A stretch of 64,000 bases of DNA from Candidatus Bathyarchaeia archaeon. GTDB taxonomy: Archaea; Thermoproteota; Bathyarchaeia; Bathyarchaeales; Bathycorpusculaceae. The position numbers and the translations under genes are program-made. Positions 1 through 64,000 of the stretch are shown in pieces. Location: positions 1 to 64,000 of the forward strand of contig JAVZLM010000006.1 in assembly GCA_038883775.1 (NCBI GenBank), written 5' to 3'. The notes beneath the pieces are model-generated. The model made no database searches and had not been told where the DNA came from. It was given only the letters and a program-made list of their open reading frames with translations. The first letter of the stretch is position 1; every line of letters starts with the position of its first letter.

Positions 1-2
1 AC

Positions 3-662
3 AACGCCTTAACACTTGTGGACGGTGCCCAATCCGTTCCCCATTTGCCAGTAGATGTCAAAGATTTAGACATAGATTTCCTAGCTTTTTCTGGACACAA
101 AATGTTGGGACCCACTGGCATAGGCGTCCTATACGGCAAACGTGAAATCCTCGAAAAAATGGAACCCTTCCAAGGAGGAGGCGAAATGATACGCGAAGTC
201 TCCTTTAACTCCGCCAAAGGACGCTGTTCCATCACTTTTAATGCGTTGCCATGGAAGTTTGAGGCTGGAACACCAAATGTTTGTGGCGGAGTAGGACTTA
301 TGGAGGCTATACGATACTTAAAGCGCATAGGCATGGAAAATGTGAAGGTGCACGAGGAAATGCTAACAAAATATGCCATGCAGAAAATGGCAGAATGCAA
401 AAAAGTTGAAATTTATGGAACAAAAGACACGTTCATAAAATGTGGAATAATCCCCTTCGGCGTTGAAGGCTTAAGTTCACATGATATTGCCTTATTTTTG
501 GACAATTATGGCATCATGGTTAGAAGCGGTTTCCACTGCGCCCAACCCTTACATGAAGCGTTTAAGCTGAAATCCTCTGCACGGGCAAGCTTCTACATTT
601 ATAACACCCGCGAAGAAGTTGACCGCTTCGTTGAAGTTTTGAAGGAGATAGAGCAGATTTAA
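3..662 (+). CDS. sufS: Cysteine desulfurase, SufS family (5' end outside the window)
   Basis: DGAQS, PLP-lysine motif SGHKMLGPTGIG, FEAGTPN and catalytic RSGFHCAQP; frame open from the window edge. Confidence 0.93.
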   Translation, partial: NALTLVDGAQSVPHLPVDVKDLDIDFLAFSGHKMLGPTGIGVLYGKREILEKMEPFQGGGEMIREVSFNSAKGRCSITFNALPWKFEAGTPNVCGGVGLMEAIRYLKRIGMENVKVHEEMLTKYAMQKMAECKKVEIYGTKDTFIKCGIIPFGVEGLSSHDIALFLDNYGIMVRSGFHCAQPLHEAFKLKSSARASFYIYNTREEVDRFVEVLKEIEQI

Positions 663-932
663 ATGGTTACCGTTGAGGATTATGTGGCTAGAATTGAGGA
701 AACATGCGGCGAAGAAAGAGACTTCATAGTCATACTAAAATATGACAAGAAAGAGGAAGCCATAAACAAAATTTTAAAAAGGGCAAAAATAGAAAAGTCA
801 ATTTCATCCATAATTTTCGAATTAACCTTCAAGGGCGTCTCTTTCCGCCTTTACGGAACAGGAAAAGCCATTTTCCGAAATTTAAAGGATAAAAATGTGT
901 TGCAGAGTATTTTGAGTGATCTTTTATTGTAA
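663..932 (+). CDS. Small hypothetical protein with a single Cys (ETCG), TBP-like/MoeB-C-terminal-like pattern
   Basis: ATG directly follows the sufS TAA; FRLYGTGKAIF beta-hairpin pattern. Confidence 0.7.
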   Translation: MVTVEDYVARIEETCGEERDFIVILKYDKKEEAINKILKRAKIEKSISSIIFELTFKGVSFRLYGTGKAIFRNLKDKNVLQSILSDLLL

Positions 933-944
933 TTTGTGCAAAGA

Positions 945-982
945 ATTCAATGTATTGAATCGTGAGAAGTAAGATTTAAATC
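945..982 (+). promoter_or_regulatory. Palindrome ATTCAAT-GT-ATTGAAT upstream of a TATA-like box (GATTTAAATC) for the AAA+/VWA operon
   Basis: Perfect 7-bp arms at 945-960; TATA-like element at 973-982. Confidence 0.45.
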
Positions 983-1032
983 AAATTCTGCCATTAAAAT
1001 TCATAGAAAACTCCTCCGGAGGAACCATTCTA

Positions 1033-2118
1033 ATGAGCTCAAAACCAAAGTTAAAGGATAAACCAATTGTAGCAGAGGCTGTCGGATTCGGATTCCAAGG
1101 CGGAAAAAAACAAAAAGGCGAAACCGCCTACGTTGTAGAAGAACAAATAAAAACCGAAGTGAAAGACACACGCTTATCAGTTTCAATAACAAAAACAGCC
1201 AACATAACCTCTTATACTCATACTGAACTCCGAAAAAAATACAGAATAGAAAAATATGACTTGCATCCAGGATTCATTTTTCCCGAATCCGTACGTACCC
1301 TCATACCACGTAACACCCCAGAATACATAGACAAAGGCTTTAATTACGTTGAAAGAATCGTCCGAGCCCTCTATTACTTTAAACAGTGCGCTTTAATTGG
1401 ACCCAGCGGAACAGGCAAAACCCATGTTGTGTATTTGATTGCAGAACTTTGTGGATTACCCATGTGGGAAATCAACTGCGGTTTGCAAACTTCAGCCTAC
1501 GATTTATTTGGAAGATACATAGGTCTTGGAAAGGGAAACTGGATTGACGGACAAATAGTCATGTGGTGCAGAAATGGCGGCTTACTCTACTTAGACGAGG
1601 CAAACATGATGAAACAAGACATAGCTTCAAGGCTCAACCCAGTTCTGGACACACGAGGACACATAGTTTTAACAGAGAAAGACAATGAAATAGTGAAGAG
1701 GCACCCTTACGGCTATCTGGTTATTTCGATGAACCCCTTCTCGGCCGAATTCGTTGGAACAAAACCGTTAAACGCAGCCTTAAGAAGACGCATGTCTGTA
1801 TGGATAAACTTTGACTATCTAAGCGTAGGCGACAAAATCTCCCCAGACGAAATTGAACTCATAATGAAAAGAAGTGGCTTAGACGAAAAAACATCCAGAA
1901 AAATAGTCCAAGTAGGCGCTGAACTTAGAAGGCAATACAAAAACGGAGACCTACCCTACGGACCATCGCCTGGAGATTTGATTAACTGGGCAACTTTAAT
2001 TGCCGATGGATGTGGACCAATAGAGGCTGCTGTTGAAACAATTGTTGGAACGACAAGTGATGACGTAGAAGTGCAAGCTGCCGTAAAACGGATTGTTGAG
2101 TCCATTTTTAGCTCATAA
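1033..2118 (+). CDS. MoxR-type AAA+ ATPase, CbbQ/NirQ/NorQ family
   Basis: Walker A GPSGTGKT, Walker B LYLDEAN, SMNP sensor-1, LNAALRRR arginine finger. Confidence 0.9.
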   Translation: MSSKPKLKDKPIVAEAVGFGFQGGKKQKGETAYVVEEQIKTEVKDTRLSVSITKTANITSYTHTELRKKYRIEKYDLHPGFIFPESVRTLIPRNTPEYIDKGFNYVERIVRALYYFKQCALIGPSGTGKTHVVYLIAELCGLPMWEINCGLQTSAYDLFGRYIGLGKGNWIDGQIVMWCRNGGLLYLDEANMMKQDIASRLNPVLDTRGHIVLTEKDNEIVKRHPYGYLVISMNPFSAEFVGTKPLNAALRRRMSVWINFDYLSVGDKISPDEIELIMKRSGLDEKTSRKIVQVGAELRRQYKNGDLPYGPSPGDLINWATLIADGCGPIEAAVETIVGTTSDDVEVQAAVKRIVESIFSS

Positions 2119-2138
2119 AGGGAATTATGGGTTGAGCA

Positions 2139-3830
2139 TTGAACTTTTTTGATTTTGCATGGTCCACAGCTACTCAAATAACAAAAAAGTCACATAACGA
2201 ATTGAAAATTCTTTTGCATGATGATTTAAGGTATCCCTATCTTGGAAGGGACAGCAGAGGATTCGTTCTGCACCTAATTAAGCCAAAAAAGTTAGACGAA
2301 AAATGCGTTTATTTTCAAGGGTTAAAATTTGACCTTCAAACCCCTAATCACAAGAAAATTATTTGGTATTTATTCAAGTCTTCAGTTTACCATTTAGCCA
2401 TGCACGCACACCTATCAGATTTTTCAATTTATTCAAAATGGGCACGAGGGAAATCTCATAACCTATCAACCTTCGTAATCAGCTTAGTTGAGGACGCCAT
2501 AATAAATGAGCACTTGAAGCGGGCGTTTCAATGGATGCTTCCAGAAATAGCCTACACAAACGCCATCTCCTTTCTCTTAATGAAGGATATTGATAAACTC
2601 TCAAACACTATTTCACGAGTTACGGCCTCAATACTGCAAGAATGTGCTCTTGGAAAAGTCAAAGGAAAATTGAACGATGATATGCTTACAGATGTTAAGG
2701 CAATAACTTCCATCCTTCGAGGAATAGGAGAAAATCCAACGGGTGATAGCAGAGTGGATGCAGCCAATAAAATTTATGACGCTTTAACTGTTTATGGAGA
2801 GCCTTTTGAGGTGCCATCGCTTTTACATACAGAATGCCATGGAACAAACGACCTTTTCTATGAACAGCACATACCCAAAGAAGAGCATATACAACCAATT
2901 TTCACAGAGGCGCTAAAAATTTTGACCTATGAAAATAAAGGTGAAGAGCAGCTACAAAATTTGCTGCAAACCTTGAAAGAAAGCGATGCGCATCAAGTTC
3001 TAATGGCATGGCAAGAGCAGGAGCGTTCTAAGCTAAAGATTTTGAAGGATTATGCTCAAATAGGAAAGAATTCGCCATTCGAGGATTTTGAGTTTCCAGC
3101 CGAAGATTATGCCGAATTTCAAAGAAGAAGGGAGCTTTTAGGCAGCCCAATAAGACGCATAATGCATCAACTAAGGCTTTTGAAAAACGTTGAAGGCGAA
3201 GATTTTAGACAAGAAAGCGGATTCGTGGATCTGCAAGAAGCAATACAAGTAATTGCCAGCAAAAGCCAGCGAACCGACATTTTCGTTCGAGAGGAACTTC
3301 AAACCAGAGAAGACGCATGGTCTATACTCGTAGATGCAAGCCACAGCCTCAACATGTTCAGGGGCGAAGTTCGCGGCATAGCCCTATGCTTGGCTGAAGT
3401 TGCAAAAACACTTATACTTAACCAAAACTCTTGGGGAATGTATGCCTTCAACAACAAATTCTACGTCATCAAAGACTTTTCTGAAAGATTCGATGCGCAA
3501 GTGAAAGCGAGAATAGGCGGTTTAACCCATGGAGGCTTAACATATCTTCCCGATGCTATTCTTTTAGCAGCTCAAGCCTTAACCAAGCGGTTGGAAACGG
3601 CTAGAGTTTTAGTTATTGTTTCAGATTTCTTTCCTTCCGGATATGATGGCGTAGAGGAAAAGTTGAAAGAAAACCTTAAGAAAGTTGAACGCATGGGTGT
3701 TGGCGTCATAGGGATTGGCGTCAAAAGTCGTGCAGTTAAAAATTATATTCGTGTAAACTGTGTTGTGGAAAATCCTTACGATTTAATGAAGAAATTCACT
3801 AAGGCTTTCATAGAATTTAGTGTAGGTTAA
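2139..3830 (+). CDS. VWA-domain protein, CbbO/NorD-like partner of the AAA+ ATPase
   Basis: C-terminal MIDAS: ILVDASHS...GGLT...VSD; adjacent to the ATPase; TTG start. Confidence 0.85.
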   Translation: MNFFDFAWSTATQITKKSHNELKILLHDDLRYPYLGRDSRGFVLHLIKPKKLDEKCVYFQGLKFDLQTPNHKKIIWYLFKSSVYHLAMHAHLSDFSIYSKWARGKSHNLSTFVISLVEDAIINEHLKRAFQWMLPEIAYTNAISFLLMKDIDKLSNTISRVTASILQECALGKVKGKLNDDMLTDVKAITSILRGIGENPTGDSRVDAANKIYDALTVYGEPFEVPSLLHTECHGTNDLFYEQHIPKEEHIQPIFTEALKILTYENKGEEQLQNLLQTLKESDAHQVLMAWQEQERSKLKILKDYAQIGKNSPFEDFEFPAEDYAEFQRRRELLGSPIRRIMHQLRLLKNVEGEDFRQESGFVDLQEAIQVIASKSQRTDIFVREELQTREDAWSILVDASHSLNMFRGEVRGIALCLAEVAKTLILNQNSWGMYAFNNKFYVIKDFSERFDAQVKARIGGLTHGGLTYLPDAILLAAQALTKRLETARVLVIVSDFFPSGYDGVEEKLKENLKKVERMGVGVIGIGVKSRAVKNYIRVNCVVENPYDLMKKFTKAFIEFSVG

Positions 3831-3839
3831 AACTGTTTC

Positions 3840-4388
3840 CTATGAAGTTTGTTCTACAACAGAGAAATCAGCTTCAAACTCGAATTTTTCTGGCACACCA
3901 AAACCTTTTTTCGGTTTGAAAACTATCTTTTCTGGCACTCCATCGCGTATGAAGGCTATGTAAAGCAGCTCCTTTCCCAAACCATAACGTTCTAAATCAA
4001 TTATGGAATTTTTTGTCTTCTCCAACCTATCAATTTTATTTTTTAACTCTTCCACGGCTTCGAAGAGAACTTCCGCCTCTCCAAATGCATCAGCGGAAAG
4101 CATAATCTCTTTAAACTGAACCCATTCAGTTGAAATGCCAGTTTTTTTCTCTTCTTTTCTGCTTCCCTTTCTGCCGCCAGTCCGCAGGATTTTTTGCAGT
4201 TCAGCAAATTTTTTCATCTGCTCTTGATTTTTTGCTGATTCAGGATTTCTTAGGAGGCTTCCCAACCACTGGCTGTAGTCTTCAAGTAACATTTTGTATT
4301 GATTTATTCCTGTTTCTACCATTTCTCTAATTTCTTTAAGCGAATAAAAGGTTCGGATTTCAGTTAAAAATCCATACAAGAGCGGCAC
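3840..4388 (-). CDS. Hypothetical helical/coiled-coil protein
   Basis: 182-aa ORF, heptad-like E/K/L-rich segments, 8 bp downstream of the preceding minus-strand gene. Confidence 0.7.
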   Translation of the reverse strand: MPLLYGFLTEIRTFYSLKEIREMVETGINQYKMLLEDYSQWLGSLLRNPESAKNQEQMKKFAELQKILRTGGRKGSRKEEKKTGISTEWVQFKEIMLSADAFGEAEVLFEAVEELKNKIDRLEKTKNSIIDLERYGLGKELLYIAFIRDGVPEKIVFKPKKGFGVPEKFEFEADFSVVEQTS

Positions 4389-4396
4389 CCGCAGGT

Positions 4397-5074
4397 TTAG
4401 CTTTGGCTTTCCGTTGTCACAGATTCTTTAACAACATCCATCGTTTGTTCTTCGCTTGAAACAGCTGTTTCCTCTTTTCCTCCCACAATAGCTTTAACAA
4501 CGCCTTTAAGTTCCTTCTTCAATTTTCCAAAGAAGTTAACCCTTGTGCTTATCTTCTTTCTATACAGCATTATCACTTTTGCCAGTTCAGGAAGTATAAC
4601 CCATAAAACAGCCATAACGATTTCAGGCGGATACCCAGCCAGAAAAGCCGAGTTAACCTCACCTTTTTCTGGAACAAGTATCAAGTGGCCCTCTTCGTTT
4701 AAAATTGCCTTTTTAACCTTCTTTTTGAACGGTATGTTTTGTGGAGGAATGTTAAAGGATACGTTAAGTTTTTTGAGAACATACTTAAGTGACACGCAAA
4801 GTTCGTTAATAAGGGTTTTCTCTTCAATCAAAAACTCGCTTAACTGCAATGTTTCCTCGCTTATGCTTTTTAGAAGTTCTTGAAGCTTCTGCTCAACTTC
4901 AGCCTTAGATTGTTCTATTTCTTTTTCATCCAAAATTTCTTCGCTTTCTTCCGATAACTGTACTGGATGGAAAAAGTATGCTTCTTCCACAACCTCTGGT
5001 TGAGTTTCTTCTTTCGGCGGGTGTGGTTGTGTTTGCTCTGCGCTTACTTTAGGTTTGACGTTTTTTGCTTCCAT
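4397..5074 (-). CDS. Hypothetical acidic coiled-coil protein
   Basis: 225-aa ORF with GGGAG upstream; E/Q-rich N-terminal half. Confidence 0.72.
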   Translation of the reverse strand: MEAKNVKPKVSAEQTQPHPPKEETQPEVVEEAYFFHPVQLSEESEEILDEKEIEQSKAEVEQKLQELLKSISEETLQLSEFLIEEKTLINELCVSLKYVLKKLNVSFNIPPQNIPFKKKVKKAILNEEGHLILVPEKGEVNSAFLAGYPPEIVMAVLWVILPELAKVIMLYRKKISTRVNFFGKLKKELKGVVKAIVGGKEETAVSSEEQTMDVVKESVTTESQS

Positions 5075-5176
5075 AAAGAATCTCCCATGTTCTTCGATAA
5101 TAGACTCTGCAAAGTAATCAATTTTTAAGAGATAATAGGGTTAGTATGTTGTGAACTGTTACGCACTAACACGCTT

Positions 5177-5650
5177 CTAAGCAGCATACGAGGGTTTATG
5201 AGGCTTAACAATTAGAAAAGCCAAAAACAAATATAAAAGAGCGCCAAAAGTTTGGCGTGTCAAATCTGGAGCAAGCCAAACCCAACTTGAACCGCCACTA
5301 AAATGCAGTCCAGCAACGAACCATGCGAAAACGAAATCAACTAAAGTTTCAATGGCAACAGCCATTTTGAATGGAAACTTTATAGCATGAGAATCCAAGC
5401 TTAATATCATGTAAATGGGCATGTTAGCCACCAAAACAAAAAGTGTCAATCCAATATGTATGCCGAAATTTTCCATAAACACCCTTGCATACAGGTTGGC
5501 TTCTTCTTGTGGAGCGCGGCAAAAGGCAAGTGTTATTAAATAATCAAATATTATGAAGGCAAAAACTAATACTGTTCTTTTTAGCCAATGGTTGTTTCTT
5601 GGAATTAGGAAATTTTTAAAGCAAAATGCATAGCCCTCTTTACTTTGCAT
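5177..5650 (-). CDS. Small multi-pass membrane protein (DUF5658-like)
   Basis: About four hydrophobic segments; D-x2-T...EAN pattern; GGAGG upstream. Confidence 0.6.
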   Translation of the reverse strand: MQSKEGYAFCFKNFLIPRNNHWLKRTVLVFAFIIFDYLITLAFCRAPQEEANLYARVFMENFGIHIGLTLFVLVANMPIYMILSLDSHAIKFPFKMAVAIETLVDFVFAWFVAGLHFSGGSSWVWLAPDLTRQTFGALLYLFLAFLIVKPHKPSYAA

Positions 5651-5730
5651 TCTCCTTTTCTCCTCCTCGCTAATTCTACTGTTCTAAGTTTATGGTTTTA
5701 GCTTTTGTTGCTTAAAAGTTTTGGAATGTT

Positions 5731-5756
5731 GATTTTGGATTCAGATTTTGGATTCA
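5731..5756. repeat. 13-bp tandem duplication GATTTTGGATTCA x2 next to the TATA box of the TrmB gene
   Basis: Read directly; TATAAAA follows at 5761-5767. Confidence 0.8.
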
Positions 5757-5836
5757 GAAGTATAAAATATGACGCTTGGAGTAAAACGGTTCTGACTCTG
5801 ATTCAGAATAAGGAGCAAGGCTGTTAGAGGGTCAAA

Positions 5837-6709
5837 ATGGAACTAACCGTCGACAAACCTCAAAACATCGTAAAACTGTACGATGAAAACTCGGGAATGT
5901 GGAGATTCGTAAAAACAGACAAGGGACCGCCCAAATCCTTGGAAATAATCGAGAAGGCGCTTTATAGGCTTGGATTATCAAAAAATGAAATTAAGGTTTA
6001 CATATACCTTGCAAGAACAAGTGAACACAAAGCAAGCGAAATTTCTGAGGCATTATCTCTCCACAGAACTGAAACTTACAGAATTTTGCGTGATTTAGAG
6101 AAAAAAGGATTAATATCCTCTGTTTTTGAAAAACCTTTAAAATTCATTGCCACACCGTTCGAAAAGGCGTTAGACATACTTATTGAAACCAAAAAAATGA
6201 AAATAAGCCTTTTGGAAAAGAAAAAGGGAAACTTGGTTGATCTTTGGCTTTCCCTTCCAAAACCAGAAACAGAATGTGAAAGAAAAGAAGTGTTCCAAGT
6301 TTTGGAAGGTGAGGAACAAATCAGTTTGAAGGCTGATGAAATACTCAATAACGCAAAGAAAGAAGTTTACGTTTTCGTCTCAGAACATGACATCGCAAAC
6401 TTCTACCATTCTGGGATCCTAGACAAACTTGAAATCATGTCCAAGGAAAACATAAATGTACATTTACTAACCAACTATTCTCCAAAAAGTTGCTTCTTCA
6501 TCGAAAAAATAAAACTGAAAAAATCCAAATACTCTCTTTCCACTGTTGAAGATCTGCCCACTTTTATCCTTAGAGATGACGAGCAACTGCTTCTGCTAAT
6601 AAGAAAGAACAATGGAAAAAAGAGAGTTGCAGCTCTTTGGACAAATTATGAAGCTTTCGTAAAAACCTTAAAAACACTTTTCCTCGAGTTGTGGAATAAC
6701 AACGCTTAA
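5837..6709 (+). CDS. TrmB-family transcriptional regulator
   Basis: LGLSKNEIKVYIYL...ASEIS...TYRILRDLEKKGLI wHTH plus a C-terminal effector-like domain. Confidence 0.9.
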   Translation: MELTVDKPQNIVKLYDENSGMWRFVKTDKGPPKSLEIIEKALYRLGLSKNEIKVYIYLARTSEHKASEISEALSLHRTETYRILRDLEKKGLISSVFEKPLKFIATPFEKALDILIETKKMKISLLEKKKGNLVDLWLSLPKPETECERKEVFQVLEGEEQISLKADEILNNAKKEVYVFVSEHDIANFYHSGILDKLEIMSKENINVHLLTNYSPKSCFFIEKIKLKKSKYSLSTVEDLPTFILRDDEQLLLLIRKNNGKKRVAALWTNYEAFVKTLKTLFLELWNNNA

Positions 6710-8190
6710 CCTTTAATTTTAATCATTTGTAGCATTCTTGAAGCGAGAATTCTTGCTTCTTTATCAAGAGCCAATACAACAGATAAGTAAATTATTCCGC
6801 CAACAGCTGTTACCGCAAAAGTTAACATTATGGTTTTTGGATGTGGAAGTAAAAATAAGACCAAAGCCATCAAAATTGAAGCAAAAACGTATTTTGCGAT
6901 ATTCCACCATGGAATTTTTATTCTGACCATTCTGTGAACGATAACGTATTGAATAAGAAACATGACGAAACGTGCAGCAAAATTGATAACGCTTACATAA
7001 AATGAAGCCTGCGAAGGATTATTTTGAACGTATACGGTTAGTGCATAAAATGTCATTGGAATGGTTATTGCTGAATGGATATATGGCAAAGAAAATGCGA
7101 GGAAGAGGCGACTTCTTAATAATTCTTTGAAGGAAATTTTCGCTTTTTCATCAACTTTTTCAAATCCCAAAAGCACAGTATTATATAAACTAGATATTGT
7201 TATTAGCAAAGCATCTATTGACAAGATAACTAAAGTAGGTGTGGCTTCTTCATACTTAGGGCTGAGGATTATTAAGTAGGAATCTCTAAGCGCTATTGCC
7301 CCAGCAGTCATGGGCAACGCGAACATTAAAACAACTTTCATTATATTAGTTACATCTTCATGCTTCCCTTCAGCAAGCAGCCTTGGATATAATGCGAAAG
7401 CTAAATAGGAGGAGTAATTAATTATTGCCGCTATTATCCAAGCAGCTCCATAATTTCCTCGTGCTGCATCTCCACCATAGATAAATAACAGTATAAAAAC
7501 GAAGGATGCTATTTGATTGCCAACAGCGCTGTATATATTTACAATGGAACCTTTTAACCATTCCTTCAAATAACTCCACTGAAAATTTTGCTTTAACTCG
7601 CTTGATAACAATTTAAGATAATAAATTGATTGAATGAAAAAAGTCAGTATTAGACTAAGCATGGCTCCAAAAAGAGGATTAGGACGGAAAATCCAGTTTA
7701 TCAATATATAACCTAAAGAAACTTTAGAGGCTTCCCTTAAAAGCACCCCATAGCCTATTACATGCGGTTTCTTGGCTTGAAGACACTGTTCCAAAGCATA
7801 AATTGCATAAGTTTCAATTATTTGTATTGTGGTTATAAAATAAAGGAAAAAGTATTTCTCAACATTAAGCCTGGAAACAATAAAAGGAATCAATAAAACA
7901 TATACTAAAGCAGCAATTAATGAAATGGTCAAGTTTGCAATTATTCCAGTTTTCACTGCACCTTCCTTCCCTCTCGCCGCGAATCTCAACGCCCAAAAAG
8001 GAATCACCCCAGCCATCAAAGTAAAGTAGGGCAATAAATCCTTACTGACATTAGACCATATACCATATTCAGCTTGGCTGGTTACACGAGTTATCATAAG
8101 TTGGAAAAAGAAGCCTGTCGCAACACTAAGCAAATGAGCAGTGAATATTACAAAACCCGTATATTCGAGGCGTATTTCGTTTTTTGTCAA
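6706..8190 (-). CDS. Polysaccharide/oligosaccharide flippase (Wzx/MOP superfamily)
   Basis: About 12-14 TM segments; start placed at TTG after AGGTGA (ORF track extends to 8265). Confidence 0.75.
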   Translation of the reverse strand: MTKNEIRLEYTGFVIFTAHLLSVATGFFFQLMITRVTSQAEYGIWSNVSKDLLPYFTLMAGVIPFWALRFAARGKEGAVKTGIIANLTISLIAALVYVLLIPFIVSRLNVEKYFFLYFITTIQIIETYAIYALEQCLQAKKPHVIGYGVLLREASKVSLGYILINWIFRPNPLFGAMLSLILTFFIQSIYYLKLLSSELKQNFQWSYLKEWLKGSIVNIYSAVGNQIASFVFILLFIYGGDAARGNYGAAWIIAAIINYSSYLAFALYPRLLAEGKHEDVTNIMKVVLMFALPMTAGAIALRDSYLIILSPKYEEATPTLVILSIDALLITISSLYNTVLLGFEKVDEKAKISFKELLRSRLFLAFSLPYIHSAITIPMTFYALTVYVQNNPSQASFYVSVINFAARFVMFLIQYVIVHRMVRIKIPWWNIAKYVFASILMALVLFLLPHPKTIMLTFAVTAVGGIIYLSVVLALDKEARILASRMLQMIKIKG

Positions 8191-8348
8191 GTGTTCACCT
8201 TTGCTTGCTGGTTTATGGATATTATTTTTGGTATTTAATATATTATGTTGGAAAAATAATTTCATTCCAAGCCTGTTCCATCTTTTACTATGAACGTAGC
8301 AACTACATTAATGCTATGCGAAGGTGATAAAGAGTATAAAGTATGGTT

Positions 8349-9296
8349 TTATTCGACGCCTTCTATTGCCGTCTGATATGTTTGGTAAATTGCTTTAGCT
8401 GCTTCTTCTATTCCCTTCTTTTCTTCGTTTGAAAGAGCATCATAGAAGGAAGGCCCTAGAGAGCGCCCAAGTTTTAATGGTGTTCCAACAAAAACGGGTT
8501 CGGGTACTCCTTCAAACTTCATAGGTATCGCCACTGAAACTATTTCCATTGTGTTTTTTACTATGGCCCTAACAATGTCTCTGAAGGAGGCAGCTGGACC
8601 ATACTCTGTGCCTCCAATATTGTCGATCACAAATTTTGATATAGTCTTCATATAAGACTCGATTTCGTCTTTGCGCAAAATTTTGTTTTTTGACTTAATA
8701 TACTCGTCCAGAGGAAGACCACCAACTTTTGTTGTGGACCACAAGATAACTGCGGCTTCTCCATGCTCTCCTCCAACCCAGCCTTGAACTTTGGATACTG
8801 GCACTTCTAATGTTGCCGCTAGTTTAGATCGAAACCTTAAGGATTCAAGGTTTGTTCCGGTGCTTATTACAAAATCAGCCTTTGAGTATTTTTTGCAAAC
8901 CATCGCCATCGCATCCACAGGATTTGTTATAACAATGTATTTTGCGCCCGGGTTTTGTGGAGACGTGACTTCAGCGATATACTTGATTATTTTTGCGTTT
9001 TGAACCGCCAAATCTCGCCTACTCATCTTAACTCCTGGTATTCTGGGTTCTCCTGCTGAAATTAGAATTATGTCCGCCCCTACAACCTCCTCATCTTTTT
9101 CGCAAGCATTTATTTCCACATCTAACCCTAAACTTGCTGTGACATGTTTTAGTTCTTCAGCGAAGGCCGCAGCAAGCCCTGGTTTGGTATCGCACACTGT
9201 TATTATGTCTGCAAGTTCCGCGCACATAATGGTATATGCCGTTGGGCGTCCTACACGACCTGTTCCAATTTGGGCTATGTGCAACCTCATTTTCAC
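8349..9296 (-). CDS. mdh: Malate/lactate dehydrogenase family protein
   Basis: GTGRVG Rossmann motif, AGEPR..G..RRDL (Arg at the specificity position), TNPVD, GEHG. Confidence 0.75.
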   Translation of the reverse strand: MKMRLHIAQIGTGRVGRPTAYTIMCAELADIITVCDTKPGLAAAFAEELKHVTASLGLDVEINACEKDEEVVGADIILISAGEPRIPGVKMSRRDLAVQNAKIIKYIAEVTSPQNPGAKYIVITNPVDAMAMVCKKYSKADFVISTGTNLESLRFRSKLAATLEVPVSKVQGWVGGEHGEAAVILWSTTKVGGLPLDEYIKSKNKILRKDEIESYMKTISKFVIDNIGGTEYGPAASFRDIVRAIVKNTMEIVSVAIPMKFEGVPEPVFVGTPLKLGRSLGPSFYDALSNEEKKGIEEAAKAIYQTYQTAIEGVE

Positions 9297-9551
9297 CTTT
9301 TGTCTATTTCATCGAGGGCTTATATGACCTTTTCCAATTAAGTAATCTTGGGTTTCTTTCCAGTCCCTTATTTTTCTGCGTATCTTAGAAAGTTTATGCT
9401 TTTAATGCTGAAAATTGTGCGCTTATTTTAATTAGTCAATCATACGTAGAGCATGAAAACTCTCAATAATTTAACTATAAAATTATAAAATAGGAATGTT
9501 TAGTTTATTCAATGAATAATGCTTTGAAGACGTTTGGAGTGATAATTGTAG

Positions 9552-10511
9552 TTGCCAACTAAAAACGTGTTGATTCTAGCTGGTGGCGGAGGACACACAG
9601 GATATGGATATGCCTTAGCACAGAGACTTTATGGTAAGGTCAAGCTGCATTTTCTTGTTCCAAAAGGGGATACTCTCAGTCATGAAAGGCTGAGCAAGTT
9701 TGGCGCCGTCGATTTTCTTTTGAAGCCGAGAGAGGCAAAAACGCCCTTGAGTGAGTTTATTCCGAAACTTGCAAAGGCTTCCATTGGATCTTTTAGGCAA
9801 GTTTCCAGCGACTTAGATGTTGTTGTAAGCACTGGTAGTAACTTTTGTATACCGCCGAGTTTTTTTGCTTGGCTGAAAGGTATACCTTTAGTTAATATTG
9901 AAAGTTCTGTGCGTTTTACTAGAGCCTCAAAAACTGCGCTTTTATTACAGCCTTTCTCGGCTATAACTGCTTTACAGTGGGAGGAACAGAAAAAACTGTT
10001 AAAAAAGGGGGTGGTTGTTGGACCATTATTTCCTAAACCCGAAGTTGAGCCCTGGAATGGCGGTTATGTGCTTGTGACAGGAGGCACTTTGGGACATAAG
10101 CAACTTTTTGATGCAATTTCAGAGAGCGATTTAGAAAATGTGGTTTTGCAGGTTGGGCTTGTTAATCCAGAGCCTTATAAGAAAAGGCATCCTGAATGGA
10201 AGATTATACGTTTTTCCAACAGATTTTATGAACTTGTGGCTGGCGCTGAGCTTGTTATTACACATTTCGGTTCTACAGCGCTTGAGGCTGTGGTTTATAA
10301 GAAGCCGATGGTGATGGTTCTAAATCCGGAATGGAAAAGAACTGTGGGCAAGTCGGATGCTGAAATTTTTGCGGAAAAGGTTAACGCAATTTTCGTCTGG
10401 GATGTAAAATTAGATAATTTGTTGAGGGCTATTGAAGAAGCAAAGGCGAGAAGTCTTCCGACGTTTGCAGATGGCGCTGAGAAACTCGCTGAGGCAATTT
10501 TGAGGTTTTAA
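9552..10511 (+). CDS. MurG/Alg14-Alg13-like GT-B glycosyltransferase (Agl24-like)
   Basis: AGGGGHTG, VVSTGS, VNIES, LVTGGTLG, VITHFG. Confidence 0.78.
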   Translation: MPTKNVLILAGGGGHTGYGYALAQRLYGKVKLHFLVPKGDTLSHERLSKFGAVDFLLKPREAKTPLSEFIPKLAKASIGSFRQVSSDLDVVVSTGSNFCIPPSFFAWLKGIPLVNIESSVRFTRASKTALLLQPFSAITALQWEEQKKLLKKGVVVGPLFPKPEVEPWNGGYVLVTGGTLGHKQLFDAISESDLENVVLQVGLVNPEPYKKRHPEWKIIRFSNRFYELVAGAELVITHFGSTALEAVVYKKPMVMVLNPEWKRTVGKSDAEIFAEKVNAIFVWDVKLDNLLRAIEEAKARSLPTFADGAEKLAEAILRF

Positions 10512-10528
10512 GAGATGGAGGTTTTTTA

Positions 10529-11575
10529 TTGAATGTTGTTTATGTGGCTTTGGATCCTCTAAAGTATCCTCGGATAAGAAAAATTGGCTACAGTATTAAA
10601 AAGTGTAGGAATGTAGAATTTAGTGTAATGATTCCTCGATTTAGGTTTGTTTATCGTGGGAACAGGCTTGGACGTTTGTTGTTTGCTTTTTTAAATTATT
10701 TTGCTGTGATTTCACAAATCTTTTTTGTCCGGGCTGATTTATTTTGGGTTGCTAATTGTCCTGATGTTTTGGTGTTCCCTCTGATTCTGAGGCGAAAACG
10801 TTACATTTTGGAGTATCGTTCCCCATGGGCTATAGAGGTGGAACAGGAGTTTGGAAGTGGACCTTGGGTTCGTTTTGCATCCATTTTTGAAATTTTGGCT
10901 TTAAAACATGCTTGGATTATTACTTTAACCACGAGCAGGCTTTTAGAACGCGTTAAGCGTTATGGAAAACCGATTTTTGTTATTCCTAATTATCCGCTGG
11001 AAAGTTTCGGGAAAAACATAATTCCGAGGGAAGAACTTAGGAGACGTTATGGATACAGCATGGATGATAAAGTTGTTTTGTTTGTAGGAAAGTTAACACA
11101 TGTGGAAGGCGCGGATTTACTGCCAAAAATTGCGGAAAAAGTGTTTAAGGAAGACGCATCAGTGATATTTTGGATTGTGGGAGACGGACCTTTTTATGAA
11201 ACGTTAAAGGCTTTTGAAGAGAAATATCCTAAACGGGTTAAATTGTTTGGTTGGCAGCCTCATGTGAATATCCCGAGTTTTATTGAGGCGTCGGATGTTT
11301 GCATTGCGCCTAGGCATAAGTCTCCTTTTTCGACTTTTTATAACGAGGAAGGTGTTAGCAAGTTTTCTGAGTATATGTTTTTTGAGAAGCCGATTGTTGC
11401 TTGCGGGGTTGCCGGATCCTCTGAATATTTGTTGGTTGATGAAGATGAAATGGCTGATGAGATTCTAAGGGCTTTACGTGGAGAGGTTTCAAAATCAAAT
11501 CGTAAGACGTGGGAGGAATTTTCAGAAAAGAAAATCGTTGAATTGTTTAGTAGGATTAGCTCTGAGAAAATTTGA
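10529..11575 (+). CDS. Glycosyltransferase family 4
   Basis: VLFVGKL, IVGDGP, SKFSEYM...KPIVA. Confidence 0.85.
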   Translation: MNVVYVALDPLKYPRIRKIGYSIKKCRNVEFSVMIPRFRFVYRGNRLGRLLFAFLNYFAVISQIFFVRADLFWVANCPDVLVFPLILRRKRYILEYRSPWAIEVEQEFGSGPWVRFASIFEILALKHAWIITLTTSRLLERVKRYGKPIFVIPNYPLESFGKNIIPREELRRRYGYSMDDKVVLFVGKLTHVEGADLLPKIAEKVFKEDASVIFWIVGDGPFYETLKAFEEKYPKRVKLFGWQPHVNIPSFIEASDVCIAPRHKSPFSTFYNEEGVSKFSEYMFFEKPIVACGVAGSSEYLLVDEDEMADEILRALRGEVSKSNRKTWEEFSEKKIVELFSRISSEKI

Positions 11576-12662
11576 TTGCTTCTATTATTTTTTGTGAGGC
11601 TTTTCCGTTTCCGAAGGGGTTTGGCAGTTTTTTAAGCTTCTCTGTGAGTTCTTTCTCTTTCCTTAGTATTTCGGCTGCTGTTTTTGTTATTTTTTGTGTG
11701 TTAGCTCCTGTCAGATGGTTGGCTCCTAGTTTTACTGTTTCTGGCCATTCTGTTGTTTCGCGTAGTGTTATGCATGGTGTTTTTAGCCAGAAAGCTTCTT
11801 TCTGCATTCCGCCTGAGTCTGTTAGGATTAGCGTTGCGTTTTTTGTCAGTTTTATTGTTTCATGGTAGCCTACTGGTTTGATGAGCCTAATGTGTTTTTG
11901 TTTTTCCAGTTTTTTGAGCAGCCTTGTTTTGCGGAGTTGTTTTTGGGTTCTTGGGTGGGCTGGGAAAATTATGGTTAGTTGGTTTAGCCTTATTATGGCT
12001 TCTGTTATGTTTTTTAGGTTTTCTGGGTTGTCTACGTTTTCTGGTCTGTGAGTGGTTAATAGCGCGTAGGTTTTTGGTTCTAGGCCTAATTGTTCTAGGA
12101 TTGGGTTTTTTTCTGCTTTTGGCAGTTGCTGGATTAGCACATCATACATGGTGTCACCAGTTTGGCTGATTTTGTTTTTGGCGATTCCTTCTTTTAGGAG
12201 GTTGCTTGTGCAGTTTTCTGTGGGTGTGAATAGAAGCGTTGAGCAGTGGTCTGTTAGGCGTCTGTTTATTTCCTCCGGCATGCGTATATCGTAGCTTCTG
12301 GCGCCTGCTTCTATGTGGGCTACTGGGATGTGCAGTTTCGCTGCGGTTAAGGCTCCGGCTAATGTGGAGTTTGTGTCGCCTGGAACAATAACCAAATCTG
12401 GCTTTTGCTTTTGCAAAATTCTTTCTAGGCGGAGCATTATTTTCGCTGTTTGCTGGGCGTGGGTTCCACTTCCAACATTCAAGTTTACTATAGGGTCTGG
12501 AAGGTTTAGTTCTTCGAAGAAGATTTTTGTCATTTCATAATCGTAATGCTGACCAGTGTGAATCACGCTTAAGCTGGTTTGTTCGTCTTTGCTTGCTAAA
12601 TGAATAAAGGGTGCAGATTTGATGATTTGGGGGCGGGCGCCTAAAACGAGTGTGATGTTCAA
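11556..12662 (-). CDS. wecB: UDP-N-acetylglucosamine 2-epimerase (non-hydrolysing)
   Basis: GARPQIIK, HTGQHYD, GDTNSTLAG, HIEAG, PEEINR, TDSGGMQKEA. Confidence 0.95.
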   Translation of the reverse strand: MNITLVLGARPQIIKSAPFIHLASKDEQTSLSVIHTGQHYDYEMTKIFFEELNLPDPIVNLNVGSGTHAQQTAKIMLRLERILQKQKPDLVIVPGDTNSTLAGALTAAKLHIPVAHIEAGARSYDIRMPEEINRRLTDHCSTLLFTPTENCTSNLLKEGIAKNKISQTGDTMYDVLIQQLPKAEKNPILEQLGLEPKTYALLTTHRPENVDNPENLKNITEAIIRLNQLTIIFPAHPRTQKQLRKTRLLKKLEKQKHIRLIKPVGYHETIKLTKNATLILTDSGGMQKEAFWLKTPCITLRETTEWPETVKLGANHLTGANTQKITKTAAEILRKEKELTEKLKKLPNPFGNGKASQKIIEAIKFSQS

Positions 12663-12749
12663 ATGTGTTTCACCGGCATTTAATTGGATGCTTGTCTTAA
12701 ATAACAGTTATTTATCGAACATGCCTTTTACTTTGAGCTGGTAAAGGCT

Positions 12750-13769
12750 ATGTGTCCCAGTGGGAGGGCGAAGATTAGAATTTTGTTTGTTTATTATCAG
12801 TTGTCTAGTTTTGTTCGCTGCGATTTAGAAATTCTTAAGAGACATTTTGACGTTAAAGAATTGAGGATACCAACCTTTAGAAATCCTTTAAATATACTTA
12901 AACTGCTTTTATGGATTGCGCGCGTTGACTTAGTTTACACATGGTTTGCGGGCACAAACGCCTTTTTTGCGGTGTCATTTTCCAAACTTTTAGGGAAAAA
13001 ATCGCTGGTAATCGTAGGGGGCTATGATGCGGCTTATGTTCCAGAAATTAACTATGGCATCTTCACTAACCGCTGGCGTAAAGTATTGGCTAAATTTGTT
13101 TACAGGCATGTTAACATCGTTTTGGTTGTTGATAAGTCTTTAAAGGAGGATATTTTGAGAAACACACAATTAAAAATTGCAGATAAAATCAAGGTTGTAC
13201 CGACCAGTTACGATGCCAATAAATGGAAACTTGGCATTTGCGGTAAAGAAAATTTAGTTGTCACCGTTGGCGCTATTAATTGGTCAAATGTAAAAAGGAA
13301 GGGGTTTGAAACATTTGTAAGAGCTGCTAAATACCTTCCCGATATAAAATTTGTTTTAATCGGAAAACATTCAGATGCCTCTATATCTTATTTGAAGTCG
13401 AAGGCACCCTCCAACGTCGAGTTTCCGGGTTTTGTGTCCGAAAAAACTCTCTTAAGTTTTTATCAAAAGGCTAAGGTTTATTGCCAATTATCTAGATATG
13501 AAGGTCTTCCGAACGCTCTGTGCGAAGCAATGCTGTGCGAATGTGTACCCGTTGGGACGAAATATTGTGGGATACCTAATGCCATAGGGGACACAGGCTA
13601 TTATGTCTCTTATGGCGATGCAAAGGCTACTGCAGAAGCAATAAGGGAGGCGTTAAATTGCGTTCATGAAAAAGGGAAAGCAGCAAGAGTAAGAATCGAA
13701 AAATTATTTTCTTTACATAAGCGAGAAAGTGAATTAGTAAGACATATTCATAATTTTATAAAATTGTAA
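12750..13769 (+). CDS. Glycosyltransferase family 4
   Basis: KRKG and SRYEGLPNALCEAMLC (EX7E) motifs. Confidence 0.88.
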   Translation: MCPSGRAKIRILFVYYQLSSFVRCDLEILKRHFDVKELRIPTFRNPLNILKLLLWIARVDLVYTWFAGTNAFFAVSFSKLLGKKSLVIVGGYDAAYVPEINYGIFTNRWRKVLAKFVYRHVNIVLVVDKSLKEDILRNTQLKIADKIKVVPTSYDANKWKLGICGKENLVVTVGAINWSNVKRKGFETFVRAAKYLPDIKFVLIGKHSDASISYLKSKAPSNVEFPGFVSEKTLLSFYQKAKVYCQLSRYEGLPNALCEAMLCECVPVGTKYCGIPNAIGDTGYYVSYGDAKATAEAIREALNCVHEKGKAARVRIEKLFSLHKRESELVRHIHNFIKL

Positions 13770-14056
13770 AATTGTTATGATTAGGAAACGTTCTAATTTC
13801 AAGTCTTTGGTCGAGATGCTATCAACCAGCATTGCTGGTAGGCAAATAAATTTCCAAGCATTCGACTATAATTCCGTTATCTATTTGTTGTTTTGAAACC
13901 AATAACCCATAAGAGATAACATAGCTTGTTTGATTATATATTTGTCTTTAATCGTCACTTTCTCTCTTTAGCATCTTTTCTCGTAAAGTTTAAATTTCAA
14001 TCAACCATCGGGTCTCATAAAGTAGTATATTAAAAGCAAAACGACAATTCTGCTCG

Positions 14057-15889
14057 TTATCTTCCAAAAAAGTTTTGAAGGAGCAGCTCTAAGGTCATTA
14101 AAAAGGCAATTTTTTCTCCGTTATTTCCTCGCCTTTTAAAATGCTCGTTTACAATTTTGGTAACGTAATTCTTGTTCAAGTAGCCGAACTTATATATTAA
14201 AGCGTTTTCATTCACCAAAGTTTCTTTGAGTAATTTCATCCATTTAGAATGCCGGCGCAAGATCTCATTAAATTCAAAATAGGAATGCTTATACCTGAAA
14301 GTGCCTCTTGAAAGCCTCTGTACTGCTCCAAGAACCAATGTTGATGGACGCCACAATTGTGATGGCATAATTGGAGGCACCAGTGTTCTTTGATAAGGCA
14401 CCTTGGCTAGCTCAAAATTTAGAGCAAACAAAAACTTTCTGTATATGCGATAATTAAACCGCAGTTCAGGAGGGATACGGCATATAACCTCAATAACCTC
14501 ATTATCTATCGTTGGAAGCATTTCTTCAACAAATTCTCTCAGAGGAATAGAGCCCATTAAAGTATAACGCCGCTGCCGCGTGGTTATATTAAAGTAGTCT
14601 GCTCTATTTGGGAAACTGTCTCCCTTGGTTTCATGGGCTAATTTGGCAAATTCTTTTCGAACCTGAACTATGTATTCATGAAATTTCTCGTTTAAAAGCT
14701 GTTTTAATTCATAAGGCTGGAATAGTGTATACTTTTTCTCTAAAGCCTGCAGAAGCTCGTTAAAACTTTTAGCTTTAAAAAATTCTCTGGATAGAAAACT
14801 CCCACCTAGCAATACATCAAATATGAAACCCTGCAAACAATATTTAATTTCTTTTTCCCTCATCTTCTCAGCCACATACGGAATATAGCTAACGCCCACC
14901 GTATGTTGTCCATCTGTCAAAGACACAACATCATCAGAATAAGCAACTATTTTATCGGGGTCGTAATTGATTATAAAATGATTTGCGCCTAATCTCTTAG
15001 TAACTTTTTTGGCAACGGTTATATCATCGCAGCCCATAATGCCAAAAGTTACAGCCGTAACCTTGCAGTTTTCTTTAATAGCACTAAGCACACATCTGGA
15101 GTCTAAACCACCACTAAGCCATACAGAAACACCATTTATGCCTTTAACTCTAATGTTCACAGCTTTTTTAAAAGCCTTAACAAGAGTCTTTACTAGTTCG
15201 TCCTCATTCACTGGCTGGGCAGAATAAATGAGGTCCCAGTACTTCTCCCAAGTGTAACCTTTTTCTGTGAATGTCAGCACGGATGCTGAAGGCATAAGAT
15301 TTATTCCTTCAAACCAAGTTTCGTCACCTAAAATACCCACCCTTCCATAATACAAAAACTTGACAAGCGTCTTAAGATTAAGTTTCCTCGGAAAAGGATA
15401 TTCTAAAATAGCCCTACAATGAGATGAAAAAATTAGGTCGCCATCACTAAAAGCATAATAAATAGGCCTCGTACCAAAACGATCTGTCACTAAAAGCACA
15501 CTTGGAACTTTGATATCAGAAATAACTAGGCAAAAGGAACCATTCAAATCACAAAAGATACTGTTACCCCACTCTTTATACGCATACAATATAAATTCTG
15601 CGCTACTGCCCTCATCTTTGAACCTATAACCCTTACTCTTAAGAAGTCCTAACTTATGCCTAAACCCAAAAATCTTGCCATAAATGATAACATCAACTGA
15701 CCTATCCTCATCAACTGCATGTTCACCGAAACCAAGATCAGGATACATAACCAAGGCAATATCGAGATAATCATGCGAAAAAAAGTCAATCCTTTGATCA
15801 CCATTCGTTCTTATAGCATTAGCCATTCGCTGAATCCGAGTTTTCGAAAGAGAATTCTTAAATTTAGTATAACCAACTATTCCAACCAT
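14057..15889 (-). CDS. Asparagine-synthase-like amidotransferase (glycan amidation)
   Basis: DRFGTRPIYY, LSGGLDSR PP-loop; N-terminus MVGIVG lacks the usual Cys2. Confidence 0.82.
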   Translation of the reverse strand: MVGIVGYTKFKNSLSKTRIQRMANAIRTNGDQRIDFFSHDYLDIALVMYPDLGFGEHAVDEDRSVDVIIYGKIFGFRHKLGLLKSKGYRFKDEGSSAEFILYAYKEWGNSIFCDLNGSFCLVISDIKVPSVLLVTDRFGTRPIYYAFSDGDLIFSSHCRAILEYPFPRKLNLKTLVKFLYYGRVGILGDETWFEGINLMPSASVLTFTEKGYTWEKYWDLIYSAQPVNEDELVKTLVKAFKKAVNIRVKGINGVSVWLSGGLDSRCVLSAIKENCKVTAVTFGIMGCDDITVAKKVTKRLGANHFIINYDPDKIVAYSDDVVSLTDGQHTVGVSYIPYVAEKMREKEIKYCLQGFIFDVLLGGSFLSREFFKAKSFNELLQALEKKYTLFQPYELKQLLNEKFHEYIVQVRKEFAKLAHETKGDSFPNRADYFNITTRQRRYTLMGSIPLREFVEEMLPTIDNEVIEVICRIPPELRFNYRIYRKFLFALNFELAKVPYQRTLVPPIMPSQLWRPSTLVLGAVQRLSRGTFRYKHSYFEFNEILRRHSKWMKLLKETLVNENALIYKFGYLNKNYVTKIVNEHFKRRGNNGEKIAFLMTLELLLQNFFGR

Positions 15890-15947
15890 TTTAATGCGCC
15901 TAAAGAATTTTTATTACATGATTTTTCGCTCATACTAAACATTGCAA

Positions 15948-16811
15948 CTATATATGTCCAGTAGTCATGTTTAACTCCCTTTGCAATGATTTCACTCGCT
16001 TCATAACTGTCTCAGCTTCTTTGTAGATGTGCTTATCTTTAATTTCTTCTTTTCTCTTCTCGTTGGATTCTAAGATAAGCCTCAAAAAATCAGAGTCATA
16101 ACTCTTCAAAAGCAACTCAACATTGGGGATTATACAATGTCCGCCAATAACGCCTGGAAACATCACTGGTCTATCAAGCCTAACCCTATGCGTATCCTCA
16201 ATAAAATCCACAACTCCATCAAAATCCGCCCCCAAACTCCTACTAATCCTATGCATTTCCTGAAAACAAACAATCATCCAAGCCCTATAAGTAGTCTCAA
16301 AAAGCTTAGCCAACTCCGTCTCCAAACAACCCCTCAAAACCTTAGTTTTCAAACCAGCCTTTTCAAAATGCTTTCGAGCAGCTTCCGCCGCCTCCCTATT
16401 CACGCCACCCACATATTTTGTCCAACGCTTCAACTCCCATTTCATATGCTCCAAACTCTTATGCACCCCACGAACAGGCGAATGCGCCACAAGGCAACGG
16501 CCGCCACAACGCTCAAACAAAGCCATAGTCGTTCCCGGCGAAACAGTACTATCAACAATCACAAGTTTAGGCTCAAAACGTTTAACATAACCCACAACAT
16601 TCTCAACAAACTCTTCCTTACCAACGCACGGAATACAAACATGCATAACATCAACTTCACTAGGCAAAACACCCGTTTGCCCAGCCCTCCGCATCTTATC
16701 AGCATCCAAATCAAAACCATAAACCTCAAACCTTCCACTCTCCCTCAACAACTCAAACAACGCACGCCCAACCTCACCCAAACCCACAACCAAAACTTTT
16801 TCCTTAACCAA
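15948..16811 (-). CDS. Short UDP-glucose/GDP-mannose dehydrogenase family protein
   Basis: GLGEVG, DSTVSPGT, HSPVRG, ETELAKL, GGHCI; start placed at TTG 16811 (ORF track extends to 16853). Confidence 0.8.
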   Translation of the reverse strand: MVKEKVLVVGLGEVGRALFELLRESGRFEVYGFDLDADKMRRAGQTGVLPSEVDVMHVCIPCVGKEEFVENVVGYVKRFEPKLVIVDSTVSPGTTMALFERCGGRCLVAHSPVRGVHKSLEHMKWELKRWTKYVGGVNREAAEAARKHFEKAGLKTKVLRGCLETELAKLFETTYRAWMIVCFQEMHRISRSLGADFDGVVDFIEDTHRVRLDRPVMFPGVIGGHCIIPNVELLLKSYDSDFLRLILESNEKRKEEIKDKHIYKEAETVMKRVKSLQRELNMTTGHI

Positions 16812-16899
16812 CCCTAAACCAACCCCCAAATAGAACAAAAAATAAACCACCAAACTATTTAAACTTCACACCCATAACTACAAAACCAGAGGAAAAACC

Positions 16900-17406
16900 A
16901 TGCCAAACCCGCAAACAGGTAAAGGCGTAATCATAGGCAAAAACGTCCAATTCGGCAAAAACGTCGTAATATGGAATTATGTAGTTATAGGCGACAACAC
17001 AAAAATAGGCGATGAAACCCGCATAGGAAGCTTCTGCGACATCGGCAAAAACGTTATCATAGGAAAAAACTGCATAATACAAGCGCACGTGACAATATCA
17101 AACGAATGCCAACTTGGCCACAACGTCTTCATAGGACCAAACAGCAGCTTACTAAACGACAAATTCCCCCACAGCAAATGCCTAACCCCATCAATAATAA
17201 AAGACAACGTAGTCATAGGCGGATGCGTAACAATACTCCCAAACGTCACAGTACACGAAAACTCAGTAATAGCCGCAGGAAGCGTAGTAACAAAAGACGT
17301 ACCACCCGAAACCGTAGTAAAAGGAATACCAGCCAAACCCATGATGACAAGACAAGAATACGAAACAAAAAGAAAAACATTCATTGAAACAAGAAAAACA
17401 ACCTAA
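16900..17406 (+). CDS. Hexapeptide-repeat (left-handed beta-helix) sugar N/O-acetyltransferase, WbpD-like
   Basis: IGxN hexapeptide repeats, VFIGPN...NDKFP, AGSVVTKDVP...GIPA. Confidence 0.9.
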   Translation: MPNPQTGKGVIIGKNVQFGKNVVIWNYVVIGDNTKIGDETRIGSFCDIGKNVIIGKNCIIQAHVTISNECQLGHNVFIGPNSSLLNDKFPHSKCLTPSIIKDNVVIGGCVTILPNVTVHENSVIAAGSVVTKDVPPETVVKGIPAKPMMTRQEYETKRKTFIETRKTT

Positions 17407-17410
17407 CATA

Positions 17411-18430
17411 TTAAACTCTAGGCTTGCCACTCCACCGCTCCGGAAACTTCAAAACCCACTCTATCTCCTCAGCCAACCCATCAGCAAAACTTGTACGAGG
17501 CATCCACCCCAAAACTTCTCTGGCCCTACGACAATCCAAAACAAAATTTTTTAGCTCCCCCTGAAGCCTTATACGTTCAGGTTGAAAACTCGAAGCCGTA
17601 CCCTCCTGCGGATTATCATAAATAACATCAAGCTTTGCGCCAGCCATTTCCACGAGCATAATTGCCAATTCTTTAATAGACACACCTTTTCCACTCCCCA
17701 AATTAAACACTTTACCAGAAGACTCAGGCTTTTCTACGGCCAAAACATGCGCTCTAACAATATCCTTTACATAAACAAAATCTCTAGTCTGCAAACCATC
17801 ACCAAACACCACAGGAGGCTTATTCTCAAGAAAAATCCTCTTAATAAACATCGTCAAAACACGTCCAAACCACTCTCTAGGCCCATACACAATACCATAC
17901 CTAAAAACCGTAGCATCCAAACCAAAAAGCTTGTGATACTGCATCACATAACGCTCAGCACAAAGCTTACTAACACCATAAGGCCAATGAGGCTCCAACG
18001 GATGCTCCTCATCTATAGGAAGATATCTAGCCTCTCCATAAACAGCCCCAGAAGAAGCAAACAAAACCTTTTCCACCTTATTTTTTAACGCCACATTCAA
18101 AACATTTAATGTTCCAAAAATGTTTATCCTAGCATCTTTTTCCGTATCCCTTATACCAGTATAAACTTCCAACTCCGCTGCAAGATGATCTATAACGTTT
18201 ATTCTTTCTTTTTGCACAACATTATTAAGCATAGCAACATCTAAAATGGAACCCTCAACAATTTTTAATCGCTCATCCTTTATTTCTTTCAGATTTTCAG
18301 CAGTCCCTGTAGAGAAATCATCATAAACGACAACCTTCTCCGCTTCATTCATTAAATATTCTTCAGTTAAATGTGAACCAATAAATCCCGCCCCACCAGT
18401 AATTAAAACATTTTTTCCTTGAACAACCAT
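17411..18430 (-). CDS. NAD-dependent nucleotide-sugar epimerase/dehydratase
   Basis: TGGAGFIGSH, SSGAVYG, YGVSK, QTRDFVYVKD. Confidence 0.92.
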   Translation of the reverse strand: MVVQGKNVLITGGAGFIGSHLTEEYLMNEAEKVVVYDDFSTGTAENLKEIKDERLKIVEGSILDVAMLNNVVQKERINVIDHLAAELEVYTGIRDTEKDARINIFGTLNVLNVALKNKVEKVLFASSGAVYGEARYLPIDEEHPLEPHWPYGVSKLCAERYVMQYHKLFGLDATVFRYGIVYGPREWFGRVLTMFIKRIFLENKPPVVFGDGLQTRDFVYVKDIVRAHVLAVEKPESSGKVFNLGSGKGVSIKELAIMLVEMAGAKLDVIYDNPQEGTASSFQPERIRLQGELKNFVLDCRRAREVLGWMPRTSFADGLAEEIEWVLKFPERWSGKPRV

Positions 18431-18444
18431 TTTATCTCACCAAG

Positions 18445-19431
18445 CTATTGTCCAATTTCTTCATTGATTATTCGCTCTATTACGTCAACTGGATTTTCAA
18501 GTTTTTCAACAAGATTTTGAACATCCCACTTCTTTCCTAAAAACCTCTTGGCATATTCTAAAACTTTATCAAACGCAACAGTAAATATGGGAAAACCTCT
18601 TTTTGCCAGGTAATCGTTAACATAAACTTTTCCAAAAACGGGCACAACTATTGTAGGCACACCCTGCAACGCTGCTTCCCTAGCTATAGTCCCCCCAGCG
18701 CTAATAACTAGGTCTGCTTGAGAGACAAGACTTGCAGAATCAATGAATTCTCTTGGAACAGTTAATTCCTTCGCTTGGAATTTTTTGTAGCGTGGCAAAA
18801 ATAAAACATTGCCAAGAGAAGCTAATTTTTTCGCTAAAGTTTTTGTTAAATTTTCTTTTCCTTGGGCGTATGCAGCCTTTTCTTCAATTTCCCTTATAAC
18901 GATTAAAGGCCTCTTACAATCATACTTAATTTTTGGTTTGAAATTTTTTATCCAAGCAACTTCATCTACTCCATCAAACCTATAAATTTTCTTTATGCCA
19001 TAACCTTCCACACAATGTTTTGGCAAAGCCTTAGAAACAACTAGAAAATCAATTAATGGCATTGTAAGCCTATTTATGGCTTCAGCGTGAACCGTATCAT
19101 GAGTTGAAATGTTAGGTATTCCCAATCCAAAGGCAACTCTGCACAACTCAACTGACCGATGCGAAATAGCCACGTCTGGAACGTCTTCCTCAAACATCTT
19201 GCAGAAAAACAATTGGCGTCTCAAACTTTCTCTGAGTCTTAAAAGCAACGAAGTTGGAGCATATCTCCCAACAACTATAAATTCTTCCTTTAGAAAATTT
19301 GCCAGGGCCAATGTATCTGGATGTTTTCTCGTAGTCAAAATTACTTTATGCCCCTTATTTCTAAGCCTTTGTGCTATAGCCACACCATATCGAATCTGTT
19401 TTCCCGTGCACGCGTCATACCAGATTTTCAT
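18445..19431 (-). CDS. DUF354 family protein (GT-B fold)
   Basis: MKIWYD...KQ start, GGTIAREAALQGVP. Confidence 0.8.
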   Translation of the reverse strand: MKIWYDACTGKQIRYGVAIAQRLRNKGHKVILTTRKHPDTLALANFLKEEFIVVGRYAPTSLLLRLRESLRRQLFFCKMFEEDVPDVAISHRSVELCRVAFGLGIPNISTHDTVHAEAINRLTMPLIDFLVVSKALPKHCVEGYGIKKIYRFDGVDEVAWIKNFKPKIKYDCKRPLIVIREIEEKAAYAQGKENLTKTLAKKLASLGNVLFLPRYKKFQAKELTVPREFIDSASLVSQADLVISAGGTIAREAALQGVPTIVVPVFGKVYVNDYLAKRGFPIFTVAFDKVLEYAKRFLGKKWDVQNLVEKLENPVDVIERIINEEIGQ

Positions 19432-19922
19432 TCCTTAACCCTCAAAAATTGGCACCCAACAGTTTCTGCTGCCAACATATCTTCAATTGTGTTTCCAATA
19501 AAAAGAACGTTTTGCCTCTGAACCCCCAGTTTTTCTGTGGCAATTTTAAGCTGTTCGATTCGGTCAAGGGAATTCTCTCTCGTTATAACAAAATTGAAAG
19601 ATAAACCCAAGCGTTTTAAAGCTATTTGCACTAAAGATTTGCCTTGCATAGTTACAAGGGCTTTCCGTTTTTCTGAAAATTTATTGTAATAGGTGACACC
19701 TTCAGGATTTATTTTCATGTTTACCGATGCATCAATTTCGAGTTTATTCCACACGTCAAAAATTTTCATTTTAGTTTCTTTATCTAATTGAGCAACCACT
19801 TTTGTTAATGGACGCAGATTAGACATTTTTGTTATTTCGCTCATCTCTTGAAAGAGTTTTTCGTAATTAATTGGCAAATGAATTAATGTACCGTCAAGAT
19901 CGAATATTACAGCCTCTATCAA
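19428..19922 (-). CDS. HAD-superfamily hydrolase
   Basis: IFDLDGTL motif I; FIGN...D motif IV variant; 4-bp overlaps with both neighbours. Confidence 0.8.
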   Translation of the reverse strand: MIEAVIFDLDGTLIHLPINYEKLFQEMSEITKMSNLRPLTKVVAQLDKETKMKIFDVWNKLEIDASVNMKINPEGVTYYNKFSEKRKALVTMQGKSLVQIALKRLGLSFNFVITRENSLDRIEQLKIATEKLGVQRQNVLFIGNTIEDMLAAETVGCQFLRVKE

Positions 19923-21016
19923 CTGTACATTTCTCCAATAATTTTTCCATTTTTAACCAGTTTCGCTGGTGCGTCGATGTGACGGATCCAATAGATGTTT
20001 TCTGGTAAGATATTATATTTGGGCATAGTTGGCATTTCTTCTCCAAATGCAAGTTTCACGTAGAGATAAGGAATGTTTGCGTAATAATCTCTTCGTATTA
20101 TTTTACTTGCATAAGAGAAGAAGAAAGATGTTGTAAACATTCTTCCAGCATTAATTTCTGTTACACAAGGTTCACCTTCCTTATTTTCCTTTAAATCTAC
20201 ACATGCAATTCCACTGAAATTTGAGTCTATAGCCAATACGGCCTTGGTTCCTATTTCGTTTACAGCTTCGTCATGAATAGTTCTTTGAACTGCAGGGGTG
20301 CCAGTAACGCCTGATGGCGCAAGATTTGGGTAAATATATTCTATTCTCTCTCTAGCCATAGAAGTTATAAGTGCTCCATTTTTCCACAGACTGTGAAAAC
20401 CTATATTCCTTCCTGGCAAGTATTCTTGGGCGATAAACTGCCAATCCATTTCGCGAGACTTCCAGTATTTTATCCAAGATAATGCTGTTTCCTGGTTTTT
20501 AGCAAGTGTACTTCCTCTTCCACCAGCGCCATGCCTTGCTCTTATCCATATAGGAGCCCCTAACTCTTTGAAGGCTTTGTTAACATCATTTTCATTTCGT
20601 AATTCAATAGATTTTGCCACTGAAACATTATTCTTTTCCCATTTTTCCGCGGACTTTAACTTGTCTTGGCAAATGCGTATAGTTTCCTTTGCGGGCAGAA
20701 AAGTCTTAGCCTTCAATTTTTCACGGTTTTCGGATATTGCGGTTACCTCAACATCTGGTTGGGCATGAATAAACTCTATTTTTTCCTTTTCCACTATATT
20801 ATTTAACTCTTCGATATATTTTGGGTTTGATGCTTTAGGAACTAAATATCTCTTATCTACGGGAGCCAAATGAATGAAAAATTGATTAGCTTCTGTTCCA
20901 ACGGTAAAAATTTTTTCAGGCGCTATTTTAAGCGACATGATAAAATTTATGCCAGCTGGTCCTCCAGCTCCAGTAACCAGAATCTTTTTCATAGCATTTC
21001 CTCGCGCTTGTTCCAC
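19919..21016 (-). CDS. ATP-grasp domain protein
   Basis: LVTGAGG, CQDK, HGAGGRG, QEYLPG, EINAGR. Confidence 0.82.
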   Translation of the reverse strand: MEQARGNAMKKILVTGAGGPAGINFIMSLKIAPEKIFTVGTEANQFFIHLAPVDKRYLVPKASNPKYIEELNNIVEKEKIEFIHAQPDVEVTAISENREKLKAKTFLPAKETIRICQDKLKSAEKWEKNNVSVAKSIELRNENDVNKAFKELGAPIWIRARHGAGGRGSTLAKNQETALSWIKYWKSREMDWQFIAQEYLPGRNIGFHSLWKNGALITSMARERIEYIYPNLAPSGVTGTPAVQRTIHDEAVNEIGTKAVLAIDSNFSGIACVDLKENKEGEPCVTEINAGRMFTTSFFFSYASKIIRRDYYANIPYLYVKLAFGEEMPTMPKYNILPENIYWIRHIDAPAKLVKNGKIIGEMYS

Positions 21017-21087
21017 TTTGTTAAGTTCCTTAGGGCCAATTTTCTCTCTTCAGTATGAAAAAACAGCTTAATATTTATTCTCAACAA

Positions 21088-21102
21088 CCAAACTTTAATA
21101 AA
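21088..21102 (+). promoter_or_regulatory. BRE/TATA promoter of tRNA-Val
   Basis: CCAAAC-TTTAATAAA about 27 bp upstream of the mature 5' end. Confidence 0.6.
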
Positions 21103-21128
21103 ACAAGATTTCATAATTCGGAGAGGAA

Positions 21129-21230
21129 GGGCCGGTCGTCTAGCCTGGTTAGGACATTTGCTCCATTGAAAGCAAACCTTAAGCAGCCCTTACGAGGCTG
21201 AGGTCGCCGGTTCAAGTCCGGCCCGGCCCA
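21129..21230 (+). tRNA. tRNA-Val(TAC) with a 27-nt intron at non-canonical position 25/26 (21156-21182)
   Basis: Acceptor GGGCCGG/CCGGCCC-A; anticodon arm CAGCC-CTTACGA-GGCTG; T arm GCCGG-TTCAAGT-CCGGC; removing 21156-21182 restores the cloverleaf. Confidence 0.92.
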
Positions 21231-21350
21231 TTTAGCAAATTTTTCGAATGTACCATTTATAAAGAGAAAGAGGTATGTTTGGCGTTTGTTTAGTTTCGTG
21301 AAAAGTTTTATAAATGAACTTTTTCCTATAAACCGACAAGATGAATTAAT

Positions 21351-22046
21351 ATGGAAAAGAAAAAGATAACCTTCGAAGATGTTATACGTACTACTGAATC
21401 GCCATATCCCGATTTTGAAATTAAACCTGGAAAAACTGCGCTTATATTAATTGATATGCAAAAATTTGTTTTAGGGGAACATCTGGTGAAAGCCGCTGTT
21501 AAGGCAGGATTAGACGAAAAAGCGGTAAGGAAAGTTGTAAAAGACTATGATGAGCGGGTTAAGAGTGTCGTTAAAAACGTTCAAAGATTGTTGGAAGTTT
21601 GCAGAAAAAAGAAGTTTGATATAATTCATGTCAAAATGCAAGGTCCAACGGATAATCCAAGACATACAGCTAAAGTTAATAGAAAGATTGGTTTGATTAT
21701 TCCGCCACAATTCGAAGATAGCGATTTCATCGATGAAGTGAAGCCGCTGCCTAGCGAACTTGTGATAACAAAAACAAATGGTGGAGCTTTGTCTGGAACA
21801 AACTTAGATTTCATTTTGAGGAATATGGATATAGAAAGTTTAATTATCGTCGGTTTCCTAACAGATCAATGTGTGCTTGCCACTTCAGTGCATGCTGCCG
21901 ATTTAGGCTACGATGTTCTTCTACTCGAAGATGGATGCACCACCCGATACAAGGAACTGCACGATGCAGTTTTGCTTGCACAAAAAGATGTTTGTGCGAA
22001 AGTAAAGACAACCAATGAAGTGATAAAGATAATAGAAAGCATTTGA
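21351..22046 (+). CDS. Isochorismatase-like cysteine hydrolase
   Basis: LIDMQ, VITK, TDQCV (Asp-Lys-Cys triad), AADLGY. Confidence 0.9.
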   Translation: MEKKKITFEDVIRTTESPYPDFEIKPGKTALILIDMQKFVLGEHLVKAAVKAGLDEKAVRKVVKDYDERVKSVVKNVQRLLEVCRKKKFDIIHVKMQGPTDNPRHTAKVNRKIGLIIPPQFEDSDFIDEVKPLPSELVITKTNGGALSGTNLDFILRNMDIESLIIVGFLTDQCVLATSVHAADLGYDVLLLEDGCTTRYKELHDAVLLAQKDVCAKVKTTNEVIKIIESI

Positions 22047-22075
22047 AATTGTAACTAAACAGAAGATTCGCTTTC

Positions 22076-22984
22076 ATGAAAACCAGAGCAATAAGTCACC
22101 TTGACACTTTTCTAATGTTTACTTTGATTCTTTTTTGGGGAAGCTCATTTGTTGTTGTCAAAATTGCTTTGAAGGAAGGGTTAACCCCAATAGCCATCGC
22201 AACCTTTCGTTTCCTTGTCGCTGGTGAGCTTTTCCTTATCGTGATTTTGCTTGAGAAAAAAAGGGTGAAAGGGTATGTGCTTTTTGTTGAAAAGAAAGAT
22301 TTCCCAATGCTAATTCTTTTGGCGCTTACAGGCGTAACTTTCTTTTTTACGGCGCAGTATACTGGCATAAGTATGGCAGGAGCATCTATCGCAGCAATTT
22401 TTGTCTGTCTGCTGGCACCAGTTTTTATAACAGTTCTTTCCGCGAAACTTTTAAAGGAACCTTTAATGAAGAGACAATTTTCTGGTGTTGGAATCGCTGC
22501 ACTTGGCACTTTTATTGTTATTATGGGTGGAAGCATAAGCTTCCAAAATAATCAGCATTTCTTTTTGGGAAGCCTAATTTTGCTTTTCACGCCAATACTT
22601 TGGACTACTTATAGCCTTCTTGGAAGAAATATGATAGAAAAGTATAATCCTTTTCTTATCGTAGCTTATGTCAACATGCTTGGAGGCTTACTGCTTATTC
22701 CATTCTCTTTGGCTGAAGGTTCTTTTAATCAAATTTTCACCATGAGCCTTAATGGATGGTTGGCAATCCTATTTTTGGCGGTTACCTGTTCATTTTTGGG
22801 CTATTACATTTGGTTTTACGTGATAAAGAGGGTTGGCGCTGCCATTGCCAGTTCTTTCATGTTTGCTGAGCCCTTAATCACAGCTCTATTTGCCGTTGCT
22901 TTTGTTGGAGAAAAGTTAAGTCTATTTACAATTGCTGGAGGCTTTCTAATTTTCATAGGAGTATACTTGGTTACTAAGAAATAA
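22076..22984 (+). CDS. EamA/DMT-family transporter
   Basis: WGSSF, two EamA repeats, about 10 TM segments. Confidence 0.92.
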   Translation: MKTRAISHLDTFLMFTLILFWGSSFVVVKIALKEGLTPIAIATFRFLVAGELFLIVILLEKKRVKGYVLFVEKKDFPMLILLALTGVTFFFTAQYTGISMAGASIAAIFVCLLAPVFITVLSAKLLKEPLMKRQFSGVGIAALGTFIVIMGGSISFQNNQHFFLGSLILLFTPILWTTYSLLGRNMIEKYNPFLIVAYVNMLGGLLLIPFSLAEGSFNQIFTMSLNGWLAILFLAVTCSFLGYYIWFYVIKRVGAAIASSFMFAEPLITALFAVAFVGEKLSLFTIAGGFLIFIGVYLVTKK

Positions 22985-23756
22985 GCGGAGTTGAATAATT
23001 CATAAATTCAAGAATCTTTTTTGGACTAAAAACTGAAAACGTTGCGTTGCCTAACATTTTGCCGATTTTTGGAACCAAACCCACAGCATCTGTTCCAAGT
23101 TTACATGAAACCGCATTCTCAAACAACCCTAAAGGTTCAATGTTTATTATATCGCGGTTAACCCTTGCCCTTTTTAAAGCCAGCCTCACTTCAAAAAGGG
23201 ATGCACCCAAAATTATCAGTCGATCTGAAAACGATTTTGTCCATTTTCTGTATTGAGAAATTTGGCTTTCCGAAAGCATGGCTTCTAAGTAATTTCTCTC
23301 TTTGTTTATGTCTAAAATTTTGATTGTTAGCGGTAGATGTCCACAAAAGCCATAAAGCTCAACAAGCTTTTTCAAGGCGATTTTTCTTCCATCAACAAGT
23401 TGTGCTTGCAAATGCTGGATTGGGATTGCAACATCTAGGACGTTTGGTGAGGATATTCCTATATCAACATAAAGTTCTGTTTTGCTCTTGTTTAAAGATG
23501 TTATGCGCCCTTTTGCCTCTGAATATCTGCTTAAATTTTCAAGACTTGATGGGCATATTCCAATTTCCTTATCCAAATAATTGAGCGCCGCTTTATCGTC
23601 TTCTCCAGAAACGTTTATTTGCACCATTCCATGAGGAGTAATTTCACAAATTTTAGTTTCAACTTTTAATCCTTTAAGAATTGATTTTATGGATTTTTCA
23701 ACAAGTTCCAGTTGAGATTCATCGTAGACTTTTAGGAGCAATGTTACAGTAGGCAT
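22974..23756 (-). CDS. DUF2110 family protein
   Basis: LYVDIG, CKLGTDAVGL; usual position downstream of tfe and the HD gene. Confidence 0.75.
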   Translation of the reverse strand: MPTVTLLLKVYDESQLELVEKSIKSILKGLKVETKICEITPHGMVQINVSGEDDKAALNYLDKEIGICPSSLENLSRYSEAKGRITSLNKSKTELYVDIGISSPNVLDVAIPIQHLQAQLVDGRKIALKKLVELYGFCGHLPLTIKILDINKERNYLEAMLSESQISQYRKWTKSFSDRLIILGASLFEVRLALKRARVNRDIINIEPLGLFENAVSCKLGTDAVGLVPKIGKMLGNATFSVFSPKKILEFMNYSTPLIS

Positions 23757-24283
23757 TTGCAGTCACCAATTAACATAAGCATTTCATTATGCAATTTTTG
23801 GATTCTTGCAATAGCGGAGGGCGATAACTCCTTAGAAAGATTTTCAATGGTTCTTTCTATAGGCACCCGCCTTGAACCTTCAACAAGCTTATCTGCGTAT
23901 GAAACAATTTTCTCCTCCAAAGTTATTGGAACATATGTGTCTTTTGGCCATCCTAGTTTTTTTGCTTCTGTTGCTGTTATTCCTCCTCCCACATGCCTCT
24001 TTATTATTGAGATGAGCGGTTTTGGTAAACCAAACGTTTGTGCAATTTCAGATCCAATAATGGCATGGTGAACCGTGTGGGTTTTTGAGCGCCCTATGTC
24101 ATGCAAAAGAGCACCGATTTCCACAAGTTCTAAATTAACTTCGTAACCTTTTTCTTTGCATAATTTTGCTATTTCTAGGGCAAGTTCAGCCACGGTCTCG
24201 CAATGTTTTATAACATGTGCAGAACATCCACTTTTATGAAGAAAATATAAGGCTTCTTCTCTTGATGGGAGCTTTTCACTCAC
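23744..24283 (-). CDS. HD-domain metal-dependent phosphohydrolase (TIGR00295-like)
   Basis: HC...LLHDIGRS...RHVGGG...EEKIVSYADKL. Confidence 0.9.
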   Translation of the reverse strand: MSEKLPSREEALYFLHKSGCSAHVIKHCETVAELALEIAKLCKEKGYEVNLELVEIGALLHDIGRSKTHTVHHAIIGSEIAQTFGLPKPLISIIKRHVGGGITATEAKKLGWPKDTYVPITLEEKIVSYADKLVEGSRRVPIERTIENLSKELSPSAIARIQKLHNEMLMLIGDCKCLL

Positions 24284-24815
24284 CCAGTTCCTTCCTTAAC
24301 TGTTCAATCTTCTTTGATAATACTTGAACAATTTTTGCATTGTCATAGTGGACTAGGGGTTTTCCACATGTTGGACATTTGAAGACGAGCTCCACAGCCT
24401 CTTCGAAGGGTATTCGCTTGCATCCTGGCGTATAACAATAGTAAAAGTCATGGTTTTTCTCATATTCCAATCGAATGTTGAGTTTTTCCATCACTCGCCT
24501 TTTTTGGCTTAATATGAAGCCTTCAAGCTGATCTGGTTGAAGTTTCCAGTGGAATATGAACCATCCGGTTTTTGGGTCTCTGGTTCTTCTTAGGCTCACG
24601 AGGGAATGGTCGTAAAGTTTGTATAAGATTTTGCGAACGTTGTTTAGTCTTATGCCTGTTTTGTTGGCTATTTCGTCATCCGTTATCTCGTCTGAATTTT
24701 TTAGAATCTCGATTAATTTAACTGCCTCTTCTTCGCCTAAAGCTTCAGCCACCTTCATTAAAGTTGCATCATCTATCGTTGATAACATAGCGATCCTTTT
24801 GCTCAACTGTGGCAC
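24276..24815 (-). CDS. tfe: Transcription factor E (TFIIE alpha homolog)
   Basis: TDDEIA..VRKILYKL..GWFIFHW wHTH; zinc ribbon CYTPGC..FKCPTCG. Confidence 0.93.
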   Translation of the reverse strand: MPQLSKRIAMLSTIDDATLMKVAEALGEEEAVKLIEILKNSDEITDDEIANKTGIRLNNVRKILYKLYDHSLVSLRRTRDPKTGWFIFHWKLQPDQLEGFILSQKRRVMEKLNIRLEYEKNHDFYYCYTPGCKRIPFEEAVELVFKCPTCGKPLVHYDNAKIVQVLSKKIEQLRKELGE

Positions 24816-24884
24816 ACTGCACCTCTTTTATAATATATATTTGTAGACTTTAATTTAAATCTCTTTATCAAATCTGAATCAAAA

Positions 24885-25430
24885 CTAACATTCTTTAACT
24901 ATTTTCTTCCCCCGCTTTTGGGGAATTATCCTCACTTCGGCGTTTTCAAATTCCCTTTTTAGCTCCTCTCCCCCAAATAAACGGTCCAGAAAAACGGCTA
25001 GACTTGCGCATTCTGAGTGGGGTTGGTTTCCAATGGCAACATTAAAGTCTGAAACTTCTTCTGAAAAGAATTCCCTTGGAACCTTTTGACTTCCAACAAT
25101 AACCAAAACGTCTTTTCCACATTCTTTAATTCTTTTTAGCACATCGCTTGTTTGAATATTTTCTCCATAAGCTGTTAAGTGTACGACAATTCCACCTTTT
25201 GCTTTCCATTCGTTTACAACGTTTTTCCAAGACTTTCTCATTTCAAAAAAGAAGGGCCCTCCCCAGGTTTTTGTAACTTTTTCAATAGATTCTCTTATTT
25301 TCTCATCTTCTATGTCTGATAGTATAACTCCCGAGGCCCCTAACGCTCTTGCCGTTAAAACAACATGAGTTGTAAGTCTCGCGTCCCTTTTTGGTCTGTG
25401 GCCCCATCTTAATACTACAACTTTAGGCAT
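24885..25430 (-). CDS. tRNA (cytidine(56)-2'-O)-methyltransferase (Trm56)
   Basis: LRWGHR..RD.R.TTHV, VHLTAYG, VGSQKVP, GNQPHSE. Confidence 0.93.
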   Translation of the reverse strand: MPKVVVLRWGHRPKRDARLTTHVVLTARALGASGVILSDIEDEKIRESIEKVTKTWGGPFFFEMRKSWKNVVNEWKAKGGIVVHLTAYGENIQTSDVLKRIKECGKDVLVIVGSQKVPREFFSEEVSDFNVAIGNQPHSECASLAVFLDRLFGGEELKREFENAEVRIIPQKRGKKIVKEC

Positions 25431-26721
25431 ACATTATATCCCTTTGCTCTTTTTCTTGTATGATGTTCTTTTCGAATTTTCCGTCAAACTTTTCTACTTG
25501 TTTTTTGATTTTTTCTGCAAACCATGGAATTGCCTCAAAAACTACATGGGCATAATTGTCAGCGTATTTTATTGTTTGCACGTCTGCTCTTTTGAAAAGC
25601 CATGAGAGGAAGGGCATGGTTTCGTTTGTTAAGGGAATCGTGAAGGATGCTTGAACATAATTTTTTAGCATTTTTAGAATTTTTTGTTTTATTAAGTCAA
25701 TGTTGGTTTTGTAAAGGGCTGATATTGGCACAGGGTTTGGCGCTTTTTCTCTTAGGTTTTCAAATTTTTGGGCAGCATCATTTTCTGTTAGTAAGTCAAT
25801 TTTGTTTAGAGCTGTTATTATTGGGACGCCGGCAGCACCTATGCGTTCTATGGTTTCTAAGCATACGTTTAGTTTTTTTTCGATGGCTGCCATTGGTTCG
25901 CTTATGTCCACAACTAAAAGTATAAGGTCTGAAAAGATGGTTTCTTCCAAGGTTGAGTGGAAAGCCTCTATTAATGTTAATGGTAAGCGGTCTATGAAGC
26001 CCACAGTATCCGTTAACAGAAACTTCTTTTTTGAAATTTCCACAAGCCTTGTTGTTGTGGATAGCGTTGTGAATAGGGATGTATCCACCGGAACCTCCTC
26101 TTCCGTTAAAGCGTTAAAAAGCGAACTTTTTCCAGCATTAGTGTATCCGGCTAAGGAGATGGACGAAAAGCCAAGCTCCTCCCTCCTTTCACGGTGCAGC
26201 TGTCGTTTTCCACGAATTTTCTTTAGCTTTTTTCGAACGGTGTGCACTTGTTTCTTTACTGCTTCATAATAAACGTCAACTTCATAGGCGCCGAGACCCA
26301 TGAATCCTGGCTGTTCTCCCATTTTAGCAAGTCTTACCCTTTCTTTTGCATGTGCCAACTCGTATCCCAATCTTGCTAGTTTGATTTGCAGTTTGGCTTC
26401 CGTGGTTGTGGCCCTTCTTGTGAATATTTCAAGGATTAGTTGGAAGCGGTCTATGGCTTCTACGCCCGTGGCTTTTGCTATGTTGTAGGCTTGGACTGGT
26501 TTTAGTGGGTTGTCGAAAATTATTTTTTGGGCGCCTGTCTCCTTGACAAGTTTAGCGAGTTCTTCAACTTTTCCTGCTCCTATCTGATAGCGGGAGTCTG
26601 GTTCTCGAATCTGCTCTATCTTGCCAACTACCGTATATCCCGCAGATTCCGCCAAACTTTTAAGCTCTTCTAGGCTTGAGTTTTCAAAAGATTGTCGTCG
26701 TTGAACTATGATTGCTTTCGT
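25423..26721 (-). CDS. hflX: Ribosome-associated GTPase HflX (start uncertain; conserved-looking N-terminus extends upstream of the first TTG at 26655)
   Basis: GYTNAGKS, LFTTL, DTVGFI, NKID, ISA. Confidence 0.92.
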   Translation of the reverse strand, partial: TKAIIVQRRQSFENSSLEELKSLAESAGYTVVGKIEQIREPDSRYQIGAGKVEELAKLVKETGAQKIIFDNPLKPVQAYNIAKATGVEAIDRFQLILEIFTRRATTTEAKLQIKLARLGYELAHAKERVRLAKMGEQPGFMGLGAYEVDVYYEAVKKQVHTVRKKLKKIRGKRQLHRERREELGFSSISLAGYTNAGKSSLFNALTEEEVPVDTSLFTTLSTTTRLVEISKKKFLLTDTVGFIDRLPLTLIEAFHSTLEETIFSDLILLVVDISEPMAAIEKKLNVCLETIERIGAAGVPIITALNKIDLLTENDAAQKFENLREKAPNPVPISALYKTNIDLIKQKILKMLKNYVQASFTIPLTNETMPFLSWLFKRADVQTIKYADNYAHVVFEAIPWFAEKIKKQVEKFDGKFEKNIIQEKEQRDIMYA

Positions 26722-27263
26722 TGTGGCGAATCCTCCTTCCCCTTTTCCTTTCTGTTCAATTGAATAATGTCTCCCAATGTTAATTCGCGGCTCGTTGGTT
26801 GTGGAATTTTTGTTGGAAGAGCCTTCTCTTCTAATGGTGGGACAAGCAATTTAACTTTCAATACATGCTCAAGTTTCGTTGCAAGCCTATTGTCTGGGGT
26901 CATTTTTCCAGTTTCTATTTTTTTGAGAAGCGAAACTTTTTCATTAATTTTTTTCCCCAAATCTTCGTGGGAAAGTCCAAGTCTTTCTCTGGCTTGCCTA
27001 ATTTTTGTGTGAAAATTTTCCACAAGTTCTAAGCTTGTTTCCACGGTTGTTTCTGGTACCTTCTGGCTTTTCATTTTTGTGGGCTTAGGGATTGCTTTGG
27101 TTTTTATTGTTGCACTTTTGGGTTTTGGTTCTTCTTCCCAAACTATTGTTCCATGTTTTGAACATCGACTACAAACCGTTAGTTTAGCTCCTTCAATGAT
27201 TACCCTATATGGTTTGCCGAAAATTTTTGTCCCGCAGACTTCACACCGCAATTGTGGACACAC
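26706..27263 (-). CDS. mbf1: Archaeal multiprotein bridging factor 1 (zinc ribbon + HTH)
   Basis: CEVCG..IEGAKLTVCSRC, IRQARE..KIETG, TLGD; true start probably the TTG a few codons in. Confidence 0.9.
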   Translation of the reverse strand: MCPQLRCEVCGTKIFGKPYRVIIEGAKLTVCSRCSKHGTIVWEEEPKPKSATIKTKAIPKPTKMKSQKVPETTVETSLELVENFHTKIRQARERLGLSHEDLGKKINEKVSLLKKIETGKMTPDNRLATKLEHVLKVKLLVPPLEEKALPTKIPQPTSRELTLGDIIQLNRKEKGKEDSPQRKQS

Positions 27264-27334
27264 CTATGTGTTTTTATTTTGTTTGGTTATGTTTATAGTT
27301 GTCGAATTAAAGTGGATAGTTAATGGTGTAAAAC

Positions 27335-27805
27335 TTGGAAAACCCTCTCAAAAGAATTCGAAGCGTGGCAGATTATCAATTTGGAAAGGGCATCGGAGTC
27401 AAACTTTTTCCAGAAAATGTGAAAATAGAATTTTCTAAAAGAACTGGTAGAATCCGTTACGTTTATTTGAATAGCAAAAGACTTGCAACCTTACGCCCCA
27501 CAGATGGCTTATTTTCTCTAAGCATTGCTGGCGCAAAAAGAATAGCGGAAAACAGGAAGTCTGCAAAATGTTTCGTCACGGTTAGGGATGGTGTTTCAAA
27601 GTTTATTGCTGAAGGCGGCGATGTTTTCGCCACACATGTGATTAAGGCTGATGATGAAATTCGTCCAAAAGATGAAGTCATAATCCTTAACGAAAGTGGC
27701 GAAGTTTTAGCCGTTGGACGAGCGGTTCTATCGGGCGAAGAAATGAAAGTCTTCAAAACTGGCGTTGCCGTCAAAGTTAGGCGTGGAAGCCTAGAAGAAA
27801 GTTAA
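27335..27805 (+). CDS. PUA-domain protein (archaeosine TGT C-terminal-like)
   Basis: ADYQFG, TGRIR, ATLRPTDG, IRPKDEV, GVAVKVR. Confidence 0.87.
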   Translation: MENPLKRIRSVADYQFGKGIGVKLFPENVKIEFSKRTGRIRYVYLNSKRLATLRPTDGLFSLSIAGAKRIAENRKSAKCFVTVRDGVSKFIAEGGDVFATHVIKADDEIRPKDEVIILNESGEVLAVGRAVLSGEEMKVFKTGVAVKVRRGSLEES

Positions 27806-27849
27806 GTATATGAAGGTTGATAGTAAATATTTGATGGAAGGCGAAGTTT

Positions 27850-28200
27850 ATGCATAGACGCATTAGCCCCCGCGAAGCAAGGCGCATGATGCAACGCATG
27901 GGTCTCAGCATGGACACAATTCCCGACGTGGAACAAGTAATAATCAAAACAAGCAGCAAAGAAATCGCCATAGAAGCACCAGAAGTAGCCATCATGGAAA
28001 TGCAAGGACAAAAAATCTTCCAAGTGGCTGGCGGAAAAATCAGCGAAAAATCCATAGAACGCAAATTAACAATACCAGAAGAAGATGTGAGGCTTGTTGC
28101 AGACCAGACCGGCAAAAGCCCAGAGGAAGCAAGAAAAGCCCTAGAAGAATGTGGAGGAGACCTAGCCAAAGCAATTCTCTTGCTTCAGTCAAAAGTTTAA
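27850..28200 (+). CDS. nac: Nascent polypeptide-associated complex protein
   Basis: MMQRMG, NAC domain, C-terminal UBA EEDVRLVADQT..GDLAKAI. Confidence 0.93.
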   Translation: MHRRISPREARRMMQRMGLSMDTIPDVEQVIIKTSSKEIAIEAPEVAIMEMQGQKIFQVAGGKISEKSIERKLTIPEEDVRLVADQTGKSPEEARKALEECGGDLAKAILLLQSKV

Positions 28201-28211
28201 TGTGTATTAAA

Positions 28212-29126
28212 ATGTTTGATGTTGTGGTTGTTGGTCATTTTGCCATAGACTCCATTCTTCTTCCATATAGGCAAATGCCCTATGTTATTTTGGGTGGTTC
28301 TGCAGCTTATGTTTCGCTTACCGTTAGGCGTTTAAATGCGAAGGCTTCTGTTTTTTCTAAGGTTGGCGAGGATTTTCCAGAGGCTTATTTATGGTGGTTA
28401 AAAGAAGAAGGCATCGACCTAAGCGGCGTAACAAAGGTTAAAAATGCGCAGACAACACGTTTCGAGCTGAAATATGATTATGGCTTTCTAAACAAAACTT
28501 TGCGCTTGAAAAGCAGAGCGCCCCCCATCACTGTGGAGGATCTGCCAAAATCTTTTAAGAGCAGGGCGGTCCACATTGCCCCTATAGCAGACGAAATAAC
28601 CTATGAGGTGGCTGAAAAATTAAGAAGCAACGCAGAGATTCTATCTATAGACCCGCAAGGACTTGTGCGAAACTTTGACACTGAGGGATACATCACTTAT
28701 TCTTCACTCTTGGATAAACGCATACTGGAGCTTGCCAACATTTATAAATCATCATTAGATGAAATCAAAGCTGCAACTGGCTTATCTGACCTAAACTCTG
28801 CAGTGAAGGCAGTTCACGATTATGGTGTAGAAACAGTTATAGTCACTTTAGGCGCTAAAGGCGCTTTACTTTCCGTCGAAGGAACCAAATACACTATTCC
28901 AGCCTACCCATGCGAGAAAATTGTTGACCCTACAGGGGCTGGGGACGCTTTTATTGGAGGTTTTCTTGCTGAATATGTTCGTGGCGAAGATTCTTTATGG
29001 TGCGCTTATGTTGGTTCTGCGGCTGCTTCTTTTGCTGTTGAGGCAGTTGGTCCCACATTCATGGAAGGCGAATCGGAAATTCATCAAAGAGCTCGTTTAC
29101 TTTATGAAAAAGAAATTAAGGAATAA
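28212..29126 (+). CDS. PfkB-family carbohydrate/nucleoside kinase
   Basis: GGSAAY, VTLGAKG, DPTGAGDAF; start placed at ATG 28212. Confidence 0.9.
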   Translation: MFDVVVVGHFAIDSILLPYRQMPYVILGGSAAYVSLTVRRLNAKASVFSKVGEDFPEAYLWWLKEEGIDLSGVTKVKNAQTTRFELKYDYGFLNKTLRLKSRAPPITVEDLPKSFKSRAVHIAPIADEITYEVAEKLRSNAEILSIDPQGLVRNFDTEGYITYSSLLDKRILELANIYKSSLDEIKAATGLSDLNSAVKAVHDYGVETVIVTLGAKGALLSVEGTKYTIPAYPCEKIVDPTGAGDAFIGGFLAEYVRGEDSLWCAYVGSAAASFAVEAVGPTFMEGESEIHQRARLLYEKEIKE

Positions 29127-29172
29127 CGCATATTTTATTCCATTAAGGTTACGTGATTAAGAGGCGCTAAAA

Positions 29173-29382
29173 TTGGGAAGAGTTGACAAAGGTGTCAAAT
29201 GCAGCGTGTCTGGTTGTAAGGGCGAAGCTATTCGTTCGCTTTCAGCAGAAAAAGTTAGGTCTGCTGGCTTAAATGTTGGTAGCAACGAAAGGCGTGCTTA
29301 TCTCTGCAAAGAACATTACAAAGAATATAAGAAGAAGACGAAGAAGGATAAGATGCTTGAAAAATGGCGGCACATGAGCTAG
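29173..29382 (+). CDS. Small basic zinc-finger protein (CxxxxC...CxxH)
   Basis: CSVSGC and LCKEH, Lys-rich tail; GAGG upstream. Confidence 0.75.
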   Translation: MGRVDKGVKCSVSGCKGEAIRSLSAEKVRSAGLNVGSNERRAYLCKEHYKEYKKKTKKDKMLEKWRHMS

Positions 29383-29400
29383 AAAGGAAAGGGATTTTCC

Positions 29401-31269
29401 ATGCGAATATTACAGTTACACTCAAACTATATTGAGTACATGCCAATTCAAAAAGAGATAGAGATGGCTGAAAAAGCCGAAAAGAAACCAGTACGCTATG
29501 AAGAAATTGTCGTGTTATTCACGGCTGTTGAGGAAAATGATGACTTAACTGTAGCCGAAAAAGCCATAGATGAAGTTTACGCTTTTCTCGAAAAATTAAA
29601 GGTAAACAGAATTCTAATTTATCCCTACGCTCACTTGAGCAGTAAACTGGCAAAGCCTCCAGAAGCCCTTAAAATAATTAAGGCTATGGAAGAAAACGCT
29701 AAGAAAAGGGGTTTAGAAGTGTTTAGGGCGCCTTTCGGCTGGAACAAACAGTTTACAATATCAATTAAGGGGCATCCCCTTGCAGAACAATCCCGCGTAA
29801 TTCTTCCTGCAGAAGTGAAAGAGGAAAAAGAAGAAAAAGTATCTGAAGCTGTTAAAGCCGAAGAAAAACTGGAATCATTCTGGTATGTTCTTCAGCCAGA
29901 TGGAAAAATGGTTCCCATCGAAGATTTTAATTTTAAGGGTTATGAAAATCTTGAGAAATTTGCAGATTACGAGATACATAAGGTAAGGGCAAGCCAGCAG
30001 ATGCCCCCTCATGTGCCATTAATGAAAAGATTGGAAATAGCTGACTATGAATCTGGAAGTGACCCGGGAAACATTCGCTGGTATCCGAAAGGGCGTTTAA
30101 TGAAATCTTTGCTTGAACAGTTTGTCACGGCGAAAATGGTGGAATACGGTGCCATGGAAGTTGAAACGCCAGTAATGTACGATTTTCACCACCCAAGCCT
30201 TGCTGATTATATGAATCGCTTTCCCGCAAGGCAGTATTTGCTAAAATCAGAAGACAAAGAACTTTTTCTGCGGTTTGCAGCATGCTTCGGACAATTCTTG
30301 ATGGTTCATGACTCACAATTTTCCTACAAGCACATGCCGTTAAAAGTTTACGAGCTAACCCGTTACAGTTTCAGGAGAGAAAAAAGCGGAGAAGTTGTGG
30401 GTTTAAGGCGTCTAAGAGCTTTTACCATGCCAGATTGCCACGCTTTCTGCGCAGACTTGGAACAAGCCAAGAAAGAGTTCATAACAAGGTTCAAATTGAG
30501 CATGGGAATTCTTGAGGAAATAGGCTTATCAAAAAAAGATTATGAGGCAGCATTGCGGTTCACCCAAGACTTTTATGAAGAAAATAAAGACTTCATTGCG
30601 GAGCTGGCAAAAATTTTCGGCAAACCATTCCTTATTGAGATGTGGAAGGAACGCTTTTTCTATTTCAGACTGAAATGGGACTTTAACTATGTGGACAATC
30701 AAAACAAGGCTGCAGCCCTATCCACAGACCAAATAGATGTTGAAAACGCAAAAAGGTATGACATAACCTATGTGGATGAGAAAGGCAAGAAAAGGCATCC
30801 CTTAATTCTGCACTGTTCTCCAAGCGGCGCAATTGAAAGATGCATATACGCATTATTAGAAAAAGCGTACAAAGAACAACAAACGGGCAAGCCACCAATG
30901 CTTCCCCTATGGCTTTCCCCGACCCAGGTGCGCATAATTCCATTATCCGAAAAATACATGGTTTTCTCCGAAGAACTGGCTAAAAAAATGGAGAAAAATT
31001 GTATACGTGTGGACATAGATGACCGAACCCTAACTTTGCAAAAGAGGGTTAGAGAAGCAGAAATGGAATGGATTCCATACATAGTTGTTGTTGGACAAAA
31101 AGAAGCTGAATCAAACATCTTAGCTGTAAGAGACAGAAAAGCCGAAAAAATCCGCAAAATGAAAATTGAAGAGCTAATAAGCGAGGTTAAAGAGATGACC
31201 CAAAACAAGCCTTTCAAGCCTCTGCCCTTACCAAAGCATCTTTCAAGAAGACCCCAATTTTATGGTTAA
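29401..31269 (+). CDS. thrS: Threonine--tRNA ligase (archaeal type with N-terminal editing domain)
   Basis: MRILQLH, YPYAHLSS, LRFAAC, FRREKSGE, LHCSPSGAIER. Confidence 0.97.
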   Translation: MRILQLHSNYIEYMPIQKEIEMAEKAEKKPVRYEEIVVLFTAVEENDDLTVAEKAIDEVYAFLEKLKVNRILIYPYAHLSSKLAKPPEALKIIKAMEENAKKRGLEVFRAPFGWNKQFTISIKGHPLAEQSRVILPAEVKEEKEEKVSEAVKAEEKLESFWYVLQPDGKMVPIEDFNFKGYENLEKFADYEIHKVRASQQMPPHVPLMKRLEIADYESGSDPGNIRWYPKGRLMKSLLEQFVTAKMVEYGAMEVETPVMYDFHHPSLADYMNRFPARQYLLKSEDKELFLRFAACFGQFLMVHDSQFSYKHMPLKVYELTRYSFRREKSGEVVGLRRLRAFTMPDCHAFCADLEQAKKEFITRFKLSMGILEEIGLSKKDYEAALRFTQDFYEENKDFIAELAKIFGKPFLIEMWKERFFYFRLKWDFNYVDNQNKAAALSTDQIDVENAKRYDITYVDEKGKKRHPLILHCSPSGAIERCIYALLEKAYKEQQTGKPPMLPLWLSPTQVRIIPLSEKYMVFSEELAKKMEKNCIRVDIDDRTLTLQKRVREAEMEWIPYIVVVGQKEAESNILAVRDRKAEKIRKMKIEELISEVKEMTQNKPFKPLPLPKHLSRRPQFYG

Positions 31270-31341
31270 TAACATTAAAAAGTAGCTGAATCTTGCAAAA
31301 ACTATATCAAACCTTAACCAAAATAGACTAAGTTCTCCAGT

Positions 31342-32247
31342 TTGAGGGGAAAATTCTTGGAAAAAGAACTACTTGTGTTTATAGACGGAGAATATTATCC
31401 AAAATCAAAAGCCAAAATTTCTGTTTACGACCACGGTCTCCTATATGGAGATGGAGTCTTCGAAGGAATACGCGCCTACAACGGCGTAGTATTCAAACTG
31501 AAAGAGCACATTGACAGATTATACCGCTCAGCCCACACAATCATGCTTCAAATTCCCATAACAAAAGATGAAATGATAAAAACAGTCTTAGAAACTCTTC
31601 GAAAAAACAACCTAAAAGACGCTTATATTCGCCTAATAGTAACAAGAGGTGTCGGCGACCTCGGAGTAGACCCAAGAAAATGTTCAAAACCCACAATTAT
31701 CGTAATAACAGATACCATAAAACTGCTAAAAACCGAAGCCAAAGAAAACGGAATAACCGCCATGATTTCATGGGTTAAAAGAGATCCAGTGGACGCGACA
31801 ACACACGAAATAAAATCCCTCAACTACCTAAACAGCGTAATGGCAAAAATTGAAGCAAACATAAACGATGTCGACGAAGCCATATGCCTAGACAAAAACG
31901 GCTTCGTATGCGAAGGCGTAGCCGAAAACATATTCATAGTCAAAAATGGAAAAATTTTCACACCACCAAGCTATACAGGCGCACTACCGGGAATAACTGC
32001 TGAAGCGATAATGAAACTTGCAAGAAGGCTTGGATACGAAGTTATTGAGAAGAACATAACACCGTACGAATTGTTTAACGCTGATGAAGTCTTCTTTACT
32101 GGAACCGCTGCTGAAATTGTGCCAGTGAAAGAAATAAACAAAAGGACCATAGGAAATGGAAAACCAGGTCCTATAACCAAGAAACTAATGGCTGAATTCG
32201 TGAAAATGGTTCAAGACCCAAATGAAGGAATACCGATCTATCAGTAA
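31342..32247 (+). CDS. ilvE: Branched-chain amino acid aminotransferase
   Basis: [30 protein letters not shown]. Confidence 0.95.
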
Positions 32248-32263
32248 CGCAAACTTTAATCCT

Positions 32264-33469
32264 TTATTCACTCTTCCTCATAAACTCTTCAATTCTGTTA
32301 AAGGCTTCTTCAAGCGTTTCAATTGGTGGAAGAAAAACTCCCCTAACATGCCCTGTCCCATAAGTTTGGTCAAAACCTGAACCATGAACAAGAAGCACGC
32401 CAGTTTCTTTTAAAAGCTCCAAAACAAATTCTAAATCCGTTTTCCATTTTCGTCCCACCGCATGAATTTTTGGAAAGACATAGAAGGCTCCCTCAGGCTT
32501 TGCACAGCTAATTCCTTCAATCTCATTTAATCTTTTTAAAGAATAGTCTCTTCTTTCTCTAAGTTTTTTAACCATATCTCTTATGTGATTTTGTGGTCCA
32601 TTTAGGGCTGCAACCCCAGCTTTTTGAACTGGCGTGTTTGCACAAATCCTTACCCTTGCTTCTTTTTCAACGCACTGTTTCAGTTCTTGAAGCTCACCCT
32701 TTTGGTCGTGAAAATATACGTAGCCAAGCCTCCACCCAGTCATCAAATAAGCCTTTGAAAAACCGTTAAGCCCGATGACTGGAACGTCCTTGGCTAAACG
32801 TGCAGTGCTAACAAATTTTTTCTCATAAACTATTTGGTCATAAATTTCATCAGACAAAATTGGAATTCCGTATTCTCCAGCCAAGTCTAAAATTTGCTTT
32901 ACAACTTTATCCGCGTAAAGAGCCCCAGAAGGGTTATTTGGATTGATAATTACAATTCCCCGGGTTTTTCTTGAAATTTTCTCCCTCAAATCATCGATAT
33001 TTGGCTGCCAGCCGTCATCCTCTGTAGTCTCATAAGTGATGGGTTTTCCGCCAAAAAATTTTGCATAAGAAATGTAAGGCGGGTAAGTGGGTCCTGGAAG
33101 GAGAATTTCATCTCCAGCATCAATAAGTGCAGCCATAACCATTTGAATGCCCTCAGAAATTCCAGAAGTGACAATAACATTCTCGGAAGAAACATTAACA
33201 CCGTTAACTCTTTTTTCCTTTTGGCTTATTGCTTCTCTAAGTTCTGACACGCCTTCCGAAGCAGAGTAAGAATTTGCTCCTTCATTAACAGCCTTGATTA
33301 AAGCTTGTTTAATATGTTGCGGAGTGTCAAAATCAAATGCCACCGGGTCGCCTATGTTCAAATAAAAAATTTTCTTTCCCATCTTTGCCAATTTTTTCGC
33401 ATAAATAATAACATCTCGAATAGCATACTCTATAGTGCGAACTCTTTCAGTAACCTTTATTCCAGTCAA
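32264..33469 (-). CDS. Class I/II aminotransferase (alanine aminotransferase-like)
   Basis: EYAIRDV, LNIGDP, NPNNPSG, DEIYD, GFSKAYLMTGWRLG. Confidence 0.9.
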   Translation of the reverse strand: MTGIKVTERVRTIEYAIRDVIIYAKKLAKMGKKIFYLNIGDPVAFDFDTPQHIKQALIKAVNEGANSYSASEGVSELREAISQKEKRVNGVNVSSENVIVTSGISEGIQMVMAALIDAGDEILLPGPTYPPYISYAKFFGGKPITYETTEDDGWQPNIDDLREKISRKTRGIVIINPNNPSGALYADKVVKQILDLAGEYGIPILSDEIYDQIVYEKKFVSTARLAKDVPVIGLNGFSKAYLMTGWRLGYVYFHDQKGELQELKQCVEKEARVRICANTPVQKAGVAALNGPQNHIRDMVKKLRERRDYSLKRLNEIEGISCAKPEGAFYVFPKIHAVGRKWKTDLEFVLELLKETGVLLVHGSGFDQTYGTGHVRGVFLPPIETLEEAFNRIEEFMRKSE

Positions 33470-33529
33470 ACCATCATCCTTCTAGAACTCACGCTTCTAT
33501 TTCTAAGAAAATAAAGCTTATGGGCTAAT

Positions 33530-35245
33530 TCAGGAAGTGTGAAAGATTATGGATGCTTTAATATCTTCTACTGTAATAATTGACACTAGGATATCTATGT
33601 TTGAGTATTTTTCCCAATCAAACAGACATAGAATTATAACAGTTTCACCTGGACTTATGATTATTTGGTTTTCTGGAAATAGGTCTTCCACTATGATTGT
33701 TTGGTTTTGAAACGCAACGGTTACTTTTGACACTGTAAGATTCCATATGGAATAACTTAAACTTTCAACAGTTATATTGAGATATTTAGTTATACCAAAA
33801 TTTATGCCAGTAACTTCTGTTATGTTAAGCTCTGCTTTGGGAAGTTGAAAAACGAAATTAAATGTATATGCCTCTGAAGTTTTATTTGCTATTACATATA
33901 CTGTTAGAGTTATGTTTTTACCTGCCCCTAAGGGATAAGTGTTCCAATCATTGAGATTACAGAAGAACGTTTTATTTTGACCCACATCAATTGATCCATA
34001 AGGTAATGGTGGATCTGACTTCGTAGAATTTATTATTTCTCCTGTTTCTCTTACTACAATTTTTGTTATGTTAACGGCATCCAAGGAGGACTGGTGATTC
34101 AGCAATGTTATGTTAAAGTGGGTTCTATCCCGCAAAGTGAAGGCACCTTCTTCATTTAATACTTTAACCAGTATGGGCGATGGCGTTATAGCAGTAAAAT
34201 TGCTAGTTTCAAAATCTTGTGAGAAATAGACTTTCGCGGTAACTTTTTTCCCTCTATATGTTCGCCATGATTGATTAATTGCGAATGTATGGATTGTATT
34301 TGGCATTATACCTACTGGAGGATCATAATATCTTTCTATCACTGTTCCATTCTCCAATATGCACGCTATTTTTGTGACGTTTACATAGTTGGCTGACTCG
34401 GCGAGATTTGAAATCGTCACGTTAAAGTGGTCGGTGTGATTTTCATCAAAGATTACGTTTTTGATCATTGCATATGCTTGTGTCAAATTAATATTTTTTA
34501 AAAATCTGTAACCTTCCTTTGTTGAAAGTGTAAGTGAAGTGCTAATAACTCCATGCCAACTTCCGTTAAATTCAAAATGGATAGAGGTTCCCTTTTCAAT
34601 CAATTGAGGAAGTTCAGGGGATATGTCTTCCACAACAATTCCGCCAAATATTATCTCCATTATTGTCAAGTTAACAACCGAGTTAGCATCGTTCATTACG
34701 GTTATGTTAAACCTTCTAAACGAAATTCTAGAGTCAAAATCCACATCAACACTAAGCTTCACCAGCGGTATCACTGTTTCCATATTTGCGGCTGGAGCGT
34801 CGGAAGAGAAAACGTGTACAATAATGTTTTCCCCCGCATACTTGGCAGCAAACTCCCCCCAAGTCATGTTACGGCCTTCCACTCGAAGTAAAGAACATGT
34901 AATGTTCAATGTTTTCCCTTTTGGAACAATAATTCCATTTACAAGTGATGGGGCAGTTTCCAAAATTTCATAAAGTCTTGTTTCATTTTTTAGACTAACA
35001 GCTATTTTTGTTATTGTAGCATCTGCCGGCGAATATGAGGGATTCAAAACACTAACTTGGAATGCTGTGGCATTTTTCTTGTCAAAATACACTCCTGTTA
35101 TTGTAATCGTCGCCCCAAGGGGCAACTCAATGTAGTAGGCTATTGTGAATAGATAAGCGATTACTCCACCCATTACTGCAGATAATAGCATAAGAATTAT
35201 GAGAGTAAGCGTTGAAACGGCTTTTAAGCTGTTTAACACCCGCAT
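33530..35245 (-). CDS. Membrane-anchored surface glycoprotein with class III (pilin-like) signal peptide and five tandem beta-rich domains
   Basis: LKA|VSTLTLIILMLL N-terminus; repeated F-N-I/V-T-x2-N...N-I/V/L-T-K-I motif; more than 20 N-x-S/T sequons; start ATG 35245 after GAGGGAG. Confidence 0.7.
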   Translation of the reverse strand: MRVLNSLKAVSTLTLIILMLLSAVMGGVIAYLFTIAYYIELPLGATITITGVYFDKKNATAFQVSVLNPSYSPADATITKIAVSLKNETRLYEILETAPSLVNGIIVPKGKTLNITCSLLRVEGRNMTWGEFAAKYAGENIIVHVFSSDAPAANMETVIPLVKLSVDVDFDSRISFRRFNITVMNDANSVVNLTIMEIIFGGIVVEDISPELPQLIEKGTSIHFEFNGSWHGVISTSLTLSTKEGYRFLKNINLTQAYAMIKNVIFDENHTDHFNVTISNLAESANYVNVTKIACILENGTVIERYYDPPVGIMPNTIHTFAINQSWRTYRGKKVTAKVYFSQDFETSNFTAITPSPILVKVLNEEGAFTLRDRTHFNITLLNHQSSLDAVNITKIVVRETGEIINSTKSDPPLPYGSIDVGQNKTFFCNLNDWNTYPLGAGKNITLTVYVIANKTSEAYTFNFVFQLPKAELNITEVTGINFGITKYLNITVESLSYSIWNLTVSKVTVAFQNQTIIVEDLFPENQIIISPGETVIILCLFDWEKYSNIDILVSIITVEDIKASIIFHTS

Positions 35246-35378
35246 TTTTCTCCCTCTATTTTGATACATGTTTTTGTAATTTCATATTCTAAGCCATAAA
35301 TAAGTATTCTCTCATAAACGTTAGGCTTAAATCTGTTTAGTGATGATTATCTGACTCCAACATCGTGGGGAAAAATAA

Positions 35379-36665
35379 ATGCGGGAATATGATGCATTGA
35401 TTGTGGGTGCTGGAATTATAGGTTTGTCCACTGCTTACCATATTAAAGTTAGAAACCCTAAAGCGAATGTTTTAGTTGTGGATAAATTGGGCGCTGCTGG
35501 ACAAGGCAGTACAGCCAAAAGCGCCGCAGCCTTTAGATGTTTCTTTTATTCCCATACGAATTTTGCTTTGGCTGACTCTTCCGTTGAATTTTATAAGCAT
35601 GTTGAGAGGGATTTGGGATTTGATTTAAAGATGAGGTGGATTGGTTATTTGTGGCTTTTTGACGATGAGAGATATGGCAGAATGCTTCCTGTTTTGAAGG
35701 ATTTGGCTAGTAGGGGTTTTCAGTATAAAGAGTACGAAGCGAAAGAGTTGGCTAAAAAGCTTGATATGCGAACTAATTTTGCTGGCGACGAAGAAGCAGA
35801 GTTAATGGGTTTAGGAGATGTTTATAAGGGAATATTGATTCCTAAAGCTGGCTTGCTTGACGTTGATTCTCTTGTCAAATTTTACGAGTCTGAGTTTCTT
35901 AGGTTAGGCGGCGAAATTCACTACAATAGCGAAGTTAAGGAAATTATTGTTGAGCCGTGTAAACCTCTTGGTATGCCTGGCGAACCATATTTTTGGCAAG
36001 ACGCTGTCGTTGTTGGAGTGAAAACCACTAAAGGCGTGGTGAGGGCTGAAAAGACAATAATTGCTGCTGGAGCTTGGATTCCTCAACTGCTTGACCCCAT
36101 TGGAATTGAATGTTTCATTAAGGCTAAAAAGAGGCAGGTTTTTTCTGTCAAAGCAAAAAACGAGGCGCTTAAAAAGCTTCTTTACACGAAGGAATTCTCA
36201 AATGCTGGCTGTTTGCCCTTCACAATCTTTCCAAAACCCTCTTCGTATATTCGTCCAGCGCCTGAAGAAGAAGCCTTTTGGTTGGCTTATGCTGACGATT
36301 TTCCAAGAGCCTTCAAAATCGAAGATAACCCTGAACCTGAAGAAAACTTTTACCGTTATGGTTTGTATCAGGTCACAGTGAAATATTTTCCGCAGTTTGT
36401 TGGTTGTGAACCTTTTTCGGCTTTTGCCGGTTTATATGAGATTAACACTTTAGATGGGCAGCCTTTAGTTTTTGAAGAGAATGGTTTAATGGTTGTTGGT
36501 GGCGCCAGCGGAAGCGGGATAATGAAGGCTGATGCCATAGGTAGGATTGCAGCTGCACTTTACAATGACGAGAAATATGCTCTGCTTTATGGAGATAGGA
36601 AATTCAAGATTAGTGATTTAGGTTTGAAAAATAGGCGTGTGGAGCCGGAAAAACTGGTAATTTAG
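35379..36665 (+). CDS. FAD-dependent oxidoreductase, DAO/sarcosine oxidase beta-like
   Basis: IVGAGIIGLSTA, GSTAKSAA, AAGAW, SGSGIM. Confidence 0.85.
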   Translation: MREYDALIVGAGIIGLSTAYHIKVRNPKANVLVVDKLGAAGQGSTAKSAAAFRCFFYSHTNFALADSSVEFYKHVERDLGFDLKMRWIGYLWLFDDERYGRMLPVLKDLASRGFQYKEYEAKELAKKLDMRTNFAGDEEAELMGLGDVYKGILIPKAGLLDVDSLVKFYESEFLRLGGEIHYNSEVKEIIVEPCKPLGMPGEPYFWQDAVVVGVKTTKGVVRAEKTIIAAGAWIPQLLDPIGIECFIKAKKRQVFSVKAKNEALKKLLYTKEFSNAGCLPFTIFPKPSSYIRPAPEEEAFWLAYADDFPRAFKIEDNPEPEENFYRYGLYQVTVKYFPQFVGCEPFSAFAGLYEINTLDGQPLVFEENGLMVVGGASGSGIMKADAIGRIAAALYNDEKYALLYGDRKFKISDLGLKNRRVEPEKLVI

Positions 36666-36737
36666 CCCTTTTACATCACTAATTTTATTTGCTCTTAAAT
36701 AGAAACTATAAGCCGCTTTGGAGTGTGATGTTAGATT

Positions 36738-38570
36738 ATGTATGGTTGGAATGGCAAGCTTTTGTATGTAAATTTGAGTAAAAGTAAGGCTGTTGCAAAG
36801 CCGTATGAGGCGAGCTTTGCAAAAAATTTCTTGGGCGGGAGGGGATTCGCCGCTAAGATTTTGTGGGATGAGCTTAAACCCGGAATTGACCCTTTATCTC
36901 CTGAGAATAAGTTGGTTTTTGCTGTTGGTCCGTTAACTGGTTTTGCCTTGCCTAGTAGTGGCAAAATGGTTGTAGCTTCCAAAAGTCCTTTAACTGGAGG
37001 TTATGGCGATGGAAACATTGGAACATATGCGGCTGTTCAAATTCGGAAAGCTGGTTACGACGCCGTAATCATCGAAGGTAAAGCAAAAAAGCCAATAGTT
37101 CTTTTGGTTCAAGACACTCAAGCGGAGTTTTTGGATGCAAAAGACCTTTGGGGCGCAACATCATTTGAGGCTGAAAGAAAGCTTAGAGAAATTTACGGGT
37201 CCGCTGCTGGAATCTTATGCATTGGTCCTGGCGGAGAAAATCTTGTCAAGTTTGCGAATATAGTTTCACAAGAGGGACGTGCTGGTGGAAGACCTGGAAT
37301 GGGGGCTGTTATGGGTTCGAAGAATTTGAAGGCTGTGGTTTTTGTTGGTTCTGGTGAATTGTCTGCTGCTTATCCAAAGGAAATGAAGGAGTTGGGCGCA
37401 GACGCTTACAGAGAGGTTTTAACCAAGCCAAACTATGCCTTTTGGAAGAGGCAAGGTACAATGATGACCATTGAATGGAGCCAAGAAAACTGTGTTCTTC
37501 CCACTCACAATTATCGAGAAGGCGTTTTTGAGAAGGCGGATGCCATAGGCGGCTTTAGCATGGAGAAAATTAAAACATCAAATCGTGGTTGTCCCCAATG
37601 CAATATGACATGTGGCAATGTTGTCAAAGGTTCAGATAAAAAAGAGGCTGAGCTTGATTATGAAAATGTTGCCATGCTGGGTTCAAACATTGGATTGGGC
37701 AGCCTAAAACAAGTTGCAGTCCTTAACCGAGTTGCTGATGAATTGGGCTTGGATACGATTTCTTTGGGCAATGTTATTGGCTTTGCCATGGAAGCTTCTG
37801 AAAAAGGATTAATTGAGGAGAAAGTTTCTTGGGGAAAGTTTAAGGAAACTAAAAGTTTGATTAAAGATATAGCCTACAGACGTGGTTTGGGCAACATTTT
37901 AGCTGAAGGAGTTCGCTTTGCAGCAGAAAAAATTGGTAAAAACTCAAGTCGCTGGGCTATGCATGTGAAGGGTTTAGAAATTTCTGCTTATGATTGTCAC
38001 ACTACTCCAGCCATGGCTCTGGCATATGCAACAAGCTCTATTGGCGCTCACCATAAGGATGCATGGGTTATTTCTTGGGAGGTTAAGTTTGGACGTGACA
38101 GTTATAGCGAGGAAAAGGTTGACAAGGTTATAGAGTTTCAGCGTATCCGTGGAGGAGTTTTTGAGTCGCTAACTGTGTGTAGACTTCCTTGGATTGAGCT
38201 TGGCTTCGAACTTGAATGGTACACAAAGTTTTTGCATGCAGCCACCGGACTGGAAATGAGTTGGGAAGAATTGAATATAATTGCTGATAGGGTTTTCAAT
38301 TTGATTCGTGCCTTCTGGATTCGTGAATATGGAAAAAAATGGAACATAGAAATGGACGTCCCGCCAGCAAGATGGTTCAAGGAAACATTAACTAAGGGTT
38401 CATTTAAAGGTGCAAAACTTGACAGAACAAAGTATGATATTATGTTACGGAGATATTACAGAAAACGGGGCTGGGATGAAAGGGGAATTCCAACAAAAAC
38501 GACATTGAAAAAGTTGGGATTGGAGGATGTTTCTAAGCAACTTCAAAAGCATGTTAAACTCGTTGACTGA
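36738..38570 (+). CDS. for: Tungsten aldehyde:ferredoxin oxidoreductase, FOR-like
   Basis: KSPLTGGYGDGN, SQEGRAGGRPGMGAVMGSK, CPQCNMTC, DYENVA, GAHHKDAW; resembles Pyrococcus FOR from memory. Confidence 0.82.
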   Translation: MYGWNGKLLYVNLSKSKAVAKPYEASFAKNFLGGRGFAAKILWDELKPGIDPLSPENKLVFAVGPLTGFALPSSGKMVVASKSPLTGGYGDGNIGTYAAVQIRKAGYDAVIIEGKAKKPIVLLVQDTQAEFLDAKDLWGATSFEAERKLREIYGSAAGILCIGPGGENLVKFANIVSQEGRAGGRPGMGAVMGSKNLKAVVFVGSGELSAAYPKEMKELGADAYREVLTKPNYAFWKRQGTMMTIEWSQENCVLPTHNYREGVFEKADAIGGFSMEKIKTSNRGCPQCNMTCGNVVKGSDKKEAELDYENVAMLGSNIGLGSLKQVAVLNRVADELGLDTISLGNVIGFAMEASEKGLIEEKVSWGKFKETKSLIKDIAYRRGLGNILAEGVRFAAEKIGKNSSRWAMHVKGLEISAYDCHTTPAMALAYATSSIGAHHKDAWVISWEVKFGRDSYSEEKVDKVIEFQRIRGGVFESLTVCRLPWIELGFELEWYTKFLHAATGLEMSWEELNIIADRVFNLIRAFWIREYGKKWNIEMDVPPARWFKETLTKGSFKGAKLDRTKYDIMLRRYYRKRGWDERGIPTKTTLKKLGLEDVSKQLQKHVKLVD

Positions 38571-38582
38571 TTTAGGCTGATG

Positions 38583-40034
38583 CTAATAGGCTCTTGCGAA
38601 GTAAACCACTTCCTTAGCTTCTTTTCCGCAATAAATGCATTTTGAGAAGGTTTTCTCTCTTTCAAAAGGCACTATTCTTATGGTTGCTCCAGTCTCTTCC
38701 TTTATTCTTTCTTCGCATGCAGAATCGGTGCACCAGCAAGCCCTAATAAATCCGCCTTTTTTTAATGTCTTTTTGAATTCTTCATAAGTTTTTACTGTGG
38801 TTATGTTTTCTTCTAAGAATTTTTTAGCCCTATTGAAAAGGTTTTTTTGGATTTCTTCCAGCATTTTCGCTACAGCGTTAACTATTTCTTCTTCTTCTTC
38901 TTTTATAGCGATTCTTTCAAAGGTGTCTCTTCTGGCTAATGTCGCCTGCTTTTGTTTTAGGTCTTTTGGACCAATTTCTATTCTTATTGGCACGCCTTTA
39001 AGTTCCCACTCGTTAAATTTCCATCCAGGCGTGTATTCACTTCTGTCGTCCAGAACCGCTGATATGCCATGCTTTTTCAGTTTTTCATAGATTTCCTTAG
39101 CTTTTGCAAATATTGCTGTGGAATCAGCCTCTTTGTAGGGTATTGGAACTATAACCGCTTGGATTGGTGCAACTTTTGGCGGCAATACTAATCCTTTGTC
39201 GTCGCCGTGGACCATTACCATGGCGCCTATCATTCTTGTTGAGAAGCCCCATGATGTTTGCCAAACATATCTTTCTTTTTCGTCTTTGTCGAGGAATTTT
39301 ATGTTGAAGGCTTTGGAGAAATTTTGGCCAAGCTGATGGGATGTTCCCATTTGGAGGGCTTTGCCGTCGGGCATTAGGGCTTCTAGGGTTGTTGTGTATA
39401 ATGCGCCTTTAAACTTTTCATTTTCCGTTTTCCTCCCAGCGAGAACAGGGATGGCTAGGTAATTTTCTATGATTTCTTTGTAGGTGTTTAGAATTTCCAT
39501 GACTTCTTGGTCTGCTTCTTCTTTTGTTGCGTGGGCTGTATGTCCCTCTTGCCATAGGAATTCCCTTGTGCGTAGGAAAAGTTTGGTTGCTTCTGTTTCC
39601 CATCTTACAACACTGTTCCACTGATTAAGCTTTAGTGGCAAGTCCCTCCAGCTTCTAATCCACTTGGCGTATGTAGCATACATTATTGTTTCTGACGTGG
39701 GTCTTATGGCAAGCCTTTCCTCTAATGGTGTGTCTCCGCCAATGGTGACCCATGCAACTTGGGGAACAAACCCTTTGAAGTGTTCAGCCTCTTTTTTCAA
39801 GAAACTTTCGGGTATAAACAGTGGGAAGTAAACATTCTTGTGTCCCGTAGCCTTAATTTTTTCGTTGAAGGCTTCTTGGATTTTCTCCCATATGGCATAG
39901 GAAAGTTCGCGGAATATCATGCAACCCTTGACAGGCGCATAATCCGCCAGTCCAGATTTTACGACAACTTGCGTGTACCATTCTGAGAAGTCTTCAGTCT
40001 TTTTAACTGTCAATCCCATCTCTGACATGCGCAT
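38583..40034 (-). CDS. proS: Proline--tRNA ligase (archaeal/eukaryotic type)
   Basis: FSEWY, RPTSET, FLRTREFLWQEGHTAH, QTSWG, C-terminal FARAY. Confidence 0.97.
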   Translation of the reverse strand: MRMSEMGLTVKKTEDFSEWYTQVVVKSGLADYAPVKGCMIFRELSYAIWEKIQEAFNEKIKATGHKNVYFPLFIPESFLKKEAEHFKGFVPQVAWVTIGGDTPLEERLAIRPTSETIMYATYAKWIRSWRDLPLKLNQWNSVVRWETEATKLFLRTREFLWQEGHTAHATKEEADQEVMEILNTYKEIIENYLAIPVLAGRKTENEKFKGALYTTTLEALMPDGKALQMGTSHQLGQNFSKAFNIKFLDKDEKERYVWQTSWGFSTRMIGAMVMVHGDDKGLVLPPKVAPIQAVIVPIPYKEADSTAIFAKAKEIYEKLKKHGISAVLDDRSEYTPGWKFNEWELKGVPIRIEIGPKDLKQKQATLARRDTFERIAIKEEEEEIVNAVAKMLEEIQKNLFNRAKKFLEENITTVKTYEEFKKTLKKGGFIRACWCTDSACEERIKEETGATIRIVPFEREKTFSKCIYCGKEAKEVVYFARAY

Positions 40035-40284
40035 CTCTCCCTTGATTCTTTTTTGTTGAATATAATTCTAATGGAGAACAAATTCTGATGTGGGCTAAGT
40101 TTTGCGAAAATTTAGCAATGTGGAACGCAATCGCCCATATCAACCACGCCTTACAAAAATATCGGAAGTGACTATTAAACATTTTCTTATCGCAAAAATG
40201 GATTGCGTAAGTGCGCAACTGTTTTAACTTAACACGCCCATAATTCATTTGTTCCTCCGTCAACAAGAGTGGCGTGAATGAAGA

Positions 40285-41526
40285 TTGAAGGCGATTTTGG
40301 TTATTGGAGATGGAATGGCCGACAGACCCGTAAAAGAATTGAATTGGAAAACACCATTAGAAGAAGCCCACAAACCATCATTAAACAAAATAGCTGAAAC
40401 TGGCATCTGCGGCATAATGGACCCAATATCGCCTGGAACGCCGCCAGGAAGCGATGTGGCTACCCTTGCGTTGTTGGGTTATGATGTCCTAAAAGTTTAT
40501 TCGGGAAGAGGCGCCTTAGAAGCAATAGGCTCTGGTATAGACGTTCTAGCAAGCGATGTTTGTTTCCGATGTAATTTTGCAACAGTAGATGAGGACCTTA
40601 TTGTTTTGGATAGGCGTGCAGGAAGAATCTCTGATGAGGATGCAGCTAAACTGGCACGAAGTCTCCAAGAAGTTAAGCTGAAGAAACCTTCAAAAGTTGA
40701 CTTTCTGTTTAGAAGCACCTTGCAGCATCGTGCAGTTTTAATTCTTCGCGGGGCTAAACTGTCAACCGCAGTTAGTGATGCTGACCCCGGAAAAACCGGA
40801 GCAAAGGTTCAGCAGGTGAAACCATTAGACAATAGCCCAGAAGCCAAATTAACTTCCAAAATAGTTAACGAACTTATCCACGAATTCCATAAAACATTGA
40901 AAACTCATCCATTAAATAAAGAAAGAGTTAGACATGGTTTGCCTCCAGCGAATATTGTCTTATGTCGTGGCGCTGGTACGATTCCTCAAATTGAGCCTTT
41001 GACAAAAATTTATGGCGTGAAAGCTGCTTGTGTGAGCGCTGCGCCTTTGGTTAGTGGAGTCTGTAAGGTTGCTGGAATGAATTTGGTAAAGGTTGAAGGC
41101 GCCACTGGCTTGCCTCAAACTAATTATTTGGGTAAAGCAAAGGCGGCAACTAATGCTCTAGCCAACTGTGATTTTGTGCTTTTGCATGTGAAGGCGCCAG
41201 ATGTTGCAAGCCATGACGGAAACGTTAAACTAAAAATTAAGGTGATTGAAGAAATCGATAAAATGGTTGGTTATCTGCTTAACAATGTGGACGCAAACTC
41301 AACCTATTTGGCTGTAACTGCAGACCACACAACCTCCCTTGTAACAGGCGAGCATGAAGGTGACCCAGTTCCAATAGCCATAACTGGACCATATGTTCGC
41401 TGTGATGATGTGAAAGAGTTCAGCGAAAGGGCATGCGTTAAGGGCGGGTTGAATAGGATTAGGGGTATGGATTTGACGCCTATCTTGATGAATTTTCTTG
41501 GAAAAACTAAAAAGTTTGGGGCTTAG
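40285..41526 (+). CDS. apgM: 2,3-bisphosphoglycerate-independent phosphoglycerate mutase (archaeal)
   Basis: DGMADRP, KTPLE, PGSD, GRGALEA, HVKAPDVASHDG, TADHTT. Confidence 0.93.
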   Translation: MKAILVIGDGMADRPVKELNWKTPLEEAHKPSLNKIAETGICGIMDPISPGTPPGSDVATLALLGYDVLKVYSGRGALEAIGSGIDVLASDVCFRCNFATVDEDLIVLDRRAGRISDEDAAKLARSLQEVKLKKPSKVDFLFRSTLQHRAVLILRGAKLSTAVSDADPGKTGAKVQQVKPLDNSPEAKLTSKIVNELIHEFHKTLKTHPLNKERVRHGLPPANIVLCRGAGTIPQIEPLTKIYGVKAACVSAAPLVSGVCKVAGMNLVKVEGATGLPQTNYLGKAKAATNALANCDFVLLHVKAPDVASHDGNVKLKIKVIEEIDKMVGYLLNNVDANSTYLAVTADHTTSLVTGEHEGDPVPIAITGPYVRCDDVKEFSERACVKGGLNRIRGMDLTPILMNFLGKTKKFGA

Positions 41527-42648
41527 CTATTGGACTGGCATTAGTCTCCATTCTCTATAATCTGTTATGACTTTAATGTATCCTTTTAGCATGGTATCTG
41601 CTTCGGCATCGCCCGTGTCAACTCTTAAAACGTTTCCTTCAATGTTTTGGAGTTTGCTTTTTGTTGCCGCCACAATTATTCTTTGTTTTCCAACTCGTTT
41701 AATGATTTCTGGACTTATCTGTTGGTTTCCCCTTCCCAAGAGAATTCCTTGATGTCCAATTGGTGATAGGATAATCCAAACTTTTTGCCAATCTTTTATT
41801 TCTTCCAAAATTTTCTTTTCATTCACGTCGAGGATGATTTTGCCGTTTTTGTATATGTCCACGCCCAAAACTGTTTTTTCAACGCCTAAAAGGTCTGCTA
41901 TGCGCTGGACTGTTGTTCCTGGACCCAGTATGTATGTGGCATCTGGCAGCATTTCTTCTATTATGAATTTTGCTATTGCGGTTTGGTTTTCCTTTTCATC
42001 GGTGGTTTCTGGGCTTACCTGTTTGCTTCCTTGAATTCGCATAGCCAAAAAGGGTCCCTTAAGAAAACCGTAGAGTTTTACTGCAAAAGCGTCGCTTCTT
42101 ATGGCGCTTTCGTCAGCATCCATAATCTCAAACTCCATTATTTCAGCTTGGTTTTCAGCAAAAGCCAAAACAATGTTAGCCGCATCTGAAGGGTTTACGG
42201 CGAAAATACCACTATACATTTTTACTCCAGCAGGCACACCTAAAACAGGCGTTTCCGCTTTGCAGTCTCGCATGGCATCAAAGATGTCTTTTGCTGTGCC
42301 GTCTCCGCCAACAAAGACTATTAAATCAACCTTTGCTGCAGTTAAGAGTTTGACGGCGTTTTTTGTGTCTTCGGCGCTTGTCTCCTTTCTGATTTTCATC
42401 GGTAATATTTGCATTTGAAAATTTGCAGCCTTCGCTTCTTTTTCGCCCATAATTCCTGGACAGGTGAAGACTTCAATTTTTGTTTGGGCAAAATTTTTCT
42501 TTAATTTTTGCAGAAACTCTACTGCCCTTTTTGGCGCTACTGGTTTGGCTCCTCTTGCAATTGCCTCCTTTAGTACGCCATCTGTGCCTTTTAATCCAAC
42601 TCTTCCTCCCATTCCAGCTATTGGATTAACGATGAAACCAAGCTTCAT
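41527..42648 (-). CDS. ATP-NAD/AcoX kinase family protein
   Basis: NPIAGMGGRVGLKGTDG, GGDGTA, GVKMYS, GRGNQQIS. Confidence 0.88.
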   Translation of the reverse strand: MKLGFIVNPIAGMGGRVGLKGTDGVLKEAIARGAKPVAPKRAVEFLQKLKKNFAQTKIEVFTCPGIMGEKEAKAANFQMQILPMKIRKETSAEDTKNAVKLLTAAKVDLIVFVGGDGTAKDIFDAMRDCKAETPVLGVPAGVKMYSGIFAVNPSDAANIVLAFAENQAEIMEFEIMDADESAIRSDAFAVKLYGFLKGPFLAMRIQGSKQVSPETTDEKENQTAIAKFIIEEMLPDATYILGPGTTVQRIADLLGVEKTVLGVDIYKNGKIILDVNEKKILEEIKDWQKVWIILSPIGHQGILLGRGNQQISPEIIKRVGKQRIIVAATKSKLQNIEGNVLRVDTGDAEADTMLKGYIKVITDYREWRLMPVQ

Positions 42649-42733
42649 AACGCTTCATCTAAAGGAAAGATTTGTAGAGCATGCTATAAACTATTTCAGC
42701 CTTCCCGTCTAATAGAATAATAGGGTTTAAACA

Positions 42734-43363
42734 TTGCCTCCAAAGAAATCAAAACCGCATAAGCCTCTTGGCACTTTCTCCATATTAGCCACATCACAAG
42801 ACTCCAATCTTATGGGCGTTGCCACAGCCTCAGGCTCCACTAACGTAGGCGACAGGGTTCCCCACGCAAAACCAGGAGTAGGCGTAATTGCCACCCAAGC
42901 TTATACAAACATTGCTTATGGCGTTAAAGGTTTGGAACTGCTTCGGGAGGACTTGTCTCCAGAGCAAGTCTTAACCAAACTTTTGATGGAGGATTTGGAA
43001 AGAAACATGAGGCAGGTAGCGATAATGGATTTTAAAGGAAGAAAGGCGGTTTTTACTGGTTGTGGTGTTCCAGAATTTTATGCAGAATTTGTTGGAAAAG
43101 ATTATGTTGTTATTGGAAATTTGCTTTCCACAAAAGATGTTGTCAAGAGTATGGCAAGGGAGTTTGAAGTTTCCGAAGGAAGCTTAGCCTTACGAATGGT
43201 GAAGGCATTGGAAGCTGGAAGCAAAAGTGGCGGAGACAAGCGTGGTGAAAGATCGGCAGCCTTTATAGTAGTTAGCGGCGAAAAGGTGGAAATTGAAATA
43301 AAGATTAGCATGCATGAACAGCCTATTGAAGAGCTATCTCGCAGGCTGAAATGTCAAAGTTAA
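42734..43363 (+). CDS. DUF1028 family Ntn-hydrolase-like protein
   Basis: TFSILA, GVGVIATQAYTN, RQVAIMD, GGDKRG.RSAA. Confidence 0.85.
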   Translation: MPPKKSKPHKPLGTFSILATSQDSNLMGVATASGSTNVGDRVPHAKPGVGVIATQAYTNIAYGVKGLELLREDLSPEQVLTKLLMEDLERNMRQVAIMDFKGRKAVFTGCGVPEFYAEFVGKDYVVIGNLLSTKDVVKSMAREFEVSEGSLALRMVKALEAGSKSGGDKRGERSAAFIVVSGEKVEIEIKISMHEQPIEELSRRLKCQS

Positions 43364-43450
43364 ATCATCTAATGTTAGAAGGAGCTTTCTTTCCGAAAAT
43401 TCTTATATCTTTAAAAATTGAACATCCTTTTCCCACGCTGATGAGGTTAT

Positions 43451-44431
43451 TTGATGTCAATGAAAACCATGAAAAGGATTCTTGTAACTGGCGCCACTGG
43501 ACAAATTGGCTCTGAACTGACAATAGAGCTTCGGAAAAAATATGGTGGAGAAAATGTGATTGCGGCTGGGCATAAACGAAAACCAAGCCAAAAATTATTA
43601 GAGTCTGGTCCCTTCGAGTATGTTGACACCACATCAAAAGAAAGCATCGAGAAAGTGGTAAAAGAGTATGACATCGACACAATTTATCATTTGGCGGCTG
43701 TTCTCTCCGCCACTGGTGAAGAAAATCCGCAGTTGGCTTGGAACGTAAACATAAATGGTCTTTATAACGTGCTCGAAATTGCAAGAGAACAAAATTTAGT
43801 CAGAGTTTTTTGGCCCAGCTCTATTGCCGTTTTTGGTCCAGAAGCCCCCCGCATTAACACACCTCAAGATACAATCTTAATTCCAAGAACTATTTATGGT
43901 GTTACAAAGGTCGCTGGCGAACTTTTATGCAATTATTATTTTACGCGTTTTGGTTTGGATGTCCGTAGTGTTCGTTATCCAGGCATTATAAGTTGTGAGA
44001 CTCCTCCCGGTGGGGGTACAACGGATTATGCCGTTGAAATTTTTTACGAAGCCATAAAGAATAAGCGTTATACATGTTTTGTGAGGGAGGATACGGTTTT
44101 GCCGATGATGTATATGCCTGACTGCATTAATGCGGCTTTAAAGCTTATGGATGCTGATTCTTCTCGGATAAGACATCGCACAAGTTACAATGTGACTGCT
44201 ATGAGTTTTTCGGCTGGGGAATTGGCAGCTGAAATAAGGAAGTATATTCCCGATTTTAAATGCGAATATAAACCTGATTTTAGGCAGAAGATTGCGGACT
44301 CTTGGCCCATGTCAATAGATGACAGTGTAGCCCGTCGGGAGTGGGGATGGAATCCAAAATATGATTTGACTTCTATGGTTAGGGATATGATTGAAAAACT
44401 GAAAAAACGCTTTGCTGAAGGTGGTTTCTAA
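43451..44431 (+). CDS. tdh: L-threonine 3-dehydrogenase (SDR/GalE-like type)
   Basis: GATGQIGSEL, LSATGE, PSSIAVFG, YGVTK, PGGGTTDYA; next to kbl. Confidence 0.88.
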   Translation: MMSMKTMKRILVTGATGQIGSELTIELRKKYGGENVIAAGHKRKPSQKLLESGPFEYVDTTSKESIEKVVKEYDIDTIYHLAAVLSATGEENPQLAWNVNINGLYNVLEIAREQNLVRVFWPSSIAVFGPEAPRINTPQDTILIPRTIYGVTKVAGELLCNYYFTRFGLDVRSVRYPGIISCETPPGGGTTDYAVEIFYEAIKNKRYTCFVREDTVLPMMYMPDCINAALKLMDADSSRIRHRTSYNVTAMSFSAGELAAEIRKYIPDFKCEYKPDFRQKIADSWPMSIDDSVARREWGWNPKYDLTSMVRDMIEKLKKRFAEGGF

Positions 44432-44495
44432 ACTTACGTTCCTGCAAGAATGGTATAGGAAATGTTAAAAGATAGCAAAAATAAGTTTTTAGAAG

Positions 44496-45707
44496 GTGGT
44501 TAATTTGGTTATTAAACGTCATCCAACCAAATATTTAGGCGAAGAATATCAACGTTTGGTCCATGAAAACCTCAACTGGGAACTTAAGGTTTTGGAAAGT
44601 GCAAGCGAACCCATCTGCATAGTGAATGGAAAAAAGGTTCTAATGCTCTGCGCAAACAACTACCTAAACCTTGCAACACACCCAAAAGTTGTTAAGGCAA
44701 TGATAGAAGCAACCGAAAAATATGGGGCAGGCGCAGGAAGCGACAGGTCAATTTCAGGTAACATGACTCTTCATGAGGAATTAGACCGGCGTCTTGCAAA
44801 ATTCAAAAACGCTCCAGCCTCATTAACGTTTCAAACGGGTTTTATGGCTAATGAGGGTGTTATCCCGCAGCTTGCTGACAAGGGCGACTTGTTCGTTTCA
44901 GACGAATTAAACCATGGCTCCATAATCGACGGCGTAAGACTAAGCCATGCTGATAGGGCAATATTTAAGCATAAAGATGTGGAGGATTTGGCACGGGTTA
45001 TGGATGAAGCTGAAAAGCATGATCCGCCATACAGGCATATATGGATTCTTACAGATGGGGTTTTCAGCATGGACGGCGACACAGCTCCATTACCAGAAAT
45101 TGCAAAAATCGCAAAAGAACATGGTGCAGGTGTCTATGTTGATGATGCGCATGGTGAAGGCGTTTTAGGCGAAGGCGGAAGAGGCATAGTCAACCATTAT
45201 AAACTCTCACGCGACGAGGTTCATGTTGAAATGGGAACCTTTTCCAAAGCCTTCGGAGTTATAGGCGGGCATATAACCGGCGGAGAAGATTTGCGCAACT
45301 TTGCCTATAACAAAGCGCGGAGTTGGCTTTTAAGCGGTGCTGTGCCGCCTGGTGTTGCTGCTGCTTGCATTGCAGCCATAGATGTTTTGGAAACAGAACC
45401 GCAGCATGTAAGGAAAGTTTGGGAGAACCGCAATCATCTCCTCGAAGGTTTGCAGGATGCTGGTTTTGATACTGGAAACACTGAAACGCCAATAATCCCC
45501 GTCATGTGTGGCAGAAGCAAGGCTGCAAAGGATTTGGCTGATTATCTTTGGTCGAAGGAAATATTTGTCTTGCCAATATTTTATCCAATGGTGGCGAGGG
45601 ACAAAGCCAGAATTCGCGTCCAAGTTTGCACAAAACACACCACAGAACAGTTGGATAGAGCCATAGAAGCCTTCAAACAAGGCGGCAAAAACCTCCGAAT
45701 AATCTAA
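44496..45707 (+). CDS. kbl: Glycine C-acetyltransferase (2-amino-3-ketobutyrate CoA ligase)
   Basis: CANNYL, SDELNHGSIIDG, TDGVFSMDGD, VDDAHG, GTFSKA, ARIR. Confidence 0.85.
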   Translation: MVNLVIKRHPTKYLGEEYQRLVHENLNWELKVLESASEPICIVNGKKVLMLCANNYLNLATHPKVVKAMIEATEKYGAGAGSDRSISGNMTLHEELDRRLAKFKNAPASLTFQTGFMANEGVIPQLADKGDLFVSDELNHGSIIDGVRLSHADRAIFKHKDVEDLARVMDEAEKHDPPYRHIWILTDGVFSMDGDTAPLPEIAKIAKEHGAGVYVDDAHGEGVLGEGGRGIVNHYKLSRDEVHVEMGTFSKAFGVIGGHITGGEDLRNFAYNKARSWLLSGAVPPGVAAACIAAIDVLETEPQHVRKVWENRNHLLEGLQDAGFDTGNTETPIIPVMCGRSKAAKDLADYLWSKEIFVLPIFYPMVARDKARIRVQVCTKHTTEQLDRAIEAFKQGGKNLRII

Positions 45708-45823
45708 AACCCAGAACCTCCACTCCTTATTTCTTTCAATAGAATTACTATACTTTACCGCGTTTTTGTTCGCGCATTAGAAGCGTTAAATTATTACGGC
45801 ATAACATTAACCTTGGTGGGATT

Positions 45824-46300
45824 ATGGCCGAAAAATTGGTGCGGCTTGTTGGATACTGTGGCTGTTATTGCGGCCTTTGCGGTGTTAGGGCATGTTTCTC
45901 TAAACATGCACGTCAGCTTAAGGAAACACTTCGCCAAGAAGGAATGGATTATTGGTACAAGTATGTGCCTTCTATGCGAGAAACTTTTCCAGTTTTCTGG
46001 AAGTTCCTCGAAGACTTAACAAACTATGAGTGCTCTTGTAGGACTGGCGGCGGCCCGTCAACATGTAAGATAAGGCGCTGTGCAAAAAAGAAAGGGGTAT
46101 CCGTATGCCCTTTCTGCGAACAATATCCATGTACCCTAATCGAGAATTATAACAAAGTTTACCCAACAACTGTTGAGGATGGAAAGAGGCTAAGGGAAAT
46201 AGGCCTTGAGGCTTGGGTCAAAGAGCAAGAAGAAAGGGCTAAGAAGGGCTTCATATACGCACAAATCAAAATCCAAAGAAAAGACGTGGCGTGGACTTAA
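45824..46300 (+). CDS. DUF3795 Cys-rich protein
   Basis: GYCGCYCGLC...C.CR...C.IRRC.....C.FC..YPC. Confidence 0.82.
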   Translation: MAEKLVRLVGYCGCYCGLCGVRACFSKHARQLKETLRQEGMDYWYKYVPSMRETFPVFWKFLEDLTNYECSCRTGGGPSTCKIRRCAKKKGVSVCPFCEQYPCTLIENYNKVYPTTVEDGKRLREIGLEAWVKEQEERAKKGFIYAQIKIQRKDVAWT

Positions 46301-46368
46301 CCATAAACAACAGCGCTATTATAATAACCACTGTTTATTTAAATTCACGTTCTCCTATTTTCATTTTA

Positions 46369-46980
46369 ATGTCAGAAATTGCTAAAGAGAAGCAGCGATT
46401 GCGAGAGAAAATCTGGCGTGAAATGGAAAAGTTTGGAGTAGCTGCCTTTCCGCTTCCGTGCTGGGGGAGAATTCCAAATTTTTCTAGAGCATCCGTTGCC
46501 GCTGAAAAACTGCGCCAACTGGAAGAATGGCGAAAAGCAAAAGTCATATTTGCCAATCCAGACTCGCCACAACAAAAGGTTAGAGAAAACGCCCTTAAAG
46601 ATGGAAAAATCCTTATAATGGCTTCTCCAAGACTCAAAAGAGGCTTCATTCTAATTGACCCAGCCAAAGCAAAGGGAAAAGAACGTTTTGCCTCAACCAT
46701 TAAGGGCGCATTCCAATATGGAACGGAAACACGCTCTTTTCCGAAGCCAGACTTAATAGTTGAAGGTTCTGTGGCTGTTGATTTGCATGGACATAGACTT
46801 GGGAAGGGACACGGCTACGGCGACGTGGAAATAGCCATCCTAAAGAGAATGTTTGGAGAAATCCCCATAGTAACAACAGTCCATGACATGCAAGTGATTG
46901 AGGCTGTCCCGTTTGAGGAAAAAGATGAGAAAGTATCCCTAATTGTTACGCCTACAAAAGTTATTCGCATAACCACCTAA
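46369..46980 (+). CDS. 5-formyltetrahydrofolate cyclo-ligase family protein (archaeal MTHFSD-like)
   Basis: GRIPNF, NPDSPQ, GSVAVD..G.RLGKGHGYGD, TTVHD; start placed at ATG 46369. Confidence 0.88.
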   Translation: MSEIAKEKQRLREKIWREMEKFGVAAFPLPCWGRIPNFSRASVAAEKLRQLEEWRKAKVIFANPDSPQQKVRENALKDGKILIMASPRLKRGFILIDPAKAKGKERFASTIKGAFQYGTETRSFPKPDLIVEGSVAVDLHGHRLGKGHGYGDVEIAILKRMFGEIPIVTTVHDMQVIEAVPFEEKDEKVSLIVTPTKVIRITT

Positions 46981-47091
46981 ATTTTGTAGTGCAGAAAATC
47001 TAGAGAGGGTATCGAATTTAATACATTCCACAAGCCTAAACTAGAGGTAGGGTCCGTATTGGTTATTTTTTGTGTCAAAAGTATGTTGTTT

Positions 47092-48960
47092 TCAGCGTAG
47101 TTTTTCCAAAGCCTTGTCAACATCCTCTAGTCCAAGCTTTCTAAGAGTTTCTGTTTTTGGAATGCCATTCTCGTCCCAGCCCACAGCCTCATAATACTTT
47201 GCAATTTCACCTTCAACCTCAGCCTTGTTAACGGTTTTTCCCTTGTATGGTCCAGATGGCAGGGGTTCGTAAAATCTTGGCGGATTGGCATCGTGAATTT
47301 TTGGTTTCCATTTTAAGTCTGGTCCGCCCAGCAGCAGCATTGCCCTTTGCAGTTGCAGTATCCTTAAGGCCTTTGGATTAAGCCACTCTTCTTGTGTTAA
47401 TTCTATGCCCGTGACTGCCTTGTAAAATTCAAATTTCAAGTTGCGTGGGATTCCAAAAACATTGAAGTAACAGTATACTGCTGAATCGTTAAAAGTCATT
47501 ACTAACTCACTTCTGAAATCATGTAGAGGGAAGCATGCGGTGGATGTGTGGTCTCCGCCTTGGACTGAGCAAGCATAAGAATAGGGTTCGGGATAGTCTT
47601 TTCCGCTGCGGATTCCGTGGGCGCCTATGGCTATGCCCTTGCTTTGAACCGCATAAGCTAACACATCTTTTCCTTTCATTTTGCCAATTTTTAAGGCTGC
47701 ACGATAAGTTCCTTCTGCCAACAAATTGCCTATGCCTTCTCTGAAGGCGATTTTTCTGGCTAGTGTTGCAAAGGCTTCAGTGTTGCCCCAACGAAGCTCT
47801 AAACCGTCTAAATCCTCCTTTGTCAAAATTCCTCTCTGGAATAGTTCTGCTGCAAATCCAAGCACATTTCCCGTTTGTATTCCACATAACCCCAAATCAT
47901 CAATTAATGATGCGAGGAAAACGTTTTCTTCTGGAGTGAATATTCCAAGGTTTGGACCTAAATACGCTTGCAATTCATAGTCTGGGTTATCCGTTATTGC
48001 GCCTTTAAACTTCCCAGCTTTGACTACAGCGATTTTTAGGCATGTTGTTGGACAACCAAAATCACCCCAATAAGGCTTTATCCAAACTCTATTCTCAAAC
48101 TGGTCCACACCGAAGCTTTTCTCATCATGCCACTCCTCCTGCCAGTTCCTAATGGGTTCGGAGCTTGTTTTTGCCCCAACCTCGTAGCCAGCAGCTCCAG
48201 TTCCCCACCGTCGCCATAACTCGCTTTCATAAACATCTTTGCATACGCTTTGCATCAGCCTCTTAACGCTTTTCATGTCAGCAACCTCTGGCAGCGGTCC
48301 AGTTCCCTTTACGGCTATGGCTTTAAGCTTTTTTGAACCCATAACTGCACCGTACCCGCCATAACCAGCTGCATGAGTCCACTTGGCTGCAACCACAGCG
48401 GTTCGCACTTTATTTTCTCCTGCTGGACCAATGTAGAGTATTGCTGGTTCTCTCCATTCACCCTTTCTTGGAAATCGCTCTCGCAGAAGTTCTCTGCATT
48501 CCTTCGTTATCTTTGAAACCGTTTGCTTGGCATCTTCGCCCCAAACGTGGTTGGCTTTTCTAATTTCCACTTCCGAATCCTTAACAAACAAATAAACGGG
48601 CTCTTCCGAGGCGCCAGTAACTATTATGCCGTCATAACCAGCACATTTAAGCTCGACACCAAATTCGCCTGCAACCGTGGAGCCTACGACGCCATTGCTT
48701 TGGGGAGATTTTCCGGAAACGCATATTCTTCCGCCTGGAAAGAATCCTGTAAGAGGACCAGTTAAAAAGAGGAGTATATTCTCTGGTTCAAGAGGGTCTA
48801 TCTCGCTCCATCTACTTCCCAACCTATCCCAAAGAATTTTTGCCGCTAAACCTCTACCGCCAATGTAATTTCTTAAAATATCGTCACTAAATGTGGTCTC
48901 CTTTATGTTTTTTGTGGAAAGGTCGACTTCAAGAAACTTTCCAGCATAACCCAAAATCAT
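47092..48960 (-). CDS. Tungsten AOR-family oxidoreductase, WOR4-like
   Basis: KSPQSNG, HAAGYGGYGAVMGSK, SSEPIRNWQEE, DFGCPTTC, VQGGDHTS; resembles Pyrococcus WOR4 from memory. Confidence 0.82.
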   Translation of the reverse strand: MILGYAGKFLEVDLSTKNIKETTFSDDILRNYIGGRGLAAKILWDRLGSRWSEIDPLEPENILLFLTGPLTGFFPGGRICVSGKSPQSNGVVGSTVAGEFGVELKCAGYDGIIVTGASEEPVYLFVKDSEVEIRKANHVWGEDAKQTVSKITKECRELLRERFPRKGEWREPAILYIGPAGENKVRTAVVAAKWTHAAGYGGYGAVMGSKKLKAIAVKGTGPLPEVADMKSVKRLMQSVCKDVYESELWRRWGTGAAGYEVGAKTSSEPIRNWQEEWHDEKSFGVDQFENRVWIKPYWGDFGCPTTCLKIAVVKAGKFKGAITDNPDYELQAYLGPNLGIFTPEENVFLASLIDDLGLCGIQTGNVLGFAAELFQRGILTKEDLDGLELRWGNTEAFATLARKIAFREGIGNLLAEGTYRAALKIGKMKGKDVLAYAVQSKGIAIGAHGIRSGKDYPEPYSYACSVQGGDHTSTACFPLHDFRSELVMTFNDSAVYCYFNVFGIPRNLKFEFYKAVTGIELTQEEWLNPKALRILQLQRAMLLLGGPDLKWKPKIHDANPPRFYEPLPSGPYKGKTVNKAEVEGEIAKYYEAVGWDENGIPKTETLRKLGLEDVDKALEKLR

Positions 48961-49484
48961 AACAGCTTCTCTCCTTCTTCTCCATAAATTTTGATAGCTA
49001 AATCCCGCGTAATTTCTTCTGGCTTGCGGGCGTAAAGCTTGTAAGCCCCTTCTTTTCTAGCAACTTTTGTTAAGACGTTCCATCCACCTTCTCGGCAAAC
49101 TTTTAGACATTGCGGATTTCCCTTGCATAAGTCGCAGATTAGTATATAATTTTCAGTTGGGTGCATATGCGGGATTCTGCCAGGACAAGCATCAATGCAT
49201 TTTCCGCAACCAATACACTTATCCTTCTTCACCAAAACTGCGCCAGTTTCTTTGCTTATGGATAACGCTTTAACTGGACAAGCTTTTACACAGGGATAGT
49301 CTTCGCATTGTGCACAAAAATGCGGAAAATCCAAGCCTGGAACTAACATGAAAACCCTTATTCTTGAAGCTTCTGGCCATATGCGATTTTCATGGAAAAG
49401 TGAACATGCGATTTCGCATTTTCTGCAGCCGCTGCATTTTGAAAGTTCTCTCGCTATCCATATGGGCTCCTTTTTTGTTGGCAA
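48957..49484 (-). CDS. Multi-[4Fe-4S] electron-transfer subunit (DmsB/HycB-like)
   Basis: CSGCRKCEIAC, CAQCEDYPCVKACP, CIGCGKCIDACP, CDLC..PQC..VC; 4-bp overlap with the AOR gene. Confidence 0.9.
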   Translation of the reverse strand: MPTKKEPIWIARELSKCSGCRKCEIACSLFHENRIWPEASRIRVFMLVPGLDFPHFCAQCEDYPCVKACPVKALSISKETGAVLVKKDKCIGCGKCIDACPGRIPHMHPTENYILICDLCKGNPQCLKVCREGGWNVLTKVARKEGAYKLYARKPEEITRDLAIKIYGEEGEKLL

Positions 49485-49607
49485 ATTAAGGTCATCCCTT
49501 AAAGTAATAAATTTCTTTTAGCCATATTCCCATTTAAGTGTCTTACGGCTTATGATAACAGCTTTAAATGATAGTTTATAATTTCTGTTGAGAAGAGGTC
49601 ATAGCAA

Positions 49608-50174
49608 TTGGCTACTCTGTATGAGCTATTAGGCATTCTGGTCACCTCTTTTGCTTTAAACATTATACCTTTCATGGGGCCATCTAACATGCTAATTGCC
49701 TCAAACGCTGCCTTAATTGTAAACGCTGACCCTTTCACAATAGGCTTCCTTGTGGCTTTAGGTTCAGCTTTGGCAAAGTCCATCCATTATGTCATCACAT
49801 TCTTTGTCAGCGGTTTCCTCAGCGAAGAGCGTAGAAAACGTCTTGATGCGGCTGGGTTAAAACTCAAACATTGGGCTTTTTTGGCGCTATTTATTGTTGC
49901 AGCTTCGCCATTGCCAGACGAGCCGGTGGTTGTGCCGTTAGGTATATTAAAGTATAATCCACTCAAGTTTTTTGCATCCTACTTTATTGGGAAACTTTTA
50001 ATCGCCGTTGTGGGCGCTTACTTAGGAAGGGCGGGTCAACAACTTCTGGAGCCTTGGATAAGCCAAGAAATTCTGATGGTAGCATCAATAATTCTTACTA
50101 TAATTGTAACTGTGATTTTGTTAAAAGTTGACATAGGTGAAATTGTAAAGAGAATCCTTAAAAGAAAATCTTAA
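49608..50174 (+). CDS. DedA/VTT-like membrane protein
   Basis: IIPF, ASPLPDE...GK motif, hydrophobic helices. Confidence 0.75.
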   Translation: MATLYELLGILVTSFALNIIPFMGPSNMLIASNAALIVNADPFTIGFLVALGSALAKSIHYVITFFVSGFLSEERRKRLDAAGLKLKHWAFLALFIVAASPLPDEPVVVPLGILKYNPLKFFASYFIGKLLIAVVGAYLGRAGQQLLEPWISQEILMVASIILTIIVTVILLKVDIGEIVKRILKRKS

Positions 50175-50246
50175 CAGTTACCATCCATTATAAATGTCTT
50201 TGTTTGCAAGAAAAGCTTTTAAGACTAAAATCAAGTTCAAAAAGCT

Positions 50247-51653
50247 ATGGCTGAAGAATCCGAAGAATTGCCAGAGCTTCCCTCGATAAGCAAATATAGA
50301 GACAAGATTGTTAACGGACCAATCGTCCGCACGTTCTTTTGGTTGGGGGTCCCACCACTCATAAATCAACTTATAATAGTGGCCTATAACTTAGCAGATG
50401 CTTACTGGCTAAGCGTCTACAGCGATATAACCGTGGCTATTCCGAGGCAAATGTGGCCGGTCATAGTTCTTTTTCAAGCGCTTTTGATGGCTTTGACAGC
50501 AGCTTGCTTAGGAATTGTTTCTCAATACATTGGAAGGAGAGCTTACGAGGACGCCAGCAAAGCTGCTTCACGCTTCTTCACCTTCTCCTTTACTGCAGGA
50601 GCAACATTAAGTCTTGTACTTTTAGCGCTTAGAAGCACAATTTTCACGTTTATTGTGTCTACTCCTCCAGAAATATTTGAGGATTTAATGAAATATTCTG
50701 GCATAATCGCCTTTGACATATTCTTTAATTACATAGCTCTAACATACACAACGTTACTGCAAAGCATAGGCGACACTAAAAAACCAGCCATCGTGAATGG
50801 GGTGGCTGTTGGCATTAACGCATTATTAGATCCATTTTTAGTATTAGGCATAGGACCCTTCCCAAGACTTGGTGTTGTGGGTGCTTCCGTCACAGATGTT
50901 ATGGGAAAGATGATATCAGTAAGCTGCTTAACCTACATACTTAGAAAAAAGTATCCCGAGCTGAAGGTAAGGTTTACTAAAGAAATAGATTTGGAGTGGG
51001 TTCGGTTAGTTCTTCGCATAGGCTTGCCTATTTTAGCATTAGGCTTAACGAATGGACTTGCCTTTCTCATGCAACTTAGAATCATTAATGCGCTGGGCAT
51101 TGTAGTAGCTACAGCTTTTTCCATAGGCTTTGTAATAAATGATATAGTTGACTCAGCCCTTTGGGGGTTAAGCGGAGCAACAGCCATAATGGTTGGGCAA
51201 AACTTGGGAGCAGAAAACCGTAAAAGAGCTAGAGAAGTTGCCTACAGAACTGCCCTTGTCATATTCGCGCTTATGTTTGTAAGCGCTAGCCTAATTTATC
51301 CCTTCCGGAGGGGGTTAGCCGATGTCTTCTCAGAAAATCCTGATATTATAAACGAGACAGACTTGTTTCTTTCCATATTGTTGCCAACGCTTCCATTTTT
51401 TGGGCTGTTCATAGTTGGCATGTCTACCGGAAGAGGCTCGGGACATACGCTGTTTCCCACATCTGTTGGGATATTGAGGCTTTGGGGGATACGTTTAGCC
51501 TTAGGCTATTTTTTAGCATTTATTTTGGGAATGGGCTCTATTGGGGCTTGGCTAGCCCTTTCCCTAAGCAATGTTATAGGCGGAACTGTTTCATTTATTT
51601 GGATAAAATATGGAAACTGGGCTGTACCAGTAGTAAAAAGGAAAATTCCGTGA
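50247..51653 (+). CDS. MATE-family efflux transporter
   Basis: YNLADAYW, GDTKKP, LDPFLV, VGQNLGA; about 12 TM segments. Confidence 0.93.
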   Translation: MAEESEELPELPSISKYRDKIVNGPIVRTFFWLGVPPLINQLIIVAYNLADAYWLSVYSDITVAIPRQMWPVIVLFQALLMALTAACLGIVSQYIGRRAYEDASKAASRFFTFSFTAGATLSLVLLALRSTIFTFIVSTPPEIFEDLMKYSGIIAFDIFFNYIALTYTTLLQSIGDTKKPAIVNGVAVGINALLDPFLVLGIGPFPRLGVVGASVTDVMGKMISVSCLTYILRKKYPELKVRFTKEIDLEWVRLVLRIGLPILALGLTNGLAFLMQLRIINALGIVVATAFSIGFVINDIVDSALWGLSGATAIMVGQNLGAENRKRAREVAYRTALVIFALMFVSASLIYPFRRGLADVFSENPDIINETDLFLSILLPTLPFFGLFIVGMSTGRGSGHTLFPTSVGILRLWGIRLALGYFLAFILGMGSIGAWLALSLSNVIGGTVSFIWIKYGNWAVPVVKRKIP

Positions 51654-51724
51654 GAGAGTATTTGGACGTTATAAAGCGCAAATGAAATTAGCAGAATAGA
51701 CCAATATGAAATTAGGCCTAAAAC

Positions 51725-53008
51725 ATGAAAGTTATAGCTGATTTGCACATTCACGGTCGTTACAGTCGTGCAACAAGCGATAAAATGCATATTGAAGAGA
51801 TTGCGCGTTTTGCAAAAATTAAGGGTTTAAATTTGATTGGGACAGGCGATTTCACCCATCCAAAATGGCTTAAGGAACTTCAGGGAACCTTAATTCAAGA
51901 AGGAGACACAGGTTTATATAAGGTTGCAAAAAATCCCGAACTGCCAGTCTATTTTATGATAACAACTGAAGTTAGCACGGTTTTCACCTTTGAAAATGAA
52001 GTTAAAAAAATTCACCATGTCATCTTAACCCCAAATATAGAAACCGCCATCCAAATCAATGAAAGATTGGCGAAATATGGCAATTTAGCCATAGACGGCA
52101 GACCAACACTAAACATGGACGCCCCACATTTGGTTGAGGAAATCATGGAAATTTCAAAAGAAAACATGATATTTCCAGCCCACGCTTGGACGCCATGGTT
52201 CAGCATTTTCGGAGCTTTCAGCGGCTTCAACAGCGTAGAAGAATGCTACCAAGACATGACAAAACACATTCACGCTTTGGAAACCGGGCTCTCCTCAGAC
52301 CCGCCTATGAATTGGCGTTTAAGCAAACTTGACAAATTCGCCTTAGTTTCCAACAGTGATAGCCACAGTTTTTGGCCTTGGCGCATGGGAAGAGAAGCTA
52401 ACGTTTTTGAACTTAAGGAGCCAAGCTATAATGACGTTGTGAATGCCATTCGATTTAAGGATAAAGCACATTTCAAATTTACTATCGAAACAGACCCCGC
52501 CTATGGAAAATACCACTGGACTGGCCACAGAAACTGCAATGTATCCCTCCCAGCAGCGGAAGCAATTAAAATTGGAAACATTTGCCCTGTTTGCCATAAA
52601 AAACTCACAAAGGGTGTTGAACAGCGTGTGGAAGAATTAGCTGACCGTCCGTCCGGTTTTAAACCTCCAGACGCTATAGATTTCATGCATTTGCTTCCGC
52701 TTTCTGAAATAATCGCAACCATCTTAGGCGTGGATTCACCATCCACCCAGCAAGTGTGGAACATTTACAATGCTTTTGTTGAAAGATTCGGCGATGAATA
52801 CACGGTGCTCATTGACGCTTCAAAAGAAGATTTACGCTCCCTTAATGAAAAAATTGCCGATGCAATAATCAGGGTTAGGGAAGGACAAGTTAAAGTGTCG
52901 CCTGGCTATGACGGTGTTTATGGGCAACTTATCCTTTCTGAAGAACAAACTGCACGAAAATCCGCAGCCCAAAGAGTTCAACAGTTGAATCTTACAGACT
53001 TTATGTAA
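51725..53008 (+). CDS. Endonuclease Q family protein (PHP domain + zinc finger)
   Basis: DLHIHGRYSRATS, GTGDFTHP, PAHAWTPW, ETGLSSD, SNSDSHS, GKYHWTGHRNC..CPVC, PGYDGVYG. Confidence 0.92.
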   Translation: MKVIADLHIHGRYSRATSDKMHIEEIARFAKIKGLNLIGTGDFTHPKWLKELQGTLIQEGDTGLYKVAKNPELPVYFMITTEVSTVFTFENEVKKIHHVILTPNIETAIQINERLAKYGNLAIDGRPTLNMDAPHLVEEIMEISKENMIFPAHAWTPWFSIFGAFSGFNSVEECYQDMTKHIHALETGLSSDPPMNWRLSKLDKFALVSNSDSHSFWPWRMGREANVFELKEPSYNDVVNAIRFKDKAHFKFTIETDPAYGKYHWTGHRNCNVSLPAAEAIKIGNICPVCHKKLTKGVEQRVEELADRPSGFKPPDAIDFMHLLPLSEIIATILGVDSPSTQQVWNIYNAFVERFGDEYTVLIDASKEDLRSLNEKIADAIIRVREGQVKVSPGYDGVYGQLILSEEQTARKSAAQRVQQLNLTDFM

Positions 53009-53110
53009 CGCTTATTTCATGGACTTCATAGCGTATGTGTGTTGAACTGGTATACGACAAAGTTTATTAAGTCGCAATACACACGATAGTTCACTGCGAG
53101 GCTTGACACT

Positions 53111-53425
53111 ATGGAAAAAGAAGACAAAATTTCAAAAATCGTTGACAGAGTCCTACGACAAGTTTTCGGCGAAGAAGCAACCTTTCTAATTTATAAGCAT
53201 TTAGAGAAGAACCACGGTGTCAAGCCAAATGAGATATCTGAAAAGATAGAGGTTTTTGCTAAGGGTCTTGAGGAGTTTTTGAGCACCGGCGCATATGTCA
53301 TTGAAAAGAAAATTTTGGAGGATATATACTCGACTTATGGTTTGCTTCGCAGGTTGGAATTAGAGCGAATGCAAGAAGAATGCGATTTTGTAAGCCAAGT
53401 GAAATCACTCAAGCAAAGAGCTTAA
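53111..53425 (+). CDS. Small helical hypothetical protein (DUF3227-like)
   Basis: VFGEEATFLIYKHL...F..GLEEFL..GA.VIEK.I pattern; own TATA-like box at about 53063. Confidence 0.6.
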   Translation: MEKEDKISKIVDRVLRQVFGEEATFLIYKHLEKNHGVKPNEISEKIEVFAKGLEEFLSTGAYVIEKKILEDIYSTYGLLRRLELERMQEECDFVSQVKSLKQRA

Positions 53426-53546
53426 CATTTTAAATATCCATTTTTCACTTATTGTTTTGAATTACGGAAAATGGAAACCATAACAATTTTATAAAAGAGC
53501 CTCTGAATAATTCCTTCTAACTCAATACTAAAAAGGAGCGTACTCT

Positions 53547-54932
53547 TTGAAAGATATTTTAATTAAGGCTGTAGATGCGGCAGTCCAAAAATATGGAGCC
53601 GAATACGCTGAAGTTCGCGGTCAAAGGCTCTTTAAAACTATGCTTACGCTTAAAGAAGGTCGCGTAGAAGCAGCAAGGCAAGGAATCGAAAACGGTGCTG
53701 CTTTGCGGGTACTTATAAACGGCGCATGGGGTTTCGCATCCGTGGGAACCTTTGATGTTGAAACTTTGACTATGGCTATTTCAGACGCATGTAAAATGGC
53801 GAAAGCTGCAAGCTCAAAGCTTAAAAAGCCCATAAAACTTGTCCAAACCAAACCTATTGAAGATAAAGTAAACCTAAAACCGCGCAAAGACCCATCAAAA
53901 ATTTCCATAGAAGACAAAATTAATACAACGCTAACTATGAACAATAAAATTTTAGGTTATGATGGTCGTATAAAAAGTTGCACCATAGATTATCTTGACG
54001 TAACTGGAACAAACTATTTCATAAACAATGAAGGTTCATATATTGAACAGGACAAACTTTATGTTTGGTCAAGAATACTCGCAACAGCAAAAGAAGGGGA
54101 TATATTCACCTTCAGTCGTGAAGAGATTGGTTCCACTTCTGGCTACGAAATTTTCGACATAGAAACTCCAGAAATTGTAGGCGAAAGAGTTGCAAAACGA
54201 GCAGTTGAGCAGTTGAGGGCGAAACCGCCTAAGGGTGGAACATTTCCAGTAATTCTTGGGCCAAACGTGGTTGGCGTCTTTGTTCATGAAGCTTTTGGGC
54301 ACTTGGCTGAGGCAGATTTGACTTTGTCTGGATCTGTGCTTTTAGATAAACTTGGAAAGAAAATTGCTTCTGAACTTGTGACTTTTTATGATGATGGAAC
54401 AGTTGAAGGCGCTTTTGGTTCCTTCAAATATGATGACGAGGGAGTTCCAGCCCAGAAAACTCTTCTGATAAAGGATGGTGTTGTTGTTGGTTTGATGCAT
54501 AGCCGCGAAACAGCCCAAAAATTCAATACTGAACCTACTGGAAACATGCGGGCTGAAGACTTTAGAGTAGAACCCATAATTCGTATGCGCAACACTTTCA
54601 TGGAGCCAAAAGACTATTCCTTCGAAGAGCTAATCGAAAATGTGAAATTCGGCTATTACTTCAAAAGCTTCAGAGGCGGACAAGCAAATTTAGACGGCAC
54701 CTTCCAAGTTGGCATCCAAGAAGCCTACGAAATAGTTAAAGGCGAATTGGGTCAACCAGTGCGGAACGCTTCAATAAGTGGCAATACTCTTGAAACATTG
54801 TTCAAGGTGGACGCTGTTGGAAAAGACTTTGAATTGTGGCCTGGGAGATGTGGAAAAGGACAAACAGCCTTCGAAAGCGATGGTGGCCCTCATATTAGGG
54901 TAAGGGAGGTTCTTGTGGGTGGTAGCGCTTAG
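53547..54932 (+). CDS. tldD: TldD metalloprotease subunit
   Basis: HEAFGH.AEAD, YDDEG, RMRNT, CGKGQ. Confidence 0.92.
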
Positions 54933-56283
54933 GAAGGAAGAAATGTTAGATTTAGCCGAAAAAGCTGTGGATTTTGCTCTAAAGAAGGGCGCGGATGAGG
55001 CGGAGGCTTTTGCCTATCAAGGTTTAACAACAAACGTTGTTATTGAGAGAGGACAGATCGCGAGAAGTGCGAGAATAATTGACAGAGGATTGGGAATTCG
55101 AACCATAATAAATAAGGCAATAGGCTTTTCTTATACGAACGTCTTGGGCGCCAAAGCCGCAATTGAGGAAGCTGTTATTAAAGCCTTAAGTGCTGCTAAA
55201 GCGAGCAAGCCAGACAAAGAGTGGCGTGGACTCCCAACAAGAAAACAATTAAAATCTGTAAAAAACACTTATGACCGCAAAATTGTCGAACTTCATTCCG
55301 AAGATCTAGTTAATGCAGCCTCTTCAATGCTAGATGCTGCTGAAAAAGTAGATAAACGTGTTCTTCCCGTAGAAGGTGGGGTAGGCGCCTCTTATCTTTC
55401 TCGAGCAATAGCTAATTCCAATGGAGTGGCAGCCTTCGATCATGGAACAATCATTGAATGTAGCTTAGCAACCGTGGGGCAAGAGACAGGTGAAGTAACA
55501 CCCATATGCTTTGAATTCAGTATCGAAAGAGAGTATGCTATTAACCCAGAATGGGTTGGTAAAGAAGCTGCTCGCCTTGCTGTTTTGGCATTAAAAGCCA
55601 AAAAAGTAGAAACTAAAAACACGAACGTGATTTTCTCACAGTTTGCATTGCAGGAACTCTTGTATTTCACCCTTATTAACGCAGTTAAAGCAGATTACGT
55701 GCAAAGAGATCAATCAGCGTTTAAGGGCAAAATTGGAGAAAAAGTTGCTTCTGAAAACTTGACAATTTATGATGATGGATTACTTGCTGGAGGCATACGC
55801 ACATGGGAGTTTGATGGCGAAGGGATTCCCCAACAAAAAACCCTCATAATAGAAAGGGGAGTGTTGCGCAACTTTCTCTATGACAATTACACGGCAAAGA
55901 AAGAGGGTAAGGAAAGCACTGGAAACGCCACAAGAGCTGGATATTTATCTACGCCAAATGTGGAAGCCACAAACTTTCACTTGTTGCCAGGGAGGAAATC
56001 GCCTGAAGACCTTATCGGCGAGGTAGATGATGGCTTACTGGTGTATGCTTTACAGGGTGCCCACAGTAGTAATCCGGCCAGCGGAGAATTTTCTGTTGTT
56101 GCAACTCCTGCTTGGAAAATTGAGAATGGTAAAGTTGCTTATGCCGTTAAAGGAGCCATGTTGGCTGGCAATGTTTTTCACACATTAAAAAATATTTCGG
56201 AACTAGCAAATAATGAGAGAAAAATTGGGCAATTGGTTGCGCCTTGGGTTCTGGTAGAAAATGTTAGGGTTATAGGAAAATAA
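54913..56283 (+). CDS. pmbA: PmbA/TldE subunit (start may be 54919 or 54943)
   Basis: [29 protein letters not shown]; no HExxxH. Confidence 0.88.
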
Positions 56284-56321
56284 ATAATTGGTTTTAGGGG
56301 TTTAATGAAGAGGCGAAATTA

Positions 56322-57245
56322 TTGAAAGCCAAAATCAAGCAAACCCTACTGAAATTCAACACTCTCCGCAGAATAGTCCAATTCCTCTCTTTCCTATTCT
56401 TCAGCGCCATGGTCTTTAACATGGCTCCACAACCGCTACTATTACCTGTTATCTGGACATGGGGTTTCCAGTCAAACATTGTTGGCGACGCCTTTACAGC
56501 CATGCAACTTATGTTTTATAATACTGTTTTTCCATGGCTTGCCTTGGCATCGTTCTTAATCACTGGAATATTGATTGGTAAATCCTTATGCGGTTGGATC
56601 TGTCCCTTCGGCTTCATCCAAGACTTAATTGATTTTGCAAAGCGCAAAAAAACTGAAATTTCACCTAGAACCCATGAAAGCATGATATATGTAAAATACG
56701 CTATTTTAGGCATAACACTCTTTATTAGTATAACATTTTCCCTTGCCAAAATTGTCAGAGTTCATAGCAGCTATGAAAAGGCCTTTGGCATTTTCGTACA
56801 AATGCCATTTACCACCTTAAGTCCTGCGGAAACTTTGTTTTTCACATTGCCTAATGGAATTTTAAACTTTAAAAATGCACTACTAGAAAAACCTTTATTG
56901 GATGTTCTATCTGGCGTTGCGGGATTTCCCCCGCTTTTATGGATACAACTTTTCATTTTGGGATGCGTACTTGTCTTTGCCGCATATGTCCCGAGAAGTT
57001 GGTGTAAATATTTCTGTCCTCATGGCGCTATTATGGCTATTTTGAATAGGTTCAGCTTTCTTGGTTTGAAAAGGGATTTAACCAAATGTGCAAAGGCTGA
57101 ATGTCGACAATGTGTTGAAGTTTGTCCTATGCGTGTTCGGATTTTGGATTTGCCATGGGAGAAGTTTAGCGACCCAGAATGCATTTACTGCCTAAAATGT
57201 GTGGATTCTTGTCCAAACAAGGCTATTAAACTAAAATATCCATAA
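56322..57245 (+). CDS. Membrane 4Fe-4S binding protein (NapH/MauN-like)
   Basis: CGWICPFG, WCKYFCPHG, C..C..VCP, CIYCLKCVDSCP. Confidence 0.87.
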   Translation: MKAKIKQTLLKFNTLRRIVQFLSFLFFSAMVFNMAPQPLLLPVIWTWGFQSNIVGDAFTAMQLMFYNTVFPWLALASFLITGILIGKSLCGWICPFGFIQDLIDFAKRKKTEISPRTHESMIYVKYAILGITLFISITFSLAKIVRVHSSYEKAFGIFVQMPFTTLSPAETLFFTLPNGILNFKNALLEKPLLDVLSGVAGFPPLLWIQLFILGCVLVFAAYVPRSWCKYFCPHGAIMAILNRFSFLGLKRDLTKCAKAECRQCVEVCPMRVRILDLPWEKFSDPECIYCLKCVDSCPNKAIKLKYP

Positions 57246-57259
57246 ATTGTGCAAATGTT

Positions 57260-58468
57260 TTAAGCCCAGAAGCTTTTTGAATATTCACCTAAAATAGTTT
57301 CGTAAGTGGCTTTTGTTTGCTGAGCTATTTTATTCCAATCATATTTTTCTTGAACTTTTTTGTAGGCATTCGCTTTTATCAAGTTTGCATAATTTTCGTC
57401 AAGTAACACTTTTGTTATTCCCCATGCCAGCGATTCTGGATTGTTTGCATAAACTTTAACTCCAGTAACATCATGCTCAACAATTTCAGATAGACCACCT
57501 GTGTCTGAAACCACTACGGGGCTTTTTGCTGCCATGGCTTCTAAGGCAACTATTCCGAAGGGTTCGAAGAGGGATGGCACAACAGAAACATCTGCGCACT
57601 TCTGTAGTTTTCTTAAGGTTTCATCATCTACAAAGCCTGTGAAGTGAACTTTGTGAGCTAGTCCCATGTTTTTGACGACGTTTGAAAGTTGTTCTTTCAT
57701 GTAGCCATTGCCGACTATTACAAATTTTGCGTTGACTTTTTCCAAAACTTTTGGGACAGCGCTAACAAGCACGTGGACTCCCTTTTCATAAACTAGCCTT
57801 CCAACGAAAAGAACAATTTTTTCTTCTGGTAAAGCGAATTTGCTTCTGAAATTGCTCAAATCTTCATGTTCTATTCTTGTGTATGCTTCTGCTTCTACGC
57901 CGTTTGGAATCATGACCAACTTGTCTGTGGGAAGCCCAAATGCCCATTTAACATGTGAAACCATGTAATCGCTGCAGCATATGACTCTCCATGCTTCGTA
58001 TGTAAGCCATGCTTCTGTTTCATGAATCATCCTTTCATAATCAAAATGGATTCCGTTTCGACGACCAATTTCCGTAGAGTGTATAGTCGTTAAAAGAGGT
58101 TTTCTAAAGACGTGTTTTAAGCCTACTCCAGCGTTTGCCACAAGCCAATCATGAGCGTGAAAAATGTCAACTTTTCCATGGACCCTATTAACAAGGGCTG
58201 CTGCTTCCTTTTGCATATTAACATTCATCAAATAAACCCATGTTGCAAAATCCGGCGAAGGATTCTTGTAAGAGTCAACTCTAAAAACTTCTACGCCGTC
58301 AATAACCTCGTGCTGTGGTGCCCCGGGAAAATCGCATGTAACCACATAAACTTTGACGCCATTTTTCGCCAAATTTTTTGATAAATAATAAACGTGGGGG
58401 GATATTCCGCCAATGATTCTTGGTGGGAACTCCCATGTAAGCATCATAACAGTTAATTCCTTACTCAT
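57260..58468 (-). CDS. Glycosyltransferase family 4 (glycogen/alpha-glucan synthase-like)
   Basis: WEFPPRIIGG, HAHDW, HSTE.GR, VGRLVYEKG, EPFGIVALEAMA. Confidence 0.9.
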   Translation of the reverse strand: MSKELTVMMLTWEFPPRIIGGISPHVYYLSKNLAKNGVKVYVVTCDFPGAPQHEVIDGVEVFRVDSYKNPSPDFATWVYLMNVNMQKEAAALVNRVHGKVDIFHAHDWLVANAGVGLKHVFRKPLLTTIHSTEIGRRNGIHFDYERMIHETEAWLTYEAWRVICCSDYMVSHVKWAFGLPTDKLVMIPNGVEAEAYTRIEHEDLSNFRSKFALPEEKIVLFVGRLVYEKGVHVLVSAVPKVLEKVNAKFVIVGNGYMKEQLSNVVKNMGLAHKVHFTGFVDDETLRKLQKCADVSVVPSLFEPFGIVALEAMAAKSPVVVSDTGGLSEIVEHDVTGVKVYANNPESLAWGITKVLLDENYANLIKANAYKKVQEKYDWNKIAQQTKATYETILGEYSKSFWA

Positions 58469-59091
58469 TTGTAAGCAGCTCCTCCTACAACATTTTTGTA
58501 TGTTTCTAAAATGTTCTTGAACCAGTTGGAGGATTTTGGCGGAATCACTCTTATTTTTTCTAACGGAACCTTATACAACCTATAAACTTCATCTCGCATC
58601 CATTGAGACTTAACAATAAGCTTTGCTGCTTCATACATTCCTAACCATTCAAGACTTTTAATAGCCATGTTGAAGGGTGAATTTGCTCCATGGGAACGGT
58701 GTTCTTCAAGGCTTTCAACTGAAAAAATAAAGGGCAAATTTAGCGCCTTTTTTAATGTGACTGCTGCTGGCGTGAAATGCCAATCATGCACATCTATCAA
58801 ATCCACTTGTTTTTGCGTGCTGTAATAAATGTTTGCAGTCGCTCTTTCAACTTCTTGGTTTAAGGTTAGAACCCATGTGAGAACGCCGATGTGAGTGCGC
58901 ACTGGATTTGTTACCCTGTGTATTGTAACGCCTTCTGGCTCCTCATATTCTCCAGTCAAATAATCATGGTAGGTGACGACGGTGGTTTTTACATTATTTT
59001 TTGTCAATTGCACTGCGACTTCTTTAACGTAGTTTGCGAGTTGCCCCACCACCCTCGGCGGATATTCCCATGAAAAAATTATAACATGCAT
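58465..59091 (-). CDS. Stand-alone GT4 N-terminal domain
   Basis: WEYPPRVVG and VHDW, paralogous to the neighbouring GT4; ends before the donor-binding domain; start placed at ATG 59091. Confidence 0.75.
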   Translation of the reverse strand: MHVIIFSWEYPPRVVGQLANYVKEVAVQLTKNNVKTTVVTYHDYLTGEYEEPEGVTIHRVTNPVRTHIGVLTWVLTLNQEVERATANIYYSTQKQVDLIDVHDWHFTPAAVTLKKALNLPFIFSVESLEEHRSHGANSPFNMAIKSLEWLGMYEAAKLIVKSQWMRDEVYRLYKVPLEKIRVIPPKSSNWFKNILETYKNVVGGAAYK

Positions 59092-59099
59092 TGTTTTCA

Positions 59100-59378
59100 C
59101 TACGTAAAAAGTGCACAAACTTTTATTATGCCTCTTCCTGTCAAATAGTAACGCCTTTTGCCTTCGTTATCAGCAAAACTTTCAACAAAACCTTCAAGCT
59201 TATAATTGTCTAAAGTTTTTTCCACATCATTTATGTTAATTTGAAGAATTTGTGCCACCTCTTCGCTTCTTCTGGCGAGGTCTGGAGCGGTGGCGCAAAG
59301 ATTATGCAATGTTTGCAGGATTTTTTCTGAGAGAGGCAATTCTTCCCGCATAGCCATTCCCTTAACTAATCTTAACAT
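59100..59378 (-). CDS. Small winged-helix protein
   Basis: EEVAQIL...L..EGFV...RYYLT.RG wHTH pattern. Confidence 0.65.
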   Translation of the reverse strand: MLRLVKGMAMREELPLSEKILQTLHNLCATAPDLARRSEEVAQILQININDVEKTLDNYKLEGFVESFADNEGKRRYYLTGRGIIKVCALFT

Positions 59379-59420
59379 ATTTTTTAGTAAGCGTTTCTTA
59401 TAAAAGGGTAGGCAAGTTAA

Positions 59421-60968
59421 TCAAAAGTATTTTGTAGCTGTTTGCACCTGCCTACTCATGTTGTCGTATCTTCCTTTTGCGATTCTTATTAGCGTCTTCC
59501 TTAGGTTTTCTCCTCTCAGTTTTTCAAGCCTCGTTTTCTTCAGTTGTTCTGCCAATTTTTTGTCGTGAAGCGATTTTTCGGCCCAACGCTCAAAATCTCC
59601 ACGGTTGCAATGGAATTCTAAGGATTGCGTGTTAACTTTTTGAAGCGCCTTTATGAAACCTTTCAGGCTCCACGCTATAATTCCTGTAAAGTATTCTTTA
59701 CCAACGCCAATGTAGAATAGGAACGGTTTATCCGCCGCAACTATTGCAAGGCGCACTCTATTTTCAAAGTCAAGTATTGCGGCTTGGGCGGTTACAAAGG
59801 CGTCCATTGGTGAGTTGAAGGGGCTGAAATAGGAGTGCACTTCTCCTGGGGTTCCTCCTGCAGTGAACATGTAATAAAGGTGATCGCTTGTTTGGAAATA
59901 TCTCCAAATTTTCATGAAGTCTTTATCTTCTGCTTCTTTCATAAGCGCTTCAAGTTTTCTCACGTTTGTGTAATACGCCCATTGCATGGTGTTTCCAAGC
60001 CAACAACTGGCATCCCTTTCCAAATCAGCCCAAGAAACTGTTCCGCCAAGTTCGGGAACATCAATTTCCCCCATAGGTTGATATTTTTCAACAACTTCCG
60101 AAGGCGTAGCCATATGCAGATGCCACCATTTCAAAATCTCACGAGGCAAATGCTTTAAGAAGTCATGTATGCCCGTTTCTGGCCAGTGGTGTTCACCAAA
60201 GGTTTCGTAATCTGGAAAAACGTTAATGCATTGGCCTGGGGTTGCTGCCAACCAGCTTGCGTATTTGTCTGCTGTTAGCGGCCATTCACTCCACCATCTT
60301 GCAGAGAATCTGAATCCTATGTCATCAGTTAGCTTGTAATTTCGTAGTAATATTTTGATTTTGGTGCATCCTTTAGGCATGTAAAGATAGTTTGGCGATT
60401 TTTCATGTAATATCCTCTCGGCGCCTTCCGTATAGATTCCCTTAAAACCCATTTTTTCTATGGTTCTCGCAACCGCGTTGTTATAAAGTAACTCAGTGTT
60501 TTCAAAAACTTTAGGTGTAAACCCGAGAAGGTCCCTTGTTATTCTTTGATGCATTTTCACCTGTTCCATGAATTCTTCTTTTTCTGGATAGAGGCTTGCC
60601 AGCGAATGATGATAAGTTTGACTTAAAAATTCCACACAGCCCGTTTCGGCGAGTTGTTTAAAGGATTCTAAAAGGTCTTTGTTAAACATTTCACACTGCT
60701 CCAAGAATATTCCAGAAAGGCTGAATGAAACTTTTACCTGCTTTTTCTCCCTTTTATGTTTATCAATTAGCTCAAGCAATATTTGGTTTGAGGGGAAATA
60801 GCATTTCTTACATGCCCTCTCAAAAACATCTCTATTTATTGAAGAATCAAAATAATAATCAAAGAGCTCTTTCTTTTTTAGGCGTTTAAAAATTTTGTTT
60901 TCCCAAAAGAAATCCCTCCTTAATCTATGAGGTTGATGAACTTCGAATATGAATACAACATCCGTCAA
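59421..60968 (-). CDS. GH57 alpha-amylase with C-terminal DUF5752-like domain
   Basis: FEVHQP, QTYHHSL, FENTEL, DYETFGEH, QTSDH.YYM; tail SLEFH..RGDFERW. Confidence 0.9.
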   Translation of the reverse strand: MTDVVFIFEVHQPHRLRRDFFWENKIFKRLKKKELFDYYFDSSINRDVFERACKKCYFPSNQILLELIDKHKREKKQVKVSFSLSGIFLEQCEMFNKDLLESFKQLAETGCVEFLSQTYHHSLASLYPEKEEFMEQVKMHQRITRDLLGFTPKVFENTELLYNNAVARTIEKMGFKGIYTEGAERILHEKSPNYLYMPKGCTKIKILLRNYKLTDDIGFRFSARWWSEWPLTADKYASWLAATPGQCINVFPDYETFGEHHWPETGIHDFLKHLPREILKWWHLHMATPSEVVEKYQPMGEIDVPELGGTVSWADLERDASCWLGNTMQWAYYTNVRKLEALMKEAEDKDFMKIWRYFQTSDHLYYMFTAGGTPGEVHSYFSPFNSPMDAFVTAQAAILDFENRVRLAIVAADKPFLFYIGVGKEYFTGIIAWSLKGFIKALQKVNTQSLEFHCNRGDFERWAEKSLHDKKLAEQLKKTRLEKLRGENLRKTLIRIAKGRYDNMSRQVQTATKYF

Positions 60969-61091
60969 TTTTTGGCCTCTTTTTCTTTATTATTCTTAGT
61001 GTTTATTTCTAATTTGCCATGATATAAGCAGTAGTTTAGACAGAGCTTATATTTTGATTTCAATTTAACATTCGAGGGCGGAACGTTTTAG

Positions 61092-61167
61092 CGGGCCCGC
61101 TGGGATTTGAACCCAGGATCTCCGGCTCCGCAGGCCAGCGTCCTAATCCGATCTAGACTACGGGCCC
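61092..61167 (-). tRNA. tRNA-Arg(GCG), no intron
   Basis: Reverse complement: GGGCCCG...CTGGC-CTGCGGA-GCCGG...CTGGG-TTCAAAT-CCCAG-CGGGCCC-G; TATA-like TTTTATTA at 61192-61199. Confidence 0.95.
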
Positions 61168-61205
61168 CCCATGAACAAAAATGGTTATTGTTAATAAAAG
61201 GGTTT

Positions 61206-62810
61206 TTAATTGTTTTTTAGGGTTCTTTCTAAAGCGTCAATAACGTTTTGTTTTCCCATGGTTAGAATGTATGGGCCTAATCTTGGTCCTTGGGGTACGC
61301 CTAAAAGGATTGTGTATAGGGTTTTGAAGAAGTTGGCTGGTTGGATGTTGTGTTTTTTGGCTGTGTTGAATATGGCGTTTTGGATTTTTTCGGCTTCATT
61401 TTCGGCTTCTAAGGTTTCAATTAATTCTTTTATTGCTTCTTTTTCTTCAAGTGTTAAGGTGACCGCTGTTTCTTTTATTTCTTCAAAATCTCTTATCCAG
61501 TTAAAGGCGTATTCGATTCGTTTTCGAAGGTTTTCATCCAAGGTTTGGTCTTTCCGTAAATAGTTGTAGCTTCTTAGTTTTTCAGTTATGAATTCTTCTT
61601 CCTTTTCTTTTGGCGCCATTTTAGCCAAGAACGTGAGAAGGTTGTATGGCACTTTGATGCTTGGTTTTGAAGGAGGCTTCAGCACCCAGCAATATTCGTA
61701 TAAGCCTCTAAGTTTTGCGAGTTCTCTTTCATCCCTCAACTTTTTAACTCCAAAGTATATGTCTTCCAAATAATCAAGCTCGTTCATGTAGGAGGGTATG
61801 TCTGTAACGTCTAAGGTGCGGGTTCCAACAAACCTTTTCAGCATCAACAAAAGCAGTGATTGGGGCGAACCATAACGGAACCAAACTTGAGGTGTGAAAA
61901 CGTTTCCCGTGGATTTTGAGATTTTTCTTCCACTTTTGTCTAGAAACATTTCATACATGGCGTGGGATGGTGGTTCGTAATTGAGTATTTCGCGGCAAAT
62001 TCTGTCGTTTATGCGAACAGAGTCGGCTATGTCTTTGCCATAAGCCTCAAATCTTATGTCAAGAGCTTTCCATCGTGCAGCAAACTCGCCTTTCCATGAA
62101 AGTTTGCCTTCACCCTTTTTCACGTTGGCTTCGCCTTTAAAGCCGCAGCCTTCAATCCATCTGCCTTTAATTTCCATGCCTTCACAAACATAGATAACCT
62201 TGTCTTCCTTTGGCAAGTATTCTAGGGCTTTGGTTGTGTATATGCGTCCGCAGTTTTCGCATAGCGGGAAATATGGTAGAACTTCCATGTAACGTTCTTG
62301 TCCCACCTCTTCTTTGACTATTTCTCCGACTCTTTTGGCGTTCAAAAGCAAAGTCTCAACTTCTTTATTCAATATTCCTTTTTCATAAGTTTCCTTGGCG
62401 GAAACGTAACGATATTCTATGGAACACTTATCCAAAGCCTCTAGCAATAGTGAACTCATGTGTTTACCATAGCTTTCATGACAGCCAAAGGGGTCAGGAA
62501 TTTCGGATACTGGAAAACCTAAATATTTTTCAAGAGATTTTGGCAAGCCAGCCGGAACTTTGCGCAATCCATCTTTGTCGTCGCAGAAAGCAATCAATTC
62601 TGAATTATAGTTTTGTTCCCTTAAAGCCAAAGTAACAGCATATGAGCGGGCAGCATCACCCAAGCTTCCAATATGCGGAAAACCTGAAGCACCCAAACCC
62701 ATTTCGGTTCTTATAAGGTCTAAGCTTCTGCCCAGCTTCCGCTCCCTTTCAATTATTTTTACTGCCATTTTATCGTACCATGTGCCTCTGCCAATAATCT
62801 CCTTACTCAT
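61206..62810 (-). CDS. lysS: Lysine--tRNA ligase, class I
   Basis: ASGFPHIG, DGLRKVP, GKLSWK, FEAYGKD, KISKS.GN, GPRLG; start placed at ATG 62810. Confidence 0.95.
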   Translation of the reverse strand: MSKEIIGRGTWYDKMAVKIIERERKLGRSLDLIRTEMGLGASGFPHIGSLGDAARSYAVTLALREQNYNSELIAFCDDKDGLRKVPAGLPKSLEKYLGFPVSEIPDPFGCHESYGKHMSSLLLEALDKCSIEYRYVSAKETYEKGILNKEVETLLLNAKRVGEIVKEEVGQERYMEVLPYFPLCENCGRIYTTKALEYLPKEDKVIYVCEGMEIKGRWIEGCGFKGEANVKKGEGKLSWKGEFAARWKALDIRFEAYGKDIADSVRINDRICREILNYEPPSHAMYEMFLDKSGRKISKSTGNVFTPQVWFRYGSPQSLLLLMLKRFVGTRTLDVTDIPSYMNELDYLEDIYFGVKKLRDERELAKLRGLYEYCWVLKPPSKPSIKVPYNLLTFLAKMAPKEKEEEFITEKLRSYNYLRKDQTLDENLRKRIEYAFNWIRDFEEIKETAVTLTLEEKEAIKELIETLEAENEAEKIQNAIFNTAKKHNIQPANFFKTLYTILLGVPQGPRLGPYILTMGKQNVIDALERTLKNN

Positions 62811-62899
62811 AACAGTCATACTCCTAATAGCATAATTAAAAAGCAAATAAAAATGTTACAGAAATAGGTTAGCAGAACCATAAAAATAGAGGGGGCTGG

Positions 62900-63928
62900 T
62901 TACTCAAGTTTTGTTCCACAGTTGGGACAGAACTTAACTCCAGCTTGTATTTCTGCGTTACACTTTGGACATTTGATTGTGGCTTGTAATGGCGTTCCAC
63001 AGTTGCCACAAAACTTCGTTCCAGCAGGGTTTGATGTGCCACATTTAGGACACGTGATGCCTACCGCCTGTAACGGTGCACCGCAGTTGCTGCAAAACTT
63101 TGCTGTTTGCGGATTTTGGAAATTGCATTTTGGACATAAAACCATAGGCGCTGCTGGTGCCGCTGCTGGCTGAAGCACTTGTGGAAGGATAACTGCTCCT
63201 GCTCCTACTGCTGCTCCTGGGCTCTTTGATAGGCTTTCAGCTGATTTTTGAACCGTTTCCATTCTTAGAACTTCTGTTGCGCCAACTCCAGTTTTGATGT
63301 AGAATAGTCTGTCTCTCCACTCTGGGGTTGTGTCGATTCCCTCAAACTTCACATCAATCAGTTCAAGTCCAATTCTTGAAAAGGCATCGAAGAGAACGTT
63401 TTTTGCAAGAAGGCTTGTTTCGTCAAGTTTGCCATACACGTCTGCCAGCGAATATTGGCTTAAGGTGTCGATGAGTCTCTCGTTAAAGTATCCCCTTAGA
63501 AAGTTTTGCAATCCATCAGTTGTGAAGGCCCCTTGTCCGCCAACAACTTCGTTGACGAAGAGGTTTGGTTCTTCAACTCTGAACCAGAAACCGCCAAAGA
63601 ATTTTAGCGGTGCAAGCTCTTTGGTTTGCCCTTGTGCTCCAAACTTTCCTTGGAACTGTTTCAAAGAGACAAAGACAATCGTCGCCCTAAAAGGAACTTT
63701 GTCAAATCCTGCAACTTTTGAAATTATTTTTGTTAGCAATGGCAGGTTTAATGTTGACAAGACGTGGCGTCCAGCTCTGAAAACGTCGTAGGCTTTTCCA
63801 TCTCTGAAGAAAACCGCAGCTTCGTATTCATGGACGATGAGATTGTCTCCCCAAGCAATTTCTTCTACGGGATATTTCCAAACGATGTCTCCTTCTCTTG
63901 CCCCAACCCACTCAATAACTTTTGGCAC
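62900..63928 (-). CDS. SPFH/band-7 domain protein with three C-terminal zinc ribbons (YdjI-like)
   Basis: LIVHEYEAAVFFRDG..G.H.L.T.N.P; CPKC...KFC.NCG three times; strong AGGAGGTGA RBS. Confidence 0.85.
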   Translation of the reverse strand: MPKVIEWVGAREGDIVWKYPVEEIAWGDNLIVHEYEAAVFFRDGKAYDVFRAGRHVLSTLNLPLLTKIISKVAGFDKVPFRATIVFVSLKQFQGKFGAQGQTKELAPLKFFGGFWFRVEEPNLFVNEVVGGQGAFTTDGLQNFLRGYFNERLIDTLSQYSLADVYGKLDETSLLAKNVLFDAFSRIGLELIDVKFEGIDTTPEWRDRLFYIKTGVGATEVLRMETVQKSAESLSKSPGAAVGAGAVILPQVLQPAAAPAAPMVLCPKCNFQNPQTAKFCSNCGAPLQAVGITCPKCGTSNPAGTKFCGNCGTPLQATIKCPKCNAEIQAGVKFCPNCGTKLE

Positions 63929-63945
63929 CCTAATTTCACCTCCTT

Positions 63946-64000
63946 TTAAATCACTCCTTTAGGAATCCAAGGTCTTTGTCCAGCGATGACGCTTCCATTA
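63946..64000 (-). CDS. 3' end of an unidentified upstream gene (...NGSVIAGQRPWIPKGVI*)
   Basis: Open frame to the window edge, stopping just before the RBS of the SPFH gene. Confidence 0.45.
   Translation of the reverse strand, partial: NGSVIAGQRPWIPKGVI

What the first reader, a model, noticed from the sequence alone, without database searches (positions are those of the whole stretch)
9500..18430. Extreme strand-fixed A+C versus G+T composition domains that ignore gene orientation and flip polarity inside the glycan locus
Seen: from about 15.2 to 18.2 kb the + strand is strongly A/C-rich (3 G in the 120 nt of 16741-16860). The + strand acetyltransferase uses almost only A/C third positions (CCA AAC ... 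GGC GTA ATC ATA GGC AAA AAC), while its - strand neighbour uses G/T third positions (GTT TTG GTT GTG GGT TTG GGT GAG). From about 9.6 to 12.4 kb the polarity is reversed: the + strand is G/T-rich for the + GT genes and for the - strand wecB. The bias therefore follows the DNA strand, not the coding strand, and appears to reach amino-acid composition (K/T/Q/N-rich WecB C-terminus, V/G/L-rich dehydrogenase). Established: C>T plus A>G on one strand is the signature of deamination of single-stranded DNA. Inference: a localised strand-asymmetric mutation or repair process, or past inversions, acts on kb-scale domains, most strongly in a locus where variation may be selected.
Basis: partly seen in the sequence, partly recalled or inferred. 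Interest (0 to 1): 0.7.

Follow-up and report, generated by a model that had tools for sequence, protein, structure and literature searches.

The report
Strand-fixed A+C/G+T composition domains
In this hot-spring archaeon, short stretches of DNA have one strand almost stripped of G and T whichever way the genes point, which suggests a lasting, local, one-strand mutation pressure whose cause is still open.

Summary
Window 16076-18075 is A+C-rich on the + strand (KS=(G+T-A-C)/n = -0.36). Window 10051-13150 is G+T-rich (+0.25; core 11576-12225 +0.46). The skew is strongest at 4-fold sites and keeps its strand across genes of both orientations. In + strand terms: dehydrogenase(-) -0.68, acetyltransferase(+) -0.81, epimerase(-) -0.65, GT1(+) +0.45, WecB(-) +0.59. 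The non-coding stretch 16812-16899 reaches -0.66.

Contigs from two other hot-spring studies are identical over parts of both domains, so this is not an assembly artefact. The epimerase skew is absent from five orthologues, including a same-genus one at 83% amino-acid identity, so it arose in place. WecB orthologues in other genomes of the order range from -0.59 to +0.69, so the gene's own codon selection is not the cause.

Similar domains occur elsewhere in this genome, with edges inside genes. Two of them are shared by genus relatives and look actively maintained.

Best reading: a persistent, local, strand-asymmetric substitution bias, consistent with damage to one strand that is single-stranded more often. 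What triggers it is unresolved. I found no evidence for inversions, a reverse transcriptase or a viral origin. The scan's notes on this genome hold nothing on this feature.

The parts
10051..13150 (.). Domain 1: the + strand is G+T-rich (KS +0.25). The skew fades gradually to the left and drops at about 12.8-13.15 kb on the right.
   Evidence: Segmentation; base counts A705 C454 G799 T1142.
11576..12225 (.). Core of domain 1 (KS +0.455). It covers the 3' two-thirds of wecB, which lies on the - strand. It holds 14 runs of T>=5 on the + strand. No run of A>=5 starts between 11137 and 12995.
9552..10511 (+). Alg14/GT28-C-like glycosyltransferase, 4-fold KS +0.30.
   Evidence: Pfam.
10529..11575 (+). 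GT1-family glycosyltransferase, 4-fold KS +0.45, so its sense strand is G+T-rich.
11556..12662 (-). UDP-GlcNAc 2-epimerase (WecB). Its 4-fold KS is +0.59 in + strand terms, so its sense strand is A+C-rich (-0.59; 3' half -0.70, 5' half -0.48).
   Evidence: Pfam E=4.9e-116.
16076..18075 (.). Domain 2: the + strand is A+C-rich (KS -0.36; A745 C611 G249 T395). Both edges lie inside genes.
16812..16899 (.). Non-coding stretch between the divergent dehydrogenase and acetyltransferase genes (A45 C28 G4 T11, KS -0.66). It holds a TTTAAA box about 40 nt before the acetyltransferase ATG. It lies in the most skewed part of the domain.
   Evidence: The dehydrogenase start was set from where orthologues begin to align. 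Reading TTTAAA as a promoter element is my inference.
15948..16853 (-). UDP-glucose/GDP-mannose dehydrogenase-family gene. Its sense strand is the most G+T-rich of 1643 genes (+0.68). The last ~50 codons (below 16076) are not skewed.
16900..17406 (+). Hexapeptide-repeat acetyltransferase. Sense-strand 4-fold sites are A41 C24 G3 T4 (-0.81).
17411..18430 (-). NAD-dependent sugar epimerase/dehydratase. Its sense strand is G+T-rich (+0.65). The first ~100-120 codons (above about 18075-18130) are not skewed.

Best explanation
The two domains are extreme cases of a feature found across this genome and its order (Candidatus Bathyarchaeia, judging by the record titles of relatives). In these kilobase-scale stretches a persistent, strand-asymmetric substitution bias acts in place.

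One strand steadily loses C and A, to T and G and also A to T. Its partner therefore ends up with about 90% A+C at freely evolving sites. Purifying selection keeps the proteins intact, so the bias shows mainly at synonymous and non-coding sites and only mildly in amino-acid content. Where a gene's sense strand is the A+C-rich one, the genome's preference for A/C-ending codons adds to the bias. That would explain why the oppositely oriented genes (acetyltransferase, WecB) are the most skewed.

The chemistry fits heat-driven damage to a strand that is single-stranded more often than its partner: deamination of C and A, and depurination of A.

Shown here: the skew is real, strand-fixed, strongest at neutral sites, derived in this lineage, and maintained in two other domains.

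Inferred: single-strand damage is the cause. Also inferred: the local trigger is a strand-specific DNA transaction with fixed ends that ignore gene borders. I think a transcription unit or R-loop overlapping genes of both orientations is most likely. Which strand would be the transcript strand is not resolved.
For: 1. The skew is strand-fixed at 4-fold sites across genes of both orientations, and the non-coding stretch 16812-16899 reaches KS -0.66.

2. Genome-wide, opposite-strand neighbours have negatively correlated coding-strand skew (r=-0.28, n=357, p=1e-7). There are 7 extreme strand-fixed pairs and 0 extreme pairs with the same coding sign. Permutation of 380 pairs expects 1.0, and 0 of 5000 permutations reach 7. 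Intergenic flanks follow the adjacent gene's 4-fold skew (r=0.25, n=821; r=0.22, n=548).

3. The state is derived. Epimerase sense-strand skew is +0.65 here, against -0.05 in same-genus G003 (83% amino-acid identity) and -0.22 to +0.08 in four other orthologues. Parsimony puts A>G 20, C>T 2 and 3 other changes on this lineage in the skewed part, against a mixed set of 22 on the sister branch.

4. The cause is not intrinsic to the gene. In 19 WecB loci of the order, skew runs from -0.59 to +0.69. In the five G+T-sense loci the upstream genes on the opposite strand share the same strand polarity.

5. The bias is ongoing in two other domains that genus relatives share at about 88-90% identity.
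- In C5:1-4700, 4-fold retention between G000 and G004 is A .84, C .77, G .47, T .36. Outside the domain it is .68.68.69.82. The change matrix is symmetric.
- In the G+T-sense ThiS/radical-SAM stretch upstream of the thermosome gene, A/C sites stay A/C at only .58, against .81 in controls.

6. The sequence is independently confirmed. Contigs from runs of two other studies are identical or differ by one letter over 16722-17010, 17449-18684, 9509-10563 and other pieces.

7. The pattern recurs. 16 of 31 acetyltransferase loci from other genome records have 4-fold skew <= -0.4. In the 15 of these profiled (the L140 duplicate left out), the same-strand skew extends from about -1.5 kb to +1.2 kb around the gene start.
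Against: - No RNA data could be laid, so no transcript or R-loop is shown.
- Simple transcription models fail at the level of single genes. The polarity does not flip at the divergent dehydrogenase/acetyltransferase promoter region. Highly expressed genes (thermosome, EF-2) are A+C-rich on the sense strand, which is the opposite of classical deamination of the non-template strand.
- Genes embedded antisense in operons are not generally skewed (n=137, mean -0.081, against n=487, mean -0.072; p=0.86).
- Long read-through across the antisense genes would meet many oligo-T tracts.
- In the C5 domain, rates out of A/C are lowered as well as rates into A/C raised. That is what a fixation bias (selection) would give, and there all genes share one orientation.
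- The A-to-T component is not deamination.
- Four-fold divergence from G003 is only slightly higher inside the domain than outside (47 of 81 against 136 of 304; Fisher p=0.045).
- ORF calls outside the window are from a crude greedy caller. Only some were checked against Pfam.
Confidence: 0.55

Rival explanations
1. Coding-strand codon bias. Translational selection for A/C-ending codons shapes the acetyltransferase and WecB, and the neighbours merely look odd.
For: - The A+C-sense tail of the genome holds the thermosome (-0.69), EF-2 (-0.47), LeuRS, L30e and NusA.
- The tRNA set has GNN, UNN and CNN anticodons but no ANN (36 tRNAs found).
- In the C5 domain, changes toward A/C are raised and changes away from it are lowered, while A<->C exchange is unchanged.
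Against: - It cannot give G/T-ending codons in the dehydrogenase (rank 1 of 1643) and the epimerase (rank 4) next door.
- It cannot explain the non-coding stretch at -0.66.
- It cannot explain edges inside genes.
- It cannot explain WecB orthologues at +0.45 to +0.69 in other genomes.
- It cannot explain the fast loss of A/C in the ThiS/radical-SAM stretch.
Confidence: 0.1
2. Foreign patches. The skewed stretches were brought in by recombination from a donor replicon that has strong whole-molecule strand asymmetry, such as a plasmid or virus that replicates through long single-stranded stages.
For: - The locus is a mosaic. The dehydrogenase is closer to a metagenome contig (76%) and to another family's genome (73%) than to same-genus G003 (63%).
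- G004 and G008 lack the epimerase and the acetyltransferase between DUF354 and the dehydrogenase.
- The acetyltransferase is 78-91% identical in many records, including bins labelled as other phyla.
- The edges lie inside genes.
Against: - The skewed part of the epimerase is still closest to G003's, with even amino-acid identity along its length, yet G003's copy is unskewed.
- Two other domains are held at equilibrium in several species rather than decaying.
- No relative of the acetyltransferase was found in viral contigs.
- None of the 13 ORFs scanned in 6.7-21.0 kb matched a Pfam family of mobile elements.
- A single heavy event would wreck the proteins.
Confidence: 0.13
3. Recombination hot spot. 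Recurrent double-strand breaks fall between the two domains (about 13-16 kb). Resection from 5' to 3' exposes the + strand on the left and the - strand on the right, so damage makes the + strand G+T-rich on the left and A+C-rich on the right. The middle cassette is newer DNA.
For: - The polarity order in the window (G+T on the left, A+C on the right) is what resection predicts. This is my reasoning.
- The middle part (GT1b, AsnB-like gene, 3' end of the dehydrogenase) is unskewed, and one search found no match to it in genus relatives.
- Strand-coordinated clusters at resected breaks are known in yeast (PMC3521656 and PMC6786661; I saw only the search listing and the start of each abstract).
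Against: - Other domains do not pair up in this order. By my reading of the list there are about as many -/+ pairs as +/- pairs.
- The skew does not decay from the inner edges in domain 2.
- The C5 and thermosome domains have no partner domain of opposite sign.
Confidence: 0.08
4. Artefact of assembly, amplification or binning.
For: The genome is a metagenome-assembled draft (28 contigs, 91% complete, 5% contamination).
Against: - Contigs from runs of two other studies match at 0-1 differences over several hundred bases inside both domains.
- Reading frames are intact and hit Pfam strongly.
- The same kind of domain is seen in other species' assemblies.
Confidence: 0.02

Closest known systems
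Heavy/light strand asymmetry of vertebrate mitochondrial DNA (from my own knowledge; the review PMC3269012 was seen only as a listing and start of abstract)
   Same: One strand is A+C-rich and very poor in G at 4-fold sites. Genes on the other strand show the mirror image. The asymmetry is explained by C>T and A>G on the strand left single-stranded.
   Different: In mitochondria the whole replicon is affected and the cause is replication. Here the domains are 2-5 kb inside a chromosome whose contigs have near-zero overall skew, and the polarity differs between genomes for the same gene.
Replication-linked GC/AT skew of bacterial and some archaeal chromosomes
   Same: The G+T versus A+C polarity is fixed to the strand, independent of gene orientation, and visible at synonymous sites.
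   Different: Replication skew spans whole replichores and flips only at origins and termini. Here the extent is a few kb, the amplitude is several-fold larger, and many domains of both signs are scattered over the contigs.
Transcription-associated mutational strand asymmetry (deamination of the non-template strand; 5'-end asymmetry in human genes; from my own knowledge)
   Same: It works at kilobase scale, has sharp starts, and involves the same two transitions. The ThiS/radical-SAM stretch behaves as this model expects.
   Different: In that model the polarity follows each gene's direction and makes the sense strand G+T-rich. Here the polarity runs through a divergent promoter region, and the best-expressed genes are A+C-rich on the sense strand.
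Strand-coordinated mutation clusters from damaged single-stranded DNA at resected breaks or during break-induced replication (PMC3521656, PMC6786661; listing and start of abstract only)
   Same: Tracts are a few kb long, mutations sit on one strand only, and the strand switches across a break.
   Different: Those clusters arise in single events with a handful of changes. Here 4-fold sites are at compositional equilibrium and proteins are preserved, so the change was gradual.
Translational codon-usage bias
   Same: A/C-ending codons dominate in the thermosome, EF-2 and ribosomal genes of this genome.
   Different: Codon bias follows the coding strand and stops at gene ends. These domains do neither.

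Membership tests
Replication-associated strand skew | The skew extends over a replichore and changes sign only at an origin or terminus. | tested here: not met
   Domains are 2-5 kb. Contig-wide KS is -0.03 to +0.015 for the nine contigs over 80 kb. 38 segments of both signs are scattered over the contigs.
Replication-associated strand skew | The skew is independent of gene orientation and present at 4-fold sites. | tested here: met
Transcription-associated mutational asymmetry (non-template-strand deamination) | The polarity follows each gene's transcription direction, so the sense strand becomes G+T-rich. | tested here: not met
   The acetyltransferase and WecB are A+C-rich on the sense strand while their opposite-strand neighbours are G+T-rich. 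There is no sign flip across the divergent intergenic stretch. The thermosome and EF-2 genes are A+C-rich on the sense strand.
Transcription-associated mutational asymmetry (non-template-strand deamination) | Domain ends coincide with the ends of a transcript. | not testable with these tools
   No RNA holder was listed. A T6 tract on the + strand at 18081 sits at the right edge of domain 2, but other T runs lie inside the domain.
Mitochondrial-type single-strand deamination asymmetry | There is an excess of C>T and A>G on one strand, seen at neutral sites. | tested here: met
   In the epimerase sense strand, G000 differs from G003 by A>G at 13 sites and C>T at 10, but also by A>T at 11. Parsimony on this lineage gives A>G 20 and C>T 2.
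Mitochondrial-type single-strand deamination asymmetry | The whole replicon is affected, with a gradient set by time spent single-stranded during replication. | tested here: not met
   The domains are local and have sharp edges.
Diversity-generating retroelement | A reverse transcriptase, a template/variable repeat pair, and adenine-specific changes. | tested here: not met
   No RVT_1 match in the genome, which is 91% complete. No long repeat pair in 9000-19500. The changes are not adenine-specific.
Translational codon bias | The bias follows the coding strand and is confined to coding sequence. | tested here: not met
   Neighbours on the opposite strand carry the mirror-image codon usage, the non-coding stretch reaches -0.66, and edges fall mid-gene.
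Inverted segment carrying an older skew | All genes in the segment share one relation of skew to orientation, and breakpoint repeats may be present. | tested here: not met
   Each domain has genes of both orientations. No inverted repeats lie at the edges.

The most novel reading that the evidence does not exclude
Thermophilic Bathyarchaeia carry self-sustaining 'single-strand exposure domains'. These would be fixed 2-5 kb units, perhaps long sense or antisense transcripts or R-loops whose ends ignore gene borders. In them one DNA strand is chronically exposed and heat-damaged, and this rewrites synonymous sites to about 90% A+C on its partner. The skew itself could feed back on the unit, for example by erasing oligo-T terminators on the A+C-rich strand or by stabilising RNA-DNA hybrids. 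That would explain the sharp, conserved edges. If so, the sequence alone would give a map of long-lived single-stranded DNA in uncultured archaea. The relation to transcription might even be the reverse of that in bacteria and eukaryotes, with the template strand being the damaged one.
Probability: 0.25. Interest if true: 0.8.

Novelty: new variant of a known kind. Interest (0 to 1): 0.62.

Why it matters
Strand asymmetry is normally read as a mark of replication direction or of each gene's own transcription. Here it is kilobase-local, ignores gene orientation, reaches mitochondrion-like strength, has edges inside genes that related species share, and takes either polarity for the same gene in different genomes.

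If the cause is chronic single-strandedness, the pattern is a sequence-only read-out of a DNA transaction in organisms that cannot be grown.

There are practical consequences too:
- Such domains distort codon-usage measures of expression.
- They mimic foreign DNA in composition-based tests for gene transfer.
- They produce long spurious ORFs on both strands. Examples are the 226-aa and 168-aa antisense ORFs at 16137-16817 and 17582-18088.

Tried and rejected
- Reverse transcriptase as a source of strand-specific conversion: no RVT_1 match in the genome's own contigs.
- Viral origin of the acetyltransferase: none of 7 candidate stretches in viral contigs encoded a relative.
- RNA evidence: no RNA holder was listed for 9500-19000. 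All four runs laid were contigs, so they show no strand, start or level.
- 'Embedded antisense gene' as the general trigger: no effect (n=137 against 487, p=0.86).
- A 5'-to-3' gradient of sense-strand skew in first genes of operons is present but small (-0.03 at codons 0-50, falling to about -0.08 to -0.12 at codons 150-350). It could equally be a codon ramp.
- Convergent against divergent neighbours: the strand-fixed correlation is stronger for convergent pairs (r=-0.33; -0.26 without the window genes) than for divergent ones (-0.22; -0.13, p=0.085). This is suggestive only.
- Parsimony polarisation in the C5 domain seemed to show the skew decaying (A>G 20 against G>A 3; C>T 23 against T>C 9). 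I set this aside because parsimony under-counts changes at fast-turnover rare bases. The pairwise retention analysis shows equilibrium instead.
- Skew conserved by position next to the malate dehydrogenase gene in G001 and G002: those genes are an Rml operon co-oriented with it and A+C-rich on the sense strand, so they are not informative.
- Known RNAs: none at Rfam gathering scores in 9000-19500.
- Repeats at the edges: none.
- Promoter-like boxes at the edges: nothing I could call.
- Literature: five full-text searches returned general work on strand asymmetry and on clustered mutations. In the listings I saw nothing on kilobase-scale amino/keto skew domains in archaeal chromosomes. I read no paper beyond its listing and the start of its abstract.

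Full report
**What is there**

The window is contig C6:1-64000 of a 1.69-Mb draft genome in 28 contigs. Runs that hold the stretch are hot-spring metagenomes. Relatives' records are titled Candidatus Bathyarchaeia.

The region is a sugar-nucleotide and glycosyltransferase locus (Pfam):
- 9552-10511(+): Alg14/GT28-C-like glycosyltransferase
- 10529-11575(+): GT1 glycosyltransferase
- 11556-12662(-): WecB
- 12750-13769(+): GT1 glycosyltransferase
- 14057-15889(-): AsnB-like
- 15948-16853(-): UDP-glucose/GDP-mannose dehydrogenase-family gene
- 16900-17406(+): hexapeptide acetyltransferase
- 17411-18430(-): NAD-dependent epimerase
- then DUF354, HAD and ATP-grasp genes, all on the - strand

With KS=(G+T-A-C)/n, segmentation gives domain 2 at 16076-18075 (-0.36, peak -0.64 at 16701-16900). 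It gives domain 1 at 10051-13150 (+0.25, core +0.455 at 11576-12225). Of 3290 genome windows of 2 kb (sd 0.072), only 7 reach -0.35. Window 16741-16860 has exactly 3 G.

The skew is strongest at 4-fold sites and is fixed to the strand. In + strand terms: GT1a(+) +0.45, WecB(-) +0.59, dehydrogenase(-) -0.68, acetyltransferase(+) -0.81, epimerase(-) -0.65. In coding-strand terms, the dehydrogenase ranks 1st and the epimerase 4th for G+T among 1643 ORF-called genes. The acetyltransferase ranks 2nd for A+C. The non-coding stretch 16812-16899 has KS -0.66.

Both edges of domain 2 fall inside genes. About 50 codons at the 3' end of the dehydrogenase and about 100-120 codons at the 5' end of the epimerase are unskewed.

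**Not an artefact**

Contigs from runs of two other studies are identical or differ by one letter. Examples are X2 over 16722-17010, 17449-18109 and 18109-18684; X3 over 9509-10563; and X4 over 17416-17600 and 17986-18329. These are contigs, not raw reads.

**Arose in place, not intrinsic to the gene**

The same-genus genome G003 is colinear with 16035-21100 at 78% identity. DNA identity is similar inside and outside the domain. Inside it, however, nearly all differences are G003 T against G000 C, and G003 G against G000 A.

Epimerase sense-strand 4-fold skew is +0.65 in G000. It is -0.05 in G003 and -0.22 to +0.08 in four other orthologues. Amino-acid identity to G003 is 0.78-0.95 in the skewed part and 0.65-0.88 outside it. 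Four-fold differences are 47 of 81 inside against 136 of 304 outside (p=0.045). On the sense strand they are made of A>G 13, C>T 10 and A>T 11.

The acetyltransferase is skewed in G000 (-0.81) and in another family's genome, G029 (-0.75). It is unskewed in a closer metagenome contig (-0.03). In 31 loci from other records, 16 have <= -0.4; some records are near-duplicates. In the 15 of these profiled (the L140 duplicate left out), same-strand skew runs from about -1.5 kb to +1.2 kb around the gene start.

WecB gives the clearest case. Across 19 loci of the order, its sense-strand skew runs from -0.59 to +0.69. In the five G+T-sense loci, the upstream genes on the other strand share the strand polarity.

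**A feature of the whole genome**

Coding-strand 4-fold skew has mean -0.06 and sd 0.20 over 1643 genes. Same-strand neighbours correlate positively (r=+0.36). Opposite-strand neighbours correlate negatively (r=-0.28, p=1e-7). There are 7 extreme strand-fixed pairs against 0 of the other kind, where permutation expects 1.0. Intergenic flanks follow the adjacent gene (r=0.22-0.25).

Other strong domains are:
- C5:1-4700. Four + strand genes have -0.75 to -0.88, and the domain ends about 280 codons into the next gene.
- C1:50000-52800. It covers the thermosome gene on the - strand plus a ThiS-like gene and the first ~150 codons of a radical-SAM gene on the + strand.
- C9:5986-9851. Five ORF-called genes of mixed orientation; only two of them hit Pfam.

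The first two are shared, with the same edges, by genus relatives at about 88-90% identity.

**Ongoing, not a relic**

In the C5 domain, 4-fold retention between G000 and G004 is A .84, C .77, G .47, T .36. Outside it is .68.68.69.82. The change matrix is symmetric.

In the G+T-sense ThiS/radical-SAM stretch, sites in the A/C class stay there at .58, against .81 in controls. Selection for A/C-ending codons cannot explain that.

**What adds to the bias and what does not explain it**

A/C-ending codons mark the thermosome, EF-2, LeuRS, L30e and NusA genes. The tRNA set has no ANN anticodons. Codon selection therefore probably strengthens the skew of genes whose sense strand is the A+C-rich one. 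This fits the oppositely oriented genes being the most skewed.

Codon selection cannot explain the mirror-image neighbours, the non-coding stretch, the mid-gene edges or the WecB orthologues.

The other ideas are set out under Rival explanations and Tried and rejected:
- Inversions lack support.
- A reverse transcriptase was not found.
- Viral relatives of the acetyltransferase were not found.
- The locus is a mosaic. The uniform, high identity of the skewed epimerase part to G003 nonetheless argues against a foreign patch.

**Mechanism**

The net changes on the G+T-rich strand are C>T, A>G and A>T. They fit damage to a strand that is single-stranded more often: deamination, and possibly depurination. 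This is established chemistry, but its role here is my inference.

The sharp, conserved edges that ignore gene borders point to a fixed, strand-specific DNA transaction. I favour a transcription unit or R-loop that overlaps genes of both orientations, but its direction is unresolved. Four observations bear on this:
- Classical non-template-strand deamination fits the ThiS/radical-SAM stretch.
- That model would need read-through across many oligo-T tracts in both window domains.
- The reverse relation, with the sense strand A+C-rich, would explain both edges of the thermosome and acetyltransferase domains as one unit each. A T6 tract sits at 18081, at the right edge of domain 2. I know of no precedent for that relation.
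- Antisense embedding alone predicts nothing genome-wide.

**Novelty**

Five literature searches (listings and starts of abstracts only) gave nothing on such domains in archaea. I class this as a new variant of a known kind, namely strand compositional asymmetry.

Noticed in passing
L013:14536-15032 (G003:C73): In the same-genus genome G003 the acetyltransferase orthologue is broken by an in-frame stop at the codion matching Q71 and a frameshift near residue 81-83. The locus there is only weakly skewed.
   Followed up: partly
G000:C5:1-4700 (L017): This is the most skewed stretch of the genome (500-nt KS down to -0.57). It holds a signal-peptidase-like membrane protein, a cysteine-rich secreted protein, a DUF11-like protein and a DUF5305 protein. 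The skew stops about 280 codons into a 633-aa gene with no Pfam hit, which precedes a 625-aa gene that looks to me like a HerA-type ATPase (not scanned against Pfam).
   Followed up: partly
G000:C1:50000-52800 (L019): The thermosome gene, a ThiS-like gene and the 5' part of a radical-SAM gene form one strand-fixed domain. Its right edge lies mid-gene and is conserved in G004 and G002.
   Followed up: partly
L014 (G004:C1) and L008 (G012:C1): These relatives have ATP-grasp, HAD, DUF354 and the dehydrogenase in one direction, with no epimerase or acetyltransferase between them and no skew. The epimerase plus antisense acetyltransferase pair therefore looks like an insertion into an older operon.
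   Followed up: partly
L154, L158, L160: Acetyltransferase copies at 78-91% amino-acid identity sit on contigs binned as Aenigmatarchaeota, Jordarchaeia and Methanomethylicaceae. This means either gene transfer between phyla or binning errors.
   Followed up: no
window 11576-12225: There are fourteen runs of T>=5 on the + strand within 650 nt, antisense to wecB. No run of A>=5 on the + strand starts between 11137 and 12995. In archaea oligo-T tracts act as terminators, so this strand would block read-through into wecB.
   Followed up: no
window 16137-16817 (+) and 17582-18088 (+): Long antisense ORFs of 226 and 168 aa with low-complexity N/T/H/K/P/Q-rich products. They are most likely by-products of the T- and G-poor strand, which has few stop codons. 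A gene caller could mistake them for genes.
   Followed up: no
G000:C20 (8622 bases): The whole contig has KS +0.21. It carries a 1024-aa M14 peptidase-like gene on the - strand with an A+C-rich sense strand (-0.57).
   Followed up: no
L013:1052-1771 (G003:C73): A second dehydrogenase-family ORF in G003 has an extreme G+T-rich sense strand (+0.74). A methyltransferase gene next to it on the same strand is at +0.40.
   Followed up: no
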